Of a DNA stretch of 64,000 nucleotides, positions 1 to 64,000 are shown piece after piece. The notes below the pieces were generated by a model that searched no databases, was not told the origin of the DNA, and saw only the letters and a list, made by a program, of their open reading frames with translations. The stretch comes from Leucoraja erinacea. Taxonomy: Eukaryota. Each line of letters starts with the position of its first letter. Position 1 is the stretch's first letter. The position numbers were made by a program, and so were the translations under genes. The DNA lies in NCBI RefSeq assembly GCF_028641065.1, contig NC_073385.1, forward strand, positions 23,374,001 through 23,438,000, in the 5' to 3' direction.

Positions 1-649
1 ATTATTAAAGTTTTATGTCTGAAAAATTAGGTGCTATAATGCTACTGGGTCTGTTCAAACACCAAGTTTGCCCAAGTACCTCAATCTTCAAATATTTCTT
101 ACCCTTCATATTTCCATCGTTGTCTGCCTTGATCCTTGGCACAAAAGTTTAAATGACATTTCACTACCAGTCACTTCCCATCGCTCACTGACAAAGCCCC
201 AATCTTACTCAATTCACTCCAATCCTTAAGTGTAGTGTTCTGATAACTCTTCAGTTATGTCCCTTCGCCATCACAAATGCCATAGCATTAGCCTGCAATT
301 CATCTCGCCTGTTAATCCTGGCTAAATTGGAGAGGCTAGACTTCAAAATGGGGTAAAAGATTCAGGGCTGCTGGGAGAATTTGGTCAATTTGGAATTGCT
401 CTCTGCAGACCCTGTCAATTCAATGCAAAATGCATAGAATGGATTGGATGGCTGCAAACCAGGCATACACCTTGTAAATAATTCTAAATAATGTTGCAGA
501 GTTCAATGTTGCCGAGTGTTAATTGGATGAGGATGAGCCTTGTCTGGGTTTCTTGCAGAGCAGGGTAAATGTTTCTAAGTTGGCTTCCTTGTGAAGTTCG
601 GTTTGAATACAATGTATTGAGCTGCTGTATTATTGCGAAGGGAAATGTC

Positions 650-1010
650 TGTTATGTATGGGGTTAATCGATATCTGTAATTGGATTATTAAGAGACCAC
701 CCCCATGTGGTTCGGCCCCTCGAGGTCCCGAGACATATAAAAGTCTGCTACCACGAGGTCCCATGTCGATCTTCTGGGAGAGCGCTTGGGACTGTGTGAC
801 TTTCTGGAGTGTCTCTGTTTGAGCGAGGCCTAGAGGTTGATCAGGCAGATACGAGGATCGAACCCGCAGTGGGATAGGTACAGTAGTTGAACTGTAATTG
901 CGCTTTTATTAAAATAAAGATTAGTTGTTCAAGTGCTTGATTCAGTGTTTTTGCTGAAACTAGACTTGGGGGAAGCTTTGATATGAGCAATGTACACTCT
1001 CACCATGACA
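650..1010 (+). mobile_element. Probable solo LTR
   Basis: TGTTATG...CATGACA termini, TATAAAA near 736, AATAAA near 913. No clean TSD; the 5' end may extend to about 492. Confidence 0.45.
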
Positions 1011-1124
1011 ATACTCATTATAATTTATACTTTCACAGGAATTTATAGTCATCCATCATAGAGACATTGTTTTAGAAGTTAAACCCCTCACAGAAAAAAA
1101 GTGTATCAGAACCCCTTTACTCAC

Positions 1125-1342
1125 TCGTCCAGCCTTGTGTTCCAAAATGTTAATCTTTTATTCAGAGCATCCAATTTTTGGGTAAATTTCTCCTCTGTAT
1201 TATGATCTTCTGTAGTTTTCTTACTACAACTGCCACTGGTTTGCAATTCTTCCATCTCACCTGTATGCTTCAACCCATTCAGTGACGATAGCGCAGAAAT
1301 TCTCTTTTTGCTCGTTTGGAACATTGTCAATTCAGATTCTAG
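1125..1342 (-). CDS. LRRC9: LRRC9 coding exon 8 (LESELTMFQ...KLDALNKRLTFWNTRLD); gene continues left of the window
   Basis: AAACAG acceptor, GA|GTGAGT donor, 218 nt, phase 0-2. Matches recalled KLNALNERVTFWNKKLDE. Confidence 0.9.
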
Positions 1343-1910
1343 CTGTTTCAAGAATATTGGTTTGTTATCTATTTATTGTTTTCATTGTTAAAATCTCCAA
1401 TTTTTTTCAGTAACTTGTTTAAAAAGTAATAGTCAAAAAGATGAATCTTTGAGCTTGACTCAATGGTTGCATTATCATTATTAGGTTTACAACCAATCAA
1501 CTATCTGCTACCTCATTGTCTGATCTGTGCCAATGAAAAAATCAGTGACAGTACACTGCATATACCAATGGAAGTTATCTCTGGGTCTGAATCAATTGGT
1601 AAGAAAGTATGGCAAATTATAAGCAGCATGGGTGAAACAAAGAATCTGAAATTACTGGAACATCTGACAAGATTAATAACAGTGGAGAAATCAATAGTCA
1701 GAAATTGAAAATAATTTGAAGCAGTAAATGTACTCTCTTTTAACTATAAAATAATAGACATAATACTTTTGATAAAGATTTGGATAAGCAGACCAACTCA
1801 AAGTTAGACAATTAGTAATTTCTTGATTATTTTCAGGATAGATTTCTGAAGTAATATGCCACTTGCTCATGAGTTTAGGAAAAATAGATAAATCAGATCA
1901 CCGAGTAATA

Positions 1911-2219
1911 GTGGTGCAGTGGTAGAATTGCTGCCTTACAGCGCTTGCAGCGCTGGAGATCCGGGTTCGATCCCAGTTATGGGTACTGTCTGTACGGAGT
2001 TTGTACGTTCTCCCCATGACCTGCGTGGGTTTTCTCCGAGATCTTCGGTTTCCTCCCACACTCCAAAGACATACAGGTCTGCATGTAAATTGGCTTGGTT
2101 AATGCACAAATTGTCCCTAGTGTGTGTAGGATAGTGTTAATATACGGGGATAGCTGGTCGGCGCAGACCCGGTGGGCCGAGTAGCCTGTTTCCGCACTGT
2201 ATCTCTAATCTAAACTGAA
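1911..2219 (+). mobile_element. tRNA-derived V-SINE (HE1-like)
   Basis: A box TGGTGCAGTGG, B box GGTTCGATCC at 1964, V-domain GGAGTTTGTACGTTCTCCCC...GGTTTCCTCCCACACTCCAAAGAC, CR1-like 3' tail. Confidence 0.9.
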
Positions 2220-3325
2220 ATGGTACAAGAGGGAGAGATTAAATTCTTGGGATTGAGGAAGGTGGGTCCTTTATTCCAGGTCCTTTATTCCATAGCCTCA
2301 TGGATGTGTTGGCTAGTGTTGCTGAAGGGTTTAAACTGCAAAAGAGGAGTTATGGGAAGAACAACATAAAGTAAAAGTCGCTGAGGAAATTTAATCTTCA
2401 GAATTGTAATTTAAGAAGAGAATTAAAGTTTAACTACATCTTAAAATATTTAAAAAACAATTATGTATCAACTATCCATGGAAAACTAAAAAGGTTTTGA
2501 CAGTTAGAAAGAGTCATTTAGAGCGCATTCACCAGAAAATGTTTTTTTCCCCCACACAGGAAAAGTATTGTAATTGAAAAATATTTGGATATTATGACGT
2601 ATGATGGGAAAATTATAATTAAATTCAGAACTAAAGTCATAACAAAGCAGGAAAGAAACAGTGTACTGTCACAGAAAATGAACCTGGTTACAATGTAAAT
2701 ATTATAATAAACACACCGTATCTCTGTATATGGAAGGAAATTAATTGCTGGGTTCAATGCTGAGAGATGTCGTCAAGATTTTCACATTCTGCATTATTAG
2801 CGGCATCCAGGATATTGGAAAGGTATACCCAACTTGAATGCAATCTTAAAATTTCTCGATCCAGTCAACTCAAAAAAGGATACAGTAAAAATCTGATAAT
2901 CTGACACACTAGCGACTTCAGCAATACAGACTAGCAGATATTCCAGACTCTCAGATGTTATTGAAACATCTTTAGTGTAAGATGTTGTAAAATATTATAA
3001 CATTGTATTCCTATTTCTAAACTGGTGAACCTGATGCTAAATCAATGGGATTTCTAGGTAAAGATTATCGGTGTTTTACTTACTTAGAAGGATATTAATC
3101 TTAGTTAATTAAGGTAAACATTTCACTTTACAGAGAGCTGAATTTTGCTTCTATGAAGTTTTCAATGAGTTCTAAACAATAGCAAATTCTGTGTTATTTA
3201 TCCTTATCCACCAGAAATAAATGAAAACCATCTGAACACTTTCACTACATAATGGGAAGAGACAAAATACACACTTTTGGCTGAAGATGACTTCTTTGTA
3301 AGGTTATGATAATCGATGTACTTAC

Positions 3326-3481
3326 ATTTTTAATGACATAGTTGATGGTTTTTAGTCGTTCCAGAGGTATTTCCTGCAGGCAACTCCGTTGCTTCTTCAG
3401 CCTTTCTATGATTTCAGCAAGTTGATAATGGATGGTTTTTACACGCATGCTGTAATACATGGTCTTTTTCATCACAGTTGA
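3326..3481 (-). CDS. LRRC9: LRRC9 coding exon 7 (STVMKKTMYYSMRVKT...NYVIKN)
   Basis: TTTCTTTCAG acceptor, GTAAGT donor, 156 nt, phase 0-0. Matches recalled MKKIMYYNMRIKT. Confidence 0.92.
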
Positions 3482-3825
3482 CTGAAAGAAAAAAATAATC
3501 AATTAAATCCTTATATTTATTTTGATTCTAGCATTAAACAGAAAATTAAAGGTAATATTTTCCATTCTTTCCCATTCTCATCTATATCATTTTTAATATA
3601 AAGCTACATTTAGAAATTGTAAAAAAGATAATATTTGAGGTAATTTCTGAAATATTATTAAAAGCTCAATAAATATTTGCCAAATTGCACCTTTTCTTTG
3701 AAACCGAACAAAAGACTACAGGAACATTTATGTTGCCTAATTTAGCATCATATAGAGTTGATTATTCACGTCCAAACGTCAAACTATGCCATTTTAAAAG
3801 TTAAATAACATAAACAGATTGATTG

Positions 3826-4484
3826 GACTGATGTGGGGGGGAAGAAAGGAAGAGGCTGAGACAGTAGGTTTGTGGGAGAGCTGGGAGGGGGGAGGGGAAG
3901 GAGGGAGAAAGCAAGGACTATCTGAAATTAGATAAGTCAATGTTCATACCGCTGGGGTATAAACTACCTCAGCGAAATATGAGGTGCTGTTCCTACAAGA
4001 CACAAGATACATTTATTTGTCACATGTGCCAGTTGGCACAGTGAAATGTGATCACCATACAGCCATACAATAAAATAAAGAACAAAACACACGATAGAGT
4101 TCAACATAAAACATCCCCACACAGCAGAATCAAAAGTTTCCCACTGTGAGGGAAGGTCAGTCATCTTCCTCTGATATTCACCCGCTGCTACGGCAGTCGC
4201 CGCTACAGGCAGCCCGCCGCTCAGGCCCGCTCGCCGGTATGTTGGAGCTCTGACGTCGGAACGGGAGGCCAACCTCAGTGGCGTGGACCTCCAAATCGGC
4301 CGCTACCCATCGGAGTCCGTAGACCCGACTTCACCACGCCGGGCGGAGATTCAACACTGGCGGCCATCGGCAAAGGGCTCCAGGATTCCGCGATGTCAGT
4401 CAGCGTCGCCGGCATTGGGAGCTCCGCGTACCACAGAGCCGCGATGTTGGACCAGCGGATGCAGTAGATGAGGTTGGAGGAGGT
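3826..4484 (-). mobile_element. Penelope-like element, inverted arm (3826-3994 and about 4451-4484), interrupted by a later insertion
   Basis: Reverse complement of the PLE sequences at 4855-4890, 5044-5092 and 8251-8385. Confidence 0.75.
3995..4450 (-). mobile_element. GC-rich non-coding LINE-dependent element (truncated) with (TCTTG)n tail
   Basis: 3' end matches the 14857-15712 element: TTTCACTGTGCC..GGCACATGTGACAAATAAA followed by TCTTG repeats. Confidence 0.7.
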
Positions 4485-5092
4485 CTTCTATATATCCTGC
4501 AGCTCCTCTCTTACTCCCCATCTCCCTACTTGTAACAAGGACAGAGTCCCCCTTGTCCTCACCTTCCACCCCATCAGCTGTCACATACAACATATAATCC
4601 TCCAACATTTTTTCCACCTCCAATGGGATCCTACCACTGGCCACATCTTCCCACCTCCTTCCCTCTCTGCTTTTCGCAGAGAACGTTCCCTCCGTAACTC
4701 CCTGGTCAATTTGGCCCTTCCCACCCAAACCACCCCCTCCCCGGATACTTTCCCTTGCAACCGCAAGAAATGTTACACTTGTTGCTTTACCTCCCCCCTC
4801 GATTCCATCCAAGGACCCAAGCCGTCTTTCCATGTGAGACAGAGGTTCACCTGCACCTGCACCAACCTCATCTACTGCATCCACTGCTCCAGGTGTCAAC
4901 TTCTCTACATCGGCGAGACCAAGCGCAGGCTCGGCGGTCGCTTCTCCCAGTGGCTCAGCACTTCAACTCCCCCACCCATTCCAAATTTGACCTTTCTGTC
5001 CTAGGCCTCCTCCATTGCCAGAGTGAGGCCCAGCACAAATTGGAGGAACAGCACCTCATATTTTGCTTAGGTAGTTTACACCCCAGCGGTAT
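4485..5092 (+). mobile_element. Penelope-like element 3' part, GIY-YIG endonuclease; continues at 8247-8510
   Basis: ORF with VPLVLTFHP, CxxxxCxxC and FTCT..NLIYCIHCSRCQLLYIGETKRRL. Confidence 0.9.
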
Positions 5093-8000
5093 AGAAACAT
5101 AGAAACATAGAAATTAGGTGCTTCGAGCCTGCACCGCCATTCAATATGATCATGGCCGATCATCCAACTCAGTATCCCGTACCTGCCTTCTCTCCATACC
5201 CTCTGATCCCCTTGGCCACAAGGGCCACATCTAACTCCTTCTTAAATATAGCCAATGAACTGGCCTCAACTACCCTCTGTGGCAGAGAGTTCCAGAGATT
5301 CACCACTCTCTGTGTGAAAAAAAGTTCTCCTCATCTCGGTTTTAAAGGATTTCCCCCTTATCCTTAAGCTGTGACCCCTTGTCCTGGACTTCCCCAACAT
5401 CGGGAACAATTTTCCTGCATCTAGCCTGTCCAACCCCTTAAGAATTTTGTAAGTTTCTATAAGATCCCCTCTCAATCTCCTAAATTCTAGAGAGTATAAA
5501 CCAAGTCTATCCAGTCTTTCTTCATAAGACAGTCCTGACATCCCAGGAATGGTGAACCTTCTCTGCACTCCCTCTATGGCAATAATGTCCTTCCTCAGAT
5601 TTGGTGACCAAAACTGCACACAATACTCCAGGTGTGGTCTCACCAAGACCCTGTACAACTGCAGTAGAACCTCCCTGCTCCTATATTCAAATCCTCTTGC
5701 TATGAAAGCCAACATACCATTCGCTTTCTTTACTGCCTGCTGCACCTGCATGCCTACCTTCAATGACTGGTGTACCATGACACCCAGGTCTCGCTGCATC
5801 TCCCCCTTTCCCAATCGGCCACCATTTAGATAATAGTCTGCTTTCCCGTTTTTGCCACCAAAATGGATAACCTCACATTTATCCACATTATACTGCATCT
5901 GCCAAACATTTGCCCACTCACCCAGCCTATCCAAGTCACCTTGCAATCTCCTAGCATCCTCCTCACAGCTAACACTGCCCCCCAGCTTAGTGTCATCCGC
6001 AAACTTGGAGATATTGCCTTCAATTCCCTCATCCAGATCATTAATATATATTGTAAATAGCTGGGGTCCCAGTACCGAGCCTTGCGGTACCCCACTAGTC
6101 ACTGCCTGCCATTGTGAAAAGGACCCGTTTACTCCTACTCTTTGCTTCCTGTTTGCCATCCAGTTCTCTATCCACATCAATACTGAACCCCCAATGCCAT
6201 GTGCTTTAAGTTTGTATACTAATCTCTTATATGGGACCTTGTCGAAAGCCTTCTGGAAGTCCAGATACACCACATCCACTGGTTCTCCCCTATCCACGCT
6301 ACTAGTTACATCCTCGAAAAATTCTATAAGATTCGTCAGACATGATTTACCTTTCGTAAATCCATGCTTTGTCCAATGATTTCACCACTTTCCAAATGTG
6401 CTGCTATCCCATCTTTAATAACTGACTCTAGCAGTTTCCCCACTACCGATGTTAGACTAACTGGTCTGTAATTCCGTTTTCTCTCTCCCTCCCTTCTTAA
6501 AAAGTGGGGTTACGTTTGCTACCCGCCAATCCTCTGGAACTACTCCAGAATCTAAAGAGTTTTGAAAGATTATTACTAATGCATCCACTATTTCTGGAGC
6601 TACTTCCTTAAGTAATCTGGGATGCAGCCTATCTGGCCCTGGGGATTTATCGGCCTTTAATCCATTCAATTTACCCAACACCACTTCCCGACTAACCTGG
6701 ATTTCACTCAATTCCTCCAACTCCTTTGACCCGCGGGCCCCTGCTATTTCCGGCAGATTATTTATGTCTTCCTTAGTGAAGACGGAACCAAAGTAGTTAT
6801 TCAATTGGTCCGCCATATCCTGGTTCCCCATGATCAACTCACCTGTTTCTGACTGCAAGGGACCTACATTTGTTTTAACTAACCTCTTTCTTTTCACATA
6901 TCTATAAAAACTTTTGCAGTCAGTTTTTATGTTCCCTGCCAGTTTTCTTTCATAATCCATTTTTCCTTTCCTAATTAAGCCCTTTGTCCTCCTCTGCTGG
7001 TCTCTGAATTTCTCCCAGTCCTCCGGTATGCTGCTTTTTCTGGCTAGTTTGTACGCATCATCCTTTGCTTTGATACTATCCCTGATTTCCCTTGTTATCC
7101 ATGGATGCACTACCTTCCCTGATTTATTCTTTTGCCAAACTGGGATGAACAATTTTTGTAGTTCATCCATGCAGTCTTTAAATGCCTTCCATTGCATATC
7201 TACCGTCAACCCTTTTAGAATTAATTGCCAGTCAATCTTGGCCAATTCACGTCTCATACCCTCAAAGTTACCTTTCTTTAAGTTCAAACCATTGTTTCTG
7301 AATTAACAATGTCACTCTCCATCCTAATGAAGAACTCAACCATATTATGGTCACTCTTGCCCAAGGGGCCACGCACAACAAGACTACTAACTAACCCTTC
7401 CTCATTACTCAATACCCAGTCTAAAATAGCCAGCTCTCTCGTTGGTTCCTCTACATGTTGATTTAGATAACTATCCCGCATACATTCCAAGAAATCCTCT
7501 GCCTCAGCACCCCTGCCAATTTGATTCACCCAATCTATATGTAGATTGAAATCACCCTTTATAACTGCTTTGCCTTTGTCGCAAGCATTTCTAATTTCCT
7601 GTTTGATACCATCTCCAACTTCACTACTACTGTTAGGTGGCCTGCACACAACACCCACCAGCGTTTTCTGCCCCTTAGTGTTTCGCAGCTCTACCCATAC
7701 CGATTCCACATCCTCCAAACTAATGTCCTTCCTTTCCATTGCATTAATCTCCTCTCTAACCAGCAACACTACCCCACCTCCTTTTCCTTTCTCTCTATCC
7801 CTCCTGAATATTGAATATCCCTGGATGTTCAGCTCCCAGCCTTGGTCACCCTGGAGCCATGTCTCCGTGATCCCAACTATGTCATAATCATTAATGGCTA
7901 TCTGCACGTTCAACTCATCCACCTTATTACGAATGCTCCTTGCATTGAGGCACAAAGCCTTCAGGCTTGTTTTTACAACACTCTTACCCTTATACAATTA

Positions 8001-8246
8001 TGTTGAAAAGTGGCCTTTTTTGATTTTTGCCCTGGTTTTGTCTGCCTGCCACTTTTACTTTTCACCTTGCTACCTATTGCTTCTACCTTCATTTTACACC
8101 CCCCTGCCTCTCTGCTCTTGTACCCATCCCCTGCCACATTAGTTTAAATCCTCCCCGACAGCACTAGCAAACACTCCCCCAAGGACATTGGTTCCATTCC
8201 AGCCCAGGTGCAGACCGTCCTGTTTGTACTGGTCCCACCTCCCCCA
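5093..8246 (-). mobile_element. CR1 LINE, 5'-truncated, nearly complete ORF2 with frameshifts
   Basis: ORF1 SGNH-esterase end (DGLH, 8139-8246), APE endonuclease (ITETW, GDFN, SDH; 7284-7997), RT (LDFQKAFD, GVPQGSVLGP, FADD; 5266-6297), (AGAAACAT)n tail, GTAT duplicated at both junctions inside the PLE. Confidence 0.97.
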
Positions 8247-8510
8247 GTATGAACATTGACCTCTCTAAGTTCACATAGCCCTTGCTTCCCCTCCCTCCTT
8301 CCCCTCCCCCTTCCCAGCTCTCCCGCAAGCCTACTGTCTCCGCCCCTTCCTTTCTTTTTCCTGCCCCTCCCCCCCCGACATCAGTCTGAAGAAAGGTCTC
8401 GACCCGAAACAGAACCTTTTCTTCAATGATGCTACCTCACATGCTGAGTTCCTCCAGCATTTTTGTCTACCTTTGATTTTTCCAGCACCAGCAGTTTTTT
8501 CTTAACACAT
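8247..8510 (+). mobile_element. Penelope-like element 3' end with degenerate hammerhead core
   Basis: Resumes at GTATGAACATTGAC. CTGAAGA-aaggtctcgaccc-GAAAC at 8386-8410. Confidence 0.85.
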
Positions 8511-8908
8511 TGATTGATAATTTATTGTCACATATACCTGGTACAGTGAAATTCTTTATTTTGCATAATCCACAAGTATGCAAACAGTGACAATGTAAAG
8601 GGTGCTGACAAAGTTAAACGTATTCAATATAGCCGCTCTTCCGCTCCCCCCCCCGCCCCCCACCCACTTTCCCGAGTCCTTCTTTGTTCTCAGCGGCTCC
8701 CCCACACCAAGTGCAATAGTTAAACATTAAAGTAGATTTAACCTGGTATACCAAAAAACAAAATGAATAGGAAAACTGAAACATGATTAAAAAAATAAAA
8801 TGATATGTATATGAGGTAGGAAGCATCTCACAAGCTGTATGATTCCAGTGTATTAGCAAATTCACCCATATATCTGAAACATTATAACCCAATTTTGAAA
8901 TATTTTCA

Positions 8909-9151
<243 letters not shown>

Positions 9152-9383
9152 CTAAGGAAAAAAGAAAACATTCTGGTTGACTAAATCACTTCGGTATTGT
9201 TCTTAATGAAGAATAGAAGCAGGGATAGGTCATTTACCTTTGAATAAGATTATAATCTATTTTGTAACTTACCTGCGCTGTTTCCAAACCACTCTAATTT
9301 GAAAAGTTCCAAAAATCTATCAATCAGAATCTCACAAAATTTGACTAAACAAAGTTCTGCTCATCACATTCTTAAATGGCTAA

Positions 9384-10135
9384 TGGGACTGTCCCACTTA
9401 GGCGATTTTTCAGCGGACTGCCGGCGACTGTCAAGTTGCCGGCAGTCGCCTGAAAAACCGGGAACTGGAACGGCCACTGTCAGTGAAACATAAACAAACA
9501 CATCGCAAAGGCAGGGGCCAGGGCAAGCGGCGGGAGCGCTGTCTGAAATTCACACGGGGCAAAGCCAAGGTGATACAGACACACACCATGATGAACAGGA
9601 AAGTTGGCGCTGTAATCAAGACGGCTAGCACAGTGTACGGTAAGTCCTTTAAAAGAGGGGAGGGAAGGGGGGGGGGGGGGGAGAAGGAGTGGAGACAACA
9701 TTTAAGAAGCCAGACAACTTTTAATAAGCCAGAGATACACAGCTGTGAGGTTCGGCAGACATTTAACGTTACCAGTCGGTTATCCTTGGTTCTGAAAACT
9801 ACTGGTTATGTTTTTTTCTCCCAATGAGCCAATGAAAATGGCCGGTCAGCAAAGGCAATTAACTACCTACCTACTAAAACTACCTACGACTACCTCGACT
9901 ACCTACAACTACATGGCGACCCCACCACAACTGCACCCACGACTACAGGATTATCGATTATCAATTTTGGTCACAGAAAAAATTTCAACATTTGCAGCGA
10001 CCATATTGAGGCCGCGAATAGTTCTCAGAATGTGGGAACTCCTCGCGACCATGGAGGAGACTCACCAGAGACCACCAGCGAACATGTGGCCACCATGTGC
10101 ACTCACCTAAAAATCGCCTAAGAGGGACAGGCCCA
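9384..10135. mobile_element. PIF/Harbinger-type MITE
   Basis: TIRs TGGGACTGTCCCACTTAGGCGATTTT and AAAATCGCCTAAGAGGGACAGGCCCA; flanks TAA and TGA. Confidence 0.8.
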
Positions 10136-10703
10136 TGAACTTTTCTCTTGAGAGCAAGACCTCTGGTTACAGATGATTATGTTTGATTATGCATAAGTAC
10201 ACTAAGTTTTACTGAACTAGATGCAAAAAAGAAATTTCACTCTAACTAGGTACATGTGACAATAAAGGACCATTGAACCATTGGTTAAAAGATTCTTTTG
10301 CAAGTGGCACAGCACCTGTCCATGCAGCCAAAGGCGCAATCTTTAGAATATAAAACAATGCAACACAGAAACAGGACAAACAACCCACAAAGTCCATGCT
10401 GAACTTGATGCCTAGCTAAAATAAATCTCCTGCTAATATATCATCTATATCCATCCATTCCCTGCATATCCACATACCTATTTAAAAGCTATCTGTCTCC
10501 ACCACCACTTCTGGCAGCACTTTCCAGGCACACACCTCTCTGTGATGTGCACCGCACATCTCCTTTATATTTTGTCCATCTCACTTTAAAGCTATGCTCT
10601 CTAGAGATTTCCACCCTGGGAGAAAATTCCAACAATGTTATCTTGGCCTCTCATTATTTTATCATTCTATCTCCTCTCAGCCAATATTCCAGCCAACATA
10701 TAA

Positions 10704-11708
10704 TAGGCATGTTAAAAAACTTACCTTCAGCGGCGCTGCAGTTCTGCCACTGGCCGTGTGCGCGACTTTGGCGCCTTTGAGGGGGGGCGCGGGATTAAAA
10801 TGCCGTTTTCTCCTGCCTGGCCGAGAGATATATTTTCTCGGGGTACTACCTAATGCTGAATAATCGTTCCGACTGCCGTTGTCGAATTTTTTTTTAAACC
10901 GCGGGACAATTTCAGCGCTGGAGTAAAATAAAAAGTGACTTCTAATACCGTCAATGCAGGCAACGAAACGGATCTCACGTATGGGGCAAAACATAAGTTA
11001 AGTCATCTGTTTTACATATAAACTTGCTTCTTAGGATTACTTTATGTAAATGTAAGAACCGGCAGGGTTTTTCCTGCCGATATGGGGTTTAAATTCACCG
11101 CAACTGTAACGTTCCAATCGATCGGGTTCCACAAAAACCCACTCGCAAGATGATTAAAATGGCCAATAATTTACGGGAATTAAACACTAAATTCCTTCCA
11201 TGGCCTATAAATTCATGACAATGAGATTTAAAAATCATGTTATATTGTGAATTCTTGTATGAATGTTATTTGGACACTTAGGCTATTTAAAAATGTTAAC
11301 CTTTTCTTAAGAAATGGATAGATGTTTAGATCTAGTAATTGAATTTTATAATTAGCTACAATTAGGTAACTAACTAATTATATGCTTTAATTTCAGGTCG
11401 TCCAAGTAAGATTGTTTCATATTTGTTTCAGAATGCTTCAATCTATAATAACTGAAAATTTCATTCAGTTCTCTTAATTTTTAAGAAAGTTATGGCCTTT
11501 TGACTGTCCTCGATCACAGCTTTTGAGTTAAGTCAATGGAAAGCAGTATGGAACAAGATGCTAATTACAGTATGAAAATGGCCATAACCGTTTTAATACT
11601 GAAGATATAAAAGTGAATTAGGTGTCAAATTAAACTTATTTTTATGCTTTATCTGATAGGATAAATTGCAGACTTGATTTTTTAAATCTCAGTTTTGTAA
11701 CATTGCTA
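10704..11708. mobile_element. Non-autonomous hAT-like DNA transposon with 7-bp TSD
   Basis: Termini TAGGCATGTTAAAAAA and TTTTGTAACATTGCTA, TSD CATATAA. Homologous to 17091-17951. Confidence 0.85.
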
Positions 11709-12380
11709 CATATAACATCCAGACTTCCTTAAAATAAACAGGTAAAATAGCCCCGAGTCCTGAGACCACACCGTTGTCTATACCCTGATAACCCGTGGTA
11801 GATTACTGCTGTTAAAGGCATTTAGAACTGGTTTACTTTTCTCTACTTGTCACATATGTATGCTGTTCAAATTGGGATATTATACTTAAATACCTTAAAA
11901 AAAATTATGAAATAATAACTGAAATAAACCAAAATGTACTTACTATCACATATCTTTTGATACCAGGGCATTGGCTTCCTTCAGTTAAATATGGATGCAG
12001 TTCTTAAGCCAGTGAATGTATGAATGTACCGGATGCAAAATGCATCAGGTCCCTCTCCTCCACGTGTCTGTGCTCTTTTGCAGGGTTCAATAGTTTACGA
12101 GTTTTTTTAATATGTGACTTGCTCAGTACATTGCATAGTTGGAGGCACTCCCAGGAATCAAAGTAAATAATTTATTTACTGTAGTTATCCCAATCCAGCA
12201 CACTCTGTGTGGTAAGCTATAGGACAGGATTAACAGTTTTGATAGCTTCTTTATCCAGATAAATATTGGCATGATCCCCCATGTGCAATAAATTATACAA
12301 TCAAAATTCATTTTTCAAAGAGAAACATTCTGATATAGACTCTTTTAATGCAAAATGAGATTGAATGGTAAAATTTGTAC

Positions 12381-12451
12381 CTTAAAGGAGTTTATTCTGT
12401 TTCCTGACAGGTTAAGCCATTTTAGCTGAACATTGGAGTCCAAAGATTTAT
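12381..12451 (-). CDS. LRRC9: LRRC9 coding exon 5 (YKSLDSNVQLKWLNLSGNRINSFK)
   Basis: TTTCAG acceptor, AAG|GTACAA donor, 71 nt, phase 1-0. Matches recalled [21 protein letters not shown]. Confidence 0.9.
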
Positions 12452-13271
12452 CTGAAATTTAAAATATTATTTTGAAATGTTGTTGTTTAATGGTTTCATT
12501 GGAATATTTAAATAAAATTAGTTTTGATAAACTTACTCTATGGAATCCATTATTTTAAAAGAAAGTAGACCTTACAAATTTCTATGTAAGCCACACATCA
12601 TCCATACTTGAAACTAAATTACTGATCATTATTACTGGTTTAAAATCATGGAGAACAAGTTATGGCCACCTCTATAAATTTCAGTAGTGGGTGCTAATGG
12701 ACAGTATTTGTTTCCAGTTTTCTTTTGAGTGCTGCAAAGGTGCAAGAAAAATGTGAAATCTGATATCAAGACTTTTGGGCTTTTGTGGAAGGGGTTGAAA
12801 ACCCCAAATCAGTTCTTGGGGATGTTGTGGTTACAGCTTCAGAGGCCTGATTCAAGCTCTGGTTGGGAAGGGATGGGGAGGAGAGGTGTGCAGTTGGATT
12901 ATTTTATTTGGAAATCAATGGATTGTGGAGAGTTGGGACAGAGATTGGGGCTTCCATCTGGGTATTCAGTGTGACTGGCAGATGGTGGGGGAAGAGGTGT
13001 GGTCCAAGAGTTCCCAAAATTGGGAGTTGGCGGTAAATTTGTCGAGTGGTGATGGAGAAAAAAAAAAAGAGACAGACATGGAGCTTAATTTACTGGAGGT
13101 CCTGTCCAACACTAAAATTAAAACAATTGTCTGAAAATTACAGATAGCAAGTGCACTAAATTCCTCAGCATTACACAAATACACGCCACGATAATTTCAT
13201 TTGCTCATTTATGGGGAATGAGGATCATTGAGAAGGCCAACATTTATTGCCCTCAGGTAGGTAAAGTCGAA

Positions 13272-13803
13272 CAGCGGCAGCGGCGACCCGACCTCGGAGC
13301 TGTGGCGTTCCGGCGGCAGCGGCAGCGGCGACCCGACCTCGGACCCGACCCGACCTCGGTGGATGACACCGTCGGGAGCTCGCAGGTCACAGGTTGGTGA
13401 CTTGTTTTTCCGGAGCTCTCGCATCAACAGCATCATCCGCTGGACTGGAGGATGGCAGCTTCGGCAGCTTCGACCACCCCGGGCCGCGGAATTTGAACCG
13501 GCCCGTTCGCGGCGCTTGGATTCAGCCACGGGACTTACTTACTTACAATCACCCGGCGGGGTCACAACATCCGAAGCCTGGATCGCCTCGGCGCAGAGGG
13601 AGAACAAGGAGGGAAGAGACAAGGACTTTAAGATTTTTGCCTTCCATCACAGTGAGGAGGTGCCTGGTGAACTCACTGTGGTGGATGTTAAATTTGTGTT
13701 TATTGTGTGTTTTTGTCATTTTTATTATATGTATGACTGCAAGGCAACGAAATTTCGTTCAGACCGAAAGGTCTAAATGACAATAAAGGCTACTTTGACT
13801 TTG
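13272..13803 (+). mobile_element. GC-rich non-coding LINE-dependent element, 5'-truncated, (CTTTGA)n tail
   Basis: About 430 bp shared with 63320-63757; 3' hairpin at 13758-13777. Confidence 0.8.
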
Positions 13804-14552
13804 AACTACCTTCCAGAACCACTGCAGTCCTTCAAATGAAGGCACTCCCAGAATGCTGTTGGAGAGAGTTTTCCAGAATTTAGGTACAGCTGCAAAGGAA
13901 GGGGTTTCATTTTACTGAGACTGGATGTTATGTAAATTAAAGGGGAACCCATTTTCTGTGCTCCCATGTACCCAAAACTATTGTCTTACTTATTGGCAGT
14001 GGTTGTGGACATTGGGGGTGCTATTGGAGTGGGCTAAATGAGTCCTATTAATGTTTAGGGTGACAGATGGGGATTGTCAATCAAGATTTGCTTTTTTCTT
14101 AATTGTATCAAATTTCTTCAAACTCGATGGAACGTCAATAAGCCAGGCAAGTTTTGTATATGGTGAAAAGTCTTTCATATGTCAGAATTACTGTAAAATG
14201 TGCCGGAACATATTTTTAAACAATCGTACCTAGTTCTAAATTCTCATAGAAGAGGAATCATCCTCCACGTTCATTCTGTCTGAGGATTATATATGTTTAA
14301 ATCAAGTCCCTTCTCCGTGTTCTAAACTCTGACAGGTAGAGGCTTAACCTCTCCAACATATCCTCTGCTATTTGGATTTAAACATCTTAATACAGCATCA
14401 AGGACTTGTCAGAGTATATCACACGTTATGGTTGTGTTAGAGTATACTGTAGGTTATGGATATGTCACAGTATACCATGGCCAGATACAAGAAACCAAGA
14501 GATTTTAAATTGGTTTCTAAAAATAAACAAATTGTAATAAAATCATACTCAC

Positions 14553-14616
14553 AAATCATTTCAATTAAATTACCAGCGAGATTCAGTTCTTTGAGATTTG
14601 TTAACGTATTTAGCCC
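14553..14616 (-). CDS. LRRC9: LRRC9 coding exon 4 (GLNTLTNLKELNLAGNLIEMI)
   Basis: TAG acceptor, GTGAGT donor, 64 nt, phase 0-1. LRR consensus LxxLxLxxN. Confidence 0.9.
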
Positions 14617-14856
14617 CTACAGTGGAGAGTAAAGAAGTTCCAGTTTATATAATTTCTGCTATCATGATATCTCTACTCTCAGTTGTCTTTCTCTATATCC
14701 TGCTTACTTTACTTCATGCTAACGATTTCCTATCAATGTTTAAACCTAAATTATGCACAAAATGGATTGAATGTCTTCCTTCTATGATCCTGACTCAGAA
14801 TGAAGCCTTCCAGCCCACAATGCCTATTCCAAATCTCTGAAAAAGCACATCCTTAC

Positions 14857-15712
14857 GGGGCGCTGCACTGGCAGCAGCCTCTACCTACAGCCTGTCTGTT
14901 ATTTCTGTCTTTTTTATTATTTTTAGTTAGTCCAAAGTGTTGTGTTGGGGGAAACTTTTACTTTTCTATGTGGGGGAGGGGGGCAGGGTAAGGGGGAAAC
15001 CGTCTCCCTGTCTCTTCCTGGCGGGGACGCGACTATTTCTCCGAGTCGCGTCCTCGCCCCCCACCTCGCGGCCTACCAGCTGGATCGGAGCGGCCTTTCC
15101 TGCCGGGGACCGGGAACCGGACCAGGGCTGCTACAGCGGCGGCGCAGCGCTGGATTCACCGCGGAGCGGGCGATGCCTACCTGGGTCGCCGTTTGGAGCT
15201 CCGGAGCATTGGGCCGTTGCTCCAACATCGAGGAGCTCTGGTGCGGAGAGCTTCCAACGCGGGCGGCGCTGAACGGCATCGTGGAGTCCTGGAGCGCCTT
15301 GCAGAGGGTCTACAGTGGCAGTATCCACCCGGCGCGGCCTGCGGACTTTGGAAGCCGCAGACTCCGGTAGGAGGGGGCCGACTCTGTGTCCACGCCGCTG
15401 AGGACGTCCCGCAGCCCCGACGTCGGACTTTTAACACCCCGGCGTGCGGTCCTGAACATCGGGCCGCCCGTAGCGGCAACTGCGGAGGGCTTGGGGAGGC
15501 CCTGACCACGGGGAATAGTGGAGGAAGAGACTGACTTTGGTGCCTTCCCACACAGTGGGGAACTTTGATTCTGCTGTGTGGGGATGTTTTATGTCAAACC
15601 CTATAGTGTGTTGTGTCCTGTTGATTTTTATTGTATGGCTGTATGGAAATTCATTTCACTGTGCCATCAGGCACACGTGACAATTAAATCTATCTTGTAT
15701 CTTGTATCTTGT
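14857..15712 (+). mobile_element. GC-rich non-coding LINE-dependent element with (TATCTTG)n tail
   Basis: 5' region similar to the 62737 element; 3' hairpin TGTGCC-ATCA-GGCACA, then GTGACAATTAAA and a simple-repeat tail. Confidence 0.75.
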
Positions 15713-16419
15713 AATGCCCACAAGTCTGTACACTTCCTATCCTCAATTACCTGCTTAATTAACTTCCAACAGCTTGATAGCATTTCAGATCGCAATAACA
15801 CTCCAAATGCAACTATTTCTCTTCACTGCCTGTCAACATTTTTGCCAATGATTTTCTGAACTATAGCAAATAGATACTCTTTATAGGGGAACCTCAACCT
15901 TCTTCTCCAACATTCCAATTTTTCAAACTTCACCAGTCTCTCAATATTACATGATAGAAAAAAATCTCTTATGTTAAGTTATTTCTAAGTTGTTTATATC
16001 TTTCTTCTAGTATGGAGCCCAGAATCGTCCACAGCAGTCCAAAATATATTATAAAACACCTGCCTTAGCACCAATGAACAGTCAGTCTGTAGGAAATGTC
16101 AGTCTGCTCATTGAGACTTCAGAATTGCATTTTAATTCTATGTGCATCACTTCACACTTCTCTGCTTTTAACTCAATTTGTCATGTTTCTGCTCAAATGA
16201 GTAAGAGTTATTGAATATAAAGTTATAATATTAAAATATCAAGGATTGCTGATTGCTGGGCTGGAACAATGTAATTTGGAAATCACACTTGTAATGTGAG
16301 AATAAGAACAATACTTATGATCTATAGGTTAGCCAAGAAAGAATTAAAATGGTTTCTGAGGAATTAATATTCTAAAAGTTAATTGCATTGTATTGAGTTC
16401 CATATATATGCAAACATCA

Positions 16420-16668
<249 letters not shown>

Positions 16669-17090
16669 CTAGAAAAATAGAAGTTACCTTTGTAATTAAT
16701 CTCATTTTTATAACATTGCAATCTAAAGAAAATTAGATTTTGACACAAATTTTGAAATTTAGTATTTCTATTATTTTAGCAATATCCAACTGACATTGCT
16801 TGGCAAGAATTTTAGTTACATACACCACATTTGAAAAATTTTCAAAATTGTAAACAGATTTTAATACCTTTAACTTTCACAAATATCGGTGGTAATGGTC
16901 AGCTGCTGCTCACTGAATTTGCTGATATCTCCATCAGTAACTCAATATATTGCAGATTTACATTCATAGTTTTTCTGTATTATTTACTTTGACTTACTTT
17001 GGAAAATCAAAGGTTATGAGAATTCAAAGTACATTGAGTCAGAAGTAATTTATGGGGTTCAGATACAAAAGATTCAGTGAGTTTATAATG

Positions 17091-17951
17091 TAGGTATGTT
17101 ACAAAACCTACCTGAATCGTCATTGGGAATCTGCCCAAAGCCATGTCCGCGATTTTGGCGCTGTTTGGAGGGGGCGGGTTTAAAACGCGATTTTTATTAG
17201 GCTGTTCCAATCGCAGATGTTCAGCCTAGTAAATCATTAACGAAAAATCGCTGCAAGACCCGGTCGCAAAAGGTATTATTAGTTTTATAGGCCTCGAATA
17301 ATAGTTATAATAGTTTTAAAATTACTGTCTCACTCCGCAACCTCTCGCAGCCCCAGGGTTTTATAAAGCAAACAATTAAAGGTATGTACCTTATTTTTAC
17401 ATTAAATGGGGCATGTATATAACCCTGTGTATAAAGTTATCTATAGCGAGTAGTTCATTTTGGGCTTTTTATATCCCGCAGTATTTTTCTCGGCATTTGA
17501 GGGCACTAATCCAGCGCAATGTGAACGTTCTAAACCAGCGCGTTCACAGGAACCCACTAGAAAGCCGATTTAAATGGGCATTTATTTACAGCAATTGAAC
17601 ACTAAATTCCTTCCATTTGGCCTATAAATTAATGTAAATTAGATATAAAAATCATGTTATATTGTGAATTATTTGTGAATAATCTTTGGACACTTAGGCT
17701 ATTTAAAAATGTTAATCTTTCCTTAAGAAATGGGCTTTTGGCTATCCAAGATCACAGCTTTTTTGTAATGTCCATTGAAAATCAATAGGGAACAAGATGC
17801 TAATTTCTGAGTATGAAAATAGCCATAACATTTTTAATACTTGAGATATGAAAGTGAATTTGGTGTCAAATTAAACTTCTTGTTATGCTTTATCTGATGG
17901 GATAAATTGCAGACTTGATTTTTAAAATCTCAAAATTTTGTAACATTGCTA
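17091..17951. mobile_element. Non-autonomous hAT-like DNA transposon with 7-bp TSD
   Basis: Termini TAGGTATGTTACAAAA and TTTTGTAACATTGCTA, TSD TATAATG. Confidence 0.85.
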
Positions 17952-18151
17952 TATAATGTAATTTTTTTCACAGAATTTGTTATGAAAACAAATTGTAATA
18001 TTTCACAACTTAATTATATCCATGGCAAATTTTATTTCAAAATTGCCTAATGTATTGATATTATGCACAAGGATATCAATAAAAAATGTAGATTATGGAC
18101 CTATCAAACAAAAGGCAGCAATTTAGAAAAGAGAGAAACATATTCCTACTA

Positions 18152-18463
<312 letters not shown>

Positions 18464-18574
18464 TTATTAGCTTTCCAAAATGTGCTTTTCTGAAGCCACA
18501 TTTACAACAGTAAAAGCCAAATCATAAAGTCTATAACATATAAATAGGGTACTTAAAATGATCACAATTATAGG

Positions 18575-18722
18575 TCTGTACCAAAACATAAAATTCCTAA
18601 AGAACTCAGCGAGTCTGGCAACATCTGTTTTGGACACTTCTTCAGACTGGTAGCTGGAGGGGAGAGAAAGCTGGCGAGTAAGGGTCTAAGCCTGTTAACC
18701 AATAGGTGGATACAGATGTGGT

Positions 18723-18759
<37 letters not shown>

Positions 18760-18960
18760 GAGATTAGCAAGGGACAAAGGAGGCAAAAAGGTGTCAGATA
18801 AGCAGATAGCAAGAGTGATATGTAAAGCCAAACGGAGGGATATAGGTGGAAAGGGGAAGAAGGGGGAAGAAAGGGTGGGATGAAAGGGAAATTAGGGTCG
18901 GGGTTGGGAGGAGTGTATGAAGGAGCAGGGTGACTGGGGGCTGGGAGTCTGTAGAAGGTT
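18575..18960 (-). mobile_element. Penelope-like 3' fragment with poly-G tract
   Basis: GAACTCAGCGAGTCTGGCAACATC and CTTCTTCAGACTG match PLE 3' ends elsewhere in the window. Confidence 0.6.
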
Positions 18961-20267
18961 CCCAACCTGAAACAATTATACAAGACGTCGATAAGGCCAC
19001 GTTTAGAGTGCTGTAGACAGATAAGATTGCCCTGCCATAGGAAGAATGGTGTTAAATGGAAAGGGTGCAAGAAAGATTTATGAGAATGATATCGGTCTGG
19101 AGGGTTTGAGATAAAGTGAAGTAGGATCTTTTTCCCGAGAGCATAGCAGCCTGAGGGTTGACCTTGCAGAGGTATGCAAAGTTCACACCTTTAATAGAGT
19201 ACAGCCACAGTGGAATGGAGTATTAAGCTAGAAGGCATCAATTTAAGGTAAGAACGGAAAGATTTCAAAGGGCCTTTTTCCATACAAAAAGTGATGTGTA
19301 CATGGAAGTAGCTGCCAGAGAAAGTAGTGGATACAGAGACAATGGAGACATGTAAAAGACACTTAGAAAGGAAAAATGTTGAACCAGATGCAAGCAAGAG
19401 GAATTAACTCAGTTCGGCAAATTGGTTGGCATGGATGCATTGGGTTGAAGGGCCTGTTTTAATGCTATATAACTGTTCCTCATTGCCAGGAAGTTTAAAA
19501 CATTCTTCCCGGTATATTCTTTTGGGAAGATATGCTTTATTTAGCCATATCACTGCTTCTTCTTACTCAACACACTCTCACTACTTTGAGCCCATTGATT
19601 GTCATCGCTCCATCTTGATTTTTTTTTTAAACTTACTCTGCCAATGATCATTTCCCCGAGCCTTCCCCCCCCCCCCCCCCCCCTTTTCAAACTGTCTTTC
19701 TCCATTCCAAACGCAGGCCAGTCATTTATTTCCTCCTGTGAATCCCTCTACACCAACAAAAGTCTTTCCTGATTATGAATTCCATTACCCTCATAAACCA
19801 CCAGCTAACTACCAGCACAGTGGCACAGATGGTGTTGCCATTTCCAAAGATATGCTTTTGTTGGGTTGATTAGTGACTGTAAATTACACATAGTGTATGC
19901 AAATGGCAAGAGAATCGTAAGGTGTTAATAGACCACGTTACAGGGAAAGAAATTATTGACAATACTGCTGTCATGGGCTGAATAACCTCTTGATACATCA
20001 TATTGATATAAATTATGTCTAAACTACTTGCAAATTGCATTGACTACAATGGCAGAGGTTCTACATGTGGGATTCAATGTGCAAGGCCTAGTCCATCGCA
20101 CTATCGACTTAGCATTCTGCACAGGACTACTATTCTCTCATCTTATTAGGCATGTTATAATTTAGTCAGTCATCCAGCACATAAACAGGATGTTCAGCCA
20201 CCATATCCATCTTGACCATTAAGTAGAAACAACAAACTGCAGTTGCTGGTTCATATCAAAGTCTAGT

Positions 20268-20935
20268 CAATAGACATAGACAATAGACAATAGGCGCAGG
20301 CGTAGGCCATTCGGCCATTCGAGCCAGCACCGCCATTCAATGTGATCATGGCTGATCATCCCCAATCAGTACCACGTACCTGCCTTCTCCCCATATCCCC
20401 TGCCTCTGATATTTTTAAGAGCCTATCTAGCGTGTCTTGAAAGCCCAGAGAACAATCGTCTATGAGAATCAGACTCACCACTCTCTGTGATCTCCTCTCA
20501 AATCCTTACTAAACTCCACCAATATCGGGAACAAGCCCCTCTAGCTGCCCTTAATCTATTTTTCAATCAGCAAACTATGACAAGCCCAGTCCTGCCATCC
20601 CGGCATATGACAGTCCTGCCATCCTGGGAATTAACATTGTAAACCTACGCTGCACTCCCTCAATAGCAAGAATGTCCCTCAAATTAGGGGACCAAAACTG
20701 CACATAATACTCCAGGTGTGGTCTCACTAGGGCTCTGTACAACTGCAGAAGGACCTCTTTGCTCCTATATTCGATTCCTCTTGTTATAAAGGCCAACATG
20801 CCATACGCTTTCTTCACTGCTTGCTGTGCCTTCATGCTTACTTTCATAGACTAATGTACAAGGACCCCCAGGTCCCGTTATAGTTCCCCTTTTCCCAACT
20901 TGACGCCATATAGATAGTAATCTGCCTAATCCACC
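20268..20935 (-). mobile_element. CR1 3' fragment with internal deletions
   Basis: [12 protein letters not shown] motif and (CAATAGA)n tail. Confidence 0.9.
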
Positions 20936-20939
20936 TAGC

Positions 20940-21066
20940 AGGGTCAGGGAATATGGGGAGAAGCCAGGAACGGGGTACTGATTGGGGATGATCAGCCATG
21001 ATCATATTGAATGGCTGTGCTGGCTCGAATGTCTGAATGGCCTACTCCTGCACCTATTGTCTATTG
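20940..21066 (+). mobile_element. CR1 3' end, inverted relative to the preceding copy
   Basis: GGGAATATGGGGAGAAG...CCTACTCCTGCACCTATTGTCTATTG. Confidence 0.85.
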
Positions 21067-21329
21067 AATGGCCCTGGTCTTTTCCCACCTTCAGCTCTTC
21101 ACCACCCCCCACCGCACCCCTACTTTCCGTCTGAAAAAGGTTCCAACCGAAAACGTCACTGATCCTTTATCTCCAGAGTTGCTGCCTGATCCACTGAGTT
21201 GCTCCAGCACTTTGTGCCTATCTCTGACGATCAAGTATCTATGTGCACATCTCATTTTACACTCCCTTTGGTGGTGTATTCTAGATTCTAACCATTCTCT
21301 GGGTAAAGAAAATACTTCCTTAGATCCCC

Positions 21330-22548
21330 TCTAAACCTCTAACCGCTGACAAACTCTCGCCCTCTGGTTGTAGAGACCTCTGCCAAGTGGAAGAGGTTCC
21401 TACTGTCTACACTATCTGTGCCCCTCAGAAGTTTTAAGTTATTTTAAATCTCTATCAGATCCCCTCTCAGCCTTCTTTACTCCAAAGAAAACATACCCAG
21501 ACTATCCAGTCTATGCTTTTAACTGGAATTCTCCATCCTGGTAAACCTGTCCTATGTAATTATATTTAGTGAACAGAAAAGCACATAATCTTCGAGCTGT
21601 GACCCAACGATTGGTTCATAAAGTTGAATCTTAACCTCCCTGCTCATATTTCCTACCCACTAGCAAATGAAGGCAAGTATCCCGAACACCTTATCAACAC
21701 CGTATTGACATGCGCCGCCACATTTACAGATCCTTGGATATGTCCACCAAGATCTCTCAATTTCTTAGTTCTCCTTAGCACTCAATTATTTATTGTATTT
21801 ATTCTACTCTTATTATTAGATTCATGGCGATGTACATACTAAAAACAAGCTTTTCAGCCCGCCATATCTATGCCAACATTCATGCCAATTGATACAAATC
21901 CCACTTGCTACATCAATTCCATATCTCTCTATGGTTCGTTCATTCCAGTACCTATCTAGATGCCTCATAAGTGGTTTCTGTTCCTACCTCCACATCCTCA
22001 TTTGACTGCTCGTTGCTAATATAAACTACTCAGTTAAAAATATACCCCTCAGGTCCCCTTTGAATCAGTACCACATAAGAATAGGACCTTCAGCCCATAA
22101 TGTCAGTGTTGACTATGGTGCCAATTTAAATTATTCCCATCCACCTAAACATTGCTAGATATCCCTCTATCCCATGCCTGTTCGTCTGCCTGTCGAAATG
22201 CCTCTTGAATGTTGCTATTGTATCTGCTTTCACCATCTCCCTGGGCAGTACATTCCAGGCACCTGTCACTCTCGGAGTACAATAACAGGCCTGGCAAATG
22301 TACTTTGAACTTTTCCCCTCTCAACTTAAATACATGTCTTCGTGCATTCAACATTTCCACCCTTTCCACTGTGACTGTCTACCCTATTGATGCCTCTCAT
22401 AATTTGATAGATTTCTATCAGGTCGTTCTTCAGCCGCCATTGCTCCAGAGAAAATAATCCAAGTTTGTCCAATCTCTCCTTATTGCTAACACTCTCATCC
22501 TTATGAACCTCTTCTGCACTGTCTCCAAAGCCTCCACATTCTTCCTGT
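21330..22548 (-). mobile_element. Older degraded CR1 fragments
   Basis: Degenerate CR1 3' ORF2/UTR motifs (FKLRGEKFK; TGAACCTCTTCTGCACT). Confidence 0.6.
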
Positions 22549-22554
22549 AATGTT

Positions 22555-23036
22555 CAGATTTACTAGAATGTTGCCTGGGTTTCAGCAACTAAGTTACAGA
22601 GAAAGGTTGAACAAGTTAGGGCTTTATTCTTTGGAGCGCAGAAGGTTAAGGGGGGACTTGATAGAGGTCTTTAAAATGATGAGAGGGATAGACAGAGTTG
22701 ACGTGGATAAGCTTTTCCCACTGAGAGGAGGGAAGATGCAAACAAGGGGACATGACTTGAGAATTAAGGGACAGAAGTTTAGGGGTAACATGAGGGGGAA
22801 CTTCTTTACTCAGAGAGTGGTGGCTGTGTGGAATGAGCTTCCAGTGAATGTGGTGGAGGCAGGTTCGTTTTTATCATTTAAAAGTAAATTGGATAGTTAT
22901 ATGGACGAGAAAGGAATGGAGGGTTATGGTCTGAGCTCAAGTATATGGGACTAGGGGAGAATACGTGTTCGGCACGGATAGAAGGGTCGAGATGGCCTGT
23001 TTCCGTGCTGTAATTGTTATATTATATTATATTATA
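22555..23036 (+). mobile_element. CR1 3' fragment of a second subfamily, (TTATA)n tail
   Basis: RFTRMLPG...LYSLERRRLRGDLIEVFK...TRGH...FFTQRVVAVWNELP. Confidence 0.92.
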
Positions 23037-23134
23037 ATGTCATGACAAGAACAGCACATAAATTATTTCCTTTGTCCTCCCAAAGTACATCATTTTGCAC
23101 TTGTCAGGATTACTCTTATTCCTCAGCCCACCTG

Positions 23135-23508
23135 ACCTTTATAGCAAGAGGGGTCGAGTATAGGAGCATAGAGGTCCTTCTGCAGTTGTACAGGGCCCTA
23201 GTGAGACAATACCTGAAGTATTGTGTGCAGTTTTGGTCCCCTAATTTGAGGATGGACATTCTTGCTATTGAGGGAGTGCAGCGTAAGTTTACAATGTTAA
23301 TTCCCGGTTTGGTGGGACTGTCATATGCTGAGAGAATGGAGAGGCTGGGCTTGTACACTCTGGAGTTTAGAAGGATGAGAGATAGCAGAGTCAGGTGATA
23401 AGGGGAGAAGGTAGGAACGGGGTACGGATTTGGGATGATCACATTGAATGGTGGTGCTGGCTCGAAGGGCCGAATGGCTTACTCCTGCACCTATTGTCTA
23501 TTGTCTAT
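23135..23508 (+). mobile_element. CR1 3' fragment with internal deletion
   Basis: FIARGVEYRS...YCVQFWSP and (ATTGTCT)n tail. Confidence 0.9.
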
Positions 23509-23649
23509 TAATGACTATTAGGTGTTATTTTTGCCATGCTTCCAATGGCAAATCTAATATATTAAAGCGAAACTAATTTCTAAAGAAAATAATGCATAAT
23601 TTACTTTCTGAAACATCAGCCACGATGACAATTGATGTGATGTTCTTAC

Positions 23650-23703
23650 CAGCTCTTTGAAAATGTCTTCTCCTCCATTCTGTGGTTGGCTCATCCTTTT
23701 CAT
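23650..23703 (-). CDS. LRRC9: LRRC9 coding exon 1 (MKRMSQPQNGGEDIFKEL); whole exon 23650-23749 including 5'UTR
   Basis: Acceptor TTTAACTCTTCAG at 23750, in-frame upstream TGA, ATG at 23703, donor CTG|GTAAGA in phase 0. Resembles the recalled human N-terminus (..NQEEIIKEL) and joins in phase to the next exon. Confidence 0.85.
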
Positions 23704-23837
23704 CTTTAGAAGTGATCCATTTTGTACATGTCAATATACAAATTAACTTCTGAAGAGTTAAATAAAAAATCAAGCAATTTCCTGCAAATCTAATAAAATG
23801 TATTATTTCAAAAATATCTAACTTAAAGGAAGCCAGG

Positions 23838-24204
23838 AAACAAGCAGGCAAGATCATCTCTGACCCCTCTCACCCTGGCCACAAACTCTTTGAATCACTT
23901 CCCTCTGGAAGGAGACTCCGGACTGTCAAAGCTGTCACAGCCAGACATAAAAACAGTTTTTTATTCATGAGTAGTTGCTCCACTCAACAGCCAAAAATCT
24001 GTAGCCTCCCTTTGATCTGGTATTTTGTTGATTCACATGCTTGATCAATGGTGTTTTATCATTAATGTTTTATTATTATTAATGTTTAGTGTTTTCTGAG
24101 TCATTCGTAACTGTCACTGTATGTCATGTTGTTACTTGTGGGCGGAGCACCAAGGCAAATTTCCGGTATGTGAATACTTGGCCAATAAACTTACTTACTT
24201 ACTT
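23838..24204 (+). mobile_element. Rex1/Babar LINE 3' end
   Basis: KIISDPSHPGHKLFESLPSGRRLR coding end; AATAAA followed by a (CTTA)n tail. Confidence 0.85.
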
Positions 24205-24564
24205 AATTTGCAATGGATCAGCACAGTATGCAGCAGGAGTGCTGCTACCTCACAGCTTCAGTGATCTATGTCCAATAATAACCCCCAACACTGTCTGTGG
24301 ATATTGAATGTTCTCCCGGTGTAGGTTTTTCCGCCTTGCTCCTATCTCCTCACATATACATTGACATGCTTGGTGGAAGGTTAATATTCAACAACTTCAA
24401 AAATCAAGAGAAGGGGAATTAAGAATCAGAGGACATAGGCTTAAGATGAGATGGGTAAAGTTTAATAGGAACCTATAGGTAATGTTTTCACAGTGGGTGG
24501 TGGGTGGTTAAAACGAGTTGCCACAGGAGATAGTTGCGGCAGATAGTATAACAGTTAAAATACA

Positions 24565-25646
24565 CTAGACTAAGTGGGACCCGTTGGGTCCCTGTCATTC
24601 AAGAGGCTTGGTCCCCCAACGCAATATTCCACCACTCACCCATGGCCCCCAACTGCACAGCCGCAGCTCATTTCCCCTCATCCCTAGCACTCTCCCCCTC
24701 CCCTTCTTTCCCCTCTCCTCCTTCCCTCCTCCAATCCCTCCCTCCCTTCTTTCCCCTTCCCTTCAGTCATTCCCTCCTTGCATAACACCCCTCCCTACCA
24801 CCCTACCCCCCACCTCCCCCTATCCCCCCACAATCCCTCCTCACCTCCGCCACTGACCTCCTCTCCCTCTATTCCCCACTGCATACCCCCCCTCCCTCTA
24901 TTCCACCTCCCCCCCCTCTCCTTCTTCACTCTTTTTCCTCTCTTCCTATCCTCCCAAATCTCTCCCTCACCTCTCCTTTCCCCTACCCTCAGTCACTCCC
25001 TCCCTCCTTCCATAACTCCTCTCCCCACTCCCCTCCTCTATCACCTCTCCTCCCCCACGATCTCCGGGTTGCCGCTCCTCTCCCTTCTTGCGTGCCCCGG
25101 AGGAGCATCAGCCGTCTGTGCCCTCAGAACCAGGCCTCGGAGCCAGGTCTTCAGGCCAGCAGTTACAGCCATGCCGGCGTGTGGGTGGGAGGGGTATCAC
25201 TGGGGAGGGGGCAAGAGCCAGCGAGGGGGACCAAAGGAGAAGGGGTTGGAGCTGTAGTGCGTGGCGATGGCAGTTCTTTTGGGACTCACAGCAGGCGCTA
25301 GACCCTCTCCTATTCCGGGATCAGATTCCCTCAGCTCCAGTAATGACGCAATGGCGCAGGAAGGGGTGTACCGTCCCGAGTAGTGACAGGAGAAAAGACT
25401 AATCTGCACGGCACTGACTGGCAGGAGAGGAGATCGATCTACGCACGCGTTTTTTAAGATTTTTAAACCTCGCTAATTTTATAATATACCACAGATCGGA
25501 AAAAACATGTTGCACTTGCAGCACAGGAGAACGGTGAATGAGCTGGTGAAAAATCGTAGCGTTATCGCGCACCGTTTTTGCGCAAATAGAAAAATCACCC
25601 AAACCGGAAGAGCACAAGATCAGAGATTTAGTTATGTATAGATAGA
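24565..25646 (-). mobile_element. Non-autonomous Helitron inserted in a CR1 3' fragment (about 24430-25758)
   Basis: On the minus strand: A|TCTATCTATAC 5' end, hairpin GGGACCC-nnn-GGGTCCC, and CTAG|T 3' end. Removing it restores CR1 sequence AAAATACA|TTTGGGCAGGTAC. Confidence 0.9.
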
Positions 25647-26549
25647 TTTGGGCAGGTACATAGATAGGAAAGGTTTAGAACAATATGGACCAAATGCGGG
25701 CAAGTGTAGATAGGGCATCCAAGAGCCGAAGGGTCTGTTGCCATGCTGTATGACTCTAAAACTGCAAGAATATCCTTAGTGGGTTTTAAAGAATACTAGA
25801 CTAAGTGGGACCCAACGGGTCCCAGCATCACATGGGAGGGCTGGTCTCCCATCGCAATATACCGCTCCACCAATTCAATATTGGGGCTAGTGGGGGGGGG
25901 GGGGGGGGGTTCTGGAGCGCTAGTATCTAGTATGGGTGCTATGGGCTGAAGGGATTGGTTTCCAGAGGGTTATTGTATGGACATTGTGGGCCGAATGGAT
26001 TCTTGGGCTGGCGGCTCAGTCACTCAAGCCTGTTGCACTGGCAGCTCACTCACGCATGGCTGGTGGGCTGGCAGTTGACTCCCAGCTATTCCTTGAAATT
26101 CCATTTCAAGCAGGTGCAAGGCCACCAAATTTAAGTGCAGTTTCTTACCACTTATGGCAAGGTACAAAGCCACCAAATTCAAGTGCAGTTTCATACCATT
26201 TCAAGCAGGGTGCAAGGCAACTAAAGACAGCAAGTCGTGACCTCTTCCTCCTCCACCTTGCAGAGACTGAGACACGCCCACACTTCTGGGTATTATAGTC
26301 CCTCCCCTTCCCACCAGAAGGGGCGTGACCTTCAAGGCGTGATTGACAGGAGAGAATCTCACCATTTTTAAAACACTAATAACATTTTTATTCTTCATTG
26401 ATGGGACAAATCCTCAGCACCTGATGAGCGGAGGGGAGTTTCTGAGTAAGATGGCCAAAAATCACAGCCGTACATGGTAGAGATTTTTTCTAAAATCAAT
26501 ATAAAGCGCAAACAGGAAGTGGTCAAGATTAGACTTTTAATTATATAGA

Positions 26550-26770
26550 AGGCAAGGCAACTTGAAATTAGGCAAGGCAACTTTAATTAGACAAGGCAAC
26601 TTTAATTAGGCAAGGCAACTTTAATTACGCAAGCCAGCTTTAGCATTTCCTAACCAAAGGTAACACAGCTTTAGCATTTCCAAACCAAAGCTTTAGCATT
26701 TCCAAACCAAAGGCAACATCGCTTTAGCATTTCCAAACCAAAGGCAACACAGCTTTATCATTTCCAAACC
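26550..26770 (+). repeat. Tandem repeats: about 19-bp unit (AGGCAAGGCAACTTTAATT) x~5, then about 31-bp unit (GCTTTAGCATTTCCAAACCAAAGGCAACACA) x~4
   Basis: Read directly from the sequence. Confidence 0.85.
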
Positions 26771-27077
26771 ATATTTCAAACCACATTAAGGCCACTGACA
26801 GGTCAGTAAAACCACTCACAGTTTAGTAGACATGTGTTCAGTGTTTTTCACAGCTCAGACTGAGAGCCGTGACCCTCTCGCTCCCCCATCTTACAGAGAC
26901 TGACTGAGGCACTCAACACTTCCGGGTTTTATTGTCCCTCCGGAAGGGGCGTGGCCCTCAGGAGAGAGAATCTCAACATTTTTTAAATACTAATAACTCT
27001 TTTATTTTTCATCGATGGGAAAAATCCTCTTGTCCTGCGCAGCGGAAGGGGGAAGATGGCCAAAAATCACAGCCTTA

Positions 27078-27490
27078 AGTGGCCCTGCACCCTGCTTGAA
27101 GTGGTAGGAAACTGCACTTGAGTTTGGTGGCCTTGCACCCTGCTTGAAGTGGTATGAAACTGCACTTGAATTCGGTGGCCTTGCACCCTGCTTGAAGTGG
27201 TCGGAAACTGTACTTGAATTTGGTGGCCTTGCACCCTGCTTGAAGTGGTAGGAAACTGCACTTCAATTCAGTGGCCTTGCATCTTGCTTGAAGTGGTAGG
27301 AAAATGCACCTGAATTTGGTGGCCTTGCACCCTGCTTGAAATGGTATGAAACTGCACTTGAATTTGGTGGCCTTGCACCCTGTTTGAAGTGGTAAGAAAC
27401 TGCACTTGAATTTGGTGACCTTGCACCCTGCTTGAAATGGTAGGGAACTGCATTTGAATTTGGTGGCCTTGCACCCTGCTTGAAATGGAA
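27078..27490 (+). repeat. 48-bp minisatellite, about 8.5 copies
   Basis: Unit TGAATTTGGTGGCCTTGCACCCTGCTTGAAGTGGTAGGAAACTGCACT; explains the 16-aa periodic ORFs. Confidence 0.92.
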
Positions 27491-27771
27491 TTTCAAAGAA
27501 TAGCCGTGAGTCAACTGCCAGCCCACCAGCCGTGAGTGAGCTGCCAGCACATCAGGCTTGAGTGACTGAGCTGCCACCGCAAGAATCCATTTGGCCCATA
27601 ATGTTCATACTAGCCCTCTGGAAACCAGTCCCTTCAGCCCACAACACCAATACTAGCGCTCCAGAAAGTGCGCCCCCTCCCACCCCTCCACTGGCCACCA
27701 ATATTGGAATTGGTGGGGAGGTGGAATATTGCGTTGGGGGACAAGCCCTCCCATGGGTCTAGTGGGTCTAG

Positions 27772-28997
27772 TATATGTTAATGATTTGGAAGAAGGAATT
27801 AGGAGTGTAGACTTTCAGAAAGCGTTTGATAAGGCCCTGCATGGGAGATTGGTGACTAAAATTAGAGTACATGGTATTGGGGGTAGGGTGTTGACGTGGA
27901 TAGAAAATTGGTTTGGCACACAGCAAGCAAGGAGTAGGAGTGAATGGGTCCTTTTCGGAATGGCAGGCAGAGGCAAGTGGAGTGCCGCAAGGCTTGGTGT
28001 TGGGGCCGCAACTGTTTACCATATATATTAATGATTCGGAAGAGGGAATTAGGAGCAACACTAGCAAGTTTGCGGATGACACAAAGCTGGGTGGCAGTGC
28101 GAACTGTGAAGAGGATGTTAGGAGGTTGCAGGGTGACCTGGACAGATTGAGTGAGTGGGCAGATGCGTGGCAGATGCAGTATAATATAGATAAATGTGAG
28201 GTTATCCACCTTAGGGGCAAAAACAAGGGGGCAGATTATTATCTCAATGGGGTTAGGTTAGGTAAGGGAGAGGTGCAGCGAGATCTGGGTGTCCTTGTAC
28301 ACCAGTCACTGAAAGTTGGCGTGCAGGTACAGCTGGCAGTGAAGAAAGCTAATGGAATGTTGGCCTTCATAACAAGAGGATTTCAGTATAGGAGTAAAGA
28401 GGTTCTTCTGCAGTTTATAGGGCTCTGGTAAGACCACATCTGGAGTATTGTGTACAGTTTTGGTCTCCTCATTTGAGGAAGGACATCCTTGTGATTGAGG
28501 CCGTGCAGCGTAGGTTCACGAAATTAATCCCTGGGATGACTGTCATATGAGGAAAGATTGAAAAGACTAGGCATGTATTCACTGGAGTTTGGAAGGATGA
28601 GGGGAAATTCTTACAGAAACATATAAAATTATAACAGGACTGGACAAGTTAGATGCAGGAAAAATGTCCCAACGTTGGGCGAGTCCAGAACCAGGGGCCA
28701 CAGTCTTAGAATAAAGGAGAGGCCATTTAAGACTGAGGTGAGAAAAAACGTTTTCACTCGGAGAGTTGTGAATTTGTGGAATTCCCTGCCACAGACGGCA
28801 GTGGAGGCCAAATCACTGGCTGGATTAAAGAGAGAGTTAGATAAAGCTCTGGGGGGTAGTGGAATCAAGGGATATGGGGAGAAGGCAGGCACGGGTTATT
28901 GATTTGGGACGATCAGCCATGATCACAATAAATGGCGGTGCTGCCTCGAAGGGCCGAATGGCCTCCTGCTGCACCTATTTTCTATGTTTCTATGTTT
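27772..28997 (+). mobile_element. CR1 3' portion (RT to tail)
   Basis: DFQKAFDK, GVPQG, FADD and (ATGTTTCT)n tail. Confidence 0.95.
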
Positions 28998-30849
28998 TAG
29001 ATAGTAATTCCCCAGTTTGAACTGGCTTCTGAATGCCCAGCCGTCAATGGTAGTTAATGGTAATTATTCATTTAAAAGTTGAAGCAATCTATGCTTCAAA
29101 GACCAGAAATGTAGTAGGTGACTGAAAGACCCACAATGCTTTTGCAGGATGACTCCAAGCAGTAATCGGAGATAGATCAGCCATTCATAAGATCATGATT
29201 CTTCTTCTACCTCTGCACCAATTTTCTGCTCCGATCACATTTCTCTTGATTACCCAAAATAGCTAAAAATAAAATTTTAAGTCAGTGACTGAGCCATAAG
29301 GTCATAAGTGATCATAAGGTCATAAGGAATAGGAGCAGAATTAGGCCAGTCCGCCCATCAAGTCTACTCCGCTATTCAATCATGGCTGATCTATCTCTCC
29401 CTCCTAACCTCATTCTCCTGCCTTCTCCCCATAACCCCTGACATCTGTACTTATCAAGAGCCTCCAAATCCCTTTAGAAAATTCCATCGATTAAAATCCT
29501 CTGCATGAATAATTTTTTTAAATCTCTGAATTTAATGGTCATCTCCTTATTTTGATAGTGATTCCTGATTCTAAACATCACAACTGAGCTCAATATTTTC
29601 TCTGCATCTATCTGCCAGGCCTCCTTAGAATGTTGCACACTTCTCAGAGATCAGTATAGTCCTGATCAGTTTAAAATGATTGTCCAAGTTATCAATCTGG
29701 ACAATTATGCCACAAGGGGCAGGTGGTATGACACAGTACAAGTGAATTGAACATTTTGCAAGAAAATGACCAGAGTTTTGAACACCAGGGTTGGATAGAA
29801 CCTCAGCACACAATGGAGATTGGAATTCCACATGAGGCACAACATTCCTTCCACCATTAAGATTTGATTCTCCCAAGTGAGCTGCCATATGAGATCCCTG
29901 CAAGAAAGCCCATGCATGCAAAGAATTAATGGACAACTGAAAATTACAGAAGCTGCAATTATGGAACCATTGTTATCAAAAGTGGCTGTGATATTTGAGG
30001 AGTGGATAGGGCATTTTTCATTATAGTGGAGAGGTGTCTTTAGATTTGGGTTCCATGCTTGACTTGGTATTAATGTGCTGCCATGATATTGGCCAAGGGA
30101 CTGCCTGGGAGACTTTACCATGGTTTGGAAAGTGATTAGCAGGTGTAGATTGTCAAGTCTGCCTCCATACCAGTGATGTTCGCTCAGGAATTAGATACAG
30201 CACTTTGGCCACATTCAGACAGGAACTTTCAGCTCTCAAGTTTTAAAATTTTCCACGATAGCAGAGAATGGAGCCAAAATAGATGCAAATGGAGTAAATG
30301 AGGAATGTCAATTAGCATACAGTGACTTAAAGTATTCAGTGAATCAAATTAGTAATGGTCTCAGTGGAAACCAGCAGACTGCAGAATGGATGTATTTTTC
30401 TTACTGACATATTTTATGGGTAGGCATGCACATCTGTTTGCCTGCCGGACAACACAATGCACTACACCAGAAGAGCACACGATATATATATAATACGGCC
30501 CCTCAACAGAACCGCCGGCCAGAGGTGGGCATGTTCTGTCCCCTTACCGATTTTACAAGCACGGACAAAACGCGGGGAAAATATAAACATAAGGAAATAT
30601 AATAAACATAAAGGCATGAAAGTGGAACATTGTCATTAGAAGGGCATAACAAGGTATACACTGGAAACAAATAAGAAACATTAGTGAAACTTAATTTCTA
30701 TGACCACATTTCACAAGGGGCGTCCCTAACTTTAATTAACTAAAATTGGTGCAAAATATCCAATCAGGTAGAAGCCCTTTTTCAACATGACATTGGGGGA
30801 AGGGGAGATAAGGCTTTCAATAAGTCAACTGATTGCTTAATTTAAACCA

Positions 30850-31400
30850 TGGGCGGCTTAAATGTTCACGAGTGGTTCTTGGCCCACGGAAAGTGCACCC
30901 AGCTCTACAGTTTTAGAGTCAGGCCGCTATCGCGTTTGGGACACGGTACCCTCGCGTTATATTTGGCATTCGTAAACCCTCGAAACTATCTTCTCGGTAA
31001 ACAACCAACTCAAACACGTGCCGATGAAACGGGTGAGGGTGCCCGACCTGTACAAACTGAGTGCAGTTTACAGATGGGCGCCCGGTGCAGATCCAGCTCC
31101 AGTTCCACGCACCCGCCACGGTAACCCCACTTTCATGAAAAAACAAAGATTAAAGAGCATTAAAAAAATGACCTGGCCTGTCACTCGCTTCCAGGCACCC
31201 GATTTGGACGCGACTTATTGACCCGGGCTGTTATCGGTTCCCGGTTTAAAGCTCGTTTCGCCGACCTGCCATTCTAAGTCGCTGCGCGTCTCCGTTGTCC
31301 GGGAGCCATTTTGGTTTCCATGGAACAGTCAGAGGTTAAAGGTCGGCTGGGCAAGTCCTTGTTGAACACGAGAGATCAAGTACACACGGTGTGAGCATCC
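30850..31400 (-). promoter_or_regulatory. CpG-rich candidate LRRC9 promoter / non-coding exon 1 with RFX X-box and YY1 motif
   Basis: Non-repeat CpG-dense stretch upstream of the first coding exon, which has an acceptor, so an upstream exon must exist. X-box-like GTTTCCATGGAAC at 31314-31326 and GCCATTTT at 31305-31312. The exon boundaries were not determined. Confidence 0.55.
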
Positions 31401-31589
31401 AAAGGAAACTGATACTTGCATAAATTACTCGATATTTATTCTAGGGTTTGAACAAATCTGATTCTTGTTAACTGTTCTTGTTGACGTTTTCAAAATTATC
31501 TTTGACGTGACGCTCGATTAAGACCTTCTACATTCCTTGAGTCATAGTCATACCAAAGATGCTCCTCTTGTATCTTTGGTCACATACTG

Positions 31590-32135
31590 CGTGAGTACAG
31601 CCCCCTCGGCCCAACTTGCCCACGCCGATCAACATGTTCTATTGTACACTCGTCCCACCTTCCTGCGCTTGGCCCTTATTTCTCTAATTGCTTCCTAAAT
31701 GTTGAGACAGTCCTTGCCTCAACTACCTCCTTCTGCATACACCCACCATATACCCTTCACTCCTTCCATACAACCACCACCCTTTGTTTGAAAAATTTAC
31801 CCCTCAGATTCCTATAAAATATTTTCCCCTTCACCTTAAACCGATGCCTTCTGGTTCTCGATTCCCCTACTCTGTCTGGTATATTCCTCGCATGATTTTA
31901 TACCTCTATTAGATCATTATTCATCCTCCTGCGCTTCAGGGAATAAGAGTCACAGCCTGTGAATCCTCTCCCTATTAGTCAGACCCCAAGTCCTGGCCAC
32001 ATTCTTGTGAAATCGTCTCTGCACCCTGTCCAACTTGACCACTTCTTTCCTATAACATGGTGCCCGGAACTGAACACAATACTCTAAATGTAGTCTCACC
32101 AACGTCTTATATAACTGCAACATGATCTCCCAACT
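31590..32135 (-). mobile_element. Degraded CR1 3' fragment
   Basis: [18 protein letters not shown] motif. Confidence 0.8.
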
Positions 32136-32371
32136 TCTATAATTCCAGTGGGAAAAAATCCAGCCCACCCAGTTGATGTATACAGCCCTTAATTCCAGGC
32201 AACGACCTATTTAATCCCTTTTGATCTCTTTTCTATTTCTACCACATACTCCTGCAAAGTGACGAGCACACAATATGCAAACCAATGTTTTGTGCAACTG
32301 TAACATTTGTCCCAGCTCTTATATTCAATGCAGAATCATAGAACTGCAGGTGCTGGTTTACAGTAAATGCA

Positions 32372-32622
32372 ACGCCGGAGATCCGGGTTCGATCCCGATT
32401 GCGGGTGCTGTCTGTGTGGAGTTTGTTCGTTCTCCCCGTGACCTGCGCGGGTTTTCTTCAAGAGCTTTGGTTTCCTCCTACACTCCAAAGACGTAGGTTA
32501 ATTGGCTTGGTAAATGTAAACATTGTCCCTAGTGGGTGTGGGATAATGTGCGGGATCGCTGGTCGGCACGGACCCGGTGGACCGAAGGGCCTGTTTCTGC
32601 GCCCTATCTCGAAACTAAAATA
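32372..32622 (+). mobile_element. V-SINE, 5'-truncated, within a PLE 3' fragment
   Basis: B box GGTTCGATCC and V-domain as in 1911-2219. Confidence 0.85.
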
Positions 32623-33642
32623 ACTCAATTAGTCAAACAGCATCCCTGGAGAACGTGGATGGGGTGGCATGTGAGTCGGGAGCCTTCCTGACCTGAAATG
32701 TCACCTAGCTATGTTCTCCAGAGATACTGCCTGACTTGCTGGATTTCTCCAGCACTTTGTGTCAGTATTCAATGCATTGGCCAATGAACGCAAGCATACA
32801 TTATTAATGCCTTTTTCTGCATTCTATCAACCTTTTGCGACTGTTGGGCTATGGATTTCTACCCCAAAGTTTCTCACTATGTTAATGCTGCTAACGTCCC
32901 TACCATTTACTCTACATTGTCCTATCAGAATTTAACTTTCAAATGTGCATTACTTCACGCTTTACAGCTGATCTACATTCTGCTGTATTCTGGACAACCT
33001 CTGCAACCTACGATTCCATAATTTTCATGACATCTGTAAACTCGCTAAACATATCACCCTAGTACTCATCCAAGTCATTATATTTTATATTACAAAAAGA
33101 CAAAGATTTTATATTACAAAAAGACAAAGCTGCAGTACACTATTTGTTACAGACTTCCTCTAGAAAAATACCCCTCCACTATAAACTAGATCACCAAATC
33201 TGTTTTGGGTCCAGTTTGCCAGCACACATTGGATCCTTTAGGCTTTAACTTTCTGAACCAGCCTACCAAGTGGGAACTTGTCTAAAGGTTTCTATAAACC
33301 ATATTTACCACTTTATTATAATCAATTTTCTTATTTACTACCTCAACAAAAATACAAATTTCGAGACATAATCTCCCCTCGATAATACCATGTTGACTAT
33401 TCCTAATCAGCCCTTTCCTTTTCAAATGAACATGAAGTCTGTCCTTCACTCTCCTCTCTAACAACTTTCCTATCACTGATGTAAGACCTGCTTTCATTGG
33501 GAGCCTTAGTTTCCAGGTTTATCCCAAAAGCAACACATGATAGAGTGAGGCCAAGATGGTCGCAGGATTTTAAGTTGTACAAGGTCATCCAGTTGAAAGG
33601 TTCATGAGAGTGAATAGAATCAGAGAACATAAACAGAGGACT

Positions 33643-33811
33643 TCCCCTCCCCTTCCCAGCTCTCCCACAGCCTACTGTCCCCGCCTCTTCCTTTCTTTCC
33701 CCCTCCCCCACATCAGTTTGAAGAAGGGTCTCGACCCGAAACGTCGCCTATCCCTTCGCTCCATAGATGCTGCCTCATCCGCTGAGTTGCTCCAGCTTTT
33801 TTTTCTACCTT
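33643..33811 (+). mobile_element. Penelope-like 3' end with hammerhead-like core
   Basis: TTGAAGA-agggtctcgaccc-GAAACGTC at 33718-33745. Confidence 0.8.
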
Positions 33812-33959
33812 ACATAAAAATGAAAGATAAGAGTAGTTAAAGGGAGGGAACACAAGCAAAGGAAAACAAATACAATGAAATGCAAAGGTGAAGGAAATGT
33901 GCAGTAGGTCAGATTGCGCTAATCAAAAGATATGGAATGGCATCGGTCCCATAACAAAT

Positions 33960-34345
33960 CAGTCAGTTCTGATACAGAGAAAGCGAGTTGCCTTAAGTTG
34001 TAAAATTCAACAATGAGTCTGGAAGGCTGCAATCTGCTCGGGGAGAAGATGTGTGTTCTTACAGTGAATATTATAACAGCGTAGTAGGTCACTCAAAGAA
34101 AGTAAGAGTGGGATGGAGAATTAAAGTGACAGAAAACCAGAAGGTCAGGGATGTGCCTGCAGACTGATCTTCAGGGCTCTGCCATGTTGTCAACCAATCT
34201 ATATTTGGTTTCTCCAATGTAGAGGAAACCATATTTTAGGAATTGGAGAAAGTGCAAGTGAATTACCATTTCACCTGGAAGGACTTTTTGGGAGACTGGA
34301 TGTTGGGAAGGGAAGATGTAAAAGGCCATGTGTTGCATCTCCTGT
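33960..34345 (-). mobile_element. Degraded Penelope-like GIY-YIG fragment
   Basis: LYIGETKYRL motif. Confidence 0.65.
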
Positions 34346-34927
34346 GGTTGAATGGGATTGTTTTTGAAAAGGTGATGGAAGAGCAGACGCAGAGAGTAAC
34401 AAAGCAAGTTATTCATATAGAATGCTGAAATTAAGGGAGGGGGAGGGTGGGCCTGGTTGTGCAATCTGGAGGCCCTCTTCTTGTGCTCCTCTTTGTCTAA
34501 TTTATCCTGCTAAGTAATTCTCATCAGTCCTCAACAAGCATGGTCTCTCTCAATATATTTGTTCTCCCTCAACATTCCCACATCTGGCTTCTTATTATAT
34601 GCATAACTCCGTTTATAACCATTCATTGTTCTATGTCCAGCAAGTACAATGGGTCCTTTTTAAAAATTTAAGCAAACAGTTCCAGGAAATACCTCCTGGG
34701 GTCACTGTTCAAATCCAAAACCTGCTTTGCTTGCAGGATTGAATATTACCAGAGAATCAACAACTGCTGCAATTTTAACATTGCCAAATTGCATCCCAGG
34801 GCACTTCTTGGAAACGTTACCAAACAACATTCGAGAGTGAGCCAGAAAATGAGTTATTACATTAAATTACCAAAAGACTTGGTCAAAAATGGAAGTATAG
34901 AGAGTCATAGATGTTTAGAGATGGAAT

Positions 34928-35420
34928 TCAAGAGTCAAGTCAAGAGAGTTTTATTGTCATGTGTCCCAGATAGGACAATGAAATTCTTCCTTGCTGCAGC
35001 ACAACAGAATATGTAAACATAATACAAAACGGAAGATAAAAGTTCAGTGTGTCTATGGACCATAGACCATATATACACAATAAATAAACAGATATAATGC
35101 AATAATAATAATAGACTGTTATTGTTCAGAGCTTATTTAATGGTGTGTTTAATAGCCTGATGGCTATGGGGAAGAAGCTGATCCTGAACCTGGATGTTAC
35201 AGATTTCAGCCTTGTGTACCTTCTTCCCGATGGCAATGGTGAGATGCATGTGTGACCAGGATGCTATGGGTCTTTGATGATGTTGGCAGCCTTTTTGAGG
35301 CAGCAACTGCGATAGATCCCTTCGATGGTGGGGAGGTCAGATCCGGTGATGGACTGGGCAGTGGTTACAACTTTCTGCAGTCTTTTCCACTCCTGGACGT
35401 TCAAGTTGCCGAACCAGGCC
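34928..35420 (-). mobile_element. Rex1/Babar LINE 3' fragment
   Basis: AWFGNL...LQKVVTTAQSITG...KAANIIKDP and (CTTGA)n-like tail. Confidence 0.85.
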
Positions 35421-36148
35421 AGAACATTCCAGAATGTTGATGGTGGAATTATTAAACTTGGAGATAAGAGGAGGAATGCAGATGTCTGAGGATTATAGTG
35501 CAAAAGGAGATTACAGAAATAAAGAGCTAGGTGGTTTGGGGTTTAAAAAAAAAGACAAGTGTGAGGATTTTAAAACAAAAGTTTTTAAAATGGATGCAAT
35601 GCTGTTGATTCTTATCTATATAAACTTGATCAATAAGGTAAAAATTAATGTGATTTTTTAATACAAAATTAATCTAAATGCTCAGATACCTGTGAGGAAA
35701 ATGCAGTCAGTTATTGAAAATGCATGAACATTTTCTTTTTTCATTCCCCTGTTCTGAAAACCAATTCATGTATATTACATGGCTGAAACTTTTATGAAGC
35801 AGAAATGTTAAGCGTTTATTAAATTAGTTGGCACAGTTGGGCTATAGCATTTAGCCAATGCACTATTGCCAACGTGCTGTCCCAAAGTGGGAAGTTTGGG
35901 TCCATGAATAAAAATACTAATTGGATACATTGATTATGTGGATACTCTAATAAATCCAAAGTGTTAATGTTTGTGGACTACCCAACAGTGGGTTCAGCAC
36001 TGCCAGGCTTATTTTCCAAACATCATCCAGCAGGCTTCAAAGAAGCACGGTTTTATTGTGCATAAAGGATGAAACTGCGTGCTTTCTCCTTCCCAGCCTT
36101 GTGTAGATAACGACAGCCCCTGCCTTCACATATGTAAGCAGAAACTAA

Positions 36149-36374
36149 TGCCCCTGTCCCACTTAGGAAACCTGAACGGAAACCTCTGGAGACTTTGTGC
36201 CCCACCCGAGGTTTCCGTGTGGTTCCCGGAGGTTTTTGTCAGTCTACCTACCTGCTTCCACTACCTGCAGCCTCTGGCAACCACCTGCAACCACCGGGAA
36301 CCACACGGAAATCTTGGGTGGGGCGCAAAGTCTCCAGAGGTTTCCGTTCAGGTTTCCTAAGTGGGACAGGGGCA
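36149..36374. mobile_element. PIF/Harbinger-type MITE
   Basis: Long TIRs starting TGCCCCTGTCCCACTTAGGAAACCTGAACGGAAACCTCTGGAGACTTTG; TAA TSD on both sides. Confidence 0.92.
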
Positions 36375-38023
36375 TAAGGGTTGCAACTGATCAGTTACGA
36401 TCATAAATTATATTTACCTAAGTATAGAGAGTTTAAAATATTGCCTAAAGTACAGCAAATATATTCAACTATTATGATTACACAATAATCTAAAACATTT
36501 GCACATTTATAACTTTAATAGATGTGCATAATTATCATATTAATATGGAAAGTGTTTCAGATCCCTACAGATGGTTTGGCTTTTACTATTTCGGAACCCT
36601 GAGACATAGTATGGCATAAAATAGAAGATATAAATTATGCAAATGCTTCTAACCTGCTTCCTTTGCCTCCACCACACGGGATTCAAATATAATCATAAAG
36701 GAAAAGCCTGAAGAAATGACCTTCATATATTTTAAAATACATTTAAATTCTGATAAATAATTACACTGATCAAAATTTATTACACATCAATAAAAACATA
36801 TTACTTCCAGGTTCTTGTTATGCTATTTTTTAAAAACATTGTTGCAATTTTTGATGTTTTAATTGATTTTCATGTTGAATTATTTTTTTTTTCGATGAAT
36901 GACACGATTCGACTAAAATTACCCTTAATCAATTCCAAATCTTCATTCTTTGCCAGGTAGACCCTCTGTATCCAAGATATGGACAATGAGTTTGAATTTG
37001 TGATCGGAGCTCTTTTGTCACCAAATTTTAGATTTCAGCAGGAATACAGTATCTCCAGAGGCATTGTTATTTTTCAGTTGGGATATAGTTTTCTTGACTT
37101 CTTGTCAGTCGAGTGCTGGCATTGGTGTTCCAGATGTACTACTATGGAATGAAGTCAACTGCATATTCAAAAGTCAGGACTGTAAATGTACTGGAACAGC
37201 TGAGATTGAGATGCAGCTAATCCAGGTCTTCAACACTGCAGTTGGGATGGTGTATGGTCTGCTAACCTCTGTTGCATTCAGTGCTCTCAGCTATTTCTTT
37301 ATCATTTAAAGTGAATCAATTTGGCTTAAGGTTGACTGCTGGAAAGACAGGGATATCTGCAAGAATCTGAGATGGATTATCTATTTGGCATTTCTGTTTT
37401 GAATTTATTTAAATGTGTTGGTCTTGTCTTTGGCACTCACTATGCAGCGGAGAGAGCCAGAATAAGGTAGTGAGGGAGAGAGGTGAGGCAGGGGCTGGCA
37501 GACAACAGGTGGATCCAGGTGAGGAGGGGTTTACGAGCAAATAGAATCAGGCAAGGAAGGGTAGGAGTGGAGTTGGAAGAGTTGGTTTGTTAATGTCATG
37601 TATATTCAGATACAGCTAAAAACTTTGCATGGTTTCCAGTCAAACCGTGCGATGAATTAGCACAATCAAGTCATTCACCAGTACAAGTAGTGCAAAGTGA
37701 AAACTACCAGAGTGCTGAAGATAGTGTTACAGTGTTATAACGTAACACTATATGCTAGTGGTCACTGGTGGGTGAAAGGTAAAGACATAAGGAGAAAGAG
37801 AGGAATTAAAAACAGATGGAGCTTGGTGGGAGGAGGGGAGGATGAAAACGTGGAAGCATAGACAGAAATTAGAAGGTGATATGTACACATTAGAGACTGC
37901 AGATGCTGTAATCTGATGTGAGGAATCTGGGTGAGCTGAAATTGGAAGATTCATAGCATTGGGTTGGAGCCTTTCCAGGTGATATATGTTGTTCTTGTTG
38001 GCACAGCCTCACCCTGTCAATAG

Positions 38024-38656
38024 AGAAACATAGAAATTAGGTGCAGGAGTAAGCCATTCGGCCCTTCGAGCCTGCACCGCCATTCAATATGATCATGGCT
38101 GATCATCCAACTCAGTATCCCGTATCTGCCTTCTCTCCATACCCTCTGATCCCCTTAGCCACCAGGGCCACATCTAACTCCCTCTTAAATATAGCCAATG
38201 AACTGGCCTCGACTACCCTCTGTGGCAGAGAGTTCCAGACATTCACCACTCTCTGTGTGAAAAAAAAGTTCTTCTCATCTCGGTTTTAAAGGATTTCCCC
38301 CTTATCCTTAAGCTGTGACCCCTTGTCCTGGACTTCCCAAACATCGGGAACAATCTTCCTGCATCTAGCCTGTCCAACCCCTTAAGAATTTTGTAAGTTT
38401 CTATAAGATCCCCTCTCAATCCCCTAAATTCTAGAGAGTATAAACCAAGTCTATCCAGTCTTTCTTCATAAGACAGTCCTGACATCCCAGGAATCAGTCT
38501 GGTGAACCTTCTCTGCACTCCCTCTATGGCAATAATGTCCTTCCTCAGATTTGGAGACCAAAACTATATGCAATACTCCTGATGTGGTCTCACCAACACA
38601 CTGTACAAATGCAGTAGGACCTCCCTGCTCCTATACTCAAATCCTTTTGCTATGAA
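38024..38656 (-). mobile_element. CR1 3' fragment within an old PLE
   Basis: Nearly identical to 5100-5706; flanks resemble minus-strand PLE sequence. Confidence 0.92.
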
Positions 38657-39589
38657 TTGACAAGTCTGAACAGAAGGACTGACAAGTCTGTGGGATCTTG
38701 AAGTGAGTTGAAATAGCATGCAACCTGGAGGCCAGTTCGGCTACGCCTTCTAGTTTTTCTGTTCAACAAGGATCTTGATTCTCTAGCTGAGAGGGATTGG
38801 TGGATCCTAATGGGGAGAATGGTTTCCTGCCAATCCTATTTCCAGAACTGGAAAATTATGCATCCTTTCTTTTATACTTTAGACCTTTTGATAAATTATT
38901 CTGATTGTTACTGATCAATGACCAGTCAAGTAATAGAATGGGAAAAGCAATTTTCCAATATTGCTGGCACACTCTTGAAGGTTTCATTGTCATTATTTTT
39001 TAAATATTTTAATAGAAACTGACCAGTCGATATTTTGCCAGCGGATGAGGAATACAATTTAAGTAAATTGTCTCTTTTCAATTCGTTACAACTATATTTA
39101 TTAATATGCATGAAAACTTAAAATATCCGATAGGAAGCGAATGGTAATCTCGTGTCTTGAACTTTCCACCAAGATATGTGGTGAAAGAGAAAAAAAAACT
39201 CCAACACAGACAAAAGAAAACTACGAAGGGCGTATCGCATATTCCGGTCAAAATTCCATCAGTTTGAATGGGTGGGGCATGAAATGCTACATGTTGTCTG
39301 TTCTAAAACCTGGCTACTATGTATCCCCAAGAAAGAAAATTAAGCAAAACAATAATCATCGCAGCTTCGGTTAGGTAACTGGATTGTTAAATAATTAATA
39401 CACAAGCAATTTCTTGCAGCCAACCGCACGGGTTAACAAATCCATCGCGATTCAAGAATCTTAAATGTGTTGAATCACCTTTAAAGTTTTATTTACAAAA
39501 AAAAAAATCAGAATATGAGTATTTAAATTCTTGTTATAATGAGAATGATTCCCAGCATCCACCTCAATCTTTTAGATCATCCTCCCACC

Positions 39590-39734
39590 GCTGACGTCAG
39601 GGTAGAAACCTTGAACCAAACAAGCCATTTTCACATGCGTACAAGCTCCGGGCTGAGGAGGCGGGGATTAGGAGTTGCACAAAGAGACCAAGTTCTTTAA
39701 AAAGACGCACCTCATCACAATCCACCCTTCCATC
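39590..39734 (+). promoter_or_regulatory. RTN1 proximal promoter: CRE, GC box, TATA-like element
   Basis: TGACGTCA at 39592-39599, GAGGCGGGG at 39658-39666, TTTAAAAA at 39696-39703, in a CpG-rich context just before the ATG. Confidence 0.55.
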
Positions 39735-39957
39735 ATGGCGAGCAACCCTTTCGTCCAGCCGTTTGAAAAGGGACAGTGGAGCGAAGGAGAGGAGCTTGAG
39801 CAAGAGGACTGTCGCGTTGACAGCGGTCCGCAGGCGAGGGCGGTAGTTACTGGCGGGGATGCAGCTGCTGCAACCGAAAGCTGGCGAGCCGAGGTGAAGC
39901 AGCCGCTGGTGCCAGACTCCAGGGGACAGCCTGTTACCAAGGCAACTGCATCCGCAG
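39735..39957 (+). CDS. RTN1: Reticulon-1 long isoform, first coding exon (MASNPFVQPFEKGQW...QPVTKATASA)
   Basis: Strong Kozak ATCATGG and donor CAG|GTAAAG in phase 1. The end PVTKATASAG resembles recalled human RTN1 exon 1 end SPVAMETASTG. RTN1 is head-to-head with LRRC9 in human. Confidence 0.75.
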
Positions 39958-42900
39958 GTAAAGTGGGGTTGGGGTGGGATGGGGGAGGGTGAGATATGGC
40001 AAGGCGAACCGTCTGCAGATATGGTTTGAAATCATGTGAACAGTGCGCTAGCTTAATGCATTTCACCTAAGATTTTAAATGCGACCATTCGTCTTTTAAA
40101 TACAATGAAATAACTAAATAAACTTTAATAAATCCTAATTCCATCTCAAATATCGACTTCTGAAAATAATGATGCCTAAAATGTAGTATTTTAGTTATTT
40201 TACAGTCGCATTTTTGGTCCTCTGCAAAAGTTGGCATAGATTCACAGAATTCTTTGTTAAGAATGTTGGCATTTATTCCTTCAGTCAGATTTCAGAACAG
40301 ATTGAAGTAGGTTTTAAAAGTTGTTCCAATCGGAATTTGAGTTGGAGCATCTGATGTTTAGAGTATTTCTGGGAGAATATGTTCATTAAATATTAAAACT
40401 TTTTAATATAATACATACATTTTGAAAATTCAGCTGCTGATGTAACATGCTTTTAGGGGGTTACTGATATGTTGAGCACAAGACTTTAACACTAAAATTA
40501 GAATCTGAACAGTACATCGTTGACCGTAGATAAACTCAAGTAACAGATTAATTAGTGTGGGAGTCCTTTGTGCTATTATGACAGTTTGAATAATATGGAT
40601 TAATATTTTGAGTGTCAGATGAATTCCACTGATGTGATAGTGAATGCGAACTTTGAATTAATTGTTCATAAAATACTATTTCCTGGTTTTTGATTGTTGT
40701 GGCTCAATGTGGGTAAAAAAACTGAAATTGGTGCTAAATGTGTATACTTCAGCATATTGAGTCGTTCATTTTATAATTTGGTTATCTGCAGCCTATATAG
40801 TTTTTTTTAACTCCTGTGAGACTATTTGTTTGGGGGGGGAAAAATACGCCACAAATTTATTTTTCAATTTCCAGTTGGATAGTGGCTTGTTATGATGTAT
40901 CTTGGCATCATAAAGAGACAAGGTTGTGCACACAAAAATACTATTCAAGCTCAATGTTTGGTGTAAAATCTTAGCCAAACCATTAGCTGGGGATACAAAA
41001 CTATAGTTGAAAGTGATCATATTATTTCTATGTGCTGAAGACTTGGATTGAGAAGCTCATTGTTAATTAGTCAGATTTGCAGATGGCGCAAACTAGAAAG
41101 AGCAGCTAAATCAGTGGAGGCGGTTCACAAAAGAGTGGAACAATGGCAGATGAAATCTAATATAGATAAGCATAAGGGGGAGAATGGAAACTGAAAATAC
41201 TCTGTGATGTTGAATTAATTGAGAGATTGAAGCATTTGGCTTATCTGGAGTCTGCCCATGACAGTTGAACTAAATTGAATTCTGAACTTTTCGGTTAAAA
41301 AGGATTGTAAATGAAACGATATTGTAGTAAAGCTATAGTTACTCCTTTCGATTCAAATTAAAAGTGATACTTATGCCAGGGAAGAGAAAATTCTGAAAAC
41401 GAATTCCCTATTCAGCTCGGAATTTATATTTTAGGCACATTACAATTTTACTATAAAGGCAAAACTGAAGCATGATATTGAAACGAGAAGAAATATGTTA
41501 AACTAAGAACAGAAAATCACCATTTTCTTCATAAGAGAATGAGTTGTATTAAATACAGGAGATTAGAGGCAAAAATCCTGGGATATTTCTGAGTAAATGT
41601 TGTATGGCATGATGTAAGAGGCCTGTGTTGCAAGATGGAGAAAGTGATCATTTTCTTCTGTCTGCTTTGCTTTCATTTTACATAGAGCAATTCAAATAAA
41701 CTGACTGTTCCTACAGTAATAATTTAAATGGTTTTTAACTTCTCAATGAAGCAAGAAGATATTGTTGTAAAGTTAGTGGTGGATTGGTGTTTGGTCTTAA
41801 TGAGGTGACCCAAATGTTATTCAAATTATATTTTTTTGCTTCCACATCAGTTGATCATTCAGCCATTCAAGCAGGAAACAAAACATCCTTTCCTGATTGG
41901 AAGAGTGTTGCATGTTTCTATGGTAGAGGTTCTGGCATTTTCTTAATGTATGCTTAAACTCCGTGAACAATGTAGGTGCAAATCCAACTCTTTTAAAATG
42001 AGTCTTTCACACTATTTCAAGAATGCATTGATTTAACTATTTTTAGCACATGCTCTTAAATACAATATGTATTTGGGTAAATGACTTTAAATATAGGGGT
42101 TAGTAAGATTTCTGTCTTCAGATGTTGTTAGTACTGCACAATACTCATGTGTTCAGTTTTTCACGAGTGGCTAGACAGAAATTAAGGGATATGTCGAAGC
42201 ATTCGTTTCTAGAATCAATGAACCTGTCTACTTAGTCATGAAGTTTTAAAGTACCCGAAGTAAGATGTATAGAGATTAGTTTGGTGTGTTCTTACTTGTA
42301 GTGTTTCCTTGCAAGTCAGTCAGTCTTTAGTGTTTTGTCAGTCTTCAGTCTTTAGTGCCTTTGTTCAGAAGCTGCAGTGCTGAAAGGAGATCAAGGAATT
42401 ACATTACCTTTTAATGTAAATGGGATCTAGTTATAATCATTTTCATGTATATGAATAATATTTGTTTTGTCTTTAGCGAGTTTTAAATTGTAGTTGTTAT
42501 TTTTACTAAGCTCGTAAGTCGTAAGCTTAAGTAGAAATTGATGTGAGAGTCACTAAGAAAGGAATGAATTTAAACAAACTGTAATAGTATGTTTTTGATA
42601 ATTAACATGGTATTATTTGTAACGAGTTTTGGTGGTGCTTCATTTTTTAATCGTGAGGACTATGTTCCACAGTCAGTAACTTAAAATCTGTACTAGCAAG
42701 TAGCTATGGAAAATAGAAGAGTTAAATAGTGAACTTACTGACCTACATGAGTGTCTGCTGCAATAAGAATAGGAATAGTCTTTCCAGATTTGTTCAAGTG
42801 TGTAAGATGGTGTTGGTTGGAATTACGGATGTTATTTTTGTAAGGAGGATGGGAAATCATGAAAATTAATTTTTTTTAAATTTAATTTATGATTAAGTAA

Positions 42901-44519
42901 GCATTTAACATCCACCCATGTTTCGCCTTGAACAAAGGAGGCAATGGGTGGGGCAAGAGATACATAGTGTCGGTGAGCTCATGGGCTTTCATGACAAACC
43001 AGTAAAGTTTCATGGTTTAGGTTACTAATATTGGTTCTACAGTTCTCGGTGATTTAAAAAAATATATTTTAATTCCCAGTTACCATTGTAGGATTTGTAC
43101 CCCTGTATGCCCACGCCTCAGGATGTTCCAATAACTTGTTCATTACTATTAGAATCGTGAGTTGATTGTGGATTTCAGCAGATAAACATTGGTGCATTGT
43201 ATCGGAGGATAGTATAGTAGACAGTAATTATGATGAAGACTAAATGGTATCAGTAGTTTATCTCGATAGTTCATGCCCTTGCCATTCTATCGCCCGTGAG
43301 ATAGTGATCTGTGAGGGTCTGGTATAATAACTTCAATTTCCTCAATCTGGGGAAAGATTTTTGGGTGAATTCAAGAGGAATGAGGTGCTTCTATAGCATT
43401 TATGCACAAATTATGTAGAAAATCACCATAATCAGAGATATGCATTTACAAACAATCTTGCCCATGTGTGGCACTCTCATATACATTCTGGGAGGACAGC
43501 AGACGTGGGGCTTTCATGATTATCAATCTATTCAAAATTGTTTGAAAATCACCACTCTACATCCTGTGTTCTTGTGAAAATTCACTGCATGAGTTACTGC
43601 AGTCATAGCTGAACAACGATGCCAGTCCATGAAACTCTTTTCCAGCGAAGCAGATTTCCTGGTCAGCTTTTGGTGTTGAGGTCAAATGCTGACACAAAAT
43701 GTGAGAGCCCTGCTGTGCACATGCATGCCTTTGTTAAGCTGAAAATGTAGCCCTGTCCCACTGCCCCCTGGAGAAACTGTAACGCATGCTGCAGCTGCTC
43801 ACAAATGCAGCTGGAGCCTTCAGCTGGGAAATTCATGGGATTAGATAAATGCAAAAGTTCCCAAGTATACTGCTGTGAGATGCAGATGGCATGCAGATCT
43901 GGTTAAGTACAAGCTTATTTTCTTATCTATTCTAAGCCGGACTGACAATATTGCTGCCTATTGATTTTATGGAGCTCTTAGCAATATTTCAGATGTAAAT
44001 ATTGCAGGCAATTTCATAACTGGAAATGGTAATTGAGTTAGCAGAAGAAGAGGTTCCATATCTGAATCTGTGGGCTGATAAGTGGCATAAAGTTCTTGCC
44101 ACACAATAACTATCTCCGATGAGTCTAACCACAAACGTGATAGTGCCATTGGTGAGGGTCTCCACCCACCAACTATTCACATCTTGGAGGTCACTTTTGA
44201 CTGCTTATCCTCTGTTTAACTCCAGCAGGAAGCTTGTTGGAGCTCAGCTGTAAAGATGTGGCAACCAAGATTGAAACATGTCGGGGCAATAATGCAGCCG
44301 CGCTTGATATTAGCCTGCGCCAAGCCGGTCGTTGTCTCTTTTGGTTAGTGTCTTCAATACATGCTGTCATCCTGATAGCTGCCACCACGATGCATCCAAT
44401 GCAGAACCAATATCACCCCAACCTCATTAGTCAAGTTCCAGTACTCAGACAAAACTTGTGTTTGTGCATGTTCAGGCACTGATTCCTCAAGTGGGCCTCG
44501 CACTGGGCCTCGCACTGAA

Positions 44520-45080
44520 GAAAATAAAGACCCTATACCAACTTATCTCAGTTGTAAAACACCAGCTTTGCATTATATGGGTTCACAGTGAGAACCTGGT
44601 GTACCTGTACCACCTTTCCTATCCCGTTCATCAATGATGAATTTTATCATCTGCCTCAACGTACCAGTGTGGTTTATGACGTACTGAGGTAAAAGACATT
44701 TGAATATCAAATAATCTGATCCAACATTCATGGTCAACTGGCAGAAATGATCCCTGCCTTATATGCTTCTGAGACCTGGACTCTACAAATCTGTAGGCAA
44801 CATCTTTAAATCCTCAGAAAAATAACACACAATTTTTTGTCTGCAAACTCCTCTAATTCTCCTGGAAGAATAAGTGAACAATTATCAGCATTCTCTCCAA
44901 GGTCAACATTCCCCAGCAATGTGTCACTAGTTACACTCAGTCAGCTTGGTTAGATAAACCATGTAGGTAACTTGCCCAATGCCAGTCTCCTGAATCAGAA
45001 ACCCATTGTTTCATGGGAAGAGGTTACAAGGTGAAGCGAGGAAACTATTTTAGGATATGCCCATAAACTCCGGAAAAAAT
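44520..45080 (+). mobile_element. Ancient RTE-like LINE fragment
   Basis: Degenerate LYASETWT motif (TATGCTTCTGAGACCTGGACT). Confidence 0.45.
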
Positions 45081-45339
45081 GTAGCAGGTCAAATTAAGTT
45101 TATTGTCACTTGTACAGTTACAGTAAGGTACAGGTACAATGAAAATCGTGCTTGTAACAGTATCACACGTGTATGTATAAACCCACAGGAACATAAATTG
45201 TACACATTAACACATAATTCTGATAAATTATACATATTTAAACATAATTTGGCAAGACAATGAAAGGAAAAAGGACTGCAAAAAAGAGATACTAGTGCAA
45301 AATATAATTAGAAAAAATCTTCCCAACTCCTTGCTTCAC

Positions 45340-45925
45340 TCATCCCTTCACACTGCACCTAATGTTCCCAATGTGGCCTCTTTCACATAGATGAGGCCAA
45401 GCATAGAATCGGCGGCAGTTTTGCTGAACGCCTGCACTCAGTCGACCAAGACTTACTGGATCACCCAGTTGTTAACCATTCATCATTCCCATTCCCACAC
45501 TGACCTTTCTGTCCTGGTCTGTCTCCATTGTCAGAGTGAGGTCACACACAAACTGGAGGAACAGCACCGCATATTCCGCTTGGGTAGCTCACAAACCAAC
45601 AGTATGAACATGGAATTCTCCAATCCATCCCCAAATCCATGCCCCCTCCCCCAACCCTCACTCCCCACTCCTGGGCCTGAGTGCACAGAATATTTACAAA
45701 GGGGGGAACTAAAATAACATAGAAATGTAGGAGTAGGCCATTCGACCCTTCGAGCCTGCACCGCCATTCAATATGATCATGGCTGATCATCCAACTCGGT
45801 ATCCTGTACCTGCCTTCTCTCCATACCCCCTGATCCCTTTAGCCACAAGGGCCACATCTAACTCTCTCTTAAATATAGCCAATGAACTGGCCTCAACTAC
45901 CTTCTGTGGCAGAGAATTCCAGAAT
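45340..45925. mobile_element. PLE fragment (+, 45340-45670) followed by a CR1 3' end (-, 45716-45925)
   Basis: KLEEQHRIFRLG motif; CR1 tail matches 5120-5295. Confidence 0.8.
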
Positions 45926-48840
45926 TCCAAGATGTTGGGCAGGCTAGAATGAATAAAATCCTAGCCTGCCCACCATTTCCCAATAGCTCAGCCCTTCAAG
46001 TCCTCATAAATCTTCTGTGCACTCTGACCCAGATAGTTGGGATTCATGATGATAGATGCCGCCACTTTGAGCCAGTCTCGTAGACATTTTTGGTCATAGG
46101 AGAGCTGTGCTTTTGATGGACCAGAGTAAGCTCACCACTCACTGCAGCCTCTTGCGTGCCTCTGAATTGCAATTGCTGTACCAGGTCATGATGTACCCGA
46201 TCACAATACTTTTCCACAATGCATATGTAGATGTTTGTTAACAGTTTGGAATTAATGTCTTTGTGGCCAAGTTTGTAAATTATACAAAGATGGGTGGAAG
46301 AGCAGGTAGTGTGGAGGAAGAAGGGAGGCTGCAGAAGGACTTGGAATGGTTGGCAGAATGGGTAAAGAAATGGCAGATGGAATTCAGTGTGGCAAAATGT
46401 AGTCATACACTTTGGTAGTAGAAATAAAGAGATAGACTACTTTCCAAATGAGAGGATTTAGAATTCGGAGCACAAAGGGACTTGGAAGCATTGTTGCTGA
46501 ATTCCCAAAAGGTTACTTTGCAGGTAAATCAGTGGTAAGGAAGGGAAATGCAATGTTCGCATTCATTTCAAATGGACTAGAATACAAAAGCAGGAATGTA
46601 ATGCTGAATATAAGGCACTGGTCAGACTACGGACAATCACTCTGGTGTCATTGTCAAATTAATAGAAGGCATTGTAGCTGTTCACTGATTCCCTAGCTAA
46701 TAGCTACCCCAAGTGGAAAAGGTACTGAAAACTGGACCCTGAACGTTGGAGCATACTGAAACACACTGCAAGTAATAAAACATTTGCATTTCTTTACAAA
46801 CCACCCACCAGTCTGGCCTTGTCAGTTACCTCCTGCCCCATCTTTCTTAGAATCTCTCGATCCGAGGACCCACGGACCTGAATGAACGCGTCATCCTTGA
46901 TTTTGAAGAGCCATCTGAAAATAATTTTGACCAGAAAGTAAACAAAACCAGCACACAAATAGATGATTATAGGAGCAGGTGAGACATCCATCGATGAATG
47001 ACTTGTATCTTGTCATTCCAAGGCCTTTCTACCATTTACAAGACACAAGCGAGGAGCTTGAGAGATATCAAAAAGATTTTAGAGTACTAAAAAGCTTCTA
47101 AATCACAGTAAAAAGGGACTGCTTAAATTTATATATTTATTTATTATATTCTAATTTATATATTTTATTCTTGATCTAGCTATCTGCTATCTCTAGCTAT
47201 CTTGATCTGATTTATCTGCTTGATTACATTTAATATTAAGGGGCGCAGTTGGAGTTGCTTCCCAAAAAAAATGGTTTTGTATTTTAAATTTTCAAAAAAA
47301 AAAATTGATTAGCAAAGGAAGGGTAATAGTGTCCCTTTTGGTGCGGCTGCTAAAATATCATCCTTTTCGGGCGCAACATCTTTCCTTGCTCAGTCTTTTA
47401 TTCCCCATTCACCACCCCAACTCACCAAGTGCATTTATGTATACCTGGGAATCCTTTTGTTGCGCTAAGGTTCAGTCTGAATCTGTAATTGAATACTTGG
47501 GTGCAAAGGATGTGCACATTATAATTTGGAGTGCATTCTGGCCTTGCCAATATTTCTCCATTAATTTACTTCTTGTAGCTATGGTGTAGGCCCAGATGTA
47601 GATGTTTGAAAAAAATGCACGCAGTAAATATTCCTTTCTAACCCAGCTCTTAATGTTCAAAGTATTTAGTTTGCTAAGGTGTAGATCTGCCATGGAGAGC
47701 TATGCAAATTGGACTACCATATACCATACTTTTGTCAAACATTAGGGACATTGGGTGAGCTTTGGCATATTTCCACACTGTATTCAGAGTGAGACGACGT
47801 AAAAAACACCTCTTTTTGCAGCCTGAATCCTAGCTAAGTTGTTGAAAAACCTGTTAATCAGCCACAGCTTCCTAGGACTCTTCTCTTCCCCCCCCCTTTC
47901 CAAATATCTTTAAGATTGTAATTCGTGCTTCTATGGCAATAAATTACTTATGATAAATACAGCTAAATGCATACAATCAGCCATGTGATCTGTTTAAGAG
48001 TCAAAAGCTTCTCCTAGTGGTTGTTATGTGGCAATATATTAATTGGTATTGGGATTTGCTAATTAATTGGATAGACTGGAAATGACTGGAGGGAGAAATG
48101 ATCTGTGCATTTAATTACTAAAAGGCCAATAAGAGTTAGAATAGCAAATAAATGTTTTTCTGTTTTTTCAACTATTCCTAATCTATTTAAGAGAAATAGT
48201 TAGAAATAAGCTAAGAAAATAATGTTTCCAAGTTTTAATCATGGAACTAAGATATTCCTAAAGACTGATTGTTGTAGAGCTATAAAAATGAATTTGATCA
48301 CCAAGTCTGCTGGAATCATATGAGAGACATCCTTGTATGTAGGTGCCCAAACAAGCAAAATTTACTGGCTCATTAGTAACATCAATGGATTCAAGGTTGT
48401 GCAACTTAAATAAAATGAATCACGATGATGTAAAGATACGGGGAAAAAAAACAAGGAAGAATGTTAAACCTCTTGACCTTACCTGGTCAGTCATTTGATC
48501 TGGTCATTTAGCCTAATTTGATAGTGCTCTGCTGAGGAATATAATGGTATTTTTCTATATTAAATTAGTTGATGTTTTGAATAGGGAATGTTTCTACTCT
48601 GGATCTTGTTATGTTGGCATCGCAGTAAGTTGGCACCGGGTCATAAATGCAGCAGGTAACAAAGCATGAAATACTCTCAATAAGACATGTTCGTAGCTCA
48701 GAAACGGGTGTGGTTTGGGAATTATGCCATTACATTTTCGACTTGTGATGGGAAAAATTCTCCTTTTATTTGCTGAACATATATTGCACATTTCAAAATA
48801 AAAGCTTGTAGAGAGGTGGGGGTTTAACAACTATCTTCAC

Positions 48841-49126
48841 GGCACAGTGGCACAGTGGTAGAGTTGTTGCCTTGCAGTGCCACAGATCTGGGTACGATCC
48901 TGACTGCAGCTGCTGTTTGGAAGGAGTTTGTAAACTCTCTCTGACCGTGTGGGTTTTCTCCGAGTGGTCCGGTTTCTTCCCACACTTCAAAGACATACAG
49001 GTTTGTAGGTTAATTGGCTTTGGTAAAATAAAATTGAAAAATGATCCCTGGTGTACAAGGTGATTGATTGCTGGTCGGCCCAGACTTGGTGAGCGAATTG
49101 GCCTGTTTCCACGCTGTATCTCTAAA
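48841..49126 (+). mobile_element. V-SINE
   Basis: A and B boxes, V-domain and GGCCTGTTTCCACGCTGTATCTC tail. Confidence 0.85.
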
Positions 49127-49632
49127 TTTTAAGACGCCTTCATTATGAAAACATTAATTCATAATAAAGGTACTGTGGGAGCAATAGAGCAAGATGTGGC
49201 AACACCGTTTCTGCGTTTTTTAAGAAACCTTGCTGCAGACCAATACATAATCCTTTAAAAGCTCAAAATGTAGCATTCTTCGAATATCAGCCTTGGATCA
49301 CTGTAGATTTTATTTCTGTCTCAGGCAGCCATTATAGCAATTATTGTACTGGCTGTAACATGAATGGTTACTGAGCAGAAGACACAAGAGCACCTGCAAC
49401 TTCAGTTGCTTTTAGAATGCAGACGTTTTGATGATTGTGAGGTTATTAGCAGAGAGGTTCTCCAAGCCTAAGTGCAGGTCTTGCGCACATTCTGTGCATA
49501 TTTTTGCGCATACTGTCAATAATTTGTACTTTAATGTGGATTGGGAAGTTTTCAGATGATACGATAGTTAGCTATGTAGACTGTATGGAAAAGAAAATCA
49601 AGAACTGATCTCATTGACAAACAAATGACAAA

Positions 49633-50192
49633 TCTCTACATCGGTGAGACCAAGCATAGGCTTGCTGATCGCTTCGCCATACCTCAGCTCGGTTCGCAAT
49701 AACCTACCTGATCTTCCAGTGGCTCAGCACTTCAACTCCCCCTCCCATTCCAAATCCGACCTTGCTGTCCTGGGCCACCTCCATGGCCAGAGTGAAGGCC
49801 ACCGTAAATTGGAAGAGCAGCACCTCATAATTTGCTTATGCAGTTTGCACCCCAGAACATTGACTTATTTAATTTCAGCCTTACTGCAGCTTTGCCCCCC
49901 AGAAATCCGACCTTGTCCTGGGCCACCTCCATGGCCAGAGTGAAGGCCACCGTAAATTTGGAAGAGCAGCACCTCACTTTGCCCTATGCAGTTCTCCACC
50001 CCCCCAGCCCCCTGTGTTTCAGGTTCATAGCAATTTTCCATTCCTTCGACCCCCCCCCCCCCCCCCCCCACCCCCTTGCCCCCAGAAAAGACCTCCCCCC
50101 CCAAATTTCAGGTTCCTTACTTTCTCCCCCCCCTCAGTCCTTACTCTCCCCTCAGCCCCCCCCCTGTGTCCGCATCTTCCTTTCTCCTCCGC

Positions 50193-50242
<50 letters not shown>

Positions 50243-50350
50243 ACACACATCAGACTTGCCTAGGGTTTTGACTCCATAGAACGTGTTGCCTATTTCCTTC
50301 GCTCCATAGATGCTGCCTCACCTGCTGAGTTTCTCCAGCATTTTTGTCTA
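49633..50350 (+). mobile_element. Penelope-like 3' portion with an internal ~75-bp duplication and poly-C tracts
   Basis: LYIGETK start; 49752-49827 is repeated at 49903-49976. Confidence 0.85.
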
Positions 50351-50619
50351 AATGACAAAAGGAATTTGATCTGGAGAAGTAGTAGTCATCCAGCATGGAA
50401 ATAGGCCTTTCAGCCAAAATCATTTATGCTGACCAGGATGCCCCATCTAAGCTTGTCCTATTTCACCCATATCCCTCAAAAACTTTCCTATTCATGTACC
50501 TGTCCAAGTGTTACCCAAGTTGTAGAATTTGAGTAGGGAGTGATTAGTGCAGCAAGGAGTCTCTGCGGAAGCAGAAATGTGTGGGGATGCAAAGATGTGA
50601 CTGGCGGTGGGATCAAGTG

Positions 50620-51043
50620 TACCTGAAAGTCCAGGTGCACTACATCCACCGACTCTCCCTTGCCCATTTTCCTAGTCACATCCTCAAATAATTCCAGAAG
50701 ATTACTCGAGCATGATTTCTCCTTCGTAAATCCATGATGACTCGGACCGATCCTGTTACTGCTATTAAAAATGTGCGGCTATTTCACCTTTTATAATTGA
50801 CTCCAGCATCTTCCCCATCAACGATGTCAGGCTAACTGGTCTATAATTCCCTGTTTTCTCTCTCCCGCCTTTCTTAAAAAGTGGGTAACATTAGCTACCC
50901 TCCAATCCACAGGAACTGATCCTGAGCCTATAGAACATTGGAAAATTATCACCAATGCATCCACGATTTCTAGAGCCACTTCCTTAAGTACGCTGGGATG
51001 CAGACCATCAGGCCCTAGGGATTTATCAGCCTTCTGTCCCATC
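50620..51043 (-). mobile_element. CR1 internal fragment; continues at 53042-53076
   Basis: KADKSLGPDGLHPSVLKEVA and VDVVHLDFQ motifs. Confidence 0.9.
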
Positions 51044-53033
51044 CAGGGCCGGCCTTAAGCCGATTGGACCGATTGTTCCAAATTGGGCCCCGCGCTAGTG
51101 AAATCCAGAACTCCGCTCTAGGATCTTTGGAGTAATCTACTCTCGGCTCGGGTAGATCACCCCGGGTAGAGGGTGGGGGGGAAGAAAGGGGTAGACTGGG
51201 AGGGGGAGATCCCTCACAATCCCAGGGCAGCGTTCCCGCCCCTCCAGTCGCCATGCTTCACGCACAAAGCCCCGGCTCCACCCCTCTCTCTCCCCGGGGA
51301 GAAGCGGTGAACAATACATGGAGGGCCGGGCTGGGGGTTGGAGCAACGTTTACAAACATCGGCCTCTGCTCACACCCGTCCGCCCGGACCCCGGCATTCG
51401 CTCCCGCCGGCCCTTTCCCTCCCCCTCCCTTCTCTTCTTCCCTTTCCTCCCTCCCTTCCCCTATTCCCTCCCTCCCTTCTCTCCTTCCCTCCCTCCTTCC
51501 TCTCTTTTCCCTTCTCTCCTGCATTCTCTCCCTTCTTTCACTCCTTCCTCTTTATCTTTTCCCTCCCCCCCTCCCTCCCCTCCCTCCCTCCCTCCCTCCC
51601 TCCCTCCCTCCCCCCTCCCCCTCCCTCCCCCCCCTATTTCCCAGACACAGACACACAGGCTCTGGGTCTGGCGGCCGCTCTGTCCACACCGCATAGAGTT
51701 TTAACCCCGGCCTGGAGCCAGGAGCGAACCAGGTGAGTGGGGGCATCGGTGCCGCCTCCAGAGCCGCGGGGATGAATCTCGGGCTATAGCTCCGCTCCGA
51801 TGCCCGACCCCCGGGTCACTGACCCTCACCTCCCCCGGACCCCAGCTGGACACAGAGCATCTGGGGTGGCCCGCATTCCCGGTGAGGGTGGAGGGAAATG
51901 CTCCCTGGGCATCGCCAAGTCTCCGCTCACTCCGGGTGTTGTCGCCGCTTCACTGACACACTCTCACACACAACTTAACACACACACGGGCACACAACAT
52001 AACACACACACACGGACACACACAAGGTTTAAAGGGATATGGACCAAATGCGGATTAATGGGACTATTTAGATGGGACATCTTGATCTGCATAGACAAGT
52101 TGGGACGAAGGGCCTGTTTCCATGCTGTAAGACTGTGACACCCTGTAGAAAGGGTGCAATTACTCTGGAGAGGACCCAGGGGCGATTTATGAACATATTG
52201 GCTGGACTGGAATTTTTTTTTCACTTTGAAGAAAGATTTCATAACTGGGATTGTATTCTCTGCAGCAACAGAGGTGAGGAAAAGACTTAGTTGAGGTGAA
52301 TAATATGAGAATAGGATCCGTTTGCATAACAAAGAATGTAAGATGGAACTGCAGATGGTGGTTTAAACTGAAGATAGACACTAAAAGCTGGTGATAACTC
52401 AGCAGGACAGGCGGCATCTCTGGAGAGAAAGAATAGGTGATGTTTCGGGTCGAGACCTTCAGACTGAAGAGGTTGAAAACCAGCCATAAAACACAATGAC
52501 TGGAGATGTGTGTTATCCAACTTAGGGCAGGAATTAGAATCATGTGTTCATCTTGACGTGACACCATAATAAATANNNNNNNNNNNNNNNNNNNNNNNNN
52601 NNNNNNNNNNNNNNNNNNNNNNNNNNNNNNNNNNNNNNNNNNNNNNNNNNNNNNNNNNNNNNNNNNNNNNNNNNNNNNNNNNNNNNNNNNNNNNNNNNNN
52701 NNNNNNNNNNNNCTTTTTTTTCATTTCACAGTCACTAAAACAAGTGGTGTTGTAACTATGTACTCTTCAGAGGTAATCTACACATTTTGTTTGTTACTTG
52801 TAGGCTTACATGTATGCAATTTTATATTAAAATGGAGCTTAGATCTGTTCGGTCCATTAACTCGCAGGCACTTTTTAAGCACACATTTTGATTACTTTCC
52901 ATTCTACCACAGAGATATAAAGTCTATAATAGACTTTATTTGCATTTCTATGATTCTAAAGACCTTGGCTGGGAACCTGGGGCTCACCAAAATTGTTCCC
53001 AATTGGGCCCCGCACCTCCTAAGGCCGGCCCTG
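51044..53033. mobile_element. Non-autonomous hAT transposon spanning the assembly gap
   Basis: TIRs CAGGGCCGGCCTTA and TAAGGCCGGCCCTG; 8-bp TSD GTCCCATC at 51036-51043 and 53034-53041. Confidence 0.92.
52576..52712. other. Assembly gap (N run)
   Basis: 137 N characters. Confidence 1.
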
Positions 53034-53076
53034 GTCCCATCAGTCTATCCAACACCATTTCCTGCCTAATGTGGAT

Positions 53077-53362
53077 TACACCCCAGCGGTATGAACATTG
53101 ACGTCTCCAATTTCAGGTAGTCCTTGCTTTCTCCCTCCTTCCCTTTCCCTTCCCAGCTCTCCCACAGCCTACTGTCTCCGCCTCTTCCTTTCTTTTTCGC
53201 ACCACCCCCCCCCCCCCCCCCCCCCTCGCATTAGTCTGAAGAAGGGTCTCGACCCGAAACATCACCTAGTCCTTCTCGCCATGGATGCTGCCTCACCCGC
53301 TGAGCTTCTCCAGCAATTTTGTCTACCTTCGGATTTTTCCAGCATCTGCAGTTCTTTCATAA
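53077..53362 (+). mobile_element. Penelope-like 3' end with hammerhead-like core
   Basis: CCCCAGCGGTATGAACATTGAC start; CTGAAGA-agggtctcgaccc-GAAAC at 53236-53260. Confidence 0.85.
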
Positions 53363-54597
53363 ACGTGTATCTTGAAATTGATTGCTTGTTTGCAGATACT
53401 AGAAGGTAGTGGGACCAGTAGAGAAGATTGTTAAGTAGTCACTCAAGATACTCTAGTGACTGGGCATTGAATTTAAGAGCGTGTATAAGAACTATATAAG
53501 ATACTGTTTAGATACAGCGAGGAAGGCATACAATACTAGTCGGCATGTGGTCTAATCAAGGGTTGTTTTCTTTGGAGCAAGAGAGGCTGGGGAGTGTTAA
53601 TTGAGGTGTAGAGAGTTTTGTGAAGCTGTTTACAAACAACCTATTTACCTTGGATTTGATATCAATATGAGGAGACCTTGATTAAGGTGGCAAGGAAAAT
53701 GGTTTTGTTCAGTGGTAGATGTCTGAAACTCTGCCTGAAAGAGTAGTGGAGACTTCAACTCGTACAGATGCATTTCAAAAATATCCAAATAAGCCTTTGA
53801 CATGTTGTACCTTGATGAGGCTACAGACCTGTGAGCTGACTTTTTTTTTAATCAGGAGAAACCTAACGTGCTTAAATGGAAGCCTCCTCAGTTGCAACGT
53901 CCTCGGATTCGAGAAAGTGCCCGACTTCATCAGTGAATATTTAATGAGCAGTGTCAGGTAGATGAAATGGAAGACTGGAAAGTCAATTTACAAACAGTAA
54001 TGTATACCGAGAATATTAATAAAGACTTGGAACTTATCCTTTTGCATGCAATTTTCCTGTTGCAGTCTCCTGTTTAGGTCTGTATTGTTTGGAGGAATGA
54101 GGGGTGAACATTCAAACACAAGATCCTAAGGTGGCTAAGCAATGTTGATGTTGGGTTATTTTCATTGACAAGCGGAGAGACGTGAATAGTTACAAAATAA
54201 GCGACCACTTATTTAAAATTAAGCTGAATAGGAATTTCTTCTCTCAAAGGCCAGTGAATCTCAGAAATGTTCTGCCCCAGAGAGTGTTAAAGGATAGGAC
54301 GTTTAAATGATCTTTAAGGTGGAGATGTAAAATAATTGAAAGATGAAGGAATTTAGGTATGTGGGAAACAGACACAGGAATGGAACCAAGGCCTGTATAA
54401 ATAAGCCATGATTCCTTTGAAGCAGATAGGTCCTGGTGGCCTACTCCTGCTCTTTATTTTCTGGTGTTCTTGTATCGTTTGTACATCGTTTCTGAATGCT
54501 ATTTCTTGGTTGAGAATTCTGAGCAATTTAGATGCAAGTACATTCTTTTGATTTTAACTTAATTGGAAAGATAATAAGTCAAATAAATTTATCAATG

Positions 54598-54866
54598 GGC
54601 AGTACAGTGGTGCAGCTGGTAGAGCTATTGGCTCGCAGTGCCAAAGACCTGGTTTAATCTTGACCTCGGGTGCTGTGTGTGTAGTTTGCATGTTCTCCTT
54701 GTGACTGAGTTTCCTCTGGATACTCCAGTTTCTTCCCACATCCCAAAGTGTGAGTTTGTAGGGTGATTGGCCTCTGTAAATGTCCCCCTAGCTTGTAGCA
54801 ATGGGAATTGAATGGAGCTATTGTGAATATGTGATCGATGGTTGACGTGGGCTCAGTGGGCTGTTT
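54598..54866 (+). mobile_element. Degraded V-SINE
   Basis: GTGGTGCAGCTGG A box and V-domain. Confidence 0.75.
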
Positions 54867-55469
54867 CTATTTGATTTTATTTCATTTTTTTTGGGTCTAA
54901 CTCAATGGACAAATGAGTATGAACTTGTTTGCCTGCCACCAGTGTTTGTGGCTGCATTTCTTGTTTATTATTTTAAAGTTGTATGCAATTTGATTGTACC
55001 ATTTTTAGCTTTTGTAGCTCCGTTAAATCAGAAATAAGAGATCATTAATATTTTATTGTAGATTTAGTGCCGTTAAACAAAAAGTAATTGATGCTCAAGT
55101 TTGTTTAACTATGTGTCATCTTTGCATTTCAACTGATAACATTTTTGTTCTAAGGGTATTCATCAGTTATTTAAATGAACAAATTTGGGGTTGAATGGGT
55201 TGGAAATTATGTCATGCAGTGATAAAGATTAATTACAATTTCTGTTGGATACTGCCCTAGCAGAAATATTAATATGTTCAAAATATTTAAATGCCTTCAT
55301 TAAATGGCAGGCAGAAAGCAAGTTCAATGAATGTGCTGATAATTTCTATCATATTTTAGATTTAAGGCTTATTATAAAGTCTTCAAGTTCTGTGCAATTT
55401 GGGGTATTTGGGACACATTTACTATTGTGTATACTTCCCTTTGCAAATGTATCTTCAACTCCCTCACTG

Positions 55470-56270
55470 GCAGACCTGAATCAGTATGAATTGGCAACAA
55501 CACTTCCTCTTGGATGGCCATCAGCAACAAAAGCACCTCAAGGCTATGTGCTCAGTCTGCTGCTCTACTCTCTCTATTCCCACGACTATCTAGCCAGACA
55601 CTGCTCTAATGCTATCTTTAAATATGTCGATGGTACCATTGTTGTTTTGTTTGAATAATGAGTAACGATGAATAAAAGTACTACAGCGAGAATTGATTAT
55701 CTGATTGCTCCTTTGGCATCATTCAATCTGGCTCTCAACATAAGCAAGACCAAGAAGTTGATTGTTGACTTCTGGAAGGAAAAGCTGAGGATCAATGAAC
55801 CTATCTTCATAATGGGACGACGGTGGAGACAGTCAACAGCTTCCAGTTCCTGGGCATGCAAATCGCGAAGATCTGTCCTAGGCCTAGCATATTGATGCAA
55901 ATGCAAAGAAAGCACTTCAACACATCCACTTGAAGAGATCCAGCATGTTGCCGAATACTCTCTTGAACCTCCACAGGTGTATGGTAGAGAGCATAGTAAC
56001 ATTGCATCACAGCCTGGTTCGGTAAATTGGACACCCAGGTACCACGAAGGCTGCAGAAAGTAGTAGACATTGCCTGGTACATCATGGGAATTGACCTCCA
56101 TATTATTGAAGGGATCTTCAGGGGGTGTTGCCTGAAAAGCCAACTGATGTCCTCAAAGACTCTCACCACCCATCATGCTCTCATGCCGCTGCTACCATTG
56201 GGAAGAAGTTAGAGGAGCCTGAGAACTGTGACCGCCAGGTTCATGAGCTGGTTCCCAGCATTTTCCATTT
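55470..56270 (+). mobile_element. Degraded Rex1 LINE RT fragment
   Basis: APQGYVLSLLLYSLYSHD, KYVDGT and LALNISKTKKLIVDF motifs. Confidence 0.8.
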
Positions 56271-58187
56271 ATATACATGTATTTGCAGATTAGTAAATAA
56301 AGAATGCATGCACAGATAAATGCCAGATTGTACATTTTGATTGGAAGAATTTGGTAGATAAGGTAAAGAAGAATTCAAAAATTCTACAAGTATAATAAGG
56401 GTAAAAAATTGATTATAAACAGAATGGGGCCGATTAAGATCAGTAAGTTGTGCAGGCAGAGCAAATGGGTGACGTGCTAGATGCCAACATAGGACATAGA
56501 ACATCTACCAATGCAACTATCCTTTACAACTGCATGAGCAGTCCAGATTTAGATCTAAACTTAAATTTATGCTTTCCTGATTTAGATGTGTGGTATTTAA
56601 TTTTTTTTACGTTTACATGGTTTTAACAGTTTTTAAATATCTGTCAATCATTTTATCAGTAGTATGGCAATTTTGATGTTCCACCCCCATTCTCGCCTTC
56701 AATCAATGTCTGACAATGCTATTCTCCAACGCAGGCCTTGATTTCTCACCGCCCAAATTTGTGGTGATAAGGATCAATTTAATGGGCCCTCAGTATCTGT
56801 CCCAAGTAAGTTGTGGGCTACTGGGAAATGGATGCAGCAGGTCAGATATATCAAGAATAAATCCAATAACCTTGCAAAAAACGAATCTTGTGTTTTATTG
56901 TGGTGGCCTGGCATTGGAGTATGGGGATTATAGTACCATTGCTCCTGATGGAGGCAGTGTGTTAGTTATGTATTGCCTGCCAATTAACATGATTGGGGCA
57001 GATGTGCTGGTCTTGGCAGGGGGCCCAAATGAGAGCGGTCAGCATCACTAAATGCCAACCTGCTTCTGATTATCCTGCCACAAAAAGGCAGGTTAATTGC
57101 CAGAGGTGTACATTTTAAAGGGAATGTCCTTGTTGACGTGCAGATGATTTTCTGGGGGAGATTGCTCCTTGAACACTCTTGATGCTAGGGTAAGGGAGGT
57201 TGAATATAGCATCCAGATGGGGCTTGTTTTCCACTCCACCCATGTTTTTAATTATCAATACTCATTCTTCTGGTTATGTTTCATTCCTAATAGGATGGCT
57301 ATAAATCAGGAACTAGTTTGTTCAGAAGCTTTGAATGCAGCAAAAAGAATACTTCAGCACCTCCCTAAAACTTTATTGAACTTCAGAAAGTACCAAATAT
57401 TAGCAGAATCATAGCAACACTCAATATAAATCAATTAGCAACTAAACTGCAGGTAGTTGATCTCATTAAATAATGCAGGTAAGAATTATTTCTGCCAATT
57501 GACCACAAGTTTACTATTGTGATACCAGGCATTAGCTGGAATTCCCAGATAGTAGCACAAACATCATCATTAACATGAGCATGCAGAATGCATTTAAATC
57601 TCCCTACTCTGCATGTTTCTGAGAGTCCAAAGCAGAATATTGCATATGCTGAACATTTTTTTTTTTTTAAATCACTGGCAGGCAGCTTCTGTGGAGAAAG
57701 AAACCAAATCAGTGTTTTACATTGTTGGATATTTTCCAATTCTGTTGACTGATCAGTAACTTAATGTTAATTTAGTTTCTTCTCAATGTAATGTAGGGTC
57801 ACTTTGCCCTGCAAATGTTCACGTGCATATCACATGCTGTTTTATAACTGAATCATTGGTTCTAGCACCAACAACTTTGCATTGAGAGGTCATAATTTTG
57901 CACCCATATTACTGAAGAATACAATTTGGAAGCAGTGTACTAAATGGATTTATTAATGTCCCAGATAGTAATTTGTTAGCTGCCATTGAGAAGAAGAATT
58001 ATTTTGCTGAATTATTTAAATTTTATTACTAAGTAAATTTGAAAATCATGACTAATGCTGACTTTACAAAATCCTCGTACTGCCCACATGATTGAGGCTT
58101 ATTGAGTTAACAGCAGCAGCCATATCAGTGGCACCTCAACTGGCTCTGTCATATAGCAAGGAAGGTCAAAGTTTATGCAAGTGTTAG

Positions 58188-58337
58188 CAGGACTCGAAAT
58201 TAATGGTTGCCCGGGTGCCAATGGCTACCTAACGTCCCGCCGCCGGGCAACCTAAAAGTTGTGTCATTTTGCCCGGCTTGGCAAGCATCCGGGACACCAG
58301 CCGTTCAACTTTGAGCGGGCCACTCTCTCACTCTCTC

Positions 58338-58387
<50 letters not shown>

Positions 58388-58560
58388 TCTCTCCGCCCGC
58401 CATCCGTGTCCAGGCTGCCGGGTCTCCGCTCGCTCCTCATCCGCCAGCACGGCCGGCCGCCTTGCACATGCGCACTGCTACGGCCAGCACATCCTCCCCC
58501 TGCACATGCGCACAACACGGCCAGCACATCATCGGCCGCCCTGCACATGCACACTGCCAC
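58188..58560 (+). mobile_element. One end of a hAT-like transposon containing a (CT)n microsatellite (58324-58392)
   Basis: CAGGACTCGAAATT start and subterminal TTGCCCGG motifs; no partner TIR found. Confidence 0.5.
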
Positions 58561-58719
58561 GGCTGAGCCACCGGGAGATCAGGTTGGTTATTGCGAACCG
58601 AGTGGATGCGATCGCCAGGCCTGATCTTGGTCTCACCGAGGTTGATCATGCATTGAATTATCCAACCACATTTTTGTTTGGAAGTGGAAAGAAATAATAG
58701 AAATTGCATTCATTGCAAC

Positions 58720-58899
58720 TCATTGTAAAAAGAGTTGAGATTCTGTATTATAATTTTGCTGCATGTCATTGTGGTATATATCATGTCTTGATTGGTGAAT
58801 ATGAAAGAGTTGCCATTTGGATTTCAGTAGCTTCTTTCCCTCCTCCTGAAAATTTATTTGCATCTCACTCTTTCCCACTTCGGACAGAGGATAGCAGAC
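58720..58899 (-). pseudogene. Exon-like segment H, possibly terminal (VCYPLSEVGKSEMQINFQEEGKKLLKSKWQLFH...*)
   Basis: Acceptor ATTTTTTAG, then 59 open codons to TGA. Its phase does not match segment G without a frameshift. Confidence 0.25.
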
Positions 58900-59255
58900 C
58901 TAAAAAATTGACTTTTTACACAAATCCTGGCCGACCTGCGGAATTTTCACATCTTCTGTTTTAGTTTCAGAATACCAGAATAAGCAGTTCTTTTTTGATT
59001 GTCAGTAAATTTGGATCTAGATTTAGAATAATTGGAAATTTTGGAGGAAAGTATAGTGGAGATTTGAAACTTGCATCCCAAAAGCTTTATAGAGGCAAAA
59101 GTGTTCAATAATTTTTGAAGGGAACTCGGATGATCACTTCAAGTGCTGTAATTCACATTGCAACTGTCGGGTATGTAGGGGGAAAAACAAGCTGCTAAAT
59201 TTAGTGATCATAAAGTGTGAATTAACTTGGCTTCACGTGGGAAGTTTAAATCTTT

Positions 59256-59345
59256 CAAGTCAAGTCATATTTATTTATAGCACATTTAAAAAAAAAAACT
59301 CTCGTTGGCCAAAGTGCTTTACATTGGTATAAGAATGGTATAACA
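59256..59345 (-). mobile_element. L2-like LINE 3' end
   Basis: On the minus strand: GTAAAGCACTTTG...AAATGTGCTATAAATAAA followed by (GACTT)n. Confidence 0.65.
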
Positions 59346-59390
59346 AACAACAGTGCATCATTTTGTACATCTTCCTGTTACCATGCTCAC

Positions 59391-59585
59391 AATAAAGATA
59401 GACATTGAACAACTCGTGTATTTCTGACATTGACTATATTTCTAATGACATCTGATCTGTTATTTAGTTTGGCTCTGAATTGATGTTGAAATCTACTGCA
59501 ATAATATTTCAGACTGTTTCTCAGCCAAACAAACTTGCTGAAACAGTTCTTGTTATCCAATCTGTTCAACATGTGTGTTTTTTAG
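59391..59585 (-). pseudogene. Exon-like segment G (I*KTHMLNRLDNKNCFSKFVWLRNSLKYYCSRFQHQF...)
   Basis: Acceptor CATCTACAG. Phase-2 entry gives one stop and then about 63 open codons. Donor ATT|GTGAGC. Confidence 0.35.
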
Positions 59586-59806
59586 CTGTAGATGTGGTCA
59601 TTCCAAAAATTACAAAAGCTGACATTTTTTTGTGTCCTTGACACTTTTGAATCTCCATTAAGAAGATGCCACTTTATTTAAAAAAAGAAAAATAAATAGC
59701 AGAAATAAAGAAATTCTTGACACATATCAACTCCGACGCAAAAGCAAAGACAGTGGAGGAAATGACGTTTTGTTTGCAGCAAATCTGCCTATTTTAGCAA
59801 AATTAC

Positions 59807-59921
59807 ATGCTTCTTTTAAATTCAATAAACTGCCTGTCCCATTTTAGAAGAAGTACTATTTTGTTACCCTTGGAGATTCCAATGTTGTTGCATATCAGCT
59901 TCGAATTAGAATCAACCAAAA
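59807..59921 (-). pseudogene. Exon-like segment F (VLVDSNSKLICNNIGISKGNKIVLLLKWDRQFIEFKRS)
   Basis: Acceptor CATCTTTAG, donor CAT|GTAATT, open frame, phase 1-2. Confidence 0.4.
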
Positions 59922-60204
59922 CTAAAGATGCAATGTTTTGTTTAATGGTTGCCGATTGCCAAAAGTGAGAATTAGAACATTTTGGGGTTAATGTGGACTC
60001 AGTGGGCAAAAGGGCCAGCTTTCAAGTTGCATCTTTCAATTAATTCAGCTGTGCATTGTTTCATCCCTCCAGACATATCATTGGTTGGCTGTTCAAGTAC
60101 GCAGGATGCTGTAAATATGATATACCTTCAGAATTGTTTTGGTTTCAGCAATTTAGTAAAAGCATTAGAAACAAAAGAAGCATCACGCCAAAAGAAGCGT
60201 TCAC

Positions 60205-60274
60205 CTTGGTTTCAAGTTGTCAATGCTTTTATTTGTCTGGAGACTCTCTCAAATATGGCACAGGATCAACAATG
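60205..60274 (-). pseudogene. Exon-like segment E (HC*SCAIFERVSRQIKALTT*NQ)
   Basis: Acceptor TATTCTACAG, donor AAG|GTGAAC, phase 0-1. An alternative donor AAG|GTATAT ends the exon at 60126 in phase 2. Both stops are TGA, compatible with CGA decay. Confidence 0.45.
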
Positions 60275-60342
60275 CTGTAGAATAGTCCCATGTGATATTA
60301 TGAATGAATACACCCAAAAACAAGGTTTAATTTTCTTTAAGA

Positions 60343-60536
60343 GGGAACTGCAGATGCTGGAAAATCGAAGGTACACAAAAAAGTTGGAGAAACTCAGCGG
60401 GTGCACCAGCATCTATGGAGCGAAGGAAATAGGCAACGTTTCGGAAGAAGGGTTTTGGCCCGAAACGTTGTGTATTTCCTTTGCTCCATAGATGCTGCTG
60501 CACCCACTGAGTTTCTCCAGCTTTTTAGTGTACCTT
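60343..60536. mobile_element. Palindromic Penelope 3'-end derivative
   Basis: Inverted arms of about 77 bp (60368-60444 and 60460-60536) around a partial hammerhead core. Confidence 0.8.
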
Positions 60537-60549
60537 TAATTTTCTTTAC

Positions 60550-60731
60550 CTGATTGTAACTGAAAGACAGTTTTCTGGGATTGTTCGTGTTCCCAATCCA
60601 AGTGCCTTGCTGTATCCAGAGAATTTGAAGCATGAGGTTGTGTGTATATTTTTCCTCTGGGAAATCAGGATAATTTAAGACCCACATCATTTTAGTTAAC
60701 TAAAATTCAGTGCACCAACATTCAATTTCTT
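60550..60731 (-). pseudogene. Exon-like segment D (EEIECWCTEF*LTKMMWVLNYPDFPEEKYTHNLMLQILWIQQGTWIG...SYNQ)
   Basis: Acceptor TTTGTCCTTCCAAG, donor CAG|GTAAAG, 182 nt, phase 1-0, one TAG. Confidence 0.55.
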
Positions 60732-61026
60732 CTTGGAAGGACAAATTAACAAAATATACATGGATTATGGATTTCAAACTGGCGAAGCAGAATTATTATT
60801 TGAAAGTCCATATTAGAGATTTTGCATTCAACCTAAACAATGGAATGTTGATTCATTCATTTTTCTTGACTAAAATATATATTGCTAGACATCACTCGGT
60901 GTTTACTGACATTGGCAGAACTGGCTAGTGTTTACACATTTAAATACAATTTGAGGACTCCTTCAACAATGCAAATTCCTGATCTTTCTGGTGGAGCTTC
61001 ATCAGTGCTTAATGGTTGTGCTTTAC

Positions 61027-61108
61027 CACTGAACTTCGTGTGTCTAAAGGTGGAATTGGCATTTTCAGAAATTTCCCTGCATTTGTTCTGTGGGATCAGC
61101 TCTCGAAC
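61027..61108 (-). pseudogene. Exon-like segment C (VRELIPQNKCREISENANSTFRHTKFS)
   Basis: Polypyrimidine tract then CATAAG acceptor, donor GTG|GTAAAG, phase 0-1. An alternative phase-1 donor would end the exon at 60907. Confidence 0.45.
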
Positions 61109-61329
61109 CTTATGGGCATGGAATGACAATTGTACAGCAGCAAGAAAGAAATGTAATAATATTGAATTTAGTTAGATATTGTATCGGATATAAGTAAATT
61201 AGCTTGTGATGTTTACAAATGGTGTTCATTTAAAAAAGAAAATATTTTTTTTTTTTCTGACTGTCAGAAGCACTCAGAAGTTTGAAAATACGACATTTGT
61301 CAGGTGGCATAGGTAGAGGTTGGTTTTAC

Positions 61330-61491
61330 CATATTTCAAGGGTTCCTAGAGGAGTTTTGACCCACCCACGTATCAGTTGTGTCGTTCAAGGTCCTAGCAT
61401 TGCTCCTGGCCCCACTGCTTCATTCCAAGTAAGATTTGGCAAGAATGATCTTTCCGTTCAGGGGAGGTTCCACTTAGCACAATCCAAGAGA
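61330..61491 (-). pseudogene. Exon-like segment B (SLGLC*VEPPLNGKIILAKSYLE*...)
   Basis: Acceptor TATTGTCTACAG, donor ATG|GTAAAA, 162 nt, phase 0-0, three stops (TAA, TGA, TGA). Confidence 0.5.
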
Positions 61492-62367
61492 CTGTAGACA
61501 ATACAGATAACAAGCTGTTTACATTTCATCAATTAAACATCAAGTATGCAAGCAGTGTATTTTGGATCCTGATTATTATCACAAAAGGAAGTCTGCAGTT
61601 TGGATTATTTAAAATAAAAAAACATCTTTAAAAAATACTAGGATCAAAAACATCTTGGAGGAGAATCCTGCAGTGGAAGAGAGCAGAAAGAAAAATATTA
61701 GAAACATGTTTGATAAGTTGGGCTAAAATAAGCCTGTTAGATAAACATAGACTGATGAATTGCATCCTGTGGGAGATAACAGCCAAAGCCCTAGAGATAG
61801 GGGAGTTTTAACCAACATAAAACAGTCTGGCATAATGGCAAAATGTGAAAACATTAAAAAAAACAACACTTTTTTCTTTTAATTTAACATGGGGACACAT
61901 TTAAAAGAGACATGAAGTAATCAAATGGTGGGTGGGTAATGTAATACAAGGCTAAGCACCTCAGCTAAATCCTTAATTTTAAATTTAGTTTTGTCTGGGA
62001 AAGTCTAATTGGGTTTTGGAATTTGGGCAACCATGAGATCTTGCCTGCTAGTGTCCTATTGTTTTGCTTCACCAGCCCACTGCAATGAAATAATCAGCCC
62101 ATCACTCCATATTCCCCCCCCCCCCTTTTGTGTTGAGGTATTGAGGACTCGGGTAGTAGTATTGAGGACTCGGGTTATTGAACTTAAGGCCTTGGCCCTC
62201 TGGTCTTTTAATGGTTGTTAAATAACCACAATAGTCCTAGATATCTCAGATCAGAGATATTTAAAGACATTAAAATTGAATTAAATTTTTAGAATGGTTG
62301 ACATACAATTTATCAGTTGAACATGTCTTTAAATAAATGTAATTTCAAAATAATTGTGAAGGCTTAC

Positions 62368-62587
62368 TTTCCCCATCCAGTCTGTGAACTTGTTCAAATC
62401 TATGGGGTTGTGATTGATGCACTGGCCTGGTACAAAGTGTGTCCAGTGTTTGTGGGACTGAGCCACAATTTTGAACATGGTGCCGATTATATTGGTGGAA
62501 CAGAAAATGTGATGTACATTATGTATTTCTTCACAGTAATGTCCATTGTCAAATGGGCTATAATGTTGGAAATTGTGAAGTTGCTCA
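62368..62587 (-). pseudogene. Exon-like segment A of an unidentified antisense nested gene (EQLHNFQHYSPFDNGHYCEEIH...LNKFTDWMGK)
   Basis: Acceptor TTGTTCTTTCTTCTGAAG, 73 open codons, donor AAA|GTAAGC, phase 2-0. Confidence 0.55.
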
Positions 62588-62736
62588 CTTCAGAAGAAAG
62601 AACAATGAAGCACATTATCAGTTAACTGTGCAAAGACTGAAAAAAATGCAGCACAAAAGAATTCGGGGAACATTTTGCATGAAACACGATTCCGTCGTGT
62701 GTATTTAAGTACTGTGAAATGTGGAAATAAGTACTG

Positions 62737-63757
62737 CGGAAGTGGCGGAGCTGTTGAACAGCTGCGGCTCGCCTGCAGTCCGTCTGTTTTTACTTTTTGT
62801 TGTTTTTTGTTGTCTAGTTTTAGTTAAATTTTAGTTTATTAGGTGTGTTATGTGTGGGGGGGGGTGAAACATGTTTTCTTGTCTTCTTTCATGAGAATGC
62901 GACTATTTTTGTCGTATCCCCTTCTCTGCCTCCGTCTGTGCTGAGGCCTAATGGCGGAGCTGGCGGCCTCCAACTGCGACCGACCTCGAGGCTCCGGAAG
63001 CAGAGGCAGCCAGGACTACGCGAGGCTGGCCGAATTTGGAGCTGTGGCGGCGTTCCGGTGGCAGTGGCATGACTCAGCAGGTGGTGGCGACTCGGGGCTG
63101 AGACGGTGCTCAGGTGGTGGCGGCACGACTCGGGGCTGAGATGGTGCTCCGGTGGCGGTGGCACGACTCGGGGCTGAGACGGTGCTCCGGTGGCGGTGGC
63201 ACGACTCGGGGCTGAGGCGGTGCTCCGGTTAGTGACGGCATGACTCGGGGCAGAGGCGGCGTTCCGGTGGCTGAGGCGGTGTTCCGGCGGCAGTGACCTG
63301 AATCCGGGGCTCGGCCGCGGGCCAGTGGACGACATCGTCGGGAGCTCGCAGGTCACAGGATGGTGACCTGTTTTTACGGAGCTCCAGCGGCAACAGCTGT
63401 GTCCGTTGGACTGGAGGGCGGCATCTTCTGCAGCTTCGACCACCCCGGGCCGCGGAACTTAAACCGGCCCGTTCGCGGAGCTCGGTTGAGCCGCGGGACT
63501 GACTTACCATCGCCCAGTGGGGTAACAACATCGGAGGCCTGGATCACCTCAGCGCAGAGGGAGAATAAGGAGGGAAGAGATAGTGACTTTAAGACTTTTG
63601 CCTCCATCACAGTGAGGAGGTGCCTGGTGAACTCACTGTGGTGGATGTTAATTTGTGCTTATTGTGTGTTTTATTATTTATTATTATATGTATGACTGCA
63701 GGCAACAAAATTTTGTTCAGACCGAAAGGTCTGAATGGCAAATAAGGAATCTAATCT
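62737..63757 (+). mobile_element. GC-rich non-coding LINE-dependent element, apparently full length, with a 38-bp minisatellite (about 63046-63290)
   Basis: Shares its 3' half with 13272-13803; hairpin TTCAGACC-GAAA-GGTCTGAA at 63716-63735; (AATCT)n tail. Confidence 0.8.
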
Positions 63758-64000
63758 TATTTTGAATACAGTTCAGTGACAATCCTACATATTAGGCACA
63801 ATTATACTAAGTATAAGAGTGTAAGGTATTAGACCACACTAAGTCGGTACACGAGTCACCATTTTTTAGGCACCATCTTGTACCCTTCAAGTTTGAAATA
63901 AAAAATAAAATTAAAAAAATCTTAATTGTCCATAAAGGTTTAAAAAGGGGTCCAAGAGTAAATCTAGCAATTATAGACCTGTTCGTTTGACGTCAGTGGT

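Follow-up and report, generated by a model that had tools for sequence, protein, structure and literature searches.

A candidate RFX site dual-coded at the end of RTN1 coding exon 1 in the little skate, Leucoraja erinacea

Can a transcription factor site written into codons decide which residues a protein may carry there? This question is raised by the first coding exon of RTN1 in the little skate, which contains a match to the RFX X-box 11 nt before its splice donor. It is accompanied by a second one, namely whether such a site would serve RTN1 or its divergent neighbour LRRC9. The RTN1 features in the window, by which we mean the whole 64-kb stretch of DNA analysed here, are:

39589..39734, plus strand: RTN1 5' leader, from transcript contig cover
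39592..39599, no strand: perfect palindrome TGACGTCA, presumably a CRE, at the 5' end of the transcript contigs
39618..39641, plus strand: 24-nt element in the RTN1 leader/promoter, 23 of 24 positions shared with a bird locus
39735..39957, plus strand: coding part of RTN1 exon 1 (74 codons plus 1 nt), from transcript contigs and peptide match
39933-39946, no strand: X-box-type palindrome GTTACC-AA-GGCAAC (GTTACCAAGGCAAC), codons 67-71 (VTKAT) of RTN1 exon 1
39947..39963, plus strand: 11-nt spacer and 5' splice donor (CAG/GTAAAG, no G at +5), synonymous positions kept in skate, teleost and bird

Transcript contigs came from four runs of four studies, which we took as RNA by guess; none is on record as RNA. 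Contigs of all four runs end the exon at 39957 and then join it to a 39-nt exon 48.7 kb downstream, which is flanked by an AG acceptor and a GT donor. Larger exons with RTN1 motifs lie downstream on the same strand, as does the reticulon domain, about 123 kb from the exon, and NCBI reticulon-1a of L. erinacea contains the exon peptide at 100% identity. These observations confirm the original assignment of the exon to RTN1. The contigs start at 39589, 39605, 39605 and 39667 and thus place the X-box 267-345 nt after their starts, which need not be the true start and cannot fix it. The 39-nt exon 2 of chondrichthyan RTN1 is skippable (locus L006:4686-4724; proteins P0122-P0133), with exon 1 spliced directly to the reticulon domain in the predicted isoforms. 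Intron 1 carries a 137-nt stretch of N at 52576-52712 of the window.

In the frame of the ATG at 39735, GTTACCAAGGCAAC translates as VTKAT, and it ends 11 nt 5' of the GT at 39958, so that the X-box match which the original prediction had placed before the donor of a coding exon is confirmed in the spliced, translated exon 1 of little skate RTN1, the kind of location occupied by duons and exonic enhancers. The 14-mer is an imperfect palindrome within the 13-15 bp of an RFX X-box and fits its consensus, the patterns used here being either generic forms or those of the original prediction. On both strands of the window, GTTACCAAGGCAAC is the sole match to the predicted consensus GTNRCC(N0-3)RGYAAC. 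Under an order-2 Markov model this consensus is expected 0.23 times on the plus and 0.26 times on the minus strand per 64 kb, so a single match in the window is unremarkable on its own. A tighter palindrome likewise has GTTACCAAGGCAAC as its only match in 184 kb (the window plus 120 kb downstream), and a tight X-box pattern is expected 0.02 times per 64 kb in the same model. The chance of one consensus match within the 223-nt exon is about 0.002. Per window, the X-box match is near chance; its conservation is not.

To retrieve orthologous exon DNA, we back-translated the peptide without fixing the third codon positions and searched metagenome contigs for the resulting pattern. The pattern required a compatible peptide, and the comparison therefore tests synonymous positions only. 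Two of the 46 loci found were true RTN1 exon 1 orthologues, called by their upstream peptides (95% and 100% identity): a teleost locus (L053) carrying GTTGCTATGGAAAC and a bird locus (L061) carrying GTTGCCATGGCGAC, each 11 nt before a CAG/GTAAA donor. Retention of the motif at the DNA level, as originally proposed, was thus found at the same place in both orthologous DNAs, a small sample that together with the skate makes three sequences. Given each exon's own codon use, the joint chance of motif-fitting third bases in teleost and bird is about 0.003, and the X-box block is the sole coding similarity in exon 1 that blastn detects among skate, teleost and bird. The other 44 metagenome loci were not RTN1, and six weak tblastn matches among GC-rich loci (E 1e-4 to 8e-4) were taken as chance. 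The same scan gave no RTN1 orthologue among 3 loci from genome contigs or 32 loci from viral contigs. In two AT-rich, non-RTN1 loci (L047:269-299 and L052:601-631), a near-perfect X-box sits within almost the same sequence, likely a conserved animal regulatory element.

We then followed the five residues through RTN1 proteins. A set of 348 proteins yielded 230 non-redundant orthologues bearing exon 1, from chimaera, sharks, rays, ray-finned fish, lungfish, amphibians, reptiles, birds and mammals. Left out were 76 proteins that either had no exon 1 or were shorter than 480 aa, a further 40 as near-duplicates at 98.5%, and P0018 (coelacanth) and P0176, both with unrelated predicted N-termini; coelacanth and cyclostomes had no usable exon 1. 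The X-box codons spell 19 different five-residue words in these orthologues. According to the original prediction, three of the five residues would differ between skate and human with the DNA motif kept. This stands for skate VTKAT against the VAMET of the mammals and teleosts compared here.

Parsimony assigned 1, 26, 8, 10 and 3 changes to these codons in order, against a median of 23 for the exon 1 columns upstream of them; gene-tree error may inflate such counts. A loose X-box, drawn from generic consensus models and picked after the peptides were known, fits 45 of the 48 changes where 32.6 were expected from the gene background (P 5e-7). The tight X-box fits 34 (14.9 expected), and the consensus form of the original prediction 31 (15.8 expected). 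The residue changes follow the degeneracy of the X-box. The strict half-site RGYAAC of the prediction, fully matched in skate, has no room for GAA, which is codon 4 in most bony vertebrates, and accounts for just 2 of the 10 changes at that codon. Codon 2 changes at a normal rate, and 16 of its 20 changes from Ala lead to Thr (background 24%), a share of 80% that was reached in none of 47 background columns; Ala and Thr represent the two standard left half-sites. Codon 4 alternates between Glu, Ala, Gly and Thr and never shows Asp or Gln. None of its five changes from Glu leads to Asp or Gln, and none of 46 background Glu columns is free of these residues.

The tight X-box can be encoded here in 225 of the 230 orthologues, and the block ranked 1 of 15,116 in a sliding motif test over columns, frames, strands and spacers along the protein; the runner-up peptide has no X-box in the skate DNA. 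All three changes at codon 5 (Xenopus, Rhinophrynus and Pelodytes) break the last base of the X-box. The four proteins concerned (P0027, P0032, P0033 and P0064), with Ile or Met at codon 5, are natural motif-breaking variants. Synonymous constraint and motif-shaped amino-acid change coincide in these codons, a combination expected of a duon.

The same data speak to two explanations at the protein level. PV-x-x-x-TAS might be a conserved protein motif, with the X-box match as a side effect of codon choice. The flanking residues (Pro and Ala-Ser-Thr) are indeed conserved as well, and exchanges among Ala, Thr, Ser and Val are chemically mild. Such a motif would have to tolerate Met/Lys and Glu/Ala/Gly swaps, yet Glu to Asp or Gln is never seen, and synonymous positions are kept too, which makes this explanation very unlikely. 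That translation may also start at the Met within the box, given a Kozak context, is extremely improbable: four database isoforms (P0022, P0034, P0084 and P0100) have it as their first residue, but Lys stands in its place in 15 of the 16 chondrichthyan proteins, which keep the rest of the block.

The box is kept, but conservation at the DNA level extends to the donor; the element thus reaches beyond the X-box, which leaves the flank unexplained. The two codons 3' of the box keep the skate third bases in teleost and bird, with a chance of about 0.0002, a stronger signal than that of the box, and residues 6-8 change as rarely as X-box residues (8, 4 and 5 changes). The donor has no G at +5 in skate, teleost or bird. 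The first 10 intron bases are common to skate and teleost (within window 39947-39966; L053), and G-runs follow in the skate intron. It is likely that the 11-nt flank carries a further, splice-related constraint.

This could mean that the whole block acts in splicing at the RNA level, aiding a donor without G at +5, and that the X-box match is a part or by-product of such an element. Conservation is unbroken up to CAG/GTAAA in all three DNAs, third bases 3' of the box are conserved and 229 of 230 proteins have no indel, all of which such an element would explain; strong splice-related selection at exon ends is described in the accessible portion of PMC6169883. What it does not predict are the mirror-symmetric exchanges at codons 2 and 4 and the match to a validated RFX site, nor do skate, teleost and bird have a common hairpin. 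We consider a splicing element unlikely as an account of the whole block, while splicing constraint on the flank can coexist with an RFX site in the box. An RNA hairpin at the donor was rejected, as only the bird 14-mer forms a fold and the 45-mers of the three species adopt different ones. Likewise, a composite C/EBP-ATF motif was considered for the flank and dropped because of 2 mismatched positions in skate and teleost.

The original prediction went on to suggest that the site might regulate LRRC9 and help to explain why the two genes stay linked. The divergent gene on the minus strand is LRRC9, a name carried by 5 of the 10 top clusters, with the following features:

30800..31400, minus strand: single-copy CpG island, the likely LRRC9 promoter
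31314-31326 (imperfect) and 31294-31306 (loose match): X-box-like sites in the CpG island
23650..23703, minus strand: likely first LRRC9 coding exon, of 18 codons, its GT donor agreeing in phase with the exon that follows
18200..18415, minus strand: LRRC9 coding exon

Transcript contigs cover the likely promoter in none of the four runs, which is uninformative on its promoter status. A YY1-like core lies beside an X-box-like site there, at about 31305-31312. In favour of an exonic enhancer acting on this ciliary gene, LRRC9 is an RFX target in mouse ependyma and in frog, and it stands head-to-head with RTN1, its likely promoter being 8.6 kb from the box in skate; lrrc9 and rtn1a also lie in a common region in salmon (excerpt of bioRxiv 2024.03.30.587279). 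However, LRRC9 has a start-proximal RFX peak of its own in each system. In mouse ependyma, Lrrc9 peaks are listed at +494/+499 and Lrrc9 is down in a knockout (tables of PMC7498320, in part); mouse testis has a peak at the Lrrc9 promoter (excerpt of PMC4498915); and in Xenopus, where RFX2 targets LRRC9 directly, the peak summit lies 9 bp from where the gene starts (PMC3889689). The skate CpG island has its own X-box-like sites, and a compatible peptide is retained in both teleost duplicates, rtn1a and rtn1b. Control from the RTN1 exon is unneeded because LRRC9 has its own site. The proposal of LRRC9 control, and with it the explanation of linkage, is therefore unsupported, and we regard it as quite unlikely.

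This leads back to RTN1 itself. Binding and expression evidence for RTN1 is indirect, and the knockout data are mixed. Validated X-boxes typically lie within -500..+500 of the start, according to section 9 of PMC5838959, and the skate box is compatible with this range given the contig starts. For mouse ependymal cells, the part of Table S8 of PMC7498320 available lists an RFX1 peak at +768 and an RFX3 peak at +714 from an Rtn1 start, presumably that of the long isoform, and no RFX2 peak near these positions among its rows. The peaks come without coordinates that would place them and fall on the box only if the leader measures about 490-550 nt, the box centre being about 200-256 nt from the ATG in mammals. 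The same rows give further RFX peaks for Rtn1, among them coinciding RFX1, RFX2 and RFX3 peaks at +143.6 kb, within the gene. These are numbered 5, 63 and 95 in that part of the table and, if the numbers are ranks, would be among the strongest ependymal RFX sites. In skate RTN1 we found no equally tight counterpart of the mouse +143.6 kb site.

Rtn1 is absent from the rows listed of the differential-expression table for the ependymal knockout (PMC7498320). In Rfx2-/- testis at P30, it is down with a logFC of -2.43 (Table S1 of PMC4498915, in part), a drop that could be explained by the +143.6 kb peaks or by loss of spermatids. The accessible part of that study has no Rtn1 peak in -500..+50, a window unable to contain the exon-1 box. 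Both X. laevis rtn1 copies are up 3.5-4.8-fold with Multicilin (excerpt of PMC5245798), and rtn1 is not on the frog list of direct RFX2 targets (PMC3889689). Neither RTN1 nor LRRC9 occurs in any of 5 supplement files of PMC5838959, and PMC8346558 contains no RFX ChIP-seq.

The RTN1 leader offers a possible partner. The palindrome TGACGTCA, which we take to be a CRE, is present upstream in the teleost locus too and was not seen in the 449 nt of the bird locus. The 24-nt leader element shared with the bird has what we assume to be a YY1-like core. RFX3-CREB co-binding in neurons is described in the available text of PMC11888390, and their cooperation in that of PMC12236590; the perfect CRE at 39592-39599 and its presence in teleost suggest such cooperation at RTN1.

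Taken as a whole, the data favour a candidate RFX site dual-coded in RTN1 coding DNA and promoter-proximal to RTN1's own start, to which we assign a probability of about 0.65. The 14 bases would be a putative RFX site kept by DNA-level selection across the whole jawed-vertebrate span, and the site would likely tune transcription from RTN1's own first promoter, some 270-350 nt 5' of it. We infer that the palindrome lies in open chromatin near the promoter and is bound by an RFX dimer (RFX1/2/3 type), which acts together with the CRE beside the RTN1 start, more probably in activation than in repression, and in neurons or ciliated cells. The DNA motif, not the protein, would set the permitted residues, because the N-terminal peptide presumably tolerates change. 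A bolder version, which we find rather doubtful, is that over more than 400 million years the RFX site has dictated RTN1 residues, leaving the peptide as an imprint of the motif. In this version the X-box, at its constant distance of 11 nt from a non-consensus donor, would form a composite element with the CRE, by which RFX and CREB would couple transcription to first-exon splicing of the long neuronal isoform. If so, VAMET/VAMAT-type peptides could be used to recognize further coding X-boxes of great age in protein sequences alone.

Whether transcription factor sites constrain protein evolution is reportedly under dispute for duons. The question is not known to have had clean single-site cases, and the RTN1 box offers a named factor and a long time span, with substitutions whose pattern tells constraint on the DNA apart from constraint on the protein. 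We found no published report of a coding X-box in RTN1, most subscription journals lying outside the search, and it is unmentioned in the accessible parts of PMC9605692, PMC4236578 and PMC12236590. We consider the coding X-box likely to be real and functional. If so, the RFX network, linked to autism by way of RFX3 (PMC11888390, excerpt), gains a neuronal ER-shaping gene, and expression may be affected by synonymous or mild missense changes where RTN1 exon 1 ends.

Among known systems, the RTN1 box resembles the validated RFX X-boxes of DCDC2 and DYX1C1 in being a 14-bp palindrome, probably also in lying within about 500 nt of a start. A DCDC2 X-box probe bound RFX in gel shifts, and its mutation lowered promoter activity (excerpt of PMC5024701). 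The teleost RTN1 14-mer GTTGCTATGGAAAC is letter-identical to the core of this probe. MAP1A, MYC and COL1A2 are listed as direct targets in Additional file 3 of PMC5838959. Unlike validated promoter X-boxes, the RTN1 box is a sequence-based candidate embedded in the translated part of exon 1, close to its 3' end. It shares with duons, exonic enhancers and synonymous constraint elements (PMC4745165) a second constraint on coding DNA, at the level of transcription factors, and differs from duons in being a single named motif traced from chondrichthyans to mammals, with amino-acid exchanges that follow its degeneracy. What defines membership of the duon class is binding and activity. DYNC1I1 exons act on DLX5/6, whereas the RTN1 box would likely act on its host gene. 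Exonic splice enhancers at exon ends (excerpt of PMC6169883) are likewise donor-adjacent and under synonymous constraint; the RTN1 core differs from them as a DNA palindrome with symmetric variation, and their class may apply to the 11-nt flank. The RTN1 box would thus be an ordinary start-proximal X-box in its working and a duon or exonic element by its anatomy.
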